Assembly: GCA_976551045.1 (NCBI GenBank)
Contig: CDPCPM010000012.1
Location: 2,046,001-2,110,000 of the forward strand
Length of the DNA: 64,000 nt
Direction of reading: 5' to 3'
Source: Glaucostegus cemiculus
Taxonomy: Eukaryota
Part shown: piece by piece, positions 1-64,000 of the stretch
Numbering within the stretch: the stretch's first letter is position 1
Layout: each line of letters begins with the position of its first letter
The notes under the pieces: generated by a model
What the model saw: the letters and a program-made list of their open reading frames with translations, nothing else
The model's database searches: none
Told to the model about the DNA's origin: nothing
Made by a program: the position numbers and the translations under genes

Positions 1-1322
1 CATCCGAAGGATCCATGAGATGAAAAAAGAACATCTAATTAATGAGGGTAACCTAAAAATGTCAATGAGTACCAGCAGGAATACTGGTTGGCTCCTTGGG
101 GAACAAGGCAAAACTTAATTATAACTGACATCAGCATGCTAATAGTAAAAAAGTAGGAGATTTTCCTGTACTTCCACTAAGGTGCATTGCATTCTCTACT
201 TTTATTAAAGAGAGGGAAATCAGTCTGGTTCCTCTCAGGCAATGCAATCTGTGTTTCTGATATTCACCATGCCAAGACAATTTACTGCACATGTTTCACG
301 GCCAGTACCTAATTTTATGTTTAATTGTACATATCCATGTTTGACAATAGTTAGAATTAGTGTACTGGTAGAATGCACTTGCAACTATCAGTATAATGAA
401 TGCAAGACAAATACGACTTATAATTAAACTATCAAGCAGAATGAAACAATGTAGATAAGGTTAGATGAGGCTGGATGGGTGGGAAGATGAGATGGTGCCC
501 CACCATCTGTCTCATTCTCCTTTTAGCTTGCAGATAGGACATGCATCACCAAATAATATGATGTTTGATCTGCCAATCTGACTCAGGAATAAATCAACTG
601 GTAAGATGTGGGTAGTTAAACTGCAACCCTTTCAATAACCCAGTGAAGACCGATTATTTCAACAAATCAAATTGAATTTATTGCCATTTACACAGTACAT
701 TTAGGTACAGGCACAATGAAACCCTTGCATGCAGCAGGTACATAGGTACAGACAACACACAGAAAATACATTATAGATAAATTGATCATCATTCATCTTG
801 AATTACTCCTTATTCAATGTTAAATTATGGGGATCTAACACTTGACTAGGCTATTAGAAATATCTAAAATTCCAGCCAGATATTGATAAATTTTTCCTCT
901 TGCTATCCATACTTCACGATATGAAGTTTTTACCTTTTGTGAATGTTTTTAATCAATGCCTATCATGTGCAATGTGAACAACAGGGCTCCCACTATTTAT
1001 TGAAGCTTCATTTGCTTCATTTGGACAGAGCAGCAAGAGCCATAAAATTCTTTCAATACAATCATATTCAGTTCCAGTTGCCTTAATATTCTCTTAATCC
1101 TTCCAGTTTGCATTTATTTTCAATCAAGAGACTTGTCCACTATTGTGGTAAACAAATTTATATTGATATGCAGAACACCTGACAACTAAATTAAATGATC
1201 TTCAGATAATTTACATTAAAATTGTTTAACTTTCAATGTAATACCTTTTGTCACTACCCAAAAAAGTCTCAAGGATAAGCTTCACTTAATAATATCTTTT
1301 TCAAATGACTTCATATTCCAAA

Positions 1323-1381
1323 TGGCAACAGTTTTATTTGATTAGCATATTCCAAATGCTAATCAAATAAAACTGTTGCCA
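1323..1381. repeat. Perfect inverted repeat, 26-bp arms, 7-nt loop
   Basis: TGGCAACAGTTTTATTTGATTAGCAT / ATGCTAATCAAATAAAACTGTTGCCA. Confidence 0.97.
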
Positions 1382-3829
1382 GTCTTCTGAGGATAATACA
1401 TGCAAGACAAGAAAAGTGAACAGAAAAAAGACATACTGAAGCTCCATGCTAAAGAATTTTCACAGTAAAGGGAAAATGTATTAAATCTCTTTGGGAAAAA
1501 GTGGATAAACGATAAGCCAGTTTAAATCTGCTTTAGCAATGGATAATCCTTAACACTTTTCAAGCCATAAAGTAGCTTAGCCATAATTATTTGTAGAAAT
1601 ATAACCAATCAGCCACATATGATTTGTGCAAAAGCTTAAATATACAGTCAATTTAAAAAGCATGTAGAACATAAAAGCTGCAACCCCATAATATTCCACA
1701 GAACAGAATTTCTCTAGTTTGTAATGTTTCATATCTAATGTTTTCTGATTAATCTATGGCTGCAAAAATGAAAACAGAGTTAATGTTTTAGATCACTAAT
1801 AACATGTTGATGTTTCCAAGATAGCATTTATTGGTACAAAAAGTAGGTCCATTTAAAGATTATAAAAATATGAAAATTCATAAGGCAGGTTAGTTTATAA
1901 TCATCATCTAACTCACCATTGATGAAATACATGATGTCCAATTCATGTTATTTTACGCCATTTTAACGTTACTGATTTGAAATGTTTAGCGAGGAATACT
2001 AAAGTTAACAACATTTGATCACAAAATTTGCAATATCGACTCTTAAGTTTTAGTCTTCAATTAATAACATACTTGTCCATTCATAGTATTACACTGGATC
2101 ATGTATACTTATAATAAGACTGAATGTAAAAATGCTACACATGCTGCCCTTGAAGAAGAAAATTCAGAAAATATCTTTTGAAAGTGACTTAGTGCAGAGC
2201 CATATTACTATTAAGATTGTATTTTATTTTGGGTCCTGTGCTAAGATTTTTTCATATTTGACCTAGAACAAAAATCTTTTGACTGAAGTTGAATTTCCAT
2301 ATTTAAACAACCTTTAATGAATAAGAGAAAATATTAGACTACAGAAGAAAAGCAGTTATGTTTATTTGAAATACTGCTTGAATAATATCTCTGAGAACTC
2401 TGCATATAGTACAATCCTTCCTCTCTATGATGTTGATCTGAATCTAGCTATTTTATAAAATAAATATTTTGCCAAGGTTAACTCCGTAGTAGGAAATACA
2501 TGATCATATCTGTTGTGAGATCTTTACTTTGACAATGATTGTTCAAAATGTTGACATTTCAGTGCATGACAAATCTACAGGAAATGATCTTTAAAACAAT
2601 ATAGTTATCAGATAACAAGCTAGACCCTGGGCTATTAGTGAAAGTACAACATAAAGAGTTGCACATTAATCTGGCTCTACTTCAGTTATTTTACAAGAGC
2701 TAACAAGATAACTCCAATCAAAATATATGAAAAGATACCAATGGTAAGAAACATAAATCAAACATTATTTCACAATTTCCTCTGTTTTTAAAAAATACAT
2801 ATATAAAAAGGTATTTTCCAAAATCTGCTTTGCAACATGTGGCCAAGATAAATATTTATAATGGCAGGTTTGGTGCGGTGGAGAGGAGGGGGTGGGGTTA
2901 TATTTTGGACACCCCATTGATTCCAAAGGCCAGCCTGATACATTTTTCAGGCAGGACTGTAACTGGCCGAGTAGGTTGTTTGCCCTTTAGTGGCTGGATC
3001 CTGCTCAATAGTTGCAGATAGATCTGACACTGATTATTGGACCCTCAGGTGCAAATAGCTAGAGCACTTGGTGTTCCATATATATCTGTTCATAGAGAGT
3101 ACGTATGACCTTAGCAATGATTATTAAAAGGACCATGGGAGGGACCTCAAGAAACTGGATGAAGTAACTCTTATACTTAGAAAGGACCAGAAGAAGCAGG
3201 ACTGAAAAAATATTCCAGCCTGCTGACAGGATCTATGAAACTCAGTCTCACAATTATTGAACCCCGATGATATTTAAGTTTGAACTGCTGGCCATCATAT
3301 CATAAGAGAAGCCTCCTTTCAGTGCTGTACCACAACTACTAAATTTCAGAGAGCTACCTGCTTGGCACCCACAGATGGCCAGCATCTTTCAAGTGAGGTC
3401 TGGCCTGAGAAGTAGTTCATGGTGAAGGAGAAAGATCTGAATGTTTTGATACAAAATAATAAAGGGAGATTTGACAGGAGGTTTTGAAGGCCTTGAGCTT
3501 ATGAGAAATGATGTAAATAATGGTAAACACCATATTAATGAGATTAGGTATAATAATAATTGTGCATTGTTCATCAATATTTAATCACCTGCTATCCAAA
3601 TGTATAAAAGCCTTCTTATGTATTTGACATCCCAGCTCTTTTCACAGACTAACAGTTTCAATTCAAAAGCAACTGAACACTGACCATCAGCACCCCTGCC
3701 TGAAGCAGACATTGGCAGTTACATATCATGGGAAGTATAGACACCAGTAAGGTAAGTAAAAACAAGGTGAGACACTGACTGCCAGTGAGGAGTGTGTAGA
3801 AGTGATTGTTAGTTGGAGTTTAACTGTTA

Positions 3830-4645
3830 TAGGGCAGAGATCCAAAAGGCTATGAGATCCAAGGCAAGTTGGCAAATTGGATCCAAAATTGAAAGAGTAA
3901 TAGAAGACAGAGGGCCAACCTTGGTGGAGGTCCAGTAAAAGTATGACAGATACTATGAATTGTAGGCCCTGGGAAATATTGAGTAACAAAGGGACCTCGA
4001 TGTACAAGTCCAAAGATCTCTGAATGTGGCAGTAAAGGTACTTAGGGTGGTGAAGAAGGCAACTGGAATTCTTGCCTTCATTGGCCGGGCAGGGAGACCA
4101 TGGTACAGCCTTATAAAACATTGGTTAGGCCGCAGCTGAAATAATGTTTTCTGTTCTGGTCGTAATACTATAGGAAGGATAGGATTGTATTGGAGAGGGT
4201 GCAGAGGAGATTTATCACGATGTTGCCTCAGATGGAGCATTTCAGTTATGAGGAGAGACTGGATAGACATTTACAGGAGCAGAGGAGGCAAAGGGAGGGG
4301 GGACCTAATAGAGGTATACAGAAGTATGAGGGCTATAGTTAGGCAACAAGTTCCCTAAAGATGAGATGTCTAGATCAAAGGATGTAAGTTTAAGATGAGG
4401 AGTAAGTGATCTAGAAGGTAACTGAGGAATTTTTTTTTCACTCAGAGGACGATTGCAATCAGGACTGCACTGCCTGAGAACGTAGTGGAGGCAAGTACTC
4501 TCACAACTTTTAAGAAAAATCTTGATTGCCAAGGCCTAGTAGGCTATAGACCAAGTGCTGGTAAATGGATCAACGTAGATAGGTATTTGGTGGTCAGCGT
4601 GGACATGGTAGGCTGAAGGATCTGCTTCTGTGCTGTGTAATGACC
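3830..4645 (+). mobile_element. CR1-clade LINE 3' fragment (degenerate)
   Basis: Remnants of RDL.V.V..SL.VA..V..VVKKA, LYKTLVRP.L, LE.VQRRF; 3' tail GGCTGAAGGATCTGCTTCTGTGCTGT. Confidence 0.85.
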
Positions 4646-5639
4646 CTTATTGAATCTTTATAATCAAACTGCTTCTAAAGAGCATCAGAGGATGTAATCC
4701 AAGAAGCAACGAGTTCAATGGAGGGACAATAAGGAATTATGTGGTGTGAATAGTGGTGGACAACTGAACAGCTGAAAGTAGGAGGAAGGTGCCAAATGGA
4801 TGAAGCTCCAAGGAGATTGCCATTTTTGATGATGAGGAGTCCGGCATAGGTATCAAAATCAGTAGATAACCCATCTCAGCTTCTTTCAGAGTTCCCTGCT
4901 ATCATTGAAGCTGGTCATTGGCCAATTCACAGGATATCATGAAACGTCTGAGAGCCTGGATACAACAAAGACAATGGATCTAGACAATATCTTGGCTTTA
5001 GTGCTGAAGACTTGTGCACCTGAACTAGCCAACCCAACAAAGAACCACATTATATCTAAAGATATATTTTGGGTTCAGTATGATTCTCTACTTTTAAATG
5101 TAACCTGTAAAATGTGTTCAGATACTTTGCTATTTTGTGGCTCTCAAACAGATACCTATTCTTCAGTCAATTCCAGGACAAGACGGTAATGTCTGCCACT
5201 CCTCTGCAATACCATTGTCACTTATCCCTTGCCCAGAGCATGCATTACATGCTGACAGCGAGCAGCTACATATTCATTGAGAATTAAATGTGACATTGCT
5301 GCAGTTCTCCCAGTGGGTGAACACGTTTCAGCTCTTGTAAAAGTGTTGAAATTACTAGAAAAAAAATGGGAGGAAGGAAAGTAATTTTACACTTGAAGGG
5401 AATCATGCCAGCTTACTCTGGGCAGCATACAAGAGTTTGAAGTTAATTACCACACATGATAGCAGACAGCTTTAAGTGCAGTCCTACAGATCTATATCTC
5501 TCCATTAATGTTGGCTTAAATGAATTTAAGATTGTTAGAATGCTAACTGTTATCTTTCTATAATAGCTAGATATAAAATCTTGCCACACACAGAATCCCT
5601 CTGATCAGTTCGCTACTCCTCCCAATCCTGAAATGACCT

Positions 5640-6560
5640 CAAGGAAAATTATGAATAAGAGCCTCTCTGACTGAAGTTGTTATGTATTATTTACTTAACC
5701 TCTTAATAGCCTTCAACACAGATAACCACATTGTCCTCCTCCGCCGCTCTCCCCTGTAGTGCGGCTCAGTGGTCTTGGCTAGCTTGCTTTCACAATTATT
5801 ACAGGCAGCTCCTCTCTACCCACAGCTTCCCTACATATTTCACCATGGGATTTTTCCCAAGTGCTCTTCCATTGGCCCTCTTCTCTTCCACACCCACATG
5901 ATGCCTTTGGGCAATATCATCTACTGAAATGGCATTGTTCTGTTCCCGGCTCTATTTGTCCTTCAGGTTTCTTGGTATTCCCTCTTCATTCGTGGAGCTG
6001 ATCATCCAGCCGGCCAGGATTAACTGGGTGGAAGATGGCCAGTTGGTGGAGTAATTAGGTTAATTTAACTGATCCCTTGCCCTTAAACCTGTGCAATTGT
6101 CTTTGACTTGGTCTGAAGCAGACAGCTCACAATCTCAAGTTTCAGTTTATTTTCTGTCGAGCTGAATTTCTAACCCTATACCTCCTCCATCTTATAGACT
6201 TCTTGACAGCGTATATTGACACCCAATTCTGAATGCTTGTGTCTAAATCCTATCCTCCATGAGATCATGGTCAACCAAAAACCTAGTCATTACCAATATA
6301 CATTGGTTCCCGGTCCCAAATGACCTGACTTTAAAATGCGTATTTTTGCATTTAAATTCCTCCATGACTGGAGATTCCTTTGTTCTACAATCTTCTCAGG
6401 ATGCCACAATCTGACCCAATCTTTGCAATTTTATGAGCTGCCGTCTTGTGTAGCTGCTACATCATGTGTCCAAAAATCTTGCTGGATTCACTTCTCTAAG
6501 CTCAACCACCTTCTTTACTTCTTTAAAACAACAGAGCTTTTTGTAAGATTTCCAGCTCCC
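5640..6560 (+). mobile_element. Degenerate L2-like LINE remnant
   Basis: TTACTTAACCTCTTAATAGCCTTCAACACAGATAACCAC resembles LLDLSAAFDTVDH; downstream LHW.PV...FK-like remnant near 6300. Confidence 0.55.
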
Positions 6561-8614
6561 CAGTTTGAAGGAGTGTTTTCTGCATTAACTCCTAAATGGC
6601 CAAGCTGCAAGTACAAGATTATTCCTTTATTTTTCCTGTATTTATTTCTCTAGGGTTAACTTTAAACTGATGAAGGTAGTGTAAAATGAGCGATATCAAG
6701 ATGACCGTTGGTTCTACACCTCTTCTTCATTTTTAGGTATTTTGTGAACATTGTCAGGGTGTCAGTGACTTGAGATTTAAGTATGTGCTGCTCACTTCAG
6801 CAGGCAGCACCAGCTATCCAGCTGCTTGCTGAGAAGGGCTGAGAAGCAAGTGATCTCCACAGTAGTATGCTGGTTTTGTGAGCTAGGACCCTCCTCCACT
6901 GTGGGAAGGTAGCCCTTAGACTTGATTGACTACCCCGATGAATTACTGAAAGCTCCCAACACAGCACTTGTCCTGATTAATTTTTAAGTTGTATCACTGC
7001 TTACTATATTGCATGGGAGAAAAAGCCCACCTTGTGCAAGGAACTACTGATAAAGTATACCCGGGTAAGCTAGTTGGCTTTTCAAACCTTTATTTCTTAG
7101 GTTATTGCATTACTTATCCCTAGGTGACTTATTTACATCCATTTCCATTTTACTGCCAATCAAGTTTTGTGTTGCGTATCATCTTGAAAATGCTGTTCTT
7201 CATTTACAGTATTTGAATCTAATGAACATCAGAAAAGGAGAGCAAAATAGATTGGAACTATCATAAGATAATTTTTCTTATATGACTGATCCAATTTTGA
7301 AAGCAGCAGTCCGAATTAATGATGACCTGAAAAGAATGGAAATCAGTTCTCAGTAGCTTCTCTCTTCCGTGTGAGTCGCTAGAAGAGTGGATCAGCTGGA
7401 TGAAGAATTTAATTATCATCCTCTAGAGGACTGGGAGTGCATATTGAAGGCAATTTACAATCACTGGAAATATTCTGTTTTGGAATTTCTCAAATGACAT
7501 CTACATTTGCAGTATCTGACCATTTCCTTCTGTTATAGAAGGTTTTCAAGAATATTTGAGCATTTCCACACAATACTGACATTGAGAGAGTATTTTCCTT
7601 GAAGAATATAAAACTATACACAGAGCTGCACTGTCTTATGAAGCTAATCTGGCATCCCAGACTTAGTGCAAAGCAAACATATTTTAAGATTAAAAGCTCT
7701 CATTCCATTCAATATGTAAATAGTTTTCAGGAATTTACACAGCCACCCAGACTAGGAGTCCTGCAACAACATCTGGAAGAAGAGAGAGAACTGAAGACCA
7801 ATCTACAAGTCCACCTTCCACCATCACACAGCAGGAAGGTGAGCATTACTGTAAATTTTCAGCACTACTGTCCAAGGAAAATGCTTGAGAATATTGGTGA
7901 GTTGTTAATTTTAATTTCTCGTTGGATTCAGGATACAGGTTTCCATGTACAACTATTATTCCACTTCTCAATTTTTAGCTATAGGTGATGTGCTGCATTA
8001 TATTTACTTTTTGACATATTGGAGGAACTTTTTCTGATTATTAGAAAAGTTAAATAAGTTTTAGAATTAGTTTAGGTATAAAGTCTGCCCATTCAACAGT
8101 TTTGCAAAATATTATCCAGGCAAATCCTACCTCATATCTTTGTTATGCTGCAACAGAATTGTACAAGTGGGTTCAGTGTTACATTATAGATTACATGATT
8201 GCAAATGCTAAAACTTTTCATTGGATTCACATTGGGTGATTTGGTAAGTAGGATAAGAAATTATACATAATTATAGTTCAAGGGAAGATTAAACAAATGA
8301 TAGAATTAAGAGAGCAAGTTGTAAAAATGGGACTTGATTGTCCATCTACATTTGTGTGTGTGTGTGTATGAAACAGCAGACAAATTGGCAAGACCAGAGC
8401 TATGAACTGTAATTTGAAAACTTTACTCACATTGTTAGATTCTCATTCAACAGCATCAAATGTTAGGAGCATGAGATTGTGCCTACCTCCTTCTTGCATT
8501 CTGAAAGTGCCAAGTCTTTTAGGCGTCAGATGGACTTACATATTTCACTGAGGGTCCTCCAAACACCCCTCCCTTGTACCTCACTCTTCTTCTCAGAGCC
8601 CATTTGGGGTAATA

Positions 8615-10190
8615 CAAACAAATGAATTAGGAGCAGTAGGCCATTTGACCCTTTAGTACACTCCACCATTCAGTAAGATCATGAATGATCCATTAGTAGC
8701 CTCAACTTCACAATGTCACCTCCCATTCCCCTCCCAATAACCTTTCACCCTTTTGCATATTGTACATCTGCATCTGCCTTAAAAAGATTCAAAGACTCTG
8801 CTTCCTCTGCCCTTTGAGGTAGCAGAGCTCTACAGCTCTCTAACAAAGAAAAATGTCTCATGTTTTGATTCTGACCTCCAGTGCCATCAGTGGAGTTTGC
8901 ATGTTCTCCCTGTGATTGTGTGGCTTTCCCCGGGTGCTTCACTTTCTTCCCTCATCCACAGATATCCGCTTGTTAAGTTAATTGGCTAATACATATTGAC
9001 TTTGGTGTAGGTGGGTGGTAGAAGAATCAGAGGAGTGTTTATTTATTTATTTTTTAAAATTTTTTTATTTACAGCGTGGTAACAGGCTCTTTCGGCCCAA
9101 CGAGTCCACGCCGCCCATTTTAAACCCCCCAAATTAACCTACCCGTACGTCTTTTTAGAATGTGGGAGGAAACCGGAGCACCCGGAGGAAACTCACGCAG
9201 ACACGGGAGAACGTACAAACTCCTTACAGTCAGTGACAGGAATCGAACCCCGATCACTGGCGTTGTAACAGTGTCGCGCTAACCGCTACGCTATCGTGTT
9301 TATGGGTATACAAGGGAGAGAATAGTTTACAGGAAAATATGAGGAGAATGGGATTAATGGGATTGCTCTGAGAGCTGACATAACTCGATGGGCTGAATGG
9401 CTCTTTTCATGTTGTTAGGAAATATGAAATAAGCCTTCTCTGAACTTCGTCCAATGCCTTTATATCCTTCCATAAATAAGGAGACCAACAGCATTCATAG
9501 TAATCTAAATGTGGTCTCACCAATGCCCTATATAACCAAGGCATCACCTCTCTGCTTTAGTATTCAATTCCCCCTTGTAATATACAACAATATTCTGTTG
9601 GTTTTCCTGCAATAAAAGCCTTTTGTGAATCATACCAAGGACACACGGGTACCTTTGCATCTTAGAGCTCTGCAGTCTCTTAACATTAGATATTATTTTT
9701 CCAACCAAAATGGAGAATTTCTTATTTTCCTATTTTATACTCCATAAGCCATATCTTTGCATACTCACCTTACTCACATGCTCACCATATCATCCCTCCA
9801 ATACCTCCTTGTACCCTTCATGCAAATTGCTTTCCTAAATTGTCATCAGCAAATTTAGCTACAGTATCTTGCATGCTTTCCTCCAAGTACTTCTCAATAA
9901 ATTAGGGCCTACAACTGGTACCTGTGACACATGGCTTAGTACAGCTTGCCAATTAGAAAAAGACCATTTATGCCTACTTTCTGTTTTCCGTTAGCCAGCA
10001 ATCTTCTATCCATTCCAATACACTACCTTCTACAGCAATAATTTTTGATGCAGCATCTTACCAAATACCTTCTGGAGATCCAAGTCAAACAAATCCACCA
10101 GTTCCCCTTTATCAGCTTGTTACTTCTTCAAAAAACAATAAGTTGGTCAAATATGCTTTCCCTTTCACATAATTATGTTAACATAGCCTG
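8615..10190 (-). mobile_element. CR1 LINE remnant hosting an old V-SINE (about 8870-9430, plus) that hosts a young V-SINE
   Basis: CR1 3' end (AGGAGCAGTAGGCCATT) at 8630; RT-like remnants 9450-10190. Confidence 0.75.
9043..9295 (-). mobile_element. Young tRNA-derived V-SINE (HE1-like), TSD GTGTTTAT
   Basis: B-box GGTTCGATTCC and V-domain GTTTGTACGTTCTCCCGTGTCTGCGTG..TTTCCTCCGGGTGCTCCGGTTTCCTCCCACA on minus; CR1-like 3' tail; direct repeats 9035-9042 and 9296-9303; highly similar to copies at 49765 and 62069. Confidence 0.9.
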
Positions 10191-12700
10191 ATTACAAAAG
10201 TTGTGACAAGCTGAGAATGTTTGCTGCTCATAATGTAATCAGCAGTCTCTGAGGTTTGCCCTGAAATTAGATTACTAAGATTTGCAATCAATCCTGCCTT
10301 AGCCTTTTAAATTTATTCAAAGCGAATGTCAAGGTGACTAAATTTGAACAGAACTTGACAAGAGTTTTCTGAAAAAAGGTCGTTGATCTGAAATGTTAAC
10401 TGTTTCCTTCTCCACAGATGTTGCTTAATCTGCCGAGTTTATCCAGCATTTTCTGTTTTTATTTCAAATTTGCATCATGTACAGTATCTTGCTTTTGAAC
10501 AACCAAACATATTAACCTGTGTGTATACTGAAAATGTCAACCTGCATCCCATCAGTGCTGAAAGAAAACTGATTTGTAGCTGGAAGCTGCAGCACTTTTG
10601 AGATCCAATTATTTTTTATTAGTTTTGTTTGCTAGAATTATGTCAGGTGTAGTGAGTCAAAAGCCCAGAAGTCTGGGATCCAAACCACTGCTGATCAGGT
10701 TTCATTAGTAGTCAGTAAACCACACTCTATGAGCCATATAATTTTTTTAATAAAAATAATTGTTCATAAAAATACAATTAGAACTATGGCAGTTTAGAAC
10801 TGTGCCAGTTCACAACTGCATCTTTTTCAGGCATTTCTCAGTTTTAATTTTAACAAAGTGCTTGCCTTGGGTGGCATAAAGCTTTTACAACTCAGTCTCC
10901 AGTTTCTACTGGTCATTTGAAAAAGCCAAGAAACGCTTGTGATCATCACAGAACAGGGAGATGTTCTGTTGGTGCTCTGAAACTCCTGCTGGAAAATTCC
11001 TCAAGCTCAACATGTTCAGAGCACAAAACTGTGATAAGAGCTCTTTCTGACTGCTGCCTTATAAAGGACCAGATCAGGCTCGCTCTGTGCCACTGCCTGC
11101 TGTCCACACCCAACTACACATCTTCTGTGTGGAGAAGGTCAGACAAGCTGGCCTGTTACATCCAACAGATATACAGTGTGTTGGGGTCAGCCATTGTATA
11201 TGGGGCCCAACCCCCAGATGCTCTGACCAACTTTCTGATAGAGGCATTCAAAAAAATATAAATTAAACTACAATGTTTAACACAAATGTGGAAAATTTCT
11301 AAATCTCAGAGAGAGGAATTTAATTAAAGTTTTCCGGATATTAAGGGGAATAAGGAGGCTGAACTGAGAGAAACCCTTCTCACTGGTTGAACAGTTTAGA
11401 ACTGAGAGGCAATATCTGAAACTCAAAACCAGGAAGCAAACACACAGGGGGATAACAGAAATTAGGAACTCTCCTGCAAATGGTAACTGACAGTTATTAA
11501 ATCTGAGATTAATAGATTTTTGATAACGAAAGGTGCAAAGAGCTCAATGATCTACTGTTATTCCTATGTTTCCCCATTCCTAATGTAGATTCATTGGGAT
11601 AACATATGCAGTGGTAGGCACGGATACAATAAGAGATTTGGAAGTCATGGACTGCAATTGGTAGAGTGGAGACAGTAAATAGGATTTTAAAATATGAGAG
11701 GCAGAGAAAAGATTACTTCAATTCATCAGTGAATTGTTAAGGACTGGGCATGCATTTAGGATTAGCACTGGGAACATAAAAGGAGCAGTTGAAAGGTTTT
11801 TTCAAGGGAAGTATAATTAGAATATGGAATAGAACTCAACAAGTAGCTGTTGAAGTCAAATCAATCACAAGGTTTAAAATAGTAAAATATCAAGTCAAAC
11901 TCTTGTACCTTTCTGCACCTATCATGGATGTGACACCTGCATTTTGTCCAGGAATACAGTACCCATTTATCTCTTCAGATTTAGATTTGATGCGCAAAAC
12001 TGTCTTCCACAGTATGCTTTCTTTATAATTTGTGAAATGTTTGTTACTTGGTTTTGGACTAGCCTAGATATGATGACTGTGTCTAGAATTTAATGTCTCA
12101 AAAAGTTGTTAAGCTTCACTATTAACTTCTTACAAGGCCACTAATTTGACAGAATAAAACTTAAGTTGATTAAGTTCAAAGGTAACTTAAAATAGATTAC
12201 TACTGTGTTGCAAATTCCATGAATGGTCAGTATTCAATCTAATAAAGGAAACTCCAGTATTATAGCTGCTAAGAACAGCATGAAAATCATTACATCATTC
12301 AAGCTTTTCTTCCCATAAGTCAAAGTGATGTGTAATGAAATACATGCCAATTGTTCATGCAACTAAAAAGTCTATCAACTATTTATCACCCATGTGACTT
12401 CTGGGAGTCACTGAGTCCTGGAAAATATAAACCAGAATTTTTCATTTTAATTTTTATCTGCATATTTCTAGATTTCACCACAATGCAGACATCTGAACAA
12501 AGAAGTTGAGAACACAGCAGAATGTTTAATTTTAAAAAATAAGGCACTGTTTCAATATTTTCATTCATTAACTATACTTCAGATAAATATAGAAACAAAT
12601 GCTTGTACTAAAATAGCATTTCATAGGATTGACACCTCAATAATATTTATGGAAACTTATTATTTGGTTACAACTACAAGAAGAATTGTCTGAGAGGGTC

Positions 12701-13101
12701 TGTCACAGTGTTGAGCTCTCAGAGAACCCAAATGCAGCACACTGGTATGAGACTGGAGTCAGGATGCTTCCTCAGGACCAAGCAAAGGCAGTAACTGGAA
12801 GAAATCTTGTCCCGGGGATCTGAGGTGGAGCCCAAACACAAAAACTGGATATCCTACAAGGAACAGTGAAACCGGGACTGCTCTAGAGTTGAGAGTTCTA
12901 AGCAGCCAGGAGAAAAGATATACCCAAAGGTTGACTAACACTCTGGCAACTAGTGCTAGAGAAACCTGGGTACTTATGCTAGGCCCCTGATGGGGCTCAG
13001 GTGTGTGTCATTATGCAATTAGTCATGCAGGGAATCCATGTGCTGCACAACAAGGCATCATCAATGGAGCCGAATCGAGGCCAGTACTCAGTACCATGAC
13101 A
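12701..13101 (-). mobile_element. Solo LTR (probably Gypsy-like) with 5-bp TSD GGGTC
   Basis: Starts TGTCA (12701), ends TGACA (13101); GGGTC flanks at 12696-12700 and 13102-13106; strand inferred from fish-LTR-like minus-strand motifs. Confidence 0.85.
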
Positions 13102-13603
13102 GGGTCGTGTTTCAGAGATTTTTTAAGACTTTTGGGAAAGTAAAACTAGAATGGTAGAGATTAGGACAAGAGGATATGGATTCAAATTTGATATCTGAGT
13201 TAATTTAACAATCCAGCATCCTGTTCACTTTTGATGCTACCTTTGTCATATTTGATATAGTGAATCAATTAACAACTATAGGTCTTTTAAAACTCCCACC
13301 ATACCAAACATTGTTCCTCCCCTATTAATACTAACTTCCATTGGGTTTATGATCCCCAACACACAGGTATCAAAATACATTTTATTTTTATTTACAAGTG
13401 TCTCTCTTTGCCTCTCAGCCTAAAACCCACATGCTACTGCTTTTGTGCAGACTCTTGATTTGTTCCTAGATTTTTTACTGAATCTATGACAGTAACAGGA
13501 CCACAATTTCAGATTCTTTTCCTTAACCTATTCACCTTGTTGTATCTCTCCTTACTTTGAAAGCATCCTGAAAATCTCTGTTTTGGGGCTAATTTTCAAA
13601 ATA

Positions 13604-13990
13604 AATACTGCAGATGCTAGAAACCTGAAATAAAAACAAAGGTGGAAATACTCAACATAGAACATAGAACTCCCTCAGCACAATTCAGGCCCTTCGGCCC
13701 ACAAAGCTGTGCCGAACATGTCCCTACACTAGAAACTACTAGGCTTACCCATAGCCCTCTATCTCATTTTGCTCCATGTGCTCATCCAACAGTCTCTTGA
13801 AAGACCCTATTGTATCCGTAACATGTCAGGCAGCATCTGTGAAAAGGGAAACTGACTAATGTTCCAGGTCAATGACCTTTCACCAAAGCTAGGGTAAATA
13901 GAAATGAAACAAGGAGAGAAAGTGGGGAGAGGCAGAGAGAACAAAATGAAATGTACGCCATAAGGTGGAGCCCAGGAGAGAATGACAAGT
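13604..13990. mobile_element. Penelope-like terminal repeat interrupted by a CR1 3'-end insertion (about 13656-13820)
   Basis: AATACTGCAGATGCTAGAAACCTGAAATAAAAAC...GTCAGGCAGCATCTGTG matches the family at 58615-59870; insert starts with (AACATAG)n tail repeats. Confidence 0.75.
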
Positions 13991-15086
13991 TAAGGTGGTA
14001 CTGGCTGAATGAAGGAGGTCAAACTATTTTTGGAAGAGAAGCAAGTAATTTCTTCTTGGTGTCCATTTTCCTTTTCAAGAGGAACCTCTTCAATACCTCA
14101 CCATTCCCAATCCCTCTATGTTCTTGCTCATCACAGTTGTATCCTGACTGAGGTTTCAATACCAACAAAAAGATCATTTATGTACAAAAGAATGGGCTCC
14201 AGCAGAGAGACATAGGGAACTACACCCTATACCTTCCTCCATAGAGATCCAAATTCCTTTACAATTTGTCATGGCTTCTTTGCCAAACACTTGAATTTGT
14301 AAGCTGTTATGACTACATGTTCATTCTCTTAACTCAATGGCCACTGAATACAAGAGTTTCTCAGATTGTTTGTTGTTACCCGAGCTCCATAGTCAAGCAG
14401 AGACATAGTTCAGCATAGAGGAGCAGGTACAGTGTTTGCTGCTCTTGGCAACCTCCTGTCAGGAGTGTCTGGCTGTAATCCTGGCTTTTTACAGGACCCA
14501 CTCTATAAAGAACATGCCGCCTTTGGGTACTGTTCTTCACCAGACTGCCTACATGTTTTTTGATCCCATTAGAGCATCTTCCCACCACAGTAGCAACTAT
14601 TCATTAAGCAGCAAAACAGCCCAGAAGCTGGAAAAGTGTGACTTGTGATATGTCCCTTGAAAAGTTAGCTTCTGACAAGGCAGCTGCAAGGCTAAATGCT
14701 ACCAGGACTTGGAATAGATCTAGAGTACTGCCTTTTAAAAACAGCACTAGTATGACACACAACACTGTTTTAACACTATTTAAGTGAAGCTGAACAATTT
14801 CTAGGCCCACATGTCTTGTACCATGAGCTCATCCCATCAATATAGAATGGCAGCTCCTCAAAAATGTCCAAGGTAATTTTGCCAATTGGGATCACAAATT
14901 CAGGTTCTGAGAATGATTAATTGATTGATTGTTTCCCATGGACAAGACCCTGAGACATTCAAACTACTTTTTTCAAGCCCACGAGGGTATCTACTTATTC
15001 AGGTTAATTATTTAGCAAGGAAATCAATTTAAATATCAGGGCATATTGGCTAGGTGTATGAGGGAATTTGGGTTAAAATTTCTGTT

Positions 15087-15120
15087 AAGGTGTTGTAGGT
15101 AACAAGGTGTTGTAGGTAAC
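15087..15120. repeat. 17-bp tandem duplication
   Basis: AAGGTGTTGTAGGTAAC x2. Confidence 0.95.
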
Positions 15121-15682
15121 GTACCAAGCAAATCGTTTAAATGCATGATACTAATGGATCAAAGACATAAATGGCTACGTTTCTGCAGAGAGCAGGGATT
15201 GAATTATATAGTGAGAACATAAGTAGGTGGATGATAAGTGTTGAACATAATACTCTTTCTCTGTTCTGTAAAATGTTATTTCCTTATATAATACAATGCA
15301 GGGGGAGGGATGGTGGGTACAAAGAAACAGTGTACTTCAGTTATATAAGACAATCTGTTGTGGCGTTAAAGACAAAACAAAATGTTTAAAGTTAAAAAAT
15401 GTCACTCAGCCACTTCTCAATTTTATTTCCTTTTCCCTTTGGTTAATTTTGCATCATTTTATTCCCCACTGGTAGGATTAGCCAGACCTCTAAATGCATG
15501 TATAAATCTGAGATAATTTGCAGTAAAATGAGTTAATTATATCTTGCTTTAATATTCTTATCTCAGGAACATCTCTTTAGACAGTTTAAACCTACATCAC
15601 AAAGAGTCACATTTCCTTACCTTTTTGGGGGTGGGGGAATTAGCAAAATATTGACTTTTGAACAATCTCAACTAAATAACAT

Positions 15683-15770
15683 TTAAAAATAATTAGCTAT
15701 GAAAGATCTTGTTAAACAGGAAGTTATCTGCGGAAATGACCAAAAGTTATAATCATTAAGCATAACAATG
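15683..15770. promoter_or_regulatory. Candidate endothelial enhancer core (MEF2, FOX:ETS, GATA, ETS, SOX motifs)
   Basis: TTAAAAATAA 15683-15692; TAAACAGGAAGT 15713-15724; TTATCT 15724-15729; CGGAAAT 15731-15737; AACAATG 15764-15770. Confidence 0.4.
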
Positions 15771-18700
15771 CTGCAAAAGTTAATACTTGTAAAAGCAACT
15801 GCATCCGTTCTCTAGAATGTGGTATCTACTTTAGTCACATAGACTCTGTTCATGTGAAAGTTGTAAACTACAATGCCAAGAGAGGTCCAGAATTTATGCT
15901 AACCTACAAAACTGGATTTTTTTTTGTCAGTAATGAATTGATTTATATTCTTAATTTAGAACGTAAGCTGCTTCAAATAAAGGAGCTGCTTCTCGTTTGC
16001 TACATTTACTCAAATTCATCTGCAGTAACTTCAAACAAATCTGCTGGTAATTTGAATAAATGTTCAAATGCTGTTACAGAATTGGGATGTAAAGAATATC
16101 CACATCAATTAGAAAAGGCAAGAATTTAATAAAGCATTTCAAAATGAAATTGGCCAATTAGCCTGTAGTGTTTCTATCCATTATGGATATGGCATGAGGT
16201 ATTATTTTATGGAAAACCTACTTCCTACTTATAAATAATGCCTTTCCTACTCTGAATACTGTAAAGCAGTTTTCTCTCGTAAACTGAAATTGATGGAACT
16301 TGCTTATTGAAGAGTTGCCTTTGACCTACAAACATAGGGGGAGGATGGATTAATATGAAGGCTGCCCTCTTGTGAACTTTCATATCATCATTTTCTCATT
16401 TCAGTTCTGTGAATTTCAAGCTGTTGCTGCAAGTGTAAAAATGAACACAGTATAATTCATTCTGAAACGGATTATTCACCTTAGTAAATAAATACTTAGT
16501 GTGAGTTTTGCTTCAGGAGAGATGGGTAGAAGATGGATCCAGGTAATTGATAAGTAAAGTTGATCACTTGTTTTAATATTGATTGATAATTTTTTTTTAA
16601 AATGGAAATTAACTTCATGGAACTAGTTTTGCCTCTTCCCATATGTTATCTTCCCGTATGAAAGTCCAAGTTCTAAGGTTTAACAATGTCCACTTGGGCT
16701 GACATTTCCTTAAAGAAAACAAAATTTATCAGGTGGAGATTATGTTCTTCCAAAGCTATGTTGACTGCTGTTTTGCTTGGTTCTTCCTGAAATTCTCAAT
16801 GCTTCTAATATTTTACACAGAAATGATGACTGATAGTTTGTGTAATCTTTTAGAACCATCTGAGCCCAATTTACTGGCTACTAAGTTCATTAATCCACTA
16901 ATAATTACCATTATGCCTGGCCACATGTCCACTGAAAATTTAACAAATGATAAACATGAAGAGGTTTACGAAGCAGCTGTTGCACATCTCAGGATATCCT
17001 CTCTATCCAAAACATACAGGGGGTACACGATGCTGGGAGTGAACCAATACAGACAAAAACTACTTAATTCTCTGTAGCTTCTGAGAAGCCATAGGTTTCC
17101 ACTTATGGATGGAATTGTTGCCTTATTATTTTGAGGATCAGTCTACTAACATATTTTAATGCACTATATGATTGTCTCTCCCTTGGAGTTTGTATAAATT
17201 GCTTTTATTTCCTTGATATTTATTTTCATTGTCAAACATAATTTTAAATATTGTATTTTCCTAATATAGTTATTAATAGCTGCTTCAATTTATTCAAAAC
17301 GATATGAATTTGAAGTAATTTTAGATTCCACTTACGTAATATTCCTACCTAGAGTGGAAGCAGTGGCTTAGAAATTGTGGAGTGCTATTACATGCTTAAT
17401 AATTGCTGTGAGATAAGGCAATGTATATTTGAGTTGTGAGTCCACCAAAGAAAACTTCAGTAGCAAGTGTTACACATTTTTTTTCCTTGATGTACTTACT
17501 GTAAAGCAGATGCACAGATTGGGTCTGTTGAGTGGGGGAGGGGTGCAGTAAGTATTTGGGGGGGGGGTGAGGAGAGGAGTAGAAGAATGGGATTAGTTGT
17601 AGTGTCTATTACAGCCTGAGGTGGGCTATTAGAGAATGATTGTCACCTTGTCGGTGGGAAGAGATCAGTGTATTCAATGGGAAATTGGAGAATTAGCACC
17701 TCAGTGGTGGATCTTTGTGGGGGCTGAGTGTGAACATTAAAAAAAGGAATAGCACTTATTTTATTGGGTCTGCTATATGCTGAAATGCAATGAAAACATG
17801 GTGGTCACAGGTTTTAAAATTTATGCTGCAACATATCCAGTTGACTTTCTAGTGAAAGGGAAAACGACCCAGGAATGGTTATTACTGCACTTCACGTTGT
17901 CCTAAATACACCTTCAATTGAGCGCCAATGAAATAAAGAACATTTTGTTAAGAGTTTCTGTGCCATGGCCCCATGTATCACTTTCATTAATAATGGAAGA
18001 TATTACTCTGATGTTTTCCACTATTTACTACTCATCAATCAGTTTGTTCTCAATGCGTTGATCAAGATTGTATCACTGATTTCTGAAAACTAAAAAGCTC
18101 TGTAAAAAGCTGCAAAACTTTTCCTTCCTGTGTCACCACCCACCCATCCCACCACTTTATTACTACACTGAAAATGTTATGCTTATAAACTATTGCAAAC
18201 ATACAGCATTTTTAACATATTACTATTTTTACACTGCATTCACACGATTCTATATGTAAGATTTGTAATGAAAGCCTTTTATTAAAGTCTTTAATAAGAT
18301 CTTTATTAAAGACTCCACAATACAATTGAATACAGCATCTTATCTCTACTGTGTGGCCAATATTTTTACCATCACCAAAATCAGACCAAAAGCTCAAGCG
18401 CTTTATTATTGATTGTGGACCCTCTCATGAGCAAAATGAATGCCATTTTCACATACTTAATTGCAACTTTGGGACTTCTTGTGACAGGTGATAAATACCT
18501 ACACTTTTTTTGGTTCAGCTGTTGTACAAAATATAATTGTTTCAGTATTTTGTGATACAGTAGTTGAATCAATGTCAAATGCAATATTACTTAAAGTCCA
18601 AGTTTTGATTACATGTTATGTAATCTTATTCCTGAGAGCCAAAGTTTTTCTCATTGATTGACAATATTGCTCTAGTTAGCAATGACTTATCATGAATATA

Positions 18701-18825
18701 AGCTTGTTTTATCTATCTTAAAGGTTTTTTCAGTAACCTTTTAATTTATTGCTTTACAATTTTTCTCTGAAGATTATCATTGTGTTTATAATCTGTGAAT
18801 TCATATCTTTACTATTTTTACATGA

Positions 18826-18865
18826 ATCTTCCAGGTCCAACTTTCAATTTTTGGACCTGGAAGAT
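18826..18865. repeat. Perfect inverted repeat, 15-bp arms, 10-nt loop
   Basis: ATCTTCCAGGTCCAA / TTGGACCTGGAAGAT. Confidence 0.95.
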
Positions 18866-21800
18866 AAGTTCTTCAAATCAAAATGAAAAATTAAGTCACC
18901 ACTGATAAATTTTCAAGAGATGTGTTAACCTTGGACAGAAACAATAGATACCCATGGGCTTAGGGTCTGTTGTTACCACAGACTTTTCCAGGATTGAAAC
19001 AATAGTGAGCATTTTATTTTCCCTACAATGTGCATTGGCCCAACCTGTAGATTATCTCTACCTCATCAATGGAACTTCCTTTACTTCTACAACTATATTG
19101 CATTGTGTGTGGATAATACTTATAGGTCAGACAAATGAAAGACTGTAAGTATAAAACAATCATGTTCAGTATCAGGAACTTTAATGCATTATATTTATGG
19201 AGCAAATGTAAAAATTTGGGGGAAAAAAAGTTGGAAAACTATTCTACCCTTACCTTTAGATAGAAAAAAAACTTATATTTGTTTCTTTGCATTTAAGACA
19301 TTTCACCTGGCAGACACTGCCTCATCTTGGATCATTAAAGAGCAATGTTAAACTCTGTCACCAACATCAGAACAACCATCATTTGGAAGAGCTGCACTTG
19401 TAAACCTGTACCTCTGGCAAGGAAACCAGTCACCCCTTCACCCTCGCACTTCTCAGCAGAGTGCAAAAATAATGTTCGAAGAACATAAGTAGGAGCAGGA
19501 ATAAACCATGTGACCCCTTGAAACTCTATGCCTTTTGGAACATCATGCATGATCTTCTACCTTCATTTTCTTATGTCCATATCGTTTGATTCCAGTGTTA
19601 TCCAAAAATGTGTTGAACAAATTTTGAATGAAATCAATGACTGAGCTTGCACAACATGCATTAATACAAGAAAAATGAGGCATGATACATGGTGAAGAAT
19701 AACCACCAGCCACCTCCCCTCCCTCCAGTCCACTCATTGTACAGACTTTGTTGAATTTTCTTTGAAGATAAGCTCTGCAATATTTCACCCTATTTTCCCC
19801 TTCCGCATTGTTGCTTCTACAATTTATTTTTCTTTGAATGCTGAGCTTTTCTTTCAATGAATTGTTTTAATTCTGTAGAGTTCTACAATGATCATGTATT
19901 AACATTGTTTTCCCCTTACTTCTAGTTTACTTCATCTCACAAAGTCCCAGACTCCAAACAATTAGCAGCAGATGCTTCAAATATTGAACAGCTTGAAACA
20001 AGAGTGAGACAGGAAGTTGGAGGAGAGAATTTGGCACCACCTGCTGAGCAGAAACTGAGTGGGTGGGCTGTTAGATTCACCCTTGTCATTTAATCTTCCT
20101 GATGCTGAAGGATGTAGATTTCAGTCTTCAACTGAGCAAGAGCATTCACTAAAAGCTGGCAGGGTTTATTTTTATATGTGCCTTGGTTCACGGGAGTGGA
20201 ATTATAGCTTGGGTGAAAGCTTTGGTGGCCTTCCTGCCAGAGAAATCATGCCAGGAATGCCCATACAGGTACCCAAGTTCAGAAGGAGTTCAAGACTTTC
20301 CATGTTGTGAACCTCCCATTATATCATGATCAGAAGACCCCTGATGGCAACCCCAACAACTGATAATAGCTTCTAGGTGCACTGCTGCTTTCCTGCTGGA
20401 ACTGATCAGAGCTCAATCGATGAGATTTAAGTGAATACTGGCATTTACAACATCTATACTCATCTGGCTAAAACCTTCCCAGAGATAAAATTTAACATTC
20501 AATGCCAAATTTTATCTGGTTGATCAATGCACTGCTGTGGACATAGTGGAAAAGGCTCAAAAATGAGTAAATAGTAAACGTAAATAGTACCAGACCTTCA
20601 AACTGTTTAAATGTTTAAAGCTCAATTAATTCTTATTGCAAGGAGAAGAAGACATATTTATTGTGAAATATCAAGTCCTGTACTTACTTACCTTATTAAG
20701 GGTAAAAACATAGACAAATTTATACTGAGATGTAGCATTCAGTAATAGAGAAATTGACCTCTGTCGTACTCACTGGTATGAAACGGGCACAATCAAGACC
20801 AGTTTTAGGACCAATTATTATTCTCCAAATGATGCTTGAAAGATACTCATTATAATTGCAGGATGTACCATTTTCAGGCATCCTTGATAGCTGGCTAAAG
20901 CAGATGTTGGTTTCCTTACATTTGTAACTGAGAAGCCTAATGCCTATGTGTACCAACTCTGGGGAATTGTAGCACAGAGGGATTCCAGCCTCTTTAGCAG
21001 CAGACATACCAGAAACAAATTAATTGCCACTGTGTGCACAAATGGTATCACAGTTCCACAGCATGTTGGATAATGATCATGTTAATGAGCCCTAAGGCAA
21101 AATTTCAGGCTAGTTTCTGGGTTGGATATGTGGTGTCTGCAACTGGCAATGCATCAAAATGGACCATAACCATTTCCTAGAGAGCTCAAAAAGTTACTCT
21201 TGTCCTACTAAGTGGAATCATCTAATTATACAGTCCATTGGCAACCAATTAGTTAATCAAAAACTTCACTTAACCTAGCCATTCAATCGCAAGAATTTTT
21301 ATCCTATTAAAAAGTTCAACACATTTTATTTTCTGTTTAGGTACTAACTGGACAACCTCTACGCGTCAGATTACTGATGCAAATGAATCTATTTTAAGTT
21401 ACCACAACAGCACCTCAACCTTTTCTATAATTCTACATATTATCAGCTACTAAGTGCTGTTCACCTGAACTCTCCCCAGCATTTGTCTCTATTCCTTAAG
21501 CATAGAGCATCCTTAAGAAAAAGGCCCTAGCTTTCCATGATTTTACTTTTTTTTTGCTGCTTTTAATAATATGCAGTTCTTCTGTTTTAGAAACTTACAT
21601 GCCATTGCATTTTAGGCATTTTTATTCTTTTGTAAATGGAACCGATTCAACATTTCTTTGCAAGTGTCATTTAATAACATTTTGGAAGGAATTCTTTTCT
21701 GGTAAGGATGATTTCACAGATTTCTTTTAAACTGGAAGTGGATTGACAGGTTTGTTGAAGAGTGTTTAGAAAATAAAAGTTAGGATAATCAATGTGGAGA

Positions 21801-24800
21801 AATGATGAACAGTTGTCATCAACAACATTTTACGTCTATAAAATGCTTTTAATGTAGTAAAACAACCCTAAATACTTCTTAAAGAACAAAGGATTCATAA
21901 TCTGGGAATGGGAAATCTCATGATTGTGTTTCTGGGATGAATGATATTGCAAGGAGAATATTTCGTTGATGGACAGAGCACAGTTAATCTGCACACAGTT
22001 GATTCTTTTGCACCTTTGATCCTGATTTAGGCAAAGGAATATAGAGGTGTACCATGCTCAGGCAATGAAGTACGCTTCAGCAAGGGTAATAAAAGATACG
22101 AAAAAATGAGACTCAAGGAATTTGAATAAGAATACATCATCATTTTCAAACCACCTTTCCTCCTCCCACCCATACAAAGGCACAGCCACGAGTGCAGAAC
22201 ATCAGAGCACCTACTACATTAACTGCTTTATTCATATTAGATACATATTGCATCTTTCCTCAAGATGTCATACAGTTATAGAGTCATAGAGCACAAACAG
22301 ACTCTTTGGCTAGTCCATGCCAACTAAGGCACGCATCTAAGCCAGTCCCATTTGCCTGCATTTGGCCCATATCCCTCGAAACCTTTCCTATCTATTTACC
22401 TGTTCAAATGTCTCTTAAATGATGTTAACGTACCTTCCTCAACTAGCCCATTCCATAAGCAGACTACAAAGTGGTTATCTTGCGTAAAATGTCAAAGTAT
22501 TTTATAGCTAATTAAGTTCTTATGAACTGTAGTCACAAACATTCAACAGGGAAAATTCATTTTTGCAGAAAAAGATGATCTGTTTTACTGATGTTGAATG
22601 GGAACAAATATTGGCCAGGACTCTGACAGAACTCAACTTCACTGAATCCCTTAATGAGATCTCATGCTGTCATCTCAGGAGAACAGATGGTAACTCTGCT
22701 TAACATTCTTTGAGAACCATTTCTTATCTCATCTGAAAGACAGCATCTCTAATAACCATGTCAGTACTTGCGTATTCAGGTCTCTGGACTGCAGCTTGAT
22801 TTTGAGTCCTTACTCAGAGGAAGTGAGTTATCATTGAGCCAAGAACCCATCATTGCCCCTTAGTTCCGAGCCACAAGATTTATATTTTAAACTGTTCATG
22901 CTAATAAAACTTCGAAAGGGACATCAATTTGGAAAATCTAATGTCGTTAAAGAGAAGAGCAAGTGGTGCAAAAACAGATCTTCCTTTGAGCAGTGGGTTT
23001 ACTTGTGATCAGAAAATGGCAATGAGTTATGATACCAATGTTTTAAAAGAATATGTATGGAAGGACAAGAATAAATCTTCAAGCTCATTTCTATTGGTAC
23101 AATTTACATCACCACAGACCTTATTTGAATAACCGTAACAAACGAAAATTCAGGACATTAAAACTATATCAGCTTTTCTTTTCAACCTCCAAAGGTGTTT
23201 GAGTGAAACTGCAGGACAGGAAGCTAACATTACAATGTAATCTCTTCTGCCTGATAAATTACAATGATGATTTCTTGCATGGGTCCAGCTATGTGTCAAG
23301 GGCCCAATAATAATATCAGTGAAAACATATGGGAGGACAAATTAGTTTCTGACTTCTAAACTCCTGTGAGAGTGTCAGCCGCCAGCTGTACTCACCACTC
23401 AGACTTTGGTTCCAATGATTTCAAGAGAATTGAACATCTGGAGGAGAGTCTAACCTGCTGATGATGCTCTTGTTTTCATTTACCATGAGTGAGCAAAGGT
23501 TAATTTCTCCCCATAACCTTTAGTCCTACATTTCATAAAATATTTTTGCAGTAATTTTTGTACAATTGTTGCCAGGAATATATGATATTGAAAGGAGAAA
23601 GTTCTTCTGACCTTGTCTTCACTGCAATTCATGAATTTTCTAACAGTCCCTCTAGTTCAGTTTAATAACTTTCTTTTAACCACATAATCCATTGCTCTCT
23701 TATAAGCTAAAGGAACTGAATTATGTTATCTCAAAGTCTTTCTTTTCCAAAAGGACATAAAATCCATTTAATAGTTTCAAGATTTATGTCCTGAATCCTC
23801 CTACATTATTTTCTTGCGATCTGGACAATGCATCAATATCCTTTCGATGCTAATATATCCAAAAGGCGTTTGAAGAGCTCTAAACATCATTGACCATTGC
23901 AGGGTTAACTGTTATATTTTAACAACTGAAGTCCACCAATATGCAACTCGATATTTAACTAGCTATGGCAGTAATAACTTCATTTGATCAAGTATATTCA
24001 GGGAATCATTAATAATTAAAACCAATTTGTTCTCCCTTCATTTTTGTTAATGGACAGCTGTTTATTCTGTACAATGCTTTGTATTTCCTTTATTGATTGA
24101 ATTATCTCACTACAGTCTACCAATTGTTCTTGGCCAGTCCTGTTTAATTTGTCAAGATCCTTTCACAAATGACTTGTCTCCATTACACAAGCCAGTTAAA
24201 CACATTAGCAAATCCAAGATCACTATAATACTATTAAACATTGATAATGGGGCAAATCTTCCACCAAGACCCATGTCAGGTCTGCCAGCCAATATGCCCA
24301 TTACTGGGTAATTGTACAGCAGAGGCTGTAGCACAGTCTTCCACTTAGCAGAACACCTCCCATGGGACATCCACATGGAGTTCAAATGGGCAAGGTGAAT
24401 TTCCACAGATTTCCCACCTCTTGAGCTGGGAAATCTGCCTGCTGAAGTCACGCCAGGTTAACCTGGCACAAGTACAGGAATCCTGGTGTCTCCTCAAAGG
24501 GCCATTGCAGGAATTCTCTAATCATAGCTCCATAAACCCCTTCCTTTCATTTTCCAGGTCAGTTTTAAATCCACTTATCTAATTTCCCATTAATCCTCTT
24601 TATCGTAATCACCCTCAGCATGAACCATAGAGCCAATAACTTGCAGACAGCACAGTCTGATATACAGAACACAGTTCCAGATGTCTGAAAGCATAGAAAC
24701 CCACTATCAAGTCACAGAGTTCAGTGTAATGGTTTATGATTTTTAATCTAGATCTTCTTCTCTTGGGCTTAGCAGCCCAAAGCAATGCCTGAATGAGCCA

Positions 24801-25029
24801 TCACTTCTTATGTCCTGAAGTGCATCTTTATATCTATGTAATTTATAGACAGTCCCAGATTAAAACTGAATTTCACCCCTACTCTCTCCAAACCTGTGTT
24901 CAAATTATTCATCACAATTTACATGTCAGCAGCAGCAAAGATCGAGTGCTTGCAGTATCTAAGCAGTGCAGAATATTTAGAGCTGGCGAATTAAGCCCAA
25001 CATAGTAAAATAAAAACAGACATATTTAT

Positions 25030-25920
25030 GACAATGCAAAAGCAAAATATTGTTTATGACAGAAATTGGAAATAAAAAATGAAAATGTGCAAAGACTCAC
25101 ATCAGACAGCCTCCATAGCAAGGCTCAGAGTTGGTCCAAGTGAGATCGAGGGAAGGGTGGAAGCACTTCTTATTCTTTTCAGTTCCCACTTTACCACCCT
25201 CTATAATTCTCTGGATCATCCTTAGCTATTTTTGCCAAACATTTATCTTCCCTTTTAGTAATCAGAAGGAACTGTTCCCTCTATGCTCTATTAGACCTTT
25301 CTACCAATATCTTTCTACCTCCCCACAGCATCTTCCTGTGCAAGTGCAGGAGATGCAACACTAGTCCTTTTACTTTCTAACTTATTACTATCCAAGCCTG
25401 CAAATGTTCCTTCCAGGTAAGAAGCATTTCTTTCAACTTAGTGTAGTGTGTTTGTTGCCCATGATGCAATGTTCACGACATTTCAAACACCTGATACAAA
25501 TTTGGTAAATGTTTTATCGAACATCTGTTTTGGTCTCCTTGCAACCGTAAACTGTTACCAACTTATTTTTCTTTCCCACTCCCAACTAACTTCTCTAGTC
25601 AAAGCAAGATATGGCAGATGGTGGAAATCTGAAAATGCTGGAAATACAATAACTGAAAATGCTGGAAATATTCGGCAAGTCAGACAGCATCTGAGAGAGA
25701 GAATAGTGAATTAAAAGGTCATTGACCTGAAACGTTAACTCCATCAGTGTCTCCACTAATGTTGCTTGACCTTCTGAGTTTTCCCAAAATGTTGTTTCTG
25801 TTTCTGATCTCTCTGTCCCTTGCCTCTTATGCCATTTGAGTTAAGTTGATACAAGCTTGAGGAACAGATCATGATCTTTCAATTTTGCATATTACTGTCT
25901 TCTGCACTTGAACTTGCTTA
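25030..25920 (+). mobile_element. Penelope-like GIY-YIG remnant containing a fold-back element (about 25600-25805)
   Basis: CKCRRCNT motif near 25338 and KLEEQ..IF motif near 25853; internal inverted arms with AGGTCATTGACCTGAAACGTTAAC. Confidence 0.7.
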
Positions 25921-26469
25921 TAGGAAACATAGCTCATCACACATTCACAGTTAATGCTTGGATTAAATCAACTGTACACTAAAGGATCATTTAGTTTACA
26001 AGCAATTGCACCCTAAAGAGTAGGAATCAAACCTATTATTTTAAATTTAAAAAAACTGATGAGTCAGGACATCCAAGGAAAAGCATTAAAATCATGGAAA
26101 ATGCTAGGGAAAAGAAAAGCCTTGAGAAAATGTAAACGATTTAAAATAGAAGACAAAAGTTTTTAGTGAGTTATTTAAATCAAGCAATTATTGGAAAATA
26201 AACAGCATTAGGGATAGCAAAATGAAATTTTGAAAATCAATTATCTACTAAAATGAAACACATCGTACTTACATCATGAGCTTAATTCAGTGTAACATTT
26301 ATTGTACTTATCCATAATGGAAAATCATAATTTCCTTAAACAATCAGATTAAAGATTGTGAAAGTAACTTCACAAGAGTTGAGAGAGAAATTTGTTAGAA
26401 ATGGGGAAGCCAACTTTTAGATCAGATTTAGAAAGAGAAAGGATTAACAAAGAGAGCTTCTCCTCTCTC

Positions 26470-26640
26470 TTTATATCTGAGCAAGCAGACATTTCAGCCT
26501 AATGTTTCATCTCCAGCAGTGCCGCATTCCCTCAATATGCCACTGGAGTGGCAGAATATTTTGTACTCAAGTCTCTGGAGTGGGGCTGGCAGCCACAACT
26601 TTTTACTCAGAGACAAAGATGAACCACAGCTGACAGAGAA
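26470..26640 (-). mobile_element. DeuSINE/SacSINE1-like remnant (related copies about 22500-22850, 26870-27250, 61290-61630)
   Basis: CAGTGCCGCATTCCCTCAATATGCCACTGGAGTG..CTCAAGTCTCTGGAGTGGGGCT motif typical of this elasmobranch SINE group (recall). Confidence 0.6.
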
Positions 26641-28254
26641 GCATAGAGCAGATGAAAACTCTTGGACTTCTCAGTTTACTACTGCTCACCTTTTGTGAGT
26701 AAGCAATAAGTGTCATTACTCAGCATTACTTTGAAACAAAAAGCTGGGCAGATTGCTTTGAGTGCCAGTTTCTAAGAGATTAAAAATCTTGAGGCATTTT
26801 ATCATAATTTAAACAAGCTAGTTCAATTCATAAGATGCCATCCTTGGTTCGGTGATAATTCCACAACCATTTTGTCTCAGAAGTGGAAAAAGTTCCTCTT
26901 CAGAGTACATAATCTAAACTGACATAAAACAGTATTAGACCAGTATAACAGCATCAGTGGTACTGCCTTTCAAATGAAACATAAAGTGAAACTTTTTCTA
27001 CTCTCTGAAGTGTAGATAAAAGTTAGTATGGCTTCATTTCAAATTTCTCTGTGGTGTCCTGTCAACATTTACCTCTCCACCAATATCATTAAAAAAGGCC
27101 ACCATCGCATTGCCACATATGGGATGTCATAAGTGCAAAATGGTGTTGCAACAGTAATCACATCTCAGAAAGCATTTAATTAACTACGATTTTGGAAGTG
27201 TCATGAGACTATGAAAAGGTGTATGTACATAAATGCACAGTCTTCCTTTTATGGTTACTACTAACATTTATCGGTAGAATGAACACAAAGTGATGTTCTT
27301 TCACATCCTTAGCAGAAACCTTCATCATGAAAGGAGATTGGATTTTCCAGGTCACTTTGAAGAATGTTCTATATCAAAGATTCTCCATTTAAAATAATTG
27401 CATATGGTGCTGCTTGAAAAATGGCCTAATCTGGTAAACCCCATGGTTCATTATGATTGACTATCATCCTGGTAAACTGATGTCAGGATATTAATCCCAC
27501 TTTTTGAATTTTGAAAATTTTTGAAGACAATGTCTTTACACACAGATAAATTGAAATTAGTTTTTTGAAAGATTTATAATCCTATGAGAATAAGTGGGAA
27601 GAACAGGAATTAAATATGACATTGTCTTGTTCTACTGTTCTTAGCGAGGGTGTACTGCCTTACATCCACTCACTCAATTTTATCTGTCAAAATTGTCTTT
27701 GAAATTATTGACAAAATGTCACAACTTTGAGATCTAATGGGATGACTATATTTTCCATACCATAGTATAGTTATGCAACAGATTTGAAGCCAGAAACGGA
27801 AACCTCTCTGAAACTTCATAGAATGTGCTCCAAAACCTAAATGAAACAAAAGGCTAGAGTTTGTTGGATGCCAAGTCAACATAATGATATACTTACAATA
27901 TATATCAGTATATTTCCAGGAAATTATGCTGCAATCCACTTATCATATTAATTAGATAACATCACAATTTCAAAGTGCAAAGAATAGTATGGATTCTGGG
28001 GATTGGCATAGATATTAAAACAGCAAAGAGGGGAAAAAATGAAGGAAAATTGCAAAAATTAAATGTGATATGCAATATGAGAGATAACAAGATCAATGCA
28101 AAATGTTTTGGAATTGTATTAGAAGGAAAAAAGAATGGGTTTAATTTAAGTCCTTTAAAAACAAAAGTGGGAAATGTCAAATGTTATCAAGAAAATATTA
28201 CTAGAAAAACACTCTGCTAAATATATACAAATTCCCCAACAATTGACGATTTCC

Positions 28255-29005
28255 AGAATCAAAAATCAGGTTTATTATCACTGACTTGTATGTCATGAAA
28301 TTTGTTGTTTTGCAGCAGCAGTACAGTGCAAAGACATAAATAATGCATAAAAAAGAGGAATAATGAAGTAGTGTGCACGGATTCATGAACCATTCAGAAA
28401 TCTGATAATGGAGGGGAAGACACTGTTCCTGAATCATTCATTGTGGGTCTTCAGGCTCCTGTGCCTCCTCCCCGATGGTAGTAATGAGAAGAGGGCATGT
28501 CCTGGATTGTGAGGGTTCTTAGTGATGGATGCCACCTTCTTGAGGTACCACCTCTTGAAGATGTCCTCGATGGTGGGGAGGGTTGGGCCCGTGATGGAGC
28601 TGGATGAGTCTACAACCCTCTGCAGCCTCTTGTGATGCATTGGAGCCTCCATACCAGGTAGTGATGCAACCAGTCATATTGCTCTGCATCATACATCAAT
28701 AGAAATTTGCAAGTCTCTGGTGACATAATAATTCTCCTCAAACTCCTAATGGAGTAGAGCCATTGGCATGCCTTCCTTGTGATTGCAACAATGGGTTGGG
28801 CCCAAGATAGATCCTCTGAGATGCTGATGCAGAGGAACCTGAAGCTGCTCACCCTTTCCGTGGCTGATCCCTCATTAAAGACTAGAGTGTGCTCTCCTGA
28901 CTTCTCCTTCCTGAAGTCCACAATCACTTCCTTGGTCTTGCTGACGTTGAGTGCAAGGTTGTTGTTGCAACACCACCCAACTAGCCGAACTCTCTCTTTC
29001 TTGTA
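28255..29005 (-). mobile_element. Rex1/Babar LINE 3' fragment
   Basis: ORF 28610-29014: WCCNNNLALNVSKTKEVIVDFRK...ERVSSFRFL.ISISEDLSW; HPGHALFSLLPSGRR-like motif; (TGATTC)-type tail. Related 3' ends near 665-790 and 33135-33440. Confidence 0.9.
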
Positions 29006-29309
29006 TGCCTCCACATCACCATGTGTTGATTTTAAATAAAGTAGGTAAAGAAATTACAGAAGCTTTAGCTTTTATCTGCCAAAGGTACTTTAATGCAGAT
29101 ATTGTCCATTTATATTGGATAATTGCAAATGTCAGTGCATTATGTAAAGATGAGAGAAAGATGGTAGGAAATTATGTCTCTCTGGTTCAATAACAGTTTT
29201 TGGGAAGCTATTGAATTCTATAATTAAGGACAGAGTTACTGAAAAATTGGAAATGTAAGCTGAGTAATAAAAACATATTTTATAAAGAGTAGAACAGGAT
29301 ACACTCGTA

Positions 29310-29642
29310 TAATGGTTAAATTATTGGACTGATATCCAGAGGTCTAGATCTTGAAACTAGATTTTGATTTCCATCATAGCAACTGGTAAATTAAAAAATT
29401 CAAGTCATTAATAATCTGTAATAAAATGCTGGTATAAATAACACTAACTATGAAGTTACCAGATTATTATAAAAACTCATCTGGTTCACCAATGTAATTT
29501 TGGGATAAAAATCTGCCATCTTTACCTGGTTTGCTCTTAACTGCCCCCTGAAATGGCCTCACAATTCAGGGAGCAACTAAGAATGAACAAGAAATGCCCA
29601 TCTTGTCAACGACCTTCATATCCTGTGAGCAAATAAATAAAA
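29310..29642 (+). mobile_element. SINE sharing its 3' tail with the LINE fragment at 54090-54375
   Basis: Tail GCAACTAAGAATGAACAAGAAATGCCCATCTTGTCAACGAC resembles GCAGTTGGGGACAGGCAATAAATGCTGGCCTTGCCAGCAAC. Confidence 0.6.
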
Positions 29643-29644
29643 AT

Positions 29645-31560
29645 AACTTCTAACAAATCTAATTGAATTTTAGGGAAGTATCTGAATTAGTGGACGGGAG
29701 AACTGTTTATGGATATAGGTTAAATGAACTATCAGAAGACAATTAGGAGGCTAAAAGAAAATTTTTGGTGTAATTCATGTACATTCAAACTGAAAGGAAA
29801 TGATAAGTAGGGTTCCATAAGGATCTGTGCTCAGGCTTTCTTCAGCATTTCCATTGATAACATAAAATGTTAAGGAGCTCCATATATCCATGCTGGCTAA
29901 TGATAGATTAGGGGTAAGATTGATCGCCCTAAAAATGTGCATGGGGACCATTAAATTGTATTAGGCTGCACCCGTTGTTCCAGTTAATTGCTTGCCAGCT
30001 AATCTGTTTGTCATGTACAGCCACTGCTAACTGTGCAGCTGAGTGATTGTACATTGTGAGAGGCAAACTCTATTTAAAGATAGTTTGCAAATCTCAAAGC
30101 TGCTTACAATGCACACAGTGGAGGTGCATTTTGACTGAATAAATTAGCAGATTCTCTGATTATCTTTATATCCTTATACTGATAACATTTCACTCTCTCG
30201 TCCTCAGAGGCTCATGGAGGAGAATTGCTCCCAAAGCACTGTGGGTAGATATGGATTCCTGTTAAGATTCCTTCCCCTCCTCCTCATACCTTTCGGCAGT
30301 TTATCTGCAACTCATTCCCCAGTCAATCTCTGCTCCAAGGGGAGGCCTTCTTATATCTTTGTGATTGGGAGCAACTGTTTCATGCAAAAGTCTTAAAGTC
30401 CTTCAGTACCTAGCACACCCTCCTAGTAGCCTTTAGCAATTTTAAAGAGCCCAAAAAAGACAAAACATTTGTCAAACTATAACAGAGTCCAATCAGCAAC
30501 TAACTTGAAACTGGATGATGACCCCTATAAATTGTACTGATGGAGGTCCTTCCTGCTGTTAGCTGTTCATGAAAAAGATAGAGTAAGGCAAATGATGCAC
30601 AGGAGAATATTTATGGAACAAGTTGTGCCTGGTTATTGGTGAAATCAGCACAGCATACTGGTTGCCTTCATGATCTGTCTGCTGCGCATAGTGCACTAAC
30701 AACTTCACCAATAACCAGGCACAACTTGTTCCATAAATATTCTCCTGTGCATCGTTCAACATTTTACCAAGAATACCTAAGAACAATGCTTTAAATTTGA
30801 GTTTTGTGCTGAAAAGGTTTGTGGCATAAAGGTAATGCTAATGGGAGCATAAAATTACAAGTAGACATTGATGTTGTCAGAAAATTGTCAGAAGAACTGG
30901 CATATGAATTCCAGCACAGACAGGCGTGAGGTCATCCATTTTGGAGAAAAAATACATCGAGGCATTTTGAAGTGACTCAAGCTCAAAGGCTAGAATATAA
31001 AGGGAAGGAAATTTTGCTGCAGTTATTCAAAAGATTGGTTAGATCCATACTGGAGGACTACGCAGTTCTGGGTAAGAGACCTTAGTGCTACATAAAGGAG
31101 TTAGAATGAATGAAAGCAAATACGCATTTGTCCTACTGTCTCCTTTTCAAAATATGTACAGCAGACAGATCACAATTCCAATCAACATGCTGAATATGCC
31201 CACATGCAGGGCTAGGACGGAGTGCAGCTCAGATTCATCAGAAGGTTCCTGTGACTCCAATGATTTGGTTAATAGCAGATGCAATGTATTCTTGTTTTCC
31301 CTGCAACATGGAATGTTGAGGATTTAATGGAGGCAAAAAAGGAAGTTTGGACAGGTAGAGAGAGACTTTTACTGCTACTGGTGAAAATAAACTTGAAACC
31401 ATTGCCAGGCCATTCAGGGAGAATCTAGGAAACATTTTGCGAAGGGTGATGAAGGTGTTCAAGTCTCACCCACAAACAAAACTACTGATGTTAGTTTAAT
31501 TAATTACTTTAAATTTTGGATTGATTAGGTTTTTTTCTTGCCAAATTTATTATGAAACCA
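29645..31560 (+). mobile_element. Ancient fragmented CR1 with later inserts
   Basis: TNLIEF near 29652, VP.GSVL near 29812, EVIHFG near 30928, LVRSILEDYA near 31035, 3' remnants 31300-31560. Confidence 0.6.
30594..30753. repeat. Perfect inverted repeat, 50-bp arms, 60-nt spacer
   Basis: 30594-30643 is the exact reverse complement of 30704-30753. Confidence 0.97.
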
Positions 31561-32399
31561 AAAGTAATATGCTGCATTTGGTGGCCATCTGAAGCAGCAA
31601 ACAAAAATGCTAGAAGCTCTCAGCAGATTAAGCAGCTTTCGGAGAGAAACAGAGCAGACATTTCAGACCAATAGCCTTTCATCATGCGTTCAGATGAAAC
31701 CTATTGATCTGAAAAGTGAATGTTATTTCTTTCCATGTATATCCTGCCGGACCTGCTGAGCACTTCCAAAATTAAAATGGTTGGGGATGTGGAACCAGGG
31801 TTTGTATATTGTCAGGATGAGGATCAATAAGAATCTCACGGAACTACAGAAGAGAATGGAGAGAGTGCATGTCATATTCCTGTTTCTGTGTTTGTCTCTT
31901 GCCAAGATGGGACTTATTGCTTATTCAGTATATATTCATTGGTAACTTTGTTTAGGGTTTTACTATTATTGACAAAAGCATCAGAATGATTATAGTGTGC
32001 ATACAAATAGTAAATGCTCAGAAAACTCTTTTACTTGGGAAAAGCTTTCATTTCATAATAAACACTGTACTGAACTTTAAATTTTAGCATTCTCTTGTTA
32101 AAATATGATAATTAATCAATTTAAGCATCAACATATCACACCTTATTAACAGGATGATTTCAGAATGCTCTGTGTCTTTTAGCTTAACAAGTGGAAGTAT
32201 CCAGTGCAATTAAAGGAGCTATCGGAAGGAAATGAAAGCAATTACCGCATTTGTCCTAATGTCTACTTTTCAAAATATGCAGAGTAGGCAGATCACAATT
32301 CCAATCAACATGCTGGCTGTGTCAAATTGGACCTCACTGAAGCAGCTCACACTTTGTGTTCAACAAATACACAGAATAAAGCTTTAATTAGTACCCTAC

Positions 32400-35300
32400 C
32401 CCAATCCCACACATACTTCTGCTCTACTTAAAGAGATCACCAGCAGTTGGTGGTTAATAACAAGGGAGCATTGGTTTGAGCAAGCTGTTGTTGTTCAGTG
32501 CTTCTAAAATATCTACACTCAGATGTACAAGGAGCTCAAAGAGTTTTTGTTGGCTTCAAGACTCTGCCATATCCAGTTGCTTCAGCATGCCTCTTGGTGT
32601 GCAATGTGACAAGAGAAAAGAGGCACGGACAGCCTGCTGTGGGGGCGGGCAGAAGGGACATTACCATGATGTCACAGCCACCAGGGTCAATTAGATTAAA
32701 TTTTTCCTCATTCGTTAAAATATCCCACAGCCACAGCTATAACTATACAGCCATCCAAGGGCAGCTTTCCCAGTGCTTGATAAGGTGTCAGTGGCAATGA
32801 ACTTCTATGTGTTGGGCTCCTGTGGGTGTAGGACTGAAGCATACCCCAGCCTCATAACGCCATGACACAAGGGAGCTCACAGTTCCTCTCTAATCCAAGA
32901 GAAAGCTGAAAACATCAAATTCTCCCTTGCAAGAGACAATGGCAGAAGGGGTACACAGCTTGCCCAGAATTGCATGCTTCCCAGTGGGTGCCACAAAATC
33001 CTTCTGGGTGCTACTGCAACCAGAAGGATTTCCACTTACACACCCACATACCTGTTGCAACACAGGAAAGACTATTTAGCCTATTGGGTCTATGCAAGCA
33101 GAGTAATCCCATCAATCCAATTCCCCTTCATCTTATTTGGTATTGGTATTGATTTATTATTGTCACTTGTACCAAGGTACAGTGAAAAATTTGTCTTGCA
33201 TACCGTTTGTACAGATCAATTCATTAACACAGTGCATTGAGATAGTACAGGGTAAAAACAATAACAGCATACAAAGTGTTACAGCTACAGGGAAGTGCAG
33301 TGCAGGTAGACAATAAGTTGCGATGTCATAATAAGGTGGATTGTGAGGTCATGAGTGAATCTCATCATACAAGGGAACTATTCAATAGTCTTATCACAGT
33401 GGGATTGAAGCTGTCCTTGAGCCTGGTGGTATGTGCCCTGCAGTCCTACAATATATTCTCTCTCACATGCCCATCAACTTCCTTTTTGCTTCCTTTAACT
33501 CATATGGGCAATTTACAATAGCCATTCAATCTACTATCACATCTTCGACATGTGGGAGGAAACTGGAGTACCTGGAGGAAACCGGAGTACCTGGAGGAAA
33601 CCTACATGCTCATGTTCAAACTCCAACAAAATGCATCCGAGGTCAGAATGGAACCAAGGTCCATGGAGCTGTTAGGTAGCAAGGGTAACTGTTGTGCCAT
33701 TGTGACTATTTACTTGGTGTGCAACCATGGATAATGCATAGCGATGGACATTACAGCACACCATGATGATCAGTGCCTGGTATCCAGGCAGAAATTGTAT
33801 TGGGTTCATTTGTGGAAGCCTGCTGTGCCATTAACATCAAGTCAAGGGCTACAACTTGACCACATGACTCTTAACTCTGGTGTGCAACTCATTCCCATGT
33901 GGGTAGGGTATCAACAATGAATCAAAAAACAAACTGCTGGAGGAACTCAGTGGGTCAGGCAGCAACTGTGGAGGTAGAGGGATAATTGACACTTCAGGTT
34001 TGAGACCCTACATCAGAACTGAGAGCACCCAGCCAAGTTATCTCCCTCTCTGCACAGATGCTGCCTGACCCACTGAGTTTCTCCAGCAGATTGTTTTTCT
34101 GCTCCAGGTTACAGCATCTGCAGTCCCTTGTGCAACAATGGAAGCCATGTTGTGTCACAGAACACAACAGAGAAAACCACTGACATTTTCAAATATTCTG
34201 CTGCCTAGATTGCTTTGGAAGAGCCCAGAAATACATGCTGGAATGAATCCTGAGATATATAACCATCTCACCATGGGCTCAACCTTCACCACAGGTTGAC
34301 TGATGAGGAATTATGGTCCAGAAGAAAGCAGCAAAGAGAGGAGGCCATAGAAATAGCCTCCTTTTGGATGGATTGCAAACAAAGAGTACTGGAAGTACTC
34401 CACAGATCAGGCAGTGACTGTGAGAGAGAAAAACAGAGTTAACTCAATAGGTTGATGATCTTTCACAAGAATTGGTTGGTTTTGACACAATCTGGTAAGG
34501 CTCAATTCAACAATTTCAGGTAACTAACACTGAATGAGCCTATTTTCATCTTCCTACCATGCACGGCACAGCCCCAAACTCAACAATGAATTTAATGATT
34601 TCAGATAACCAGTTATTCCAGTCTGTATCAGAACTGGTCAGTTCTGAAGAAAGGTCATCAACCTGCTATGTTAACTCCATTTTTCTGTCTCTACATAAGC
34701 TGCTAGACCTGATGAGTATTTCCGGCATTTTATTTTAGATTTCCAGCAATAGCAGTTTTTTGGCTTTTTGATGTTTTGGGTGGGGGGGGGGGGTACAGAG
34801 ATGGCTGTCCATGAGAAATTAAACTGATTGCTTTAGCAATGATCACAAATCCCTCTGTTGATGACTAAACCTGCATCCATCTGACCACACAGCAAAAATA
34901 AAGATCACCACAAAATATTTCACTCCATGCCATAAGCCATAACATTTCAATTAATGAACCTTGTGCATGTGTTTAATGCCTTACTTTGTGCTGTGGGGCT
35001 CCTATGCAGTGCTGCCCCACTTGCTGTAGCATGCATTCTCCTCAGAAATAGGGTTGTGAGTTGATGTGCATCATGGAATGTGTTTAAGTAGTGTGGTTGT
35101 CATGGTTGAATAGCCACACGTGTGCAAGCTTGAATTAAGTGTGTGAAGCTTACTTAAGTGAAATGCATACTAGAGTATGCATTTTCAGATACAAGATTGC
35201 TGGGAGGTGTATAATGATGGTGTGGTGCATTGAGTAGTGCTGCAGACTATTAGTGTAGTTGGTGGGATATAAAATTTGAAGATCATTCACTGATCCTGAT

Positions 35301-35940
35301 CACATCTGTAAGGTCATTGAATATCTTTGCAGCACTGCATCTAGGTCCCAATGCACTTGGCTCTAGGCATTTGCATGTTATACCCACAGAGCCTCTGGAT
35401 CTTCCACAGATAGACTGCATCACTCCTCCAGCAAGCAACCAGAGCAACATAAAAGACTGAAGCCCATTCTCAACTGTGTGATGTAACGCCTGTTTGACCA
35501 AGTCAAATTTATCTTGCAGTCACTTCCACTACTCTTTCAAAACCAAAATTTAAAGTACCTTTAAAATTTGTACACTTGCATTAGGTAGTCTAGGCCAGCT
35601 GCAATTGTTGGTGGCCACTCTTCAAATTAGACCATTCTTGTTGCTGAGGGAATAGCTAACTTAAAAGAATGGTTAGTGAGGGCTGTGTGCTACAATCACT
35701 TTAATGATAAGGCAGCACACAGATTGCTTGCTGCTTACATTGGGTTGAATGGGTGTGGCGTAATCATGCATCATGATCTCTGCATCCGTTTATCAGTGCT
35801 ATTAAGTTCAACCTCAACAAATTCTCCAAAGAGATTACTAACTCTTGTTGGCAGATTAGCTTGCAATGCGAGTAATGAGGGCAGCAGGAAAAATGCCAGA
35901 AGGGGGCCACGTTAGGGAGAAGAAATGTTATGTAGCTTCA
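32400..35940. mobile_element. Harbinger/PIF DNA transposon fossil: transposase (+) and Myb/SANT-like gene (-)
   Basis: Plus: AFPVLDKVSVAMNFYVLGS (32761-32820), MMISAWYPG (about 33763), KGYNLTT*LLT (33844), GSH..SQNTTEKT...CLDCFGRAQKY (34140-34235). Minus: KIFNDLTDVIR near 35290-35330. Outer boundaries uncertain. Confidence 0.75.
33920..34132. mobile_element. Fold-back Penelope-terminus-derived element with 8-bp TSD CAACAATG
   Basis: Arms 33934-33964 and 34059-34089 are 30/31 reverse-complementary; CAACAATG at 33912-33919 and 34133-34140. Confidence 0.85.
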
Positions 35941-36813
35941 GGATAAAAGTCTCTTGAATGGACTTTCCCAAGAGAGGCAAAATATAACAATTATTTTTAA
36001 AGAATGACTTTACTTTCCATATACTTGTGTAGTTTAACTGATGTAAATACATGATCACTGACTGATTCATAATTTAATTTTCTAAACTGGTAAATGGATC
36101 CAATTTTTTAATATCATTTGAAGAATTAAACTCTTTAATCAATATCAATATGCACATTATATAAGTATGATGAAGAGTTGTTAAGTGTATCAAATTATTT
36201 TCAGTATACAATTATATACATGTTAACCATATTGTATGACAACATTATTGAAACAATTTGTAATACATGTCAAAATGAAAATTTTACTAATCATATCATG
36301 AAGATACATATTGCTATTGCAGTTCCCAGATTTTTGAGTGGACCTTTTAAAATCTACAAGAGTTGATAAAAGGAAGTTGAACTTTCTGAAGACAGCCTTC
36401 TTTAGAAGAGATGCAAGGGTTTCAGCTGAGATCAAAGCCGTCAGCTAGGCCAAGAATGTTAACAGATGGAGCACAAAAGCAGAACATGTACTTGGCTGCA
36501 GATAATTCTGCATGTGTACTTTTACAGATCATCAACTGACAGAATTTGCTCTTTAGCATGAAAGGATGTTACTATTAATAAACAAGTTGATAAGCTTTTT
36601 CATAAATGCACAAGCATTTTAAGATTTTTCTTTAACTCTTACTATAGTAGTAAGATAACATTTCTTTACATACCCTAGTCCTTGGCTTCCATTCCTATTT
36701 ATCTGGATTTTGCTCTGTTTGTTTCATGTACTGTTTAGCAATTAATAAGAATTCTGAAAAATTGGAAGGACTGGATCTTGCTGGCATAGTTCCCAGACCC
36801 ATCCCCACCCCCA

Positions 36814-36858
36814 ACAGACAGACAGACAGACAGACACACACACACACACACACACACC
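36814..36858. repeat. Compound (GACA)n(CA)n microsatellite
   Basis: Direct reading. Confidence 0.95.
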
Positions 36859-38612
36859 TGGAATTGCATCTACAGTATGTTCCAAGTCCTCACTTCCCTA
36901 CTTAACCATTGTGGAAAAGGAGGGCCAAGCTTACTGGCCCAAAGGATCCCAAATTCTGAACACTAGCAGGGCCATGCCCTCAAAATGCCCCAAAAGGTCT
37001 GACAGCCAATAAACCCCCACTCCAGCTACACTTGCTGTAAAAGGAGTGAGGGATTTTTATTAAGTGTTCAAATGTCTTCACTCAAAAACATTTAAGATAT
37101 ACTAAAACTGAAGTAGTCAAATTTAAAAATAAACTCTTTTTTTTACAAAACCTATTGACTAAAATAATTAAAACACTACATTAACATGAAATATTTTTCA
37201 AATAAGAAACTTACCTTCCACTTTGCTTCCTGATCTTTGGCATTACACTCCCAGCCTACTGGGAACTGCAACCATCTTATGAATCTGTCAGTAAGTCTGA
37301 AACTTGTGCATGTGATAATACTTGCATTGAAGTTCCAAACTTACTGTTACTTATACAGCTAAATGTAGGTGGTACCAGGGTTAACAGCCATGATCTGGGC
37401 CATAATTTTGTTTGCTGGTGCTGGAGTTCATAAAGCAGGCTCATCACAACAATAAGATGTACTGAATTGAATCACCATGTAAACACTGAACAGACTACAC
37501 ACCCTGTGAATCCATCATTGTAATAATGGAGAACTGTTATTTTGCATTATTAATTTGTATTTTTTTTTGTTTTCTAAGAATTCCACACCAATAATTGATA
37601 TAACATAATGCCATAGATTGTTAATAGCAAAGATCTCTGCTCAGTAACATGCACAAAGCAATCTTGCAATAACTCTTGTTGCAGATGGGCAGATTCATTG
37701 AACAATGTCAACATGTAGTGCGAACTACAGAAATGCAGAAACCTAAGAAAGCAAACCACTGCTTCTTCATCAACATCCAACCAAAATAACTGATGCATCA
37801 TAATCCAAAATGACAAAAACCATCACTATCTTCAAAAATTACATGTGTGCATATATCTACATTTACTGGATAATGAATTTATTAGTGGTATACTAGATTG
37901 CGATGAGAGCTCAAAACAGGACTATAAACATGATTGTGGACTAATAGCATGATCATTTCTCTACTACAGGTGTCACAGTCATCAAAGTGAAGAAATAATA
38001 AAGTCTGGCTCATATCATGAGAACCTCTTCGCAATGAAAACTTTTCATGAAATTACTCCAAGGTCATTAACAAATAACAATGATTTTTTTTTAACTTTAG
38101 TATAAAGATATATAAGTTTTGTTGAATTGCATATCCCTTGTCAACCTCATAATTTAACTGAATTGTATTTTTACTGCCTTTGATTCATTGCACAGATGTG
38201 ACTAATTATTAAAAGTACAGCAGTTAGTGCAATAATTCATCTCCTTTAAACCTCCAACGTGAATCAGATTTTGACTTTTTTCTTACCATCCTGGTTCACT
38301 TTCTTATTATTCTTTATCAACGTTTCCAATTGTACAAAGGAATCAAACTCAATTACATTAAGATGTCCTCACACTTTCAAGTGCCTGGTATTCAAATTGA
38401 GTAAACTAGATAGATCTATCACTTTCAAAAAACACTAATTTATATAATGTAGATTTTGCAAATGTTAACTCAGAGAAAATGATTACTTGCTTACCTATTT
38501 CTGATGTCTGGCAGCTGTTTTCTCTTGATCTCTCCTTTGGTCTTTCTTTCTTTCACTTCTGCTTTTCCCTCTTTAATTTGCATTTCTTTGGTTTAAGAAG
38601 TCCAAAACTTAC

Positions 38613-38729
38613 CAGTTTTGAATTGCAACATCCTTCACCTACGGATGTTCGGAAAAAGGCTGATTCACCCAAATCTTGAGTTAAGCCATTTATCAGACAT
38701 CTTGGATGACTATCCAAAACCGTCCAGGC
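38613..38729 (-). other. Candidate alternative (cassette or terminal) ADAMTS9 exon
   Basis: Acceptor cattttctcAG|G, donor CTG|gtaagt, 117 bp, open only in the phase-0 frame; second donor TAG|gtaagc at 38495. Confidence 0.3.
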
Positions 38730-41569
38730 CTGAGAAAATGCTAATAAGTAACTAACACCAATACTAGGGTCTTTATCAGAAAGTGGTTTGTCTTGCATAA
38801 AGTAAACCTCAAGCCATGTTTTTGGTTGTGGTCAAGCCAGCACCAAATGGTACGAAATTAGCTTGTTGAAAAAGAATATCAATGGAGTCAAGAGGAGAAT
38901 TAATTCAGGAATACCTTCCCAGTTCCATAGTATTTCTCTGGATCCCCTCTACATCTCCACACTCAGGACATGCCCAAGGACTGCTGCTGTTGATGGCATA
39001 GGGCTGATATTTTATACCTCCACTGGAGACACTGCCCATGGAGGTGAAACAGGCTCATATGCAAATAAAGCCCAATAGTAATTAGATGTGATCTTACAGC
39101 TTCAAGTGGAACGAACATTTCCTATACACATACAGTGCTTTAAAATTGTTTGAAGAAACTGTTAGCACCAAAGTCAAATGGAAAAATGAAAAGATGTCAC
39201 TACATTCAGAAATGCCAGAAAAAATGGGATTCTAATACAATAAATGAGTAATTATCAAGGAAGTCAATTCAGTTTGTGTGCAATGCCTTCTGAATTATTC
39301 ACCAGAAGAATGTAACCTTATGAAGAAAGAACAGTAATATTGGTTGACTGACTTTGCACATAGATTTTACATATAGATATCCAAAAGAATGTGAAAGTTT
39401 GTTACTATTGGTGAACAGAAGATTTTAGAACAGAACTGTTTTAGTTTCAGTGATAATTTGTTGTAGAATTGTCATGAGGATTAACTGCAAATATATTCAT
39501 CCATAACCCTTAGCACATTATCTAATGATAATGTTAAGTGTGATCTTCCATAAAGCAACAGCTTCAGCTCTTCAAAGTTCCAGATGTTTCATCTACGTAC
39601 ATGCATTATAATCCACAATCATATTTGTGCTTTAGATTCTGATGTAAAATCTCTGTGACAACGCAGTCAGAAAGATGTGAAACATGATGATGCTGAAAGT
39701 GAACCTGAGAAATTATCATCTTCTGCTCTCATTATTAGACCAAACTTGCAGTGCGTCAAATATATTCAAAAATTCCTGCAAGATCAATGAAATCTACATG
39801 ACATTTGTACTTGGAGATCATTACAAATGTGGAGGTTTTCATTGGATTCCAGTGGTGTCAAATCCATTTTTTTTCCTGTTATGCTTTGTTTGGTGTTTCA
39901 TTTTCCTGACTTATGTGCTTACGTAATGTCAATATGACTAATTTTTGGATATATGCAGTCAAATCTTGAAGTGGTAACTTGTTTTATTCACATTATGGAA
40001 TTGGACCTGGACAACCAGGAGGGCTATTTATTCACTCTGAATGCTTTGGCCAGGGACAATATTTCAGGGAACTTTAAATAAAAAATAGCCATATATTGTC
40101 AAACCACAAAGATTGAGAGGATGCTGAGATAAAAAAAATCATCTCCAATTTTTCAAAAGGCTGGGTAGAATGGCTCTTGAATGTTCAACTTGGTGCTGAA
40201 TTGAAGACTAAATTTGAGTTGGCATTACTGCTGTGATCCCTTCTAAATGTAGATTGGGATGCCAAAGAGAGGAAAAGAAAACTCTATTCAGTTTTAGGAA
40301 ACATCAACCATTAATTTCTTAATGTTTATGTATCACATATAGATAAATATCCTTTTATATGTATAGTTACTCCCAACAACTAGCTGTACGTATGTCCACT
40401 GATAAAGTCACTTCATAAGTAGTATAATTTTGTTTTCCAGTAATAGTATATAGCAGTTTCAAAACTTCTCAGAATTAAATGGTTGACAAATGAATAGGTT
40501 TGTATCACAGAAAAAGGATGTCTGGAGGACTTACAATCAGTTAATTTACTTGGAAGAAAAAAAAATCAGACACTCCCTGTTACAGCTCTGTGATCCTGCC
40601 CACCTGCTGAGCAAAAGCAACAGATACACTCAGGAATATCTGCCCCTATATTTCTTCCACAGAACCAATATTCCATTTCCTCATTAACTCTAAGCCGAAC
40701 AGAAAAAGCATTTACCTTTTAATTAAAAAATGCTTGCAGTATATTTTCCAATAAATTATAAAACATTGCTACCACATGTTGATTTTCATCTTCATAACAT
40801 GCATCATAGAAAATGCAATCCACAGGGTTACCAATATTAAGTTTACAAGAGAATAACAAACATGGGGTAGATTTTCATCTTTGTCTGGATGGTGATCTGG
40901 TGATCATCCCATACTAGTTATACAACCTGCTTAAATTTCATTCCACTAATTTCAATATGGGTTTCAGTAAGGGAATTTGACAATTTCTGCTAGATTATCA
41001 TCAGGCAATTGAAGAGAAAATCTATTTTGTGCTTGTGGCCAGTTCCATTGTGATGGAAGCATTTCAACCTTGGCAAAACCATTAAAGCAGTAAACAGTTG
41101 TTATTTTAAAATTCTTGTATTTGCTGAAGTTTTGGCATTTTTGTAACACAAAGTAATCAGCATGTTGGATAATATTAAAGACAGTGGACAGGTGACTGAA
41201 TTCAGAATTCACACTGAGCTATAAATTATATAAATGTCAAGTCATCTTTGATTTAAATACATGATTTTTGCAACATTTAACTCCCCAAATAAAAAAGACA
41301 TTGCTATGTCAACAAAAATTCACACTAGCAATGCTTGCAAAGAATGGAGCCCCCCTTGTTGAAAATGGGGAGGCTCTATTTAAAATACTTTCAAACCATT
41401 TAATTCTGTCAGCATACTTTCACTGTTCTCATGTATGGCATGAAATTTTACATGTGGTACTGTACACGCATAATAAATGCATATAGAAATGGCTCCATTG
41501 TAATACCGTAAAGAGCTACCACAATCATTCACAAAGTATATGTTATGCACATTAAACTGTCACCATATA

Positions 41570-41912
41570 CCAATAACAGCACAGAAGGCGGCCATTTGGT
41601 CTATTGGGTTCATACCATCTTCCAGGAGAGCAATCTCATTAATCCCATTATCCCCACAATTCATTCTCTCTCACACAAGCCCACCAACTCCACTTTGATT
41701 CTTTTTGCCAAATTAAGCAACACTACAGTTTACAGTAAACCAATTAATCTACTATCAGTAAATCTTTGGGATGAAGAAAGAAATAGAAGGAAATCTGTGT
41801 GGTCAAAAAAAGAACATGCAAATTTCATACAGACAGCAGCAAGGTCAGGATTGAATCCAGATCCCCGGAGCCATGAGGCAGCAGCACTAACTGCTGCACC
41901 ACTGTGCCACAT
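41570..41912 (-). mobile_element. Older diverged V-SINE
   Basis: Minus GGCACAGTGGTGCAGCAGTTAGTGCTGCTGCCTCA head, GGGTTCAATCC B-box, TTTGCATGTTCT V-domain remnant. Confidence 0.7.
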
Positions 41913-42289
41913 GAGGTAGAATTAGTAGTGCAAATTTTTCTGAAGCTTTCATAAAGTGCTTAACTTCACATATGACTGAGTTTGAGACAATACGATGGGA
42001 ATCACCCTTCATCATTCATAGTTTGAATAAGTAAATATTATTGAATATTATTCCTGACAATTGTGATAATATATTATTAGGTGAAAGCAATCTTCCAAAA
42101 AACTCATAGTCTTTATAATGTGATGAATATATTCACTGAACCCATTAATTAAATATATTTCCCACAATAAAGTGGCACAGGATTCCATTAAATGTGTTTT
42201 CAGAAGGAGTTACTCTACAATAATTAAGTCAATCTTCGGTCATTAAACATATGTGAACAAATAAGTGTATTTCTCTGTGGTTACAAATC

Positions 42290-42295
42290 TTTATT
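42290..42295 (-). terminator. Candidate polyadenylation signal (AATAAA) of a short ADAMTS9 isoform
   Basis: Plus-strand TTTATT = minus AATAAA; first canonical hexamer I found downstream of the read-through stop at 44927-44929; followed by a U/GU-rich tract (minus TTATTTGTTCACATATGTTT). Confidence 0.45.
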
Positions 42296-44935
42296 TTTGT
42301 CTGTGGTGCAAGCTTTTTCTCTATAATTAGCTTTATATTGAAACTTGAATGACAAAGCTAGCGCTAGTAATGTAGAAACGACATGATACAAAACATTTAA
42401 CAAAATCCACAATGAAAATGAGCACCATCACACTAGTTGTTCATTGGCTAAAACTGTCCAAGTCAGTATCGGATTTTGTTAGATTATCTTGTATCTCTAG
42501 GATGAACAAACACAAATCTTTTTTCACTTATGATTAAATTTACACTGTAAAAACAGTTCAAAAACATTGTTTAATATTTAGGTTTAATATAAACCTGTCA
42601 ACTGTACAGAACTCTTTTGTACACATTATTAAATCAAATATATAGAAGATACATTTCTATGGATGTTGGCAATTAGCACCAGGATTCCCCACGCACAAAA
42701 ACATAATTAAACATTTCATCTGCTCAGAATATGCCACAATCATAATCTTTACTGTGCACCATAAAATATTTACACATTTTTAAATGGGAGCAAATACTTC
42801 ATTAATAAATTAAGCTCTTTAGCAATATGTACATTATTTTTTGTATATAAATGCTTAAATTGCCAGGGTATCTAATGTATAAAAGCAGTTATCCAGACAA
42901 AACTGTTGATATTACTTTTAAACCCAAATTTAATAAACTGTGAATGGAATAAAAAAACCTAGAAATAAGAGATAGTATCTCTGATCTATATATGACATTG
43001 AATGGAGAATATTGTGGAGGAGAGGCTCAAAATGATAAAAAAAATGAAAACATCACTGCAAACCAACAGCATCCTGTTTGTAAATATTTAGCAAAATTGT
43101 TTTAATACAGAATGTTTGTCCTTTTTGCCGCTGTACATTTGTTTATGTTATTTTACATGAAAGAGTGTGTCTACACTGCTCACAGAGAATCTGGCTCATT
43201 GGCAAGTCAGATTCATTAAATTATTCCCCAAGTGTTTTGCCACAAATTTGTTTTACATTAATAAGCATTTCCATTCTATTAACGTTCTTAATAAGCATAT
43301 CTGATAGTGGCAAGGCAGTTATGAGTTTGATTGGAATCCAACAAACTCCAATTTACTGAGGTCATTGGTTAATGTTTATGAGCTCATAGGTAAGACAAAA
43401 AAAAATCACCTTACCCAAAAATCAAAGTAACCAAGGCTAACATTTCCCACTGTAGACAGTAAAATGCAGGGGCATGTCTATGGTTTATCCATATTCACCC
43501 GTGTTTGCATGAGATGTTCCCTTGATTTTTCTTATGTACATGTGCAAAATGGAATTTTTTTCTGCTTTATAATTTGCCAGTGTGCACAGGCAATTCAAAT
43601 AGCTAATGTAAAATAAACCAGACAATCCTGTGTGCCTAATTACTCCAAAAGTTCAGTTTGTTAATGCTGCATTGTTCGGACCTGAGGTAACCAAAAAAAC
43701 TACAAAGGCTGGGAATGTGATCAAGAAATGAAGATATAAATAAGCACATGCATTTGAACCTTGGATCACAATACAAAAACATAATTGCCTAAGCACAGTC
43801 ACTTACCTGTGATACACAATCTTATCTGTGCATACATCACATCAATCAGTAACATTTCAACTGCTGTAGTAATTTTGCTGTATACCACGCCAGCGATTTA
43901 AATGTAAACACATTGACGAACACTGCACATATTATGTTCTCACAGAAAAACCTAAAATTATGGAGAGCTTTGACCAAGAACTGAATCAGTAAATTCCCTT
44001 ATTAACATGCTGTTTATAAGTTTCTGAGGTGATAAGTTGGTGTTCAAGTAGAGAGTGATTAGATCTATTGACCCTTTCTTGCATGTCTTGTTTTTGATAA
44101 GAAACTAAAAGACCATAATAGAAAACTACCTGAGAAGTTATGTGACAATTCAAAAATTACTTGTTAAATTTTTGAACTGACGTATTACTTCTTACAGACA
44201 TGAAGATGGGAACAGTAGATGGTACTGATGAGGAGACCAAGTAGCTTGGTCAAATTTTGATGAAGGATTTTTTGAAATACTTAAAGGAGATATAATTTGT
44301 TACAGCTGTACATACAGTTTGTAATATGACACATGCTGAATGCTAATATGATATTTTTAAGAGATGAGTGGGTTGAAGCTGGGTTGTGATGTCAGTTGTA
44401 CTTAAGCTATGAGGCAGAATTTAATGTTGCTTAGGTGGGTTCCAAGCCCCACCTGACTTTCAGTTCCATCTAAATTAATGGAAATGAAAATCAGTGAGTG
44501 CATATGAAGAATGATCAATTTGTCTCTGAAGCCAAAGTTCACCCCTCGGATTGGTGACAGTTTTGAGAGGTAAAATGGCCTTCCATAGCATAACACAAAT
44601 CCAATATCTCTGCTCAGTAAGAGGATGAACTTAAAAAGCCTACTAAATACTTAGAACCTAAAGACCTCAAAAGAGAGCAACCACAAGCTCCCAGCTAATT
44701 TTGTTATGAAAAGACACTTTTGCACCAATTGCCTGTGACTTGAGGTACATACTGTGTACTATTACTGGCCTTTATAATTATTAACAGCAGCACGGATTCA
44801 ATTCGGAAATAATAAATGTAAACTCACAAAGGTGAACATTTACAAAACTATACCCTGGCATTAAGCAAAACTTTTATAAACTAATGTATCCATAGAGTGA
44901 TGAACTAAGTTATATAAATAGAAGGATTATCGTAC

Positions 44936-45112
44936 CGAGCTCCAACGACCTCTGTGCCAGACATCATCTGTAGGACAAGCTCGAGTATTGCATTGTTCAC
45001 GGTCAGGAGGTTTGTCAAGAATCTCACAGTTCTGATCATTTAGCCTTTGGCCGTTTGGAAGCTGACAAATAACTAGTCTTGTTCTTGCTCCCCCACCACA
45101 GACCTGGGTGCA
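44936..45112 (-). CDS. ADAMTS9: ADAMTS9 exon, TSR10 and first residues of TSR11: [59 protein letters not shown]
   Basis: 177 bp, phase 0-0; tttatAG acceptor, weak donor TCG|gtacga; [15 protein letters not shown] matches recalled ADAMTS9. Last recognisable exon in the window. Confidence 0.95.
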
Positions 45113-46289
45113 CTATAAATTTAATACCAACAACATATTCATTAAAAAGTGATAATTTTGCAACAAAAGAGAGGAAAGGAAGGTTGAACAACAGTAATTC
45201 TGTTCAGAAACCAAAACAAGCATTTTGGAAATAACAGCAGTGTGAAATAAAATAAATTAGATGTGTACAAGGAAAAGATTTTTGGAACTTTAAAGCATCG
45301 AGAATATTATCTCACATTTTATTTTCTGATTTATTAATAGCAACATGCAGAATAATAAATCATTCTAACCAGAGAGGTAAGAGCAGAACTTGAAATGAAA
45401 GAAAACAGCAAGGAAGCTTGCTCAGAACTTGGTCGACATTTCTTTAGGATGAATGTAGAGTTCACAATATGGAATGCACAATCTAGGCTTTATAAACTGC
45501 CTCACACTTAATGAACTTTCCATTGCTACTAAGTTTGGTAACTAATGAATCATAAAGCAATAATTGCAAAATAGTTTATGTAGCAATTCAGAGAAGAATA
45601 TTTTTTCATTAAACAAAGGGAATAACAACTGCAGTCAAGTGCTAAATCCTCTGACTATTAAACATGCAGTGAAACATTAGGGAATATTGTTTATATCTTA
45701 TTATTAAGAATGACCTATCAAAGTACAGAGCAGAGGAGCGAGAGAGTATAATTCATTCCTGAGCCTGATTTGTGATTTGAATATATTATGTGTGAGCAGC
45801 TTCTCAACTCATTTCACACATCCTTCAATATTACGCTTTTTTATCTTTAGTCAAAATAAACTGATCCTAGTATTGAATGTTCCAATGAAATCTATATCGA
45901 TAGTGAGTTTTAGGTTTTCATTATCCTTGGCATAAATTCATGCTTCCTGATTGCACACCTTATTAGCTTAGTTACAATTTTAAGACAAACAACTATTCTG
46001 TTCTGGATTACACCACACCCTACAAAAAATGTGTCTATGCATCTTCTTTAGATCATATTTGAATCTTCTATATTAAAGAGAATACCGGCCAAATTTAGAA
46101 AACCTATCCTCATAATTTAGTCCAATAAGTCATTCTTGTTAATCAGTGGTCAACACTGATCAAGACAAATATACATTCATTGAAACCTGGTGCCTAAAAC
46201 TGAATGCAGAATTCTAGATCAAGTGTGCCAATGGTCTATGCAATTGCAGCAGAACCTCCACGACCTGAGATTGCTGCAATTACAAACAT

Positions 46290-47350
46290 GAATAAAAAGG
46301 AGCAGGATTAACTCCTTAAGCCTGCTGAGCCATTCAGTAAGATCACCCCTGATCCAGTTTTGGCCACAACATCACTTTTCTGCTCTTTCCCCATAGCCTC
46401 TGACCCCCCTGTAGTTTAACTGTCTGTCAATCTTGACCCTGAATGTATTCGATGACTCTGCCTTTGAAGCTCTCTGAAGTAGAGAATTCCAAAGATTTTC
46501 TAAGAAATTCCCACTTATCTTCATCTTAAAGGGGCAGCCTCTCATTCTGAAGCTCTATCTCACAGTTCTAAATAACCCCACCCTTTTCTAAATAACCTCC
46601 CATTCTCTTATCACCCTCCCTTTCACACTTGCTCAGAACCTTACATGTTTTGACAAGACCACCTTTCATAAATTTCTAAATGCCACTGAGTATAAATGCA
46701 ACCCACCCAACCTCTCTCAAATATCATCCCTTTCATCCCAAGAACCAACCTAGTGAATCCTCTTTGCTCTGCTTAAAAGGCAAGTATATCATTCCTTAAA
46801 TATGGAGGCTCAAACCGTATGCATTAAATATGGACGCTCAAACCGTATGCAGTACTCCAGGCATGGTCTTACCAGCATTCTGTAAAGTTGCTTTAAAACT
46901 TCCCTGCTTTGATACTCTATATCATTTTTAATAAAGACTAATATTCCATTCACCTTCCTAATTACTTGCTGTACCAGATTCCTTTGCATTGCAATGTTTT
47001 GTAGTCTCAATCTAGTTAAGTAATAGTTTGCTTTTTCATTCTTTCTTCCAAAGTGAATAACCTCACATTTTCCCACATTATCCTCCATTTGCCAATTTCT
47101 TGTCTACTCATTTAACCTTTATATAATCTTTGCAGGTTATCTGTGTTTTCTTATAATGTGCTAACCCACTTATCTTTGCATTATCATCAATTGTGGCTGC
47201 AGTACAATTGATCCCTTTGTCCAAGTCTGTAATATAGAATGCAACTCTTTGAGGCACCATGACATGGATTACCAATCTGAAAATTATCCATTTATCCCAA
47301 ATTCCTGATTTTTGATTGTTAAACAATTCCTAAGACATGCCAATATATTA
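46290..47350 (-). mobile_element. CR1 LINE 3' fragment
   Basis: ORF 46810-47088: NVGKCEVIHFGRKN...LYRMLVRPCLEYC. Confidence 0.88.
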
Positions 47351-47782
47351 CCCCAAGGCATAACAAAACAAATATATTTTATGCTCATTGTAGACTGGGG
47401 AAAACTGTAGTTTATTGGCAAAATGCTTTAATTGAGTTTGAAATAGACGATTAGGTTCATCTATCAATGGAATATTCCCCTAATTTTCCTTGTTTGTTCA
47501 ATCTTCCCTGAGAACTGAATGCACTCTCCTTGGAGAAATTACTAGAAGATTTAAAATTTGGATTTCATAGGATAGCACTTAAACCTCATATTGATTCTGA
47601 TTAAACTGTAATTATGTAAAGGTAACATTTGCTTTGCCATCTCTGCAAACTATTAATAGGAGATTATGTGATTTGTGCCCTGAAATCAGATAAAATCTAT
47701 ATTGTATCAGTGAATTAGAGACCTTAAAACTAAGAACTAAATGCCAAATGGTGAAGAATAATAAAACTATAATGAAACACAC

Positions 47783-47944
47783 CTCTCCCCAGTTGCCATA
47801 GATCCACTGAGGACAAGGACCAGATTCACAGGACCTAATTTCAACAGGCTTAGCCTGCTCAGCACAATTACTGGCATCATAACCATCTTCATTCTGGCAA
47901 ACCACAACACGTCGTTGGAACCCTCCAGCACAAGTACTAGAACA
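47783..47944 (-). CDS. ADAMTS9: ADAMTS9 exon, TSR9: [54 protein letters not shown]
   Basis: 162 bp, phase 0-0; ttttgtAG / GAG|gtgtgt. Confidence 0.96.
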
Positions 47945-49260
47945 CTACAAAAGAAACACAGCAGAAATTGTAGAAAAATTAAAAAAGGACCATTTGATGC
48001 CTAAGTGACTCCAAAGAAAAAATTCACTGGCTTTAAATTATAAGCAAAGTGTCATTGTCTTGAATAATTAACTCTGTTCTCTCGCCACAGCTGCTGCATT
48101 GGACCTCAAAATATCTAACAAGGCCTGAAGTACCATATAAAATTTAAAGCCTTTCTTTTGAATATTGAGGGACCAATTCTGGTAATAGTGTGAGATGGGT
48201 GCGAGAGTATCACTGGCATTTATGGAATACGTGCAAGAGAATCGAGAGAGATGGCCATGTGGCAGGACATTCTCAACATTTTCAGGAGCCCTGGAGAAGA
48301 ACAAGAAATTACACATTGCGATTTTGTAAGATGGGAAAGGTAAAAGAGCAAAGGGAAGCCTTTTGAGAACAGGGTAATCATTGTGTTTTGAAAGGAACAG
48401 AAACAGTGCTCAAATAAAATGAGGTATTAACAATCTCAGTAAGAAATAAAGAAATATACTTTAGGTGATTAGAACCAGTGGGGACAAAGGGGACAGATGT
48501 AGAATGGGCAAAAGTTTACGTCCAGCAGTACTGTAAATGCTGCATGGATTACCTCAAATTCTGAAACACAGAACTTCATAATCCTGCTGGGTGTGAAGGG
48601 TTGAAGGATCAAAGAACAAATTTTGAAGAGATGGTTTGTCATTACAGGAAGTGGCTGTGGTTGCCTCAGGAGTAATCCGAGAATAGTAGGAGTATTACAC
48701 CACTGAGAGCTGGGATCATTCATCCTTGATGTGGCTATGACAAATTTGGAGGTCAATGGTATTGGTAGTTTGTGCCCTATCTGTTCCAGTCTGCCTACTT
48801 CAGACAGAAGGATGCAGAAGTGACAAGATGGTGAATGACAATGTGAGGGGTAAAAAGCAAATCAGTGGGTTGAGTATGTCGCAGGCTGAATTGGAAAGGC
48901 CAATAGTGATAGAAGCTTCTTGTCCTGTTGAGAGGCCAGAAGGAGGAGTACTGATAAAAGCAATTGGCTAGTTTGTTCAGAGGGAATAAGATAATGGCAG
49001 CAGGACAAGGATGAGAAAGGAATGGTAGAGGAGATACTGTAGTGACTGTAGAGATCCTGTGGTAAGGATATATGAGATGGCAAGGATCAGACAGTGGGTG
49101 CTTGGGAAGAAATGTTGTGGTTAAAGTTAAAGAAAGGACAAGAAAGGAAAATACAGTGGAGAGGGAAAATGCAACTATTAATGAGAGCAAGTAGGAAGTA
49201 CAAAAACAGAGTAATTAGTACACATGTCCAAATAACCAACGTGAACCAACAATGACTTAC

Positions 49261-49512
49261 TGCTCCCCAAGGTCCAGTTCTCCACTGACTTCCTCGGAGT
49301 TGGGTATAATCTGGGTCACCATGTGTGGGCAACATCTTCGGACGAGGAAATAGGTGACTGTTGTGTCGATGACTACAAGATGGCATGGAGCACTCTTGTT
49401 CAGTTCGTGGCTGATCATCAGGGTCACACTCATTCTCACTAACAATCTGATTCTTGTAACTCATGCAAATCACATGACGTGTTGCTTTACCTTGGCCACA
49501 GGTCACTGAACA
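49261..49512 (-). CDS. ADAMTS9: ADAMTS9 exon, TSR8 plus linker 2: CSVTCGQGKATRHVICMSYKNQIVSENECDPDDQPRTEQECSMPSC...SQWRTGPWGA
   Basis: 252 bp, phase 0-0; atgtAG / GCA|gtaagt; QWRTGPWGA conserved. Confidence 0.95.
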
Positions 49513-49764
49513 CTACATTGAATAAAAAAAGATAAGAGCAGATGACACCCTTTATGTCTGAAACAACGTCAAATAAACAAGAAAAAAAAACTTAAGCTAA
49601 GCAAGATAAATTATGTAAAGAGGTATAGAGTAGACTAAATTCACCAATGTGGATCAGGTATAATGCCTTGAAACCTCAAAGATTCAAATAGGTAAGAGGC
49701 TCAGTTGCAGGTCAATTGGCATCTGATGGACAGGGAGCACAAATTACCATCTATCATTTATAAA

Positions 49765-50013
49765 ACAATAGCATAGCGGTTAGCGTGACGCTGTTACAGC
49801 GCCAGCGGTCGGAGTTCGATTCCCATCGCTGACTGTAAGGAGTTTGTACGTTCTCCCGTGTCTGCGTGGGTTTCCTCCGGGTGCTCCGGTTTCCTCCCAC
49901 ATTCTGAAAGACGTACGGGTAGGTTAATTTGGGGGTGTAAAATGGGTGGCGCGGACTCGTTGGGCTGAAAGGGCCTGTTACCACGCTGTAAATAAAAAAT
50001 ACTAAAAAAAAAA
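49765..50013 (+). mobile_element. Young V-SINE (HE1-like)
   Basis: tRNA-like head (GAGTTCGATTCC), V-domain, tail GGGCTGAAAGGGCCTGTTACCACGCTGTAAATAAAAAA. Confidence 0.9.
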
Positions 50014-50858
50014 TTTGAATTAAAATGCCAATTTACCACAACATGCCCACAACAAAGTGCAATCTGTGAATTATTGTGAAAGGGAAGTGGACATTAAAAA
50101 AAAATGTAGTCTGTTTAACATGGTAACAGGGGCATGATGAGGAACCCGACTTTAATTTAATGTGTATTTTCAAGAGCTGAAAAGAGCTTTTGACTTCTTA
50201 CCTGTAATTTTTTGCAAATCTAATACATACCATCCTCACGTTACATTTATAAAATATAAAGCAATGTGTACAATTCTTTCATTGTGGAAAGCTAGATAGA
50301 ACTCTCTGCATAGTAGATATTGAGATTTGCACCAGTTAATTACTTAAGCATCATAATTATAAGCAAGGAATGCTTGTTATAGGAAGAAAATATTTCATAA
50401 TTAATTTTGAGTTTAGAAAATCATACACTGAAATATAGACAGGCAAAGTGGGGAAACAAATTACCCCTCAACTCCCTGACATTGTTCCAGGAACATCACA
50501 ATGTTTTGCAGCTGTTATATTATTTACCAACAGAAGTCATGTTATTTTATTACTTGTATATGGTTCAGTGCACTGCATTATAAAACTGCAAAATAAATTT
50601 TTCAAGACAATGCAATCCCGACACTAATTGTGCAGAAAGCTGACAAGGATAAATGAATATTTTCAAATGAGCCATGCCTATTTTGAACATACGTCTACTT
50701 TTCACTAATACAACCATGTGCATTAAAACATTGGGTCTAAATTAAATATAGTTTTTTGACAAAATCCAATATGAATGGAATATAATGCTTCTTGTGAAAT
50801 ACCTCCAATGCCTATTTGGTTTAGCAGCTGTAATAAAGTTCAGGACAATATTTCTAAC

Positions 50859-51026
50859 CTGTGTCCATTCACGAGTCTTCCAACGACCACATGGGATAAC
50901 AACACATTCTTCTCTAGATGGCGGTTTTGGAAGATGCAGGCAAGCCGACTCATCAGCCACAGCACCATGGAGGTCACGACAGCTAACATATCGCTCTTTT
51001 GTTCCTTTTCCACAGGTAGCAGAACA
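50859..51026 (-). CDS. ADAMTS9: ADAMTS9 exon, TSR7: [56 protein letters not shown]
   Basis: 168 bp, phase 0-0; caacAG / CAG|gttaga. Confidence 0.95.
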
Positions 51027-51276
51027 CTGTTGAATGAGAATGGTTATGCGCATTTTGTTGGCAATTTCTTTTCAAGATAAACTTTAAACAAAACTACTTT
51101 TTTTAAAAAAGTCATGTTAATATTAACTTATAATGACAATAAATAAACAGTAATTGATATTAATTCACCATCAATGTCATAAATTATTCATTATTTGTTC
51201 ATTAATAGCTCTTCCTTATGTCATTTTATTGATTAAGTCATTACTTAATGTTAATAGTAAATTTAAATATGTATAC

Positions 51277-51384
51277 TGGAGTCCAGGATCCAAATCGCCA
51301 CTTAGTTGTGTAGGTCATTTGATTGGGTATTCTTTCGTCCCTTCCACCTGGATGTACATCAGGGCAAGAAGTTATTTCACAGTC
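51277..51384 (-). CDS. ADAMTS9: ADAMTS9 exon, end TSR6 plus linker 1: DCEITSCPDVHPGGRDERIPNQMTYTTKWRFGSWTP
   Basis: 108 bp, phase 0-0; ttacAG / CCA|gtatac; WRFGSWTP conserved. Confidence 0.93.
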
Positions 51385-51619
51385 CTGTAACATAAAACAC
51401 TTGGCTGAAAGTAAATTTATGTTTTCATGTCTTTCAATTAATAGTAATTATCTAAAAGTAAAATTAAATTTTTATTCCTAAGATCTCTCTGCCAAAAGCA
51501 GCTCAAAACTCTTCACATTTACAATTTTTTGATACTATTTTGCCTAATAAGATATCACAAACTACAATGACTTATAAGACCAATTGTTTTGGCATTGTGG
51601 TGATGTTACAAATAATTAC

Positions 51620-51739
51620 CTGTGTATCTCTAGGCCTGGTGGCAGCGTTGCATTCATTGTCATTGACAATTGTGCCATATGAGCCTGCAACACATCTTAC
51701 AGCTCGCATCTGATAGCCTGTCCCACATGTGGCTGTGCA
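51620..51739 (-). CDS. ADAMTS9: ADAMTS9 exon, TSR6: [40 protein letters not shown]
   Basis: 120 bp, phase 0-0; tttgcAG / CAG|gtaatt; CNAATRP.DTQ matches ADAMTS9. Not in the ORF track; translated by hand. Confidence 0.95.
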
Positions 51740-53329
51740 CTGCAAACAGGAGACATTTTTAACTCCTAGTCACAACAAAGACACATTTTCAAAGGTACCA
51801 TATAATGTTAGAGTTATAAAAACAATCAAAATTGCAAAATAATTTGCAAACTTTCATTTAACTGTATCATATTAATGGTCCCATCTCAGACCTGAGAAAT
51901 TTCCTAGACAGTGATCTTCTTTCAAGTACATAGAGAAAGAAGAGGAAGAGAATCAGAAAAGTAATTATCACCTTCACCATGTGGACAGCAATCTGACAGA
52001 GCAGAAATTAATGTAAAGAATATCAGGTAGATTCTACAGAGTGCAGACAGGTCACTATTATGTTTCCACCTGGTGAAATAAGATTTAGTGCAATTAAAAA
52101 ATTATAATGTTCGAGCATAAATAAAAAAGGGTGAAGACTGAACATTGCAGCTCTAAAAATTTAAGGGAACTCAGTTAAGAAAGATGAAAGTGAAAATGGT
52201 CAGAGACAAAAGATGTGTGCAGAGCAATGTTTATTACTGTGACAGAACACCTCATTTGAGACAATCTTGGATTAATCAAAGCTACAAAAGTTGAAAAAAG
52301 TATGACTTTCCAATGGATATCTTGGGAACATTATGTCTAATATCAACCATAAATTATGTATACCTGAAAAACTAGAAGAAATGATTAATACTTTCTATCT
52401 GATCACTTCTAGCTGACTTCAAGGGCCAGCTCAATAGTTAGTGCACATCATTCATTTAATGCTTTCAAATCATTATTTTCCCAGTGATTGGCAAACATGA
52501 CATGTGAATGCAAAATAAATCTATGTCACAAGTCTGTACTTATAAAACTCTTGCACATCAATACTTTTTCAAAAACATATGAACATTGTTTTAATTTTCA
52601 TATTTACTGCTCTTCTATATTTTTGAAAAAATGGAACTACTGAGATTAGAATCTTATAATATGGTTAGAACCAATTCAATAATTTTACAACATTTTTCTA
52701 AAAGGTATCCTACATGTTCCATAGAGTTAGAAAATAGGGATTTTTCACAGTATTACTTTTTGCATAAGGATATACAATCGTGAATTTCCTTGTAATTCAT
52801 CTTAGTTAAAGTATGCATTTTATTTTAGTAGGAAATCTATCTCATATTGTGGTGGGGAGGAGGAAAACCAATATAGCTCCAGGTTGCCTAGGAGTTTAGG
52901 GTTTCAGAGTAAATTTTGTCCTGAAATTCTCTTTTCTATTCTCCATCTCCAAATACTTATCCTTCACGCATTTGCTTACTCCCACTGGGCTACATGTATC
53001 GTCACACTGCCATAATTCACTCCCCTTCTATTACAATCCCCTTGCTCCTATCACATCCACTATCTTTTCCTTTTGAATTATCCACAATATCCTTCTCCCT
53101 TTCTTGTTCAACTGTCACTTGACTAAGGTAGAGGGAGAAGACATTTTAAGTTATACCAAGACTTTTTTTTAATTGTTTTTTTATTTTCTGTGTTGCAACA
53201 CCATGCACAAGTAATTTAGTTTTTGATCAGGACGGTACTGTTATAGATAGATTCCTTTTAAAAAGGAACTTTGTCATTTGAGATAAGAAAGTGAAGCTGT
53301 GACTTTCAGAGGTCTTCAAGGACATAAAA

Positions 53330-54640
53330 CATAGAAACACAGAGAAGTAGGAGGAGGAGGAGCAGGAGTAGGCTATCCGGTCTTTGAACCTGCTCTGCCA
53401 TTCAATACAAACATGACTGCTCCGTCATTTCAATACCATATTCCTGATTTCTCTTCATACCCACTGAGGCCTGTAGAGTCAAAAAATCTATCTATCTCAT
53501 TTTTAAATATCTTTAGTCACATCTTGCATCACCTTTTGCAGTACAGTATACCACAGATTTCAGGTTCATTACCCACTGAGTGAAGAAATCTCAATTTTGC
53601 CTCAACTCATTCCAAATGTCTTGCTGGTATCCAGAGACAGTAACCTCTTATTCTAGACCCTTCTCCTTCCACAACGATCCTCAGGGAAACATCCTTCTTG
53701 CACCCAGTCTGTGTAGCCCTGCCCAAATTTTGAATGTTGCAATGAAATCCCTTCTCATTATTCTAAAATCCAGCAAAATACTGTTCTAGTTAACCCACAT
53801 TTCTCCTCATACAACAGTCCTATTGTCCCAGGGATCAATCTGGAGAACCTTCGCTGTCCTTCCTCTGTAGGAAGTATATCCTTTGTTAGGTAAGACCACC
53901 GAAACTGCACACAGATTTTACCAATCCTATATAAATGTAGTTAGACACCCTTGCTTGAGTATTCAAAACCTCTTTCAATGAAGGCCAAAGTACCAGTAAC
54001 TGCTTGCAGGACCTGCATATGTGCTTTCAGTGACTGCTGTCACAAGGACATGAAGGTCCCTTTGTATGTCTACATTTCCCAATCTCCGGAACTCCACCAC
54101 CAAGGACAAAGGCAGCAGAAGCATGGGAAAACCACCACCTACAGGTTCCCCTCCAAGTCAAGCACCATCTTGACAAGATTTATAGCTGGTACTTCATCAT
54201 CATTGGATCTAAAGGCTGGCAATTCTTCCCTAACAGTACTGTGGGAAGACCTTCACTCAAAGGACTGCAGTGGTTCAAGAAGGCAGCTGACTATCACCTT
54301 CTTGAGGGCAGTTGGGGACAGGCAATAAATGCTGGCCTTGCCAGCAACACCCAGATCCCAAAAATGAATGTAAAATCTATCACCATTTAAATAGTATTCT
54401 GCTTTCCTGTTTTCCAGTCAAAATGGATAACAACATCTGCCATTTATTTGCACAGTTATTCAACTTGTCTAAAAGTGCCCTCTGCATCCTTCTCATAACT
54501 CACCATCCCACCAGGTTTCATGTCATTAGCAAACCAAGAAATATTATATTCGGCTCCCTAATCCAAATTATTGAAACATAGTGTAGAATAGCTGAAACCC
54601 GTTCCATAGCTACTTCTTTGTTTCCTGTCCATCAACCAGT
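53330..54640 (-). mobile_element. CR1 remnant with an inserted plus-strand LINE 3' end (54090-54375)
   Basis: CR1 tail AGGAGCAGGAGTAGGCTATCCGG near 53360; insert ends GGCAATAAATGCTGGCCTTGCCAGC. Confidence 0.75.
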
Positions 54641-55307
54641 TTTAGATCTCTGGCATGCAGATTATTAGGCCCTAGGGATTTATGGGTTTTCAATGCCACT
54701 AATTTCTCCTGCATTATTTTTCCACTAATACTACTGAAGGAAAATGGTGGTCTAAATATCCATCACTTCTACCAATTGGTGAGACAGAAATTTGAAGGCA
54801 GAAATTTAAGATAGCTTTTAAAGAATTAATGGGAGGGGAGAGGATGAGGCTGGGACACTTCTCTACTACAAACTTATTGAAGAAGGGTATGTAACTTTCT
54901 CACAAATACATTGATTTATGTAAAATGCATTAAAGCCAAATAAAATTAGTCAGGTCATTCATAAGAACACTAGTGCCATATTGATTGAGCTGTATTGTAA
55001 TGGCTCAAATGATTCTTTTTAAAATGTGTTTATGCAAAAAATGCTTTTGTTAAAAATAACAACATGGCATTAATATTGTGAGCTTGTGAGAGGAGATTTC
55101 ATGCACAAGGGCATGTCTTAATCATAACCCTGTGAATAATATTTTCTTTCTGATCATCCATCTGCTGCATAGTCTGCAGATACTTATCCACCCAGTTCCT
55201 TCTCTTTGTGAAATAAGTATAACTGTCGATGCAAAAGAAAAATTACAGTGAATGAATAAAAATTTCTATGAAAAACATGAAAGTTAAATGATAACATTAA
55301 AATGTAC

Positions 55308-55472
55308 CTGTCCCCATGGACCAACTTGCCATGCTGCACACTCCTGTTGTTGACAAGCTTGCGCTGACTCTGGTTTTGTTGCAGAGTTACAAAACCTATT
55401 ATCCAGTTGTTCTTCTCCAACTTGGCACCAGGTTTGACGATGCTTGAATCCCTTCCCACATGTCACTAAGCA
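55308..55472 (-). CDS. ADAMTS9: ADAMTS9 exon, TSR5: [55 protein letters not shown]
   Basis: 165 bp, phase 0-0; ttgcAG acceptor, CAG|gtacat donor. Confidence 0.95.
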
Positions 55473-55865
55473 CTGCAATTGACACCAGTTTAAATAGCAT
55501 GTACTGTTTCCACTCAAATTTCTTTATATTGGAACAGGCAAGTAATAAGCATTATTTTTCTTGATTTTTCTTGAGTTGAACAATTTTCTATCGCAAGCAA
55601 TGTGTTGTGAATGATGCAAAATTCTAGGTATTCAGATGTTTATGAATTCTAGCAAGGCAAATATATCCATAATTTGTTAAAACTCTGCTGTTCTCCAATT
55701 GCAATGTTGCGTCAAATATACTAAATATTCAACTTGAGGCTACAAGTGATAACAAATAATTAGCACCCTTCTCTTTAGAACATTTGGGTAACTAATTGAT
55801 AGACCTGAAATATGCCAGGGTATTTTTGTCATTATGGCAAGACAATCATTTGTAATTCTTTGAAA

Positions 55866-55987
55866 TCTGGGAGGAAACCCACACAGACACAGGGAAAACG
55901 TACAAACTCCTTACAGACAGTGGCCGGAATTGAACCAAGGTTGCTAGCGCTGTAATAGCGTTATGCTAACTGCTACACTACCGTGCC
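55866..55987 (-). mobile_element. V-SINE 5' fragment
   Basis: Head and partial V-domain similar to the three young copies. Confidence 0.8.
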
Positions 55988-56446
55988 TTCTCTGATGCTT
56001 GAACTGTGGAGCTTATTGACTAATAACATTTTTATACTAATAATGTATCTTCAGCAATTGATCTACAACATCATCAAATAAATGCACTCTGTAACTTGTA
56101 TAAGTTTTAGATGCATGGAATGCATTGGTCAACATTCTATTGCCCCTCCTGTGACCTATCGCAGGTCATTATTGAACATTACAATACAAAAGGGAATAGT
56201 AATGCTCAGAGGTAATGGGTGTCTACCAGAGTCATGCAGTATGTCACATGTATGTATATTATAAGATGAGCCTCTGGTGGGAATTCATCTGGATCAAGCA
56301 GATCAATTGGGGCAGAATATTTTCCCCACAGGTGCAGCACACATCAAGTATGTTCTGTATCAGGTGCCCAGCAGGGGGCCCCAAAGGAAAATTTATCCTT
56401 CAAAATGCTCTCTGTAACTTCTGCTATTTTATATATAGATATATAT

Positions 56447-56448
<2 letters not shown>

Positions 56449-56484
<36 letters not shown>
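56449..56484. repeat. (GT)n microsatellite
   Basis: Direct reading. Confidence 0.97.
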
Positions 56485-56489
<5 letters not shown>

Positions 56490-56601
56490 TTGAAATCAAG
56501 CTGCAGTAAGGTTGGAGGAAAAAGTTTTTTTTAAAAAAGAACAGAACTATCTTTTATTTTCCCAATAAAATATCAAGAAGCAAGAAGAAAACACAACTAA
56601 C

Positions 56602-56766
56602 CTCTGACCATTCTCCTGTTTTCCACACTGGGCATGTATATTCATTGCATCGCTGGATTATCATTTTCTCTTGTTGACTGCATTTGTTGTCTCCAAGAAC
56701 AGTCCCCATAGCATTGACACAAACTGCACTTCGCCTTCTTGTACCTCCACCGCAGCTCTTGGAACA
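56602..56766 (-). CDS. ADAMTS9: ADAMTS9 exon, TSR4: [55 protein letters not shown]
   Basis: 165 bp, phase 0-0; acceptor tataaAG, donor GAG|gttagt. Confidence 0.95.
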
Positions 56767-57174
56767 CTTTATACAGATAAACAAGTAGTAAATTAATTTA
56801 ATTCTCCAATTGTTAATGTTGTATGATATTATTAATATTTTTTTAAAAATTGAAGGGAAAACTATTCCCACTAAAAATACTATTGGGTTGTGTTTAGCAG
56901 AGAAATAATGAGTTTCCAAGCAACTATCAGTAATTTGGTCCTGATGCAGCAATCAGTTCTTCACCACTGTTCTTCCTATTGGGTTGAAGGGCCTGTTCTT
57001 TATGTGTTCTGTTCTGTGTTTTATGTTCCAAAAGAACTCTGACACAGAATTCCAAGTGGAGACAGGTAGGGAAACTTCAAGTTACTTTTACTCACCACTA
57101 ATAATAGTGGCATTAGTTAATACAGACTTTTTTTAACTCAGCATTTTAAAATACTTTACAATTTTAATGTTAAG

Positions 57175-58190
57175 CTTTGAGTTGCCCATACTTGGCCCAT
57201 ATCCCTCTAAACCTTTCCTATCCATGTAGTTGTCCAAGTGTTGTTAATATATCTGCCTTAACCAGTCCCTTTGGCAGCTCATTCCATATACTAATCATCC
57301 TCTGGGTGAAAAAGTTGCCCCTCAGGTTCCTATTAAATCTCTCCCATCACCTTAAATTTATGGCCTCTAGTTCTTCACTCCCCAACCTTGGGAAAAAGAC
57401 TGTATGCACTGCACCTATCTATGTCCCTCCTGGTTTCATAATCCTCTATAAGATCACATCTCATTCTCCTACCTTCCAATAAATAATGTCCCAGCCTGTC
57501 TGACCGCTTTCCATAACTCAGTCACTCGAGTCCTCGACAACAACTTCATATATCTCCTCTGTACTCGTTCCAGATTAATGGCATTTTTCCAATAGTGGGG
57601 TGACCATAAATAAACACAAGATTCTAAATGGTGCCTCACCAACATCTTGTACAACTGCAATATAACATCCCAATTTCTATACCCAATGACCTGACTGATG
57701 AAGGCCAGCGTGCCAAAAGCCTTCTTCACCACCCTGTCTACCTGTGATGCCACTTTCAGGGAACGATGTACTTGCACTCCTAGGTCCCTCCGTTCTGCAA
57801 CACCCCCTAGGGCCCTACTGTTCACTGTGAATGTCCTACCCTCACTTGTTTTCCGAAAATGTTATCTGAATTAAACTCCATTTGCCATTCCTTTGCCCAC
57901 TTACCCAGCTGATAAAGATTACTCTGTAAATCCTCATAATCATCTTCACAGTCAACTACACCACCTATTTTAATATCATCTGCAAACTTATGAACTATGC
58001 CTTGTACATTCTCATTCAAATCATTGATCAAGATGACAAATAGTAATGGGCCTAGCACCGACCTCTGGGAAACACCATTAGCCATGGACCTCCAGTGCGA
58101 AAAACAACCTTCCACCATCACCCTCTGCGTTCTACCAACAAGCCAATTCTGTATCCAATCACCTAGCTCTCCATGGATCCATATGCAAAG
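57175..58190 (-). mobile_element. CR1 LINE RT and 3' fragment
   Basis: ORFs with SQRSVLGPLLFVILINDL, KFADDIKIGG, RDLGVQVHRSLKVASQVDRVVKKAFG, LERVQRR. Confidence 0.95.
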
Positions 58191-58614
58191 TGTGTGCAAG
58201 GAAGATGAAGAAAAAGAAAAAATGCTAAATTCTGAAATGTATGATATTTTGTACAGAATAATTACAGTGATTAAAAAGTCAACAATCTCTTTTCCATAAT
58301 TGAATGTTGCTATTCACCTGCATCTAAAGAAAAGTAAACTTGTACTTGCAACATACAGTCAAATAAGGACATTTTTCCCTTTCAGTCTATGTTTCTTTTA
58401 TTCAATTTAGATTGTTGCAAGAAATATTTGATTTAATAATCTCAAGTCATGTAGGAACTGTCAGCTTTTGGTAATTTCTTCTCAGGGTAAAAATTTTTGG
58501 AATTTGTATTCCTTCTATATGATGTTATGTATTTATATCAGAAAATTGTGTACTTGATGATGATTGCAAATGCATAATTTTCCTCTGAGGAAATTTTTGG
58601 CACAGTACTTTAAA

Positions 58615-59870
58615 CCTAAAATGAAAACATAAAATGCCAGAAATATTAAGTAGGTGAGCAGCATCTAGACTGAAAGAAACAGAGTCTTTCATCAGAATTA
58701 CGAACCATTATAAATCAACAATACAAGGAGAGGTGGAGAGAACAAAGGGAGTACCTGTGATGAGGTAAAGACCGAGAGGGATTGAAAGACACTGAGGGTG
58801 CTAGTATTGGACAAGAGAAGGTGGTAAAGGCTTGTGAATTGCAGCTAATTTCTCCGGAGGAGATGCAAATAGTAGGTAAGATATGAATGAGTACAGGGGA
58901 GAGAGAGAAACAAAGCAAGCCATACTGGAACTGTGAATTACACAACAGTGCGGTTGCTGGAAATCTGAAACAAAAGTGCTGGAAATACCCAGAAGGGCAG
59001 ACAGCACCTATGGTGAGAGAAGCATTTTGTGTACTGCATTCACTGATCACAATAAGGTCTCCTCTATATCGGTGAAACTCAACACAATTTGTATGACTGC
59101 TTTGCTGAGTACGTCCATTCAATTTGCAAGTGTGACCATAAAGTTCCAGTTTCTTGTCACTTTAATTCTCTGTACCACTCACATATCCAACCTTTCTCTC
59201 TTTAGCCACTGACACCATTCAAACTAAGCCCAACATGATCTTGAAGAACAACAACCCATCTTCCTAAGTGGCATGTTGCAACCCTCAGAGCTCAATATTG
59301 AATTCAACAACTGTAGGTAACTAGTCTTTCTAGTTTTTGTCAGAACTAGCCAGTGATGAACTTGAAATGTTAACTTTGTGTTTCTCTTTCTATTGATGCT
59401 GTCGGACCTTCTGTTTTCCAGTACTAGCTTGCACTTTGGGTTTCCAATCACTACAATGCTTTGTATCTCACAGTGCTTGAATTGTTTGCTTTTTTTCCCT
59501 CTCTCTCTCTCTGTCTTTCAGTTCAATCCCCTCCAGACAGATCAGCCCCAACAATCCTTCACCAGTCTCTCTCAGACAGCACCTCCACTTCTGGAGTTAT
59601 TCAATTTCTCTTGATCTCCACCCGATAACACAACATTCTCCTTTGCTCTCTCTTCTCCGCACTCCACTCCCTTCTCTGCCACCAAAACGTGTTTGATTTC
59701 AAACTTTTCCTTATTCTGATGAAAGGTCGTCAACCTGAAATGTTAACTCTACTTCTTGCTACACAGAGGCTGACCGATCTGCTGTTTCTTTCCAGGATTT
59801 CCGGTTTTTATTTCAGATTTCTAGCATCTGCAGATTTTTTTTTGCTTTTCGATTATTGCTTTCGTATGAA
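58615..59870 (+). mobile_element. Penelope-like element remnant: GIY-YIG endonuclease pseudo-ORF (59026-59320) with direct and inverted terminal repeats
   Basis: FVYCIH*SQ*GLLYIGETQHNLYDCFAEY...PVSCHFNS...DLEEQQPIF...LQPSELNIEFNNCR*; terminal repeats near 58615, 58945 (inverted), 59340 and 59710. Confidence 0.85.
59712..59748 (+). ncRNA. Minimal type I hammerhead ribozyme motif in Penelope-like terminal repeat
   Basis: CTGATGA 59716-59722, extra A, stem II AGGT/ACCT (59724-59727 with 59733-59736), GAAA 59737-59740, TGTT then AACT (stem I 3' strand). Confidence 0.65.
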
Positions 59871-59994
59871 CTATCCCATCTTAATCAGGTATTAAGAGAC
59901 ACCACTTCAAAATTTAAATAAGAAAGCTAATGATGGTATCTACAATGCAGCTGTCCGAAGAGGGCTAGCACAGTACACCTGCATAAACCTACTG

Positions 59995-60047
59995 TAGTTA
60001 TCGTAGCACACATTAAAATTAGTTATCGTAGCACACATTAAAATTAG
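59995..60047. repeat. 25-bp tandem duplication
   Basis: TAGTTATCGTAGCACACATTAAAAT x2 plus TAG. Confidence 0.95.
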
Positions 60048-60339
60048 ATCAACTTCCACAAATGCATTTTACTTAAGTGACATCATCTTCATGTAAGAAT
60101 ATTTAACAAAATTTTCTTTGGGGAAGTGGAAGTTTTATCATATATCAGATATGACAGCATCACTCTTGTAAATCATAGATATATTTTGATTTTGTGTTTG
60201 TAAATAAACAAATGTACACACTTTTATAAAAGCATAGTGCTCCTATATGTCATTGATTCTTATCTCATAATTACTGCATATGTGAGTTTGGAGATATTGT
60301 TGTTATTCTCCAAAAAGAGCATTTTGGGAAATGACTGAC

Positions 60340-60550
60340 CTCAGACCATGATGAATACTGCCACCCTCCTGCATTGCAGTCTCCACGGCAGGCTTCCTTA
60401 TTATCTGGTTTTGCTTGATAGCTGCAGTATCTCTCGTCTATTTTTTCTGTCTTCCCATCTGATCTACTATATTTTGCACAGTAGAAATCCAAATTCCGAT
60501 AGCCAGGACCACACTGGGCTGTACATTCACTTTTTCTAGCAATATGCCAT
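60340..60550 (-). CDS. ADAMTS9: ADAMTS9 exon, TSR3: [70 protein letters not shown]
   Basis: 211 bp; phase 2 to 0; donor GAG|gtcagt; YCAKYSR.DGKTEK is diagnostic for ADAMTS9. Confidence 0.96.
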
Positions 60551-60721
60551 CTGTTCCAGAGTAAGCAGCATATGTTATTAATTAACCTAGAGCTTCACCA
60601 TTAGTTAACTTATTACTGGAAGGGCAAAATAATGTGCTGGGTATTCTTTACAGAGTATCTTGTTTATTATCTTTGTACATTTGCAACTGATAGAAACAAT
60701 TGCTTAGAATATCTATTTGCT

Positions 60722-61230
60722 GTTGTGCAGTTCTGATCACCATACTATATGAAGGATGTGATTAAGTTAGAGCGGGTGCAGAAAAGATTCACAAGGGTAT
60801 TGCTGGGATTTGGAAGGCTTGAGTTATAAGGACTGGATAGGGTGGAACTGTTTTCCCTGTTGCAGAGGAGGCTGAGTTATAGAGGTTTATAAAATTAGGA
60901 GGGGCATAAATAAGGTGGATGGTCACAGTATTTTCCCCAAGGGTAGGGAACTCTAAAAGCAAAGGGCATACATAAGCTTAAGATAAAAGGGGAAAGATTA
61001 AGTGGGACCTGAGGGGCAACTTTTCACACAGAGGGTGGTGGGCATTTGGAATTAGCTGCCAGAGGAATTGGTAGAGGCAAGTATAACGTTTAAAAGACAT
61101 TTGGACAACTATATGAATACCAAAGGGCCAAAAGCTGGAAAATGGGACTAGTTCAGGTAGGCACCTTAGTCGACATAGATGAATTGGGTCGATGATCCTG
61201 TTTCCATGTTATATGAGTCCATGACTCTAA
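60722..61230 (+). mobile_element. CR1 LINE 3' fragment
   Basis: CVQF*SPYYMKDVIKLERVQKRFTR; 3' tail GGGTCGATGATCCTGTTTCCATG. Confidence 0.88.
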
Positions 61231-62068
61231 ACAGAGTGCAGAAAATGGAAGTGATTTTCAGAAGCAGTGGACAGACTGCTGAGAGGCAGTTCGCCTTTAA
61301 GTCATAAAGGTCGTGGGTTGAAGTATCACTCTTGGACACAAAGCCTCGGATGACACTTCATTACTGTGTTGAGGAGCCACCTTTCTGGTAAACTCTTTAG
61401 ACTAAGACCGATCTGGCCTCTCTGGTGGCCTGGACATCATTATTTTCTCAACCAACATCACTAAGTAGACTATATGGTCCTTGCTCTATTGTGGATTTGC
61501 TCATTGCAAATTGGCTGTTACATTTCCTAAATTACAACAATGCTGCTAATGCAGAAGTATTTCACTGGCTGTAAACCATTTTGAACCATCCTGAGATCAT
61601 GAAAGATGCTACATAATGCAAATCTTTTTTCCTAAAAGATCTTACTGTGCCATTCTGGCACTAGAAAATTACAGTACGGTCCCATGGACAGTGTAAAACC
61701 CTGATTTAACTACTTCAATGAGGCCTTCATTTGCATTGCGCAGGATTGCTGACCAAATATTTTAAGGACCCTTGTGAAAAATGAGTTAGACATGCCTCAG
61801 GGATTCGGTGCCAAGTATATGCAGTTTGTAATGAATGGAAGTTACAACCCACAGGACAATTGCACTATATGATGGCACAGAATGGGCATGCGTGCCATCA
61901 GAGTTCAGCTGGAACCTCACCCAATTTCCTTCCATCATTTCATCAAGAGGCAGTAAGGAGAGGAGGAACAAGAACAGGTTTTTTGAGGAACATTAGAGAC
62001 AGTGTTGTGAGTGTGAATATAGATGACATTGCTGTCAATGCCCAGGCAACTATCATAAAGATATGTGT

Positions 62069-62329
62069 GGGGCGGCACAATAGCGTAGCGGTTAGCGCGA
62101 CGCTGTTACAGCGCCAGCGATCGGGGTTCGATTCCCGCCGCTGACTATAAGGAGTTTGTACGTTCTCCCGTGTCTGCGTGGGTTTCCTCTGGGTGCTCCG
62201 GTTTCCTCCCACATTCTAAAAACGTATGGGTAGGTTAATTTGGGGGTTTAAAATGAGCAGCGCAGACTCGTTGGGCCGAAAGGGCCTGTTACCACGCTGT
62301 AAAATAAAATTTAAAAAAATTTTTAAAAA
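62069..62329 (+). mobile_element. Young full-length V-SINE (HE1-like)
   Basis: GGGGCGGCACAATAGCGTAGCGGTTAGC head, B-box 62125-62135, V-domain, A-rich tail. Confidence 0.9.
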
Positions 62330-62510
62330 CCTATCAGACCACGTAGGCAGTAGCAATAAGATCCTATCATATGATTGGTATCTGTGCTATTTCTATTTCG
62401 ACTGGTGGCACAAGTCTGGCTTATGTGCACACAATAGTCAAATTATAAATGTTGTAAGTTAAGCAGTATTGTTTTAATAGGAAATATTATACAATTTGAA
62501 TATTTTGTAC

Positions 62511-62637
62511 CTTATTTCACATTCTGTATTGCATGATTCAGTAATTGGAGCTGGACGTGGTATTTGATCGCACCTTTGATCAGAGACAACCAACCGATCA
62601 CTTTCCCTAGTACAAATAGGTCTTCTTTTCCTTTCAC
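62511..62637 (-). CDS. ADAMTS9: ADAMTS9 exon, TSR2: (G)[41 protein letters not shown](R)
   Basis: 127 bp; AG/GT boundaries; phase 1 to 2; CTRESD.L.VSDQRCD is ADAMTS9-like, not ADAMTS20-like. Confidence 0.95.
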
Positions 62638-62808
62638 CTGTTTAAATACATGATGACATTAAAGAACTATAACAAACAGCTATGACAGCAGAGTAGAAAA
62701 ATTTTATCAGCGCAATTTCAAATTAGTAATCAGCAAAAGAAATTATTAATGGATATTAATGCTGGTTTGCTTTTTAGCTATTTAGGAGGGAATTATGGAC
62801 CTTCTTAC

Positions 62809-62938
62809 CTTGGCAAAGCCTGTTGCAATCCTGCCAAGGACCAAACTGATCCCAAAAGAAACGTTGTGCCTTATCTTCAATCGGAATGTTGAATGAATAT
62901 CGCACATCAGGATTGTATAGATTCCCCACAGACAAAAC
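62809..62938 (-). CDS. ADAMTS9: ADAMTS9 exon, end of spacer/start TSR2: [43 protein letters not shown](G)
   Basis: 130 bp; AAG acceptor after a 106-bp intron; donor AAG|gtaaga; phase 0 to 1; [17 protein letters not shown] matches recalled ADAMTS9. Confidence 0.95.
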
Positions 62939-63044
62939 CTTGCATGAAAAGTGCAACATTAAAAAACTAATCAACTTGTGTGGAAGGAAATCTACAACAT
63001 AAAACAATATTGTGCAGAGAATTGAACCATGCATGTTAATTTAC

Positions 63045-63211
63045 CTGAACTATTAGCTCTTCTTCAATCCGATCTGTACAGTTGATTCTTTCCACTCCAT
63101 TATCTGACCCACTATACTCAATTACAGCTCCTCTAACTTTAATTTCCCTTTTAAACATGCTGACCACAAAATCTCCATTTAAAAGGAATTCTCCACGACT
63201 GTTAGCCAAAG
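63045..63211 (-). CDS. ADAMTS9: ADAMTS9 exon, spacer domain: (A)[55 protein letters not shown]
   Basis: 167 bp; acceptor ttttctcAG, donor CAG|gtaaat; phase 1 to 0; matches recalled ADAMTS9 spacer (GEFLLNG..VV.M.KREI...IEYSGS...VERIN.TDRIE.EL..Q). Confidence 0.95.
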
Positions 63212-64000
63212 CTGAGAAAAGAAAATTTAAATTTAATTACAAAATGCAAACATGATATAAATTCCATAATTATTTCCAGGATGTATTATGTAAATGTGTT
63301 CAGAGTATTATGCTAATAGATTTCAGCTTTGAGAATGGTATGATTTTGTTGGATACAATTAAATAATATCTTCTCCACCTTTCCTCAGTTATATACTTTG
63401 CCTTATTAAAAATAGGAGACAAAGAGTTAAGAATTCCTGTGGGATCTGAAAGCTTTTTGCCTGAATGCCTTGAAAGCATAGTGGCCTGTGAACCAGTAAT
63501 TCATTGCACAACTTCACACTTATGTGATTATTTACCCTATTTCCTGAATTTGTTTCCTTGCCATTTCATTACCATGTAATTCCATTTCTTTCATCCAAAC
63601 CTAACCCAAAGTGGAACAACAGCCATTTTAAAAAGCGTAGGATGATGTATAAAATAGATTTAATATATGCTCTAATTGTGAAAATTGTAACCCAAAAGCA
63701 AGAAGCTACTTCCTCTGAATACAACATTTTAACTGTGCTCAAAGCTAAATGACTACATCAGTAAGCAATCACTCAGATGCAGTCAAGTGTTTTAGGCATT
63801 TTAACTGAAGCACAATTGTTTAACTCTATATTACCAATCGAGACAATGCACTCTGTAGGGTAGAAAGCAGAGGTTCACTCCAGGAATACATGATCTGTAA
63901 CATTCCTTTGAAACCATTGAATAGCTATTACTCTGCTCACCATAACAAATATTTACTTGTTATAACAAGGAGCATAAAATTAATATACCCCGTTTACTCA

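Follow-up and report, generated by a model that had tools for sequence, protein, structure and literature searches.

ADAMTS9 is a secreted matrix protease whose last domain, GON, is found in the full-length protein of the sawfish relative Pristis. According to the available text of the articles concerned, mouse gastrulation requires the gene, which also functions in ciliogenesis, and GON served as the two-hybrid bait that found LRP1 (PMC6393521); GON was also reported to act in ER-to-Golgi transport (PMC3338439), and its role is called largely unknown (PMC12226136). The question raised by the ADAMTS9 locus of the ray Glaucostegus cemiculus is whether the coding sequence can also end early, by running on from the exon that completes the tenth thrombospondin repeat (TSR10) into the next intron. 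If jawed vertebrates in general retain a natural isoform without GON, the function of that domain becomes directly testable, and variants and probes located downstream of the TSR10 exon may touch only one isoform.

The locus was analysed in a stretch of 64,000 nucleotides (hereafter the window), in which the gene lies on the minus strand. Its assignment to ADAMTS9, already made in the preliminary description, was borne out by the identity of 642 of 650 residues (98.8%) with Pristis pectinata ADAMTS9, against 61-62% for the same 650 residues with shark ADAMTS20, and by a tree, rooted on amphioxus and built from 34 hand-picked rows, where the window gene nests within the batoid ADAMTS9 clade (support 99/98 for the ADAMTS9 clade and 100/98 for the ADAMTS20 clade). 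An ADAMTS20 identity, raised by the VR ending described below, is ruled out by the same identity values and tree. Twelve coding exons span positions 63211 to 44936:

47783..63211, minus strand: 11 upstream ADAMTS9 exons, from the spacer to TSR10, with introns of 106-3573 nt
44936..45112, minus strand: ADAMTS9 coding exon with the remainder of TSR10 and the first tryptophan strand of TSR11; its 59 residues are identical to Pristis ADAMTS9

No exon for TSR11-15 or GON was found in the remaining 44.9 kb below 44936, either by a motif scan or by tblastn with three full-length relatives and Pristis residues 1419-1901. Since these Pristis residues find no match there, the intron after the TSR10 exon must exceed 44.9 kb, as compared with the range given above for the other 11 introns, and the downstream exons of the ray would lie outside the window. 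A search for structured RNA gave no Rfam match anywhere in the window. Open reading frames on the minus strand at 57472-57861, 46813-47103 and 28613-29053 resemble fragments of LINE reverse transcriptases.

At the end of the TSR10 exon the following signals were located (a slash marks the exon-intron boundary):

44928..44938, minus strand: weak phase-0 5' splice site TCG/GTACGATA; its zebrafish counterpart is TTG/GTACGC
44927..44935, minus strand: read-through codons GTA CGA TAA, that is V-R-stop, with the TAA at 44929-44927

Both the V-R-stop reading and the weakness of the donor had been proposed earlier, and both hold. Donor strength was assessed by simple scores, a consensus count and the pairing with the U1 motif. 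The TSR10 donor agrees with the consensus at 5 of 9 positions and forms a U1 duplex of -4.3 kcal/mol. Among the window's 12 donors only one is weaker, CCA/GTATAC at 51277, which belongs to a 250-nt intron. A read-through tail as short as this occurs at one of the 11 other donors (63045, at the first exon, where the stop comes after 2 residues in a 106-nt intron), and a random GT in the window gives an equally short tail 16-17% of the time.

The fate of this junction in other species was followed in records collected by three homologue searches (54 of 54, 120 of 268 and 112 of 112 matches listed) and three cluster look-ups (up to 15 members listed per cluster). The matches listed include 509 named records; unnamed proteins, which comprise almost all of the 50%-identity representatives, were left out of the count. 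Among these 509, splicing continues in 401 and the exon is missing from 26; unrelated tails follow the junction in 16, another 4 finish with the exon itself, and 62 read into the intron. Within these 62 listed read-through records, 57 stop after 1-3 residues, a proportion that is inflated as a frequency, since most short records are gene predictions and predictors tend to stop ahead of very long introns, and that speaks for conserved DNA and not for transcription. The tails are VR in 15 of these 57 listed records, VRS in 30, VRP in 10, and VPS and V in one each; VR-stop, VRP-stop or VRS-stop is thus found in 55 of the 62. The five longer tails measure 5, 12, 24, 100 and 334 residues, and two teleost models run on past VRS. 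At other junctions one of 10 read-through tails was equally short (nine of 11-53 residues, one of 3), a small control, since the TSR10 exon was the seed of the searches.

The endings are distributed by gene and clade. VR-stop occurs in chimaera ADAMTS9 and in ADAMTS20 of catshark, paddlefish, four teleosts, frog, gecko and tinamou; VRP-stop in ADAMTS9 of titi monkey, camel, two voles, elephant seal, two vipers, tortoise, a passerine and sturgeon, the mammalian records being GenBank gene predictions; VRS-stop or VPS-stop in 31 of the teleost ADAMTS9 records listed; and V-stop in one cichlid ADAMTS20. The central idea of the preliminary description, an early in-frame stop possibly shared with ADAMTS20, holds and reaches further than it had claimed. 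The stop lies at codon 3 in some clades and at codon 4 in others, which indicates that it is preserved even though the bases differ, and the tails track gene and clade on the tree, so they were not copied from one template. Judged from the records compared, three residues that stay identical between mammals and sturgeon cannot stem from neutral intron DNA. All three named human records and the two named amphioxus records splice on, and the VR ending was found in none of the 15 members listed (of 50) of the elasmobranch ADAMTS9 cluster. The Narcine ADAMTS9 isoform X5 (P0056, a RefSeq model) stops precisely with the exon and so implies a different, spliced last exon beginning with a stop.

Two further observations were made in these records. 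At the later junction at Pristis residue 1588, read-through is seen in four records and an early end in a fifth, with unconserved tails of 6-44 residues, and this is a possible second, less constrained GON-less exit. The teleost ADAMTS9 cluster of record P0206 includes prickle2b proteins, probably because neighbouring genes were joined in a fused gene model.

Evidence at the cDNA level comes from zebrafish. According to the available text of bioRxiv 10.1101/2020.08.12.248716, full-length adamts9 was cloned from larval cDNA, and 3'RACE started from the TSR10 exon gave no GON-coding sequence; the stop-site primer given there reads TTG/GTA CGC TCA TAA and encodes TDQWSL/VRS-stop across the junction, the bases being imposed by the primer. 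Gene, junction and the G/GTACG donor are those of the ray, whereas the stop comes one codon later. The missing GON domain of zebrafish is called intriguing and left unexplained in the available text of PMC8058341; in the supplement of that article the RefSeq protein NP_001244125.1 departs at the same junction with a tail other than VRS-stop. This protein also carries a duplicated propeptide and may be partly mis-assembled. Long, GON-bearing models exist in other cyprinids, so the zebrafish form reads as a choice of isoform and not as a loss throughout the clade, and the conserved exit may explain why the zebrafish enzyme was reported without GON.

In salmonids the two forms are distributed between duplicated genes (tree of 28 hand-picked rows). 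One duplicate clade (support 100/99, 12 rows) holds 10 VRS-stop models, mostly of 1458 residues and often the sole RefSeq model, together with one that continues for 97 residues after VRS and one with a decayed tail; in the latter, an Ensembl model, the start of TSR11 is altered and GON matches as a fragment, with 56 versus 293 bits. The other clade (88/90, 11 rows) holds 10 long forms and one VRS-stop. From these models one salmonid ADAMTS9 duplicate appears fixed as the short form, in rows drawn from clusters with short and long representatives, where a long form of the first copy could be missed; the pattern suggests that the ancestral salmonid gene made both forms and that one copy kept the short form alone. 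In salmon and frog the short forms lack GON and carry, besides the central TSR, 9 C-terminal TSR matches, in support of the earlier proposal of a 10-TSR, GON-less read-through product.

We consider it probable (about 0.78) that the TSR10 exon and the region beyond it form a composite terminal exon whose 3' end arises by intronic polyadenylation. A weak donor followed by a large intron is the described signature of poly(A) sites of this class (PMC3708835, available text), and the ray locus combines a weak 5' splice site, a large intron and a conserved in-frame stop. Under this proposal the exon at 44936..45112 would be the 5' portion of the composite exon, and the weak G/GTACG donor would open a very long intron at which, most likely, recognition by U1 competes with cleavage at a downstream poly(A) site. 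Where U1 commits to the donor, splicing would add TSR11-15 and GON to give a full-length protein of about 1900 residues; where cleavage at a poly(A) site some 1.8-2.6 kb beyond the donor comes first, the exon would run on and translation would end after V-R. The short product would have about 1420 residues (Pristis numbering) and comprise propeptide, catalytic core, spacer and TSR1-10, without TSR11-15 and GON. Use of the short isoform in this ray, the position of its 3' end and a balance set by U1 and cleavage factors are putative. The short enzyme would retain proteolysis and lose the GON-dependent functions: GON being linked to LRP1 and to ER-to-Golgi transport, the short form should cut matrix but without those functions. 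Because a weak donor with a stop two or three codons in is kept in both ADAMTS9 and ADAMTS20, the switch would most simply predate their duplication.

The same conservation could be read differently, with the first 9-12 intron bases kept as a splicing element, the stop as a by-product and the short database proteins as artefacts of prediction. This is improbable. It agrees with the predicted nature of most short records and with the 401 listed records that splice on and the 16 with unrelated tails among the 509, but a by-product would hardly be retained at codon 3 or 4 according to clade in spite of differing bases, and neither the zebrafish cDNA and RACE, as given in the available text, nor the salmonid partition fits artefactual proteins.

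Another explanation rests on a second donor inside the intron:

43798..43809, minus strand: full-consensus donor CAG/GTAAGT (43806), 1.13 kb inside the intron, with a U1 duplex of -12.9

The weak donor would here be bypassed and the one at 43806 spliced to the TSR11 exon, and the early stop would send the extended transcript to nonsense-mediated decay, as a poison exon extension that controls dosage and yields no short protein. This explanation predicts a conserved early stop just as well, and the two teleost models that extend beyond VRS agree with it. The minus strand of the window, however, has four CAG/GTAAGT donors, so the one at 43806 is unremarkable; the zebrafish 3'RACE without GON sequence, in the text available, speaks against decay, and the apparent fixation of a salmonid duplicate on the short form with an intact protease frame would make little sense for a product destined for it. 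We regard this explanation as quite improbable. A pyrimidine-rich AG/GT junction near 44129 (44121-44145, minus strand) resembles a recursive-splicing point.

That the ray gene simply ends at the TSR10 exon, having lost its downstream exons as one salmonid duplicate apparently has, with the region as its only 3'UTR, would agree with the lack of any downstream exon within 44.9 kb; it is very improbable, as splicing on to TSR11 is modelled in each of the closest relatives, Pristis, Mobula, Leucoraja and Narcine (X4). Least probable of all is a short form made by a separate spliced last exon, for which Narcine X5 and the divergent tail of NP_001244125.1 speak and against which stand the 57 short records listed and the zebrafish primers, all showing read-through, though the two routes may coexist.

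For the composite terminal exon, 130 hexamers on the minus strand were ranked as poly(A) signals by an ad hoc score, and three candidates are of note:

42570..42588, minus strand: ATTAAA pair (42588 and 42575; ranks 1 and 6 of 130), preceded by three UGUA and followed by a U/GU-rich tract
43101..43106, minus strand: ATTAAA with three upstream UGUA, the proximal candidate (rank 3 of 130)
42290..42295, minus strand: AATAAA, the distal candidate (rank 25 of 130), formerly proposed as the 3' end

On this ranking the ATTAAA pair is the better-looking candidate, in place of the AATAAA, a hexamer that is if anything under-represented in the region (1 observed against 2.8 expected). The region between stop and poly(A) candidates, and the one microRNA match of marginal standing in it, are:

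42265..44926, minus strand: putative 3'UTR of the short isoform, otherwise the start of the >44.9-kb intron; about 2.35 kb to the ATTAAA pair and 2.65 kb to the AATAAA
42674..42681, minus strand: miR-29 8mer seed match, marginal

A 3' end near 42560 would retain this 8mer and lose the miR-29 7mer at 42421-42427. The assignment of 42674..42681 to miR-29 follows the seed given in the preliminary description. That description had seen in the region a regulated 3'UTR; the positions of its motifs were reproduced (the two miR-29 matches, a miR-30 8mer at 43903-43910, TGTAHATA Pumilio elements at 42767, 42826 and 43533, and the AATAAA), but most are not enriched above chance. With 2000 dinucleotide and 500 trinucleotide shuffles, and P values uncorrected for post-hoc choice, the miR-30 8mer is at chance level (P=0.19-0.24), while the miR-29 8mer (P=0.05) and the two miR-29 sites together (P=0.03-0.05) are marginal before correction. 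Of all possible A-ending 8mers, 4.9% are found in the region, so that 2.4-4.9 chance 8mers are expected for 50-100 miRNA families. The three Pumilio elements reach P=0.005-0.02, yet the opposite strand likewise carries three. Functional regulation by miR-30, miR-29 or Pumilio is thus not upheld. A density of three TGTAHATA per 2.66 kb is confined, within the window, to about 42750-44410, where both strands show it.

The region had further been singled out as free of transposons, unlike most of the window. Repeats were assessed as self-similarity within the window by a relaxed self-BLAST, a stricter one, covering 5% of the window, being too insensitive. In the relaxed run self-similarity amounts to 2.3% of the region versus 13.7% of the window, a low content that is not distinctive, as 8 of 24 equal-size bins (one of them overlapping the region) lie at or below 2%; the region itself includes one 60-nt self-match (44133-44192). 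Compared by tblastx, it showed no match elsewhere in the window. A repeated, SINE-like element, detected by self-match, lies at 41574-41906, just downstream of the putative UTR.

Composite terminal exons are a textbook mechanism, and the short mouse ADAMTS20 and the GON-less zebrafish Adamts9 are likewise already known. The short mouse ADAMTS20 presumably has about 1425 residues and a VR ending. In the available text of the articles, a mouse cDNA of the Adamts20 'short isoform', made from embryo mRNA, is the construct described for a versican-cleavage assay (PMC2265537), and two ADAMTS20 and three ADAMTS9 variants are noted (PMC549037). A conserved intronic polyadenylation switch at this junction was not found described in the open literature, in a search that mostly did not cover subscription journals, nor was anything that links the short mouse ADAMTS20 and the GON-less zebrafish Adamts9 as one switch or predicts it in mammalian ADAMTS9; the portions available of PMC4349717, PMC549037, PMC4448532, PMC3712723, PMC8275829, PMC12226136 and PMC10267602 do not mention the junction.

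A wider proposal is put forward only tentatively, being somewhat less than evenly probable: that a GON-less ADAMTS9, with a VRP ending in mammals, is made throughout the jawed vertebrates, also in humans, by a polyadenylation switch inherited from the ADAMTS9/ADAMTS20 ancestor. Such a switch would separate matrix proteolysis from the GON-dependent roles in trafficking, uptake and cilia, would account for the 'missing GON' of zebrafish, and would have had its isoforms split between gene copies after the salmonid genome duplication.

Several known systems resemble the one proposed here. The mouse Adamts20 short isoform is a short form of the paralogue, the gene in the ray being ADAMTS9. In CSTF3 intron 3 and IgM (PMC3708835, available text), as proposed for the ray locus, a weak donor and a large intron accompany an intronic poly(A) signal and the loss of a C-terminal domain, the poly(A) signal of the ray being a candidate; FLT1/sFlt1 and the ADAMTS2 short form (PMC3712723, available text) belong to the same class of composite terminal exon intronic polyadenylation. 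Unlike CSTF3, IgM, FLT1 and ADAMTS2, the ADAMTS9 exit is conserved across two paralogues, adds two to three residues and is apparently partitioned between salmonid duplicates.
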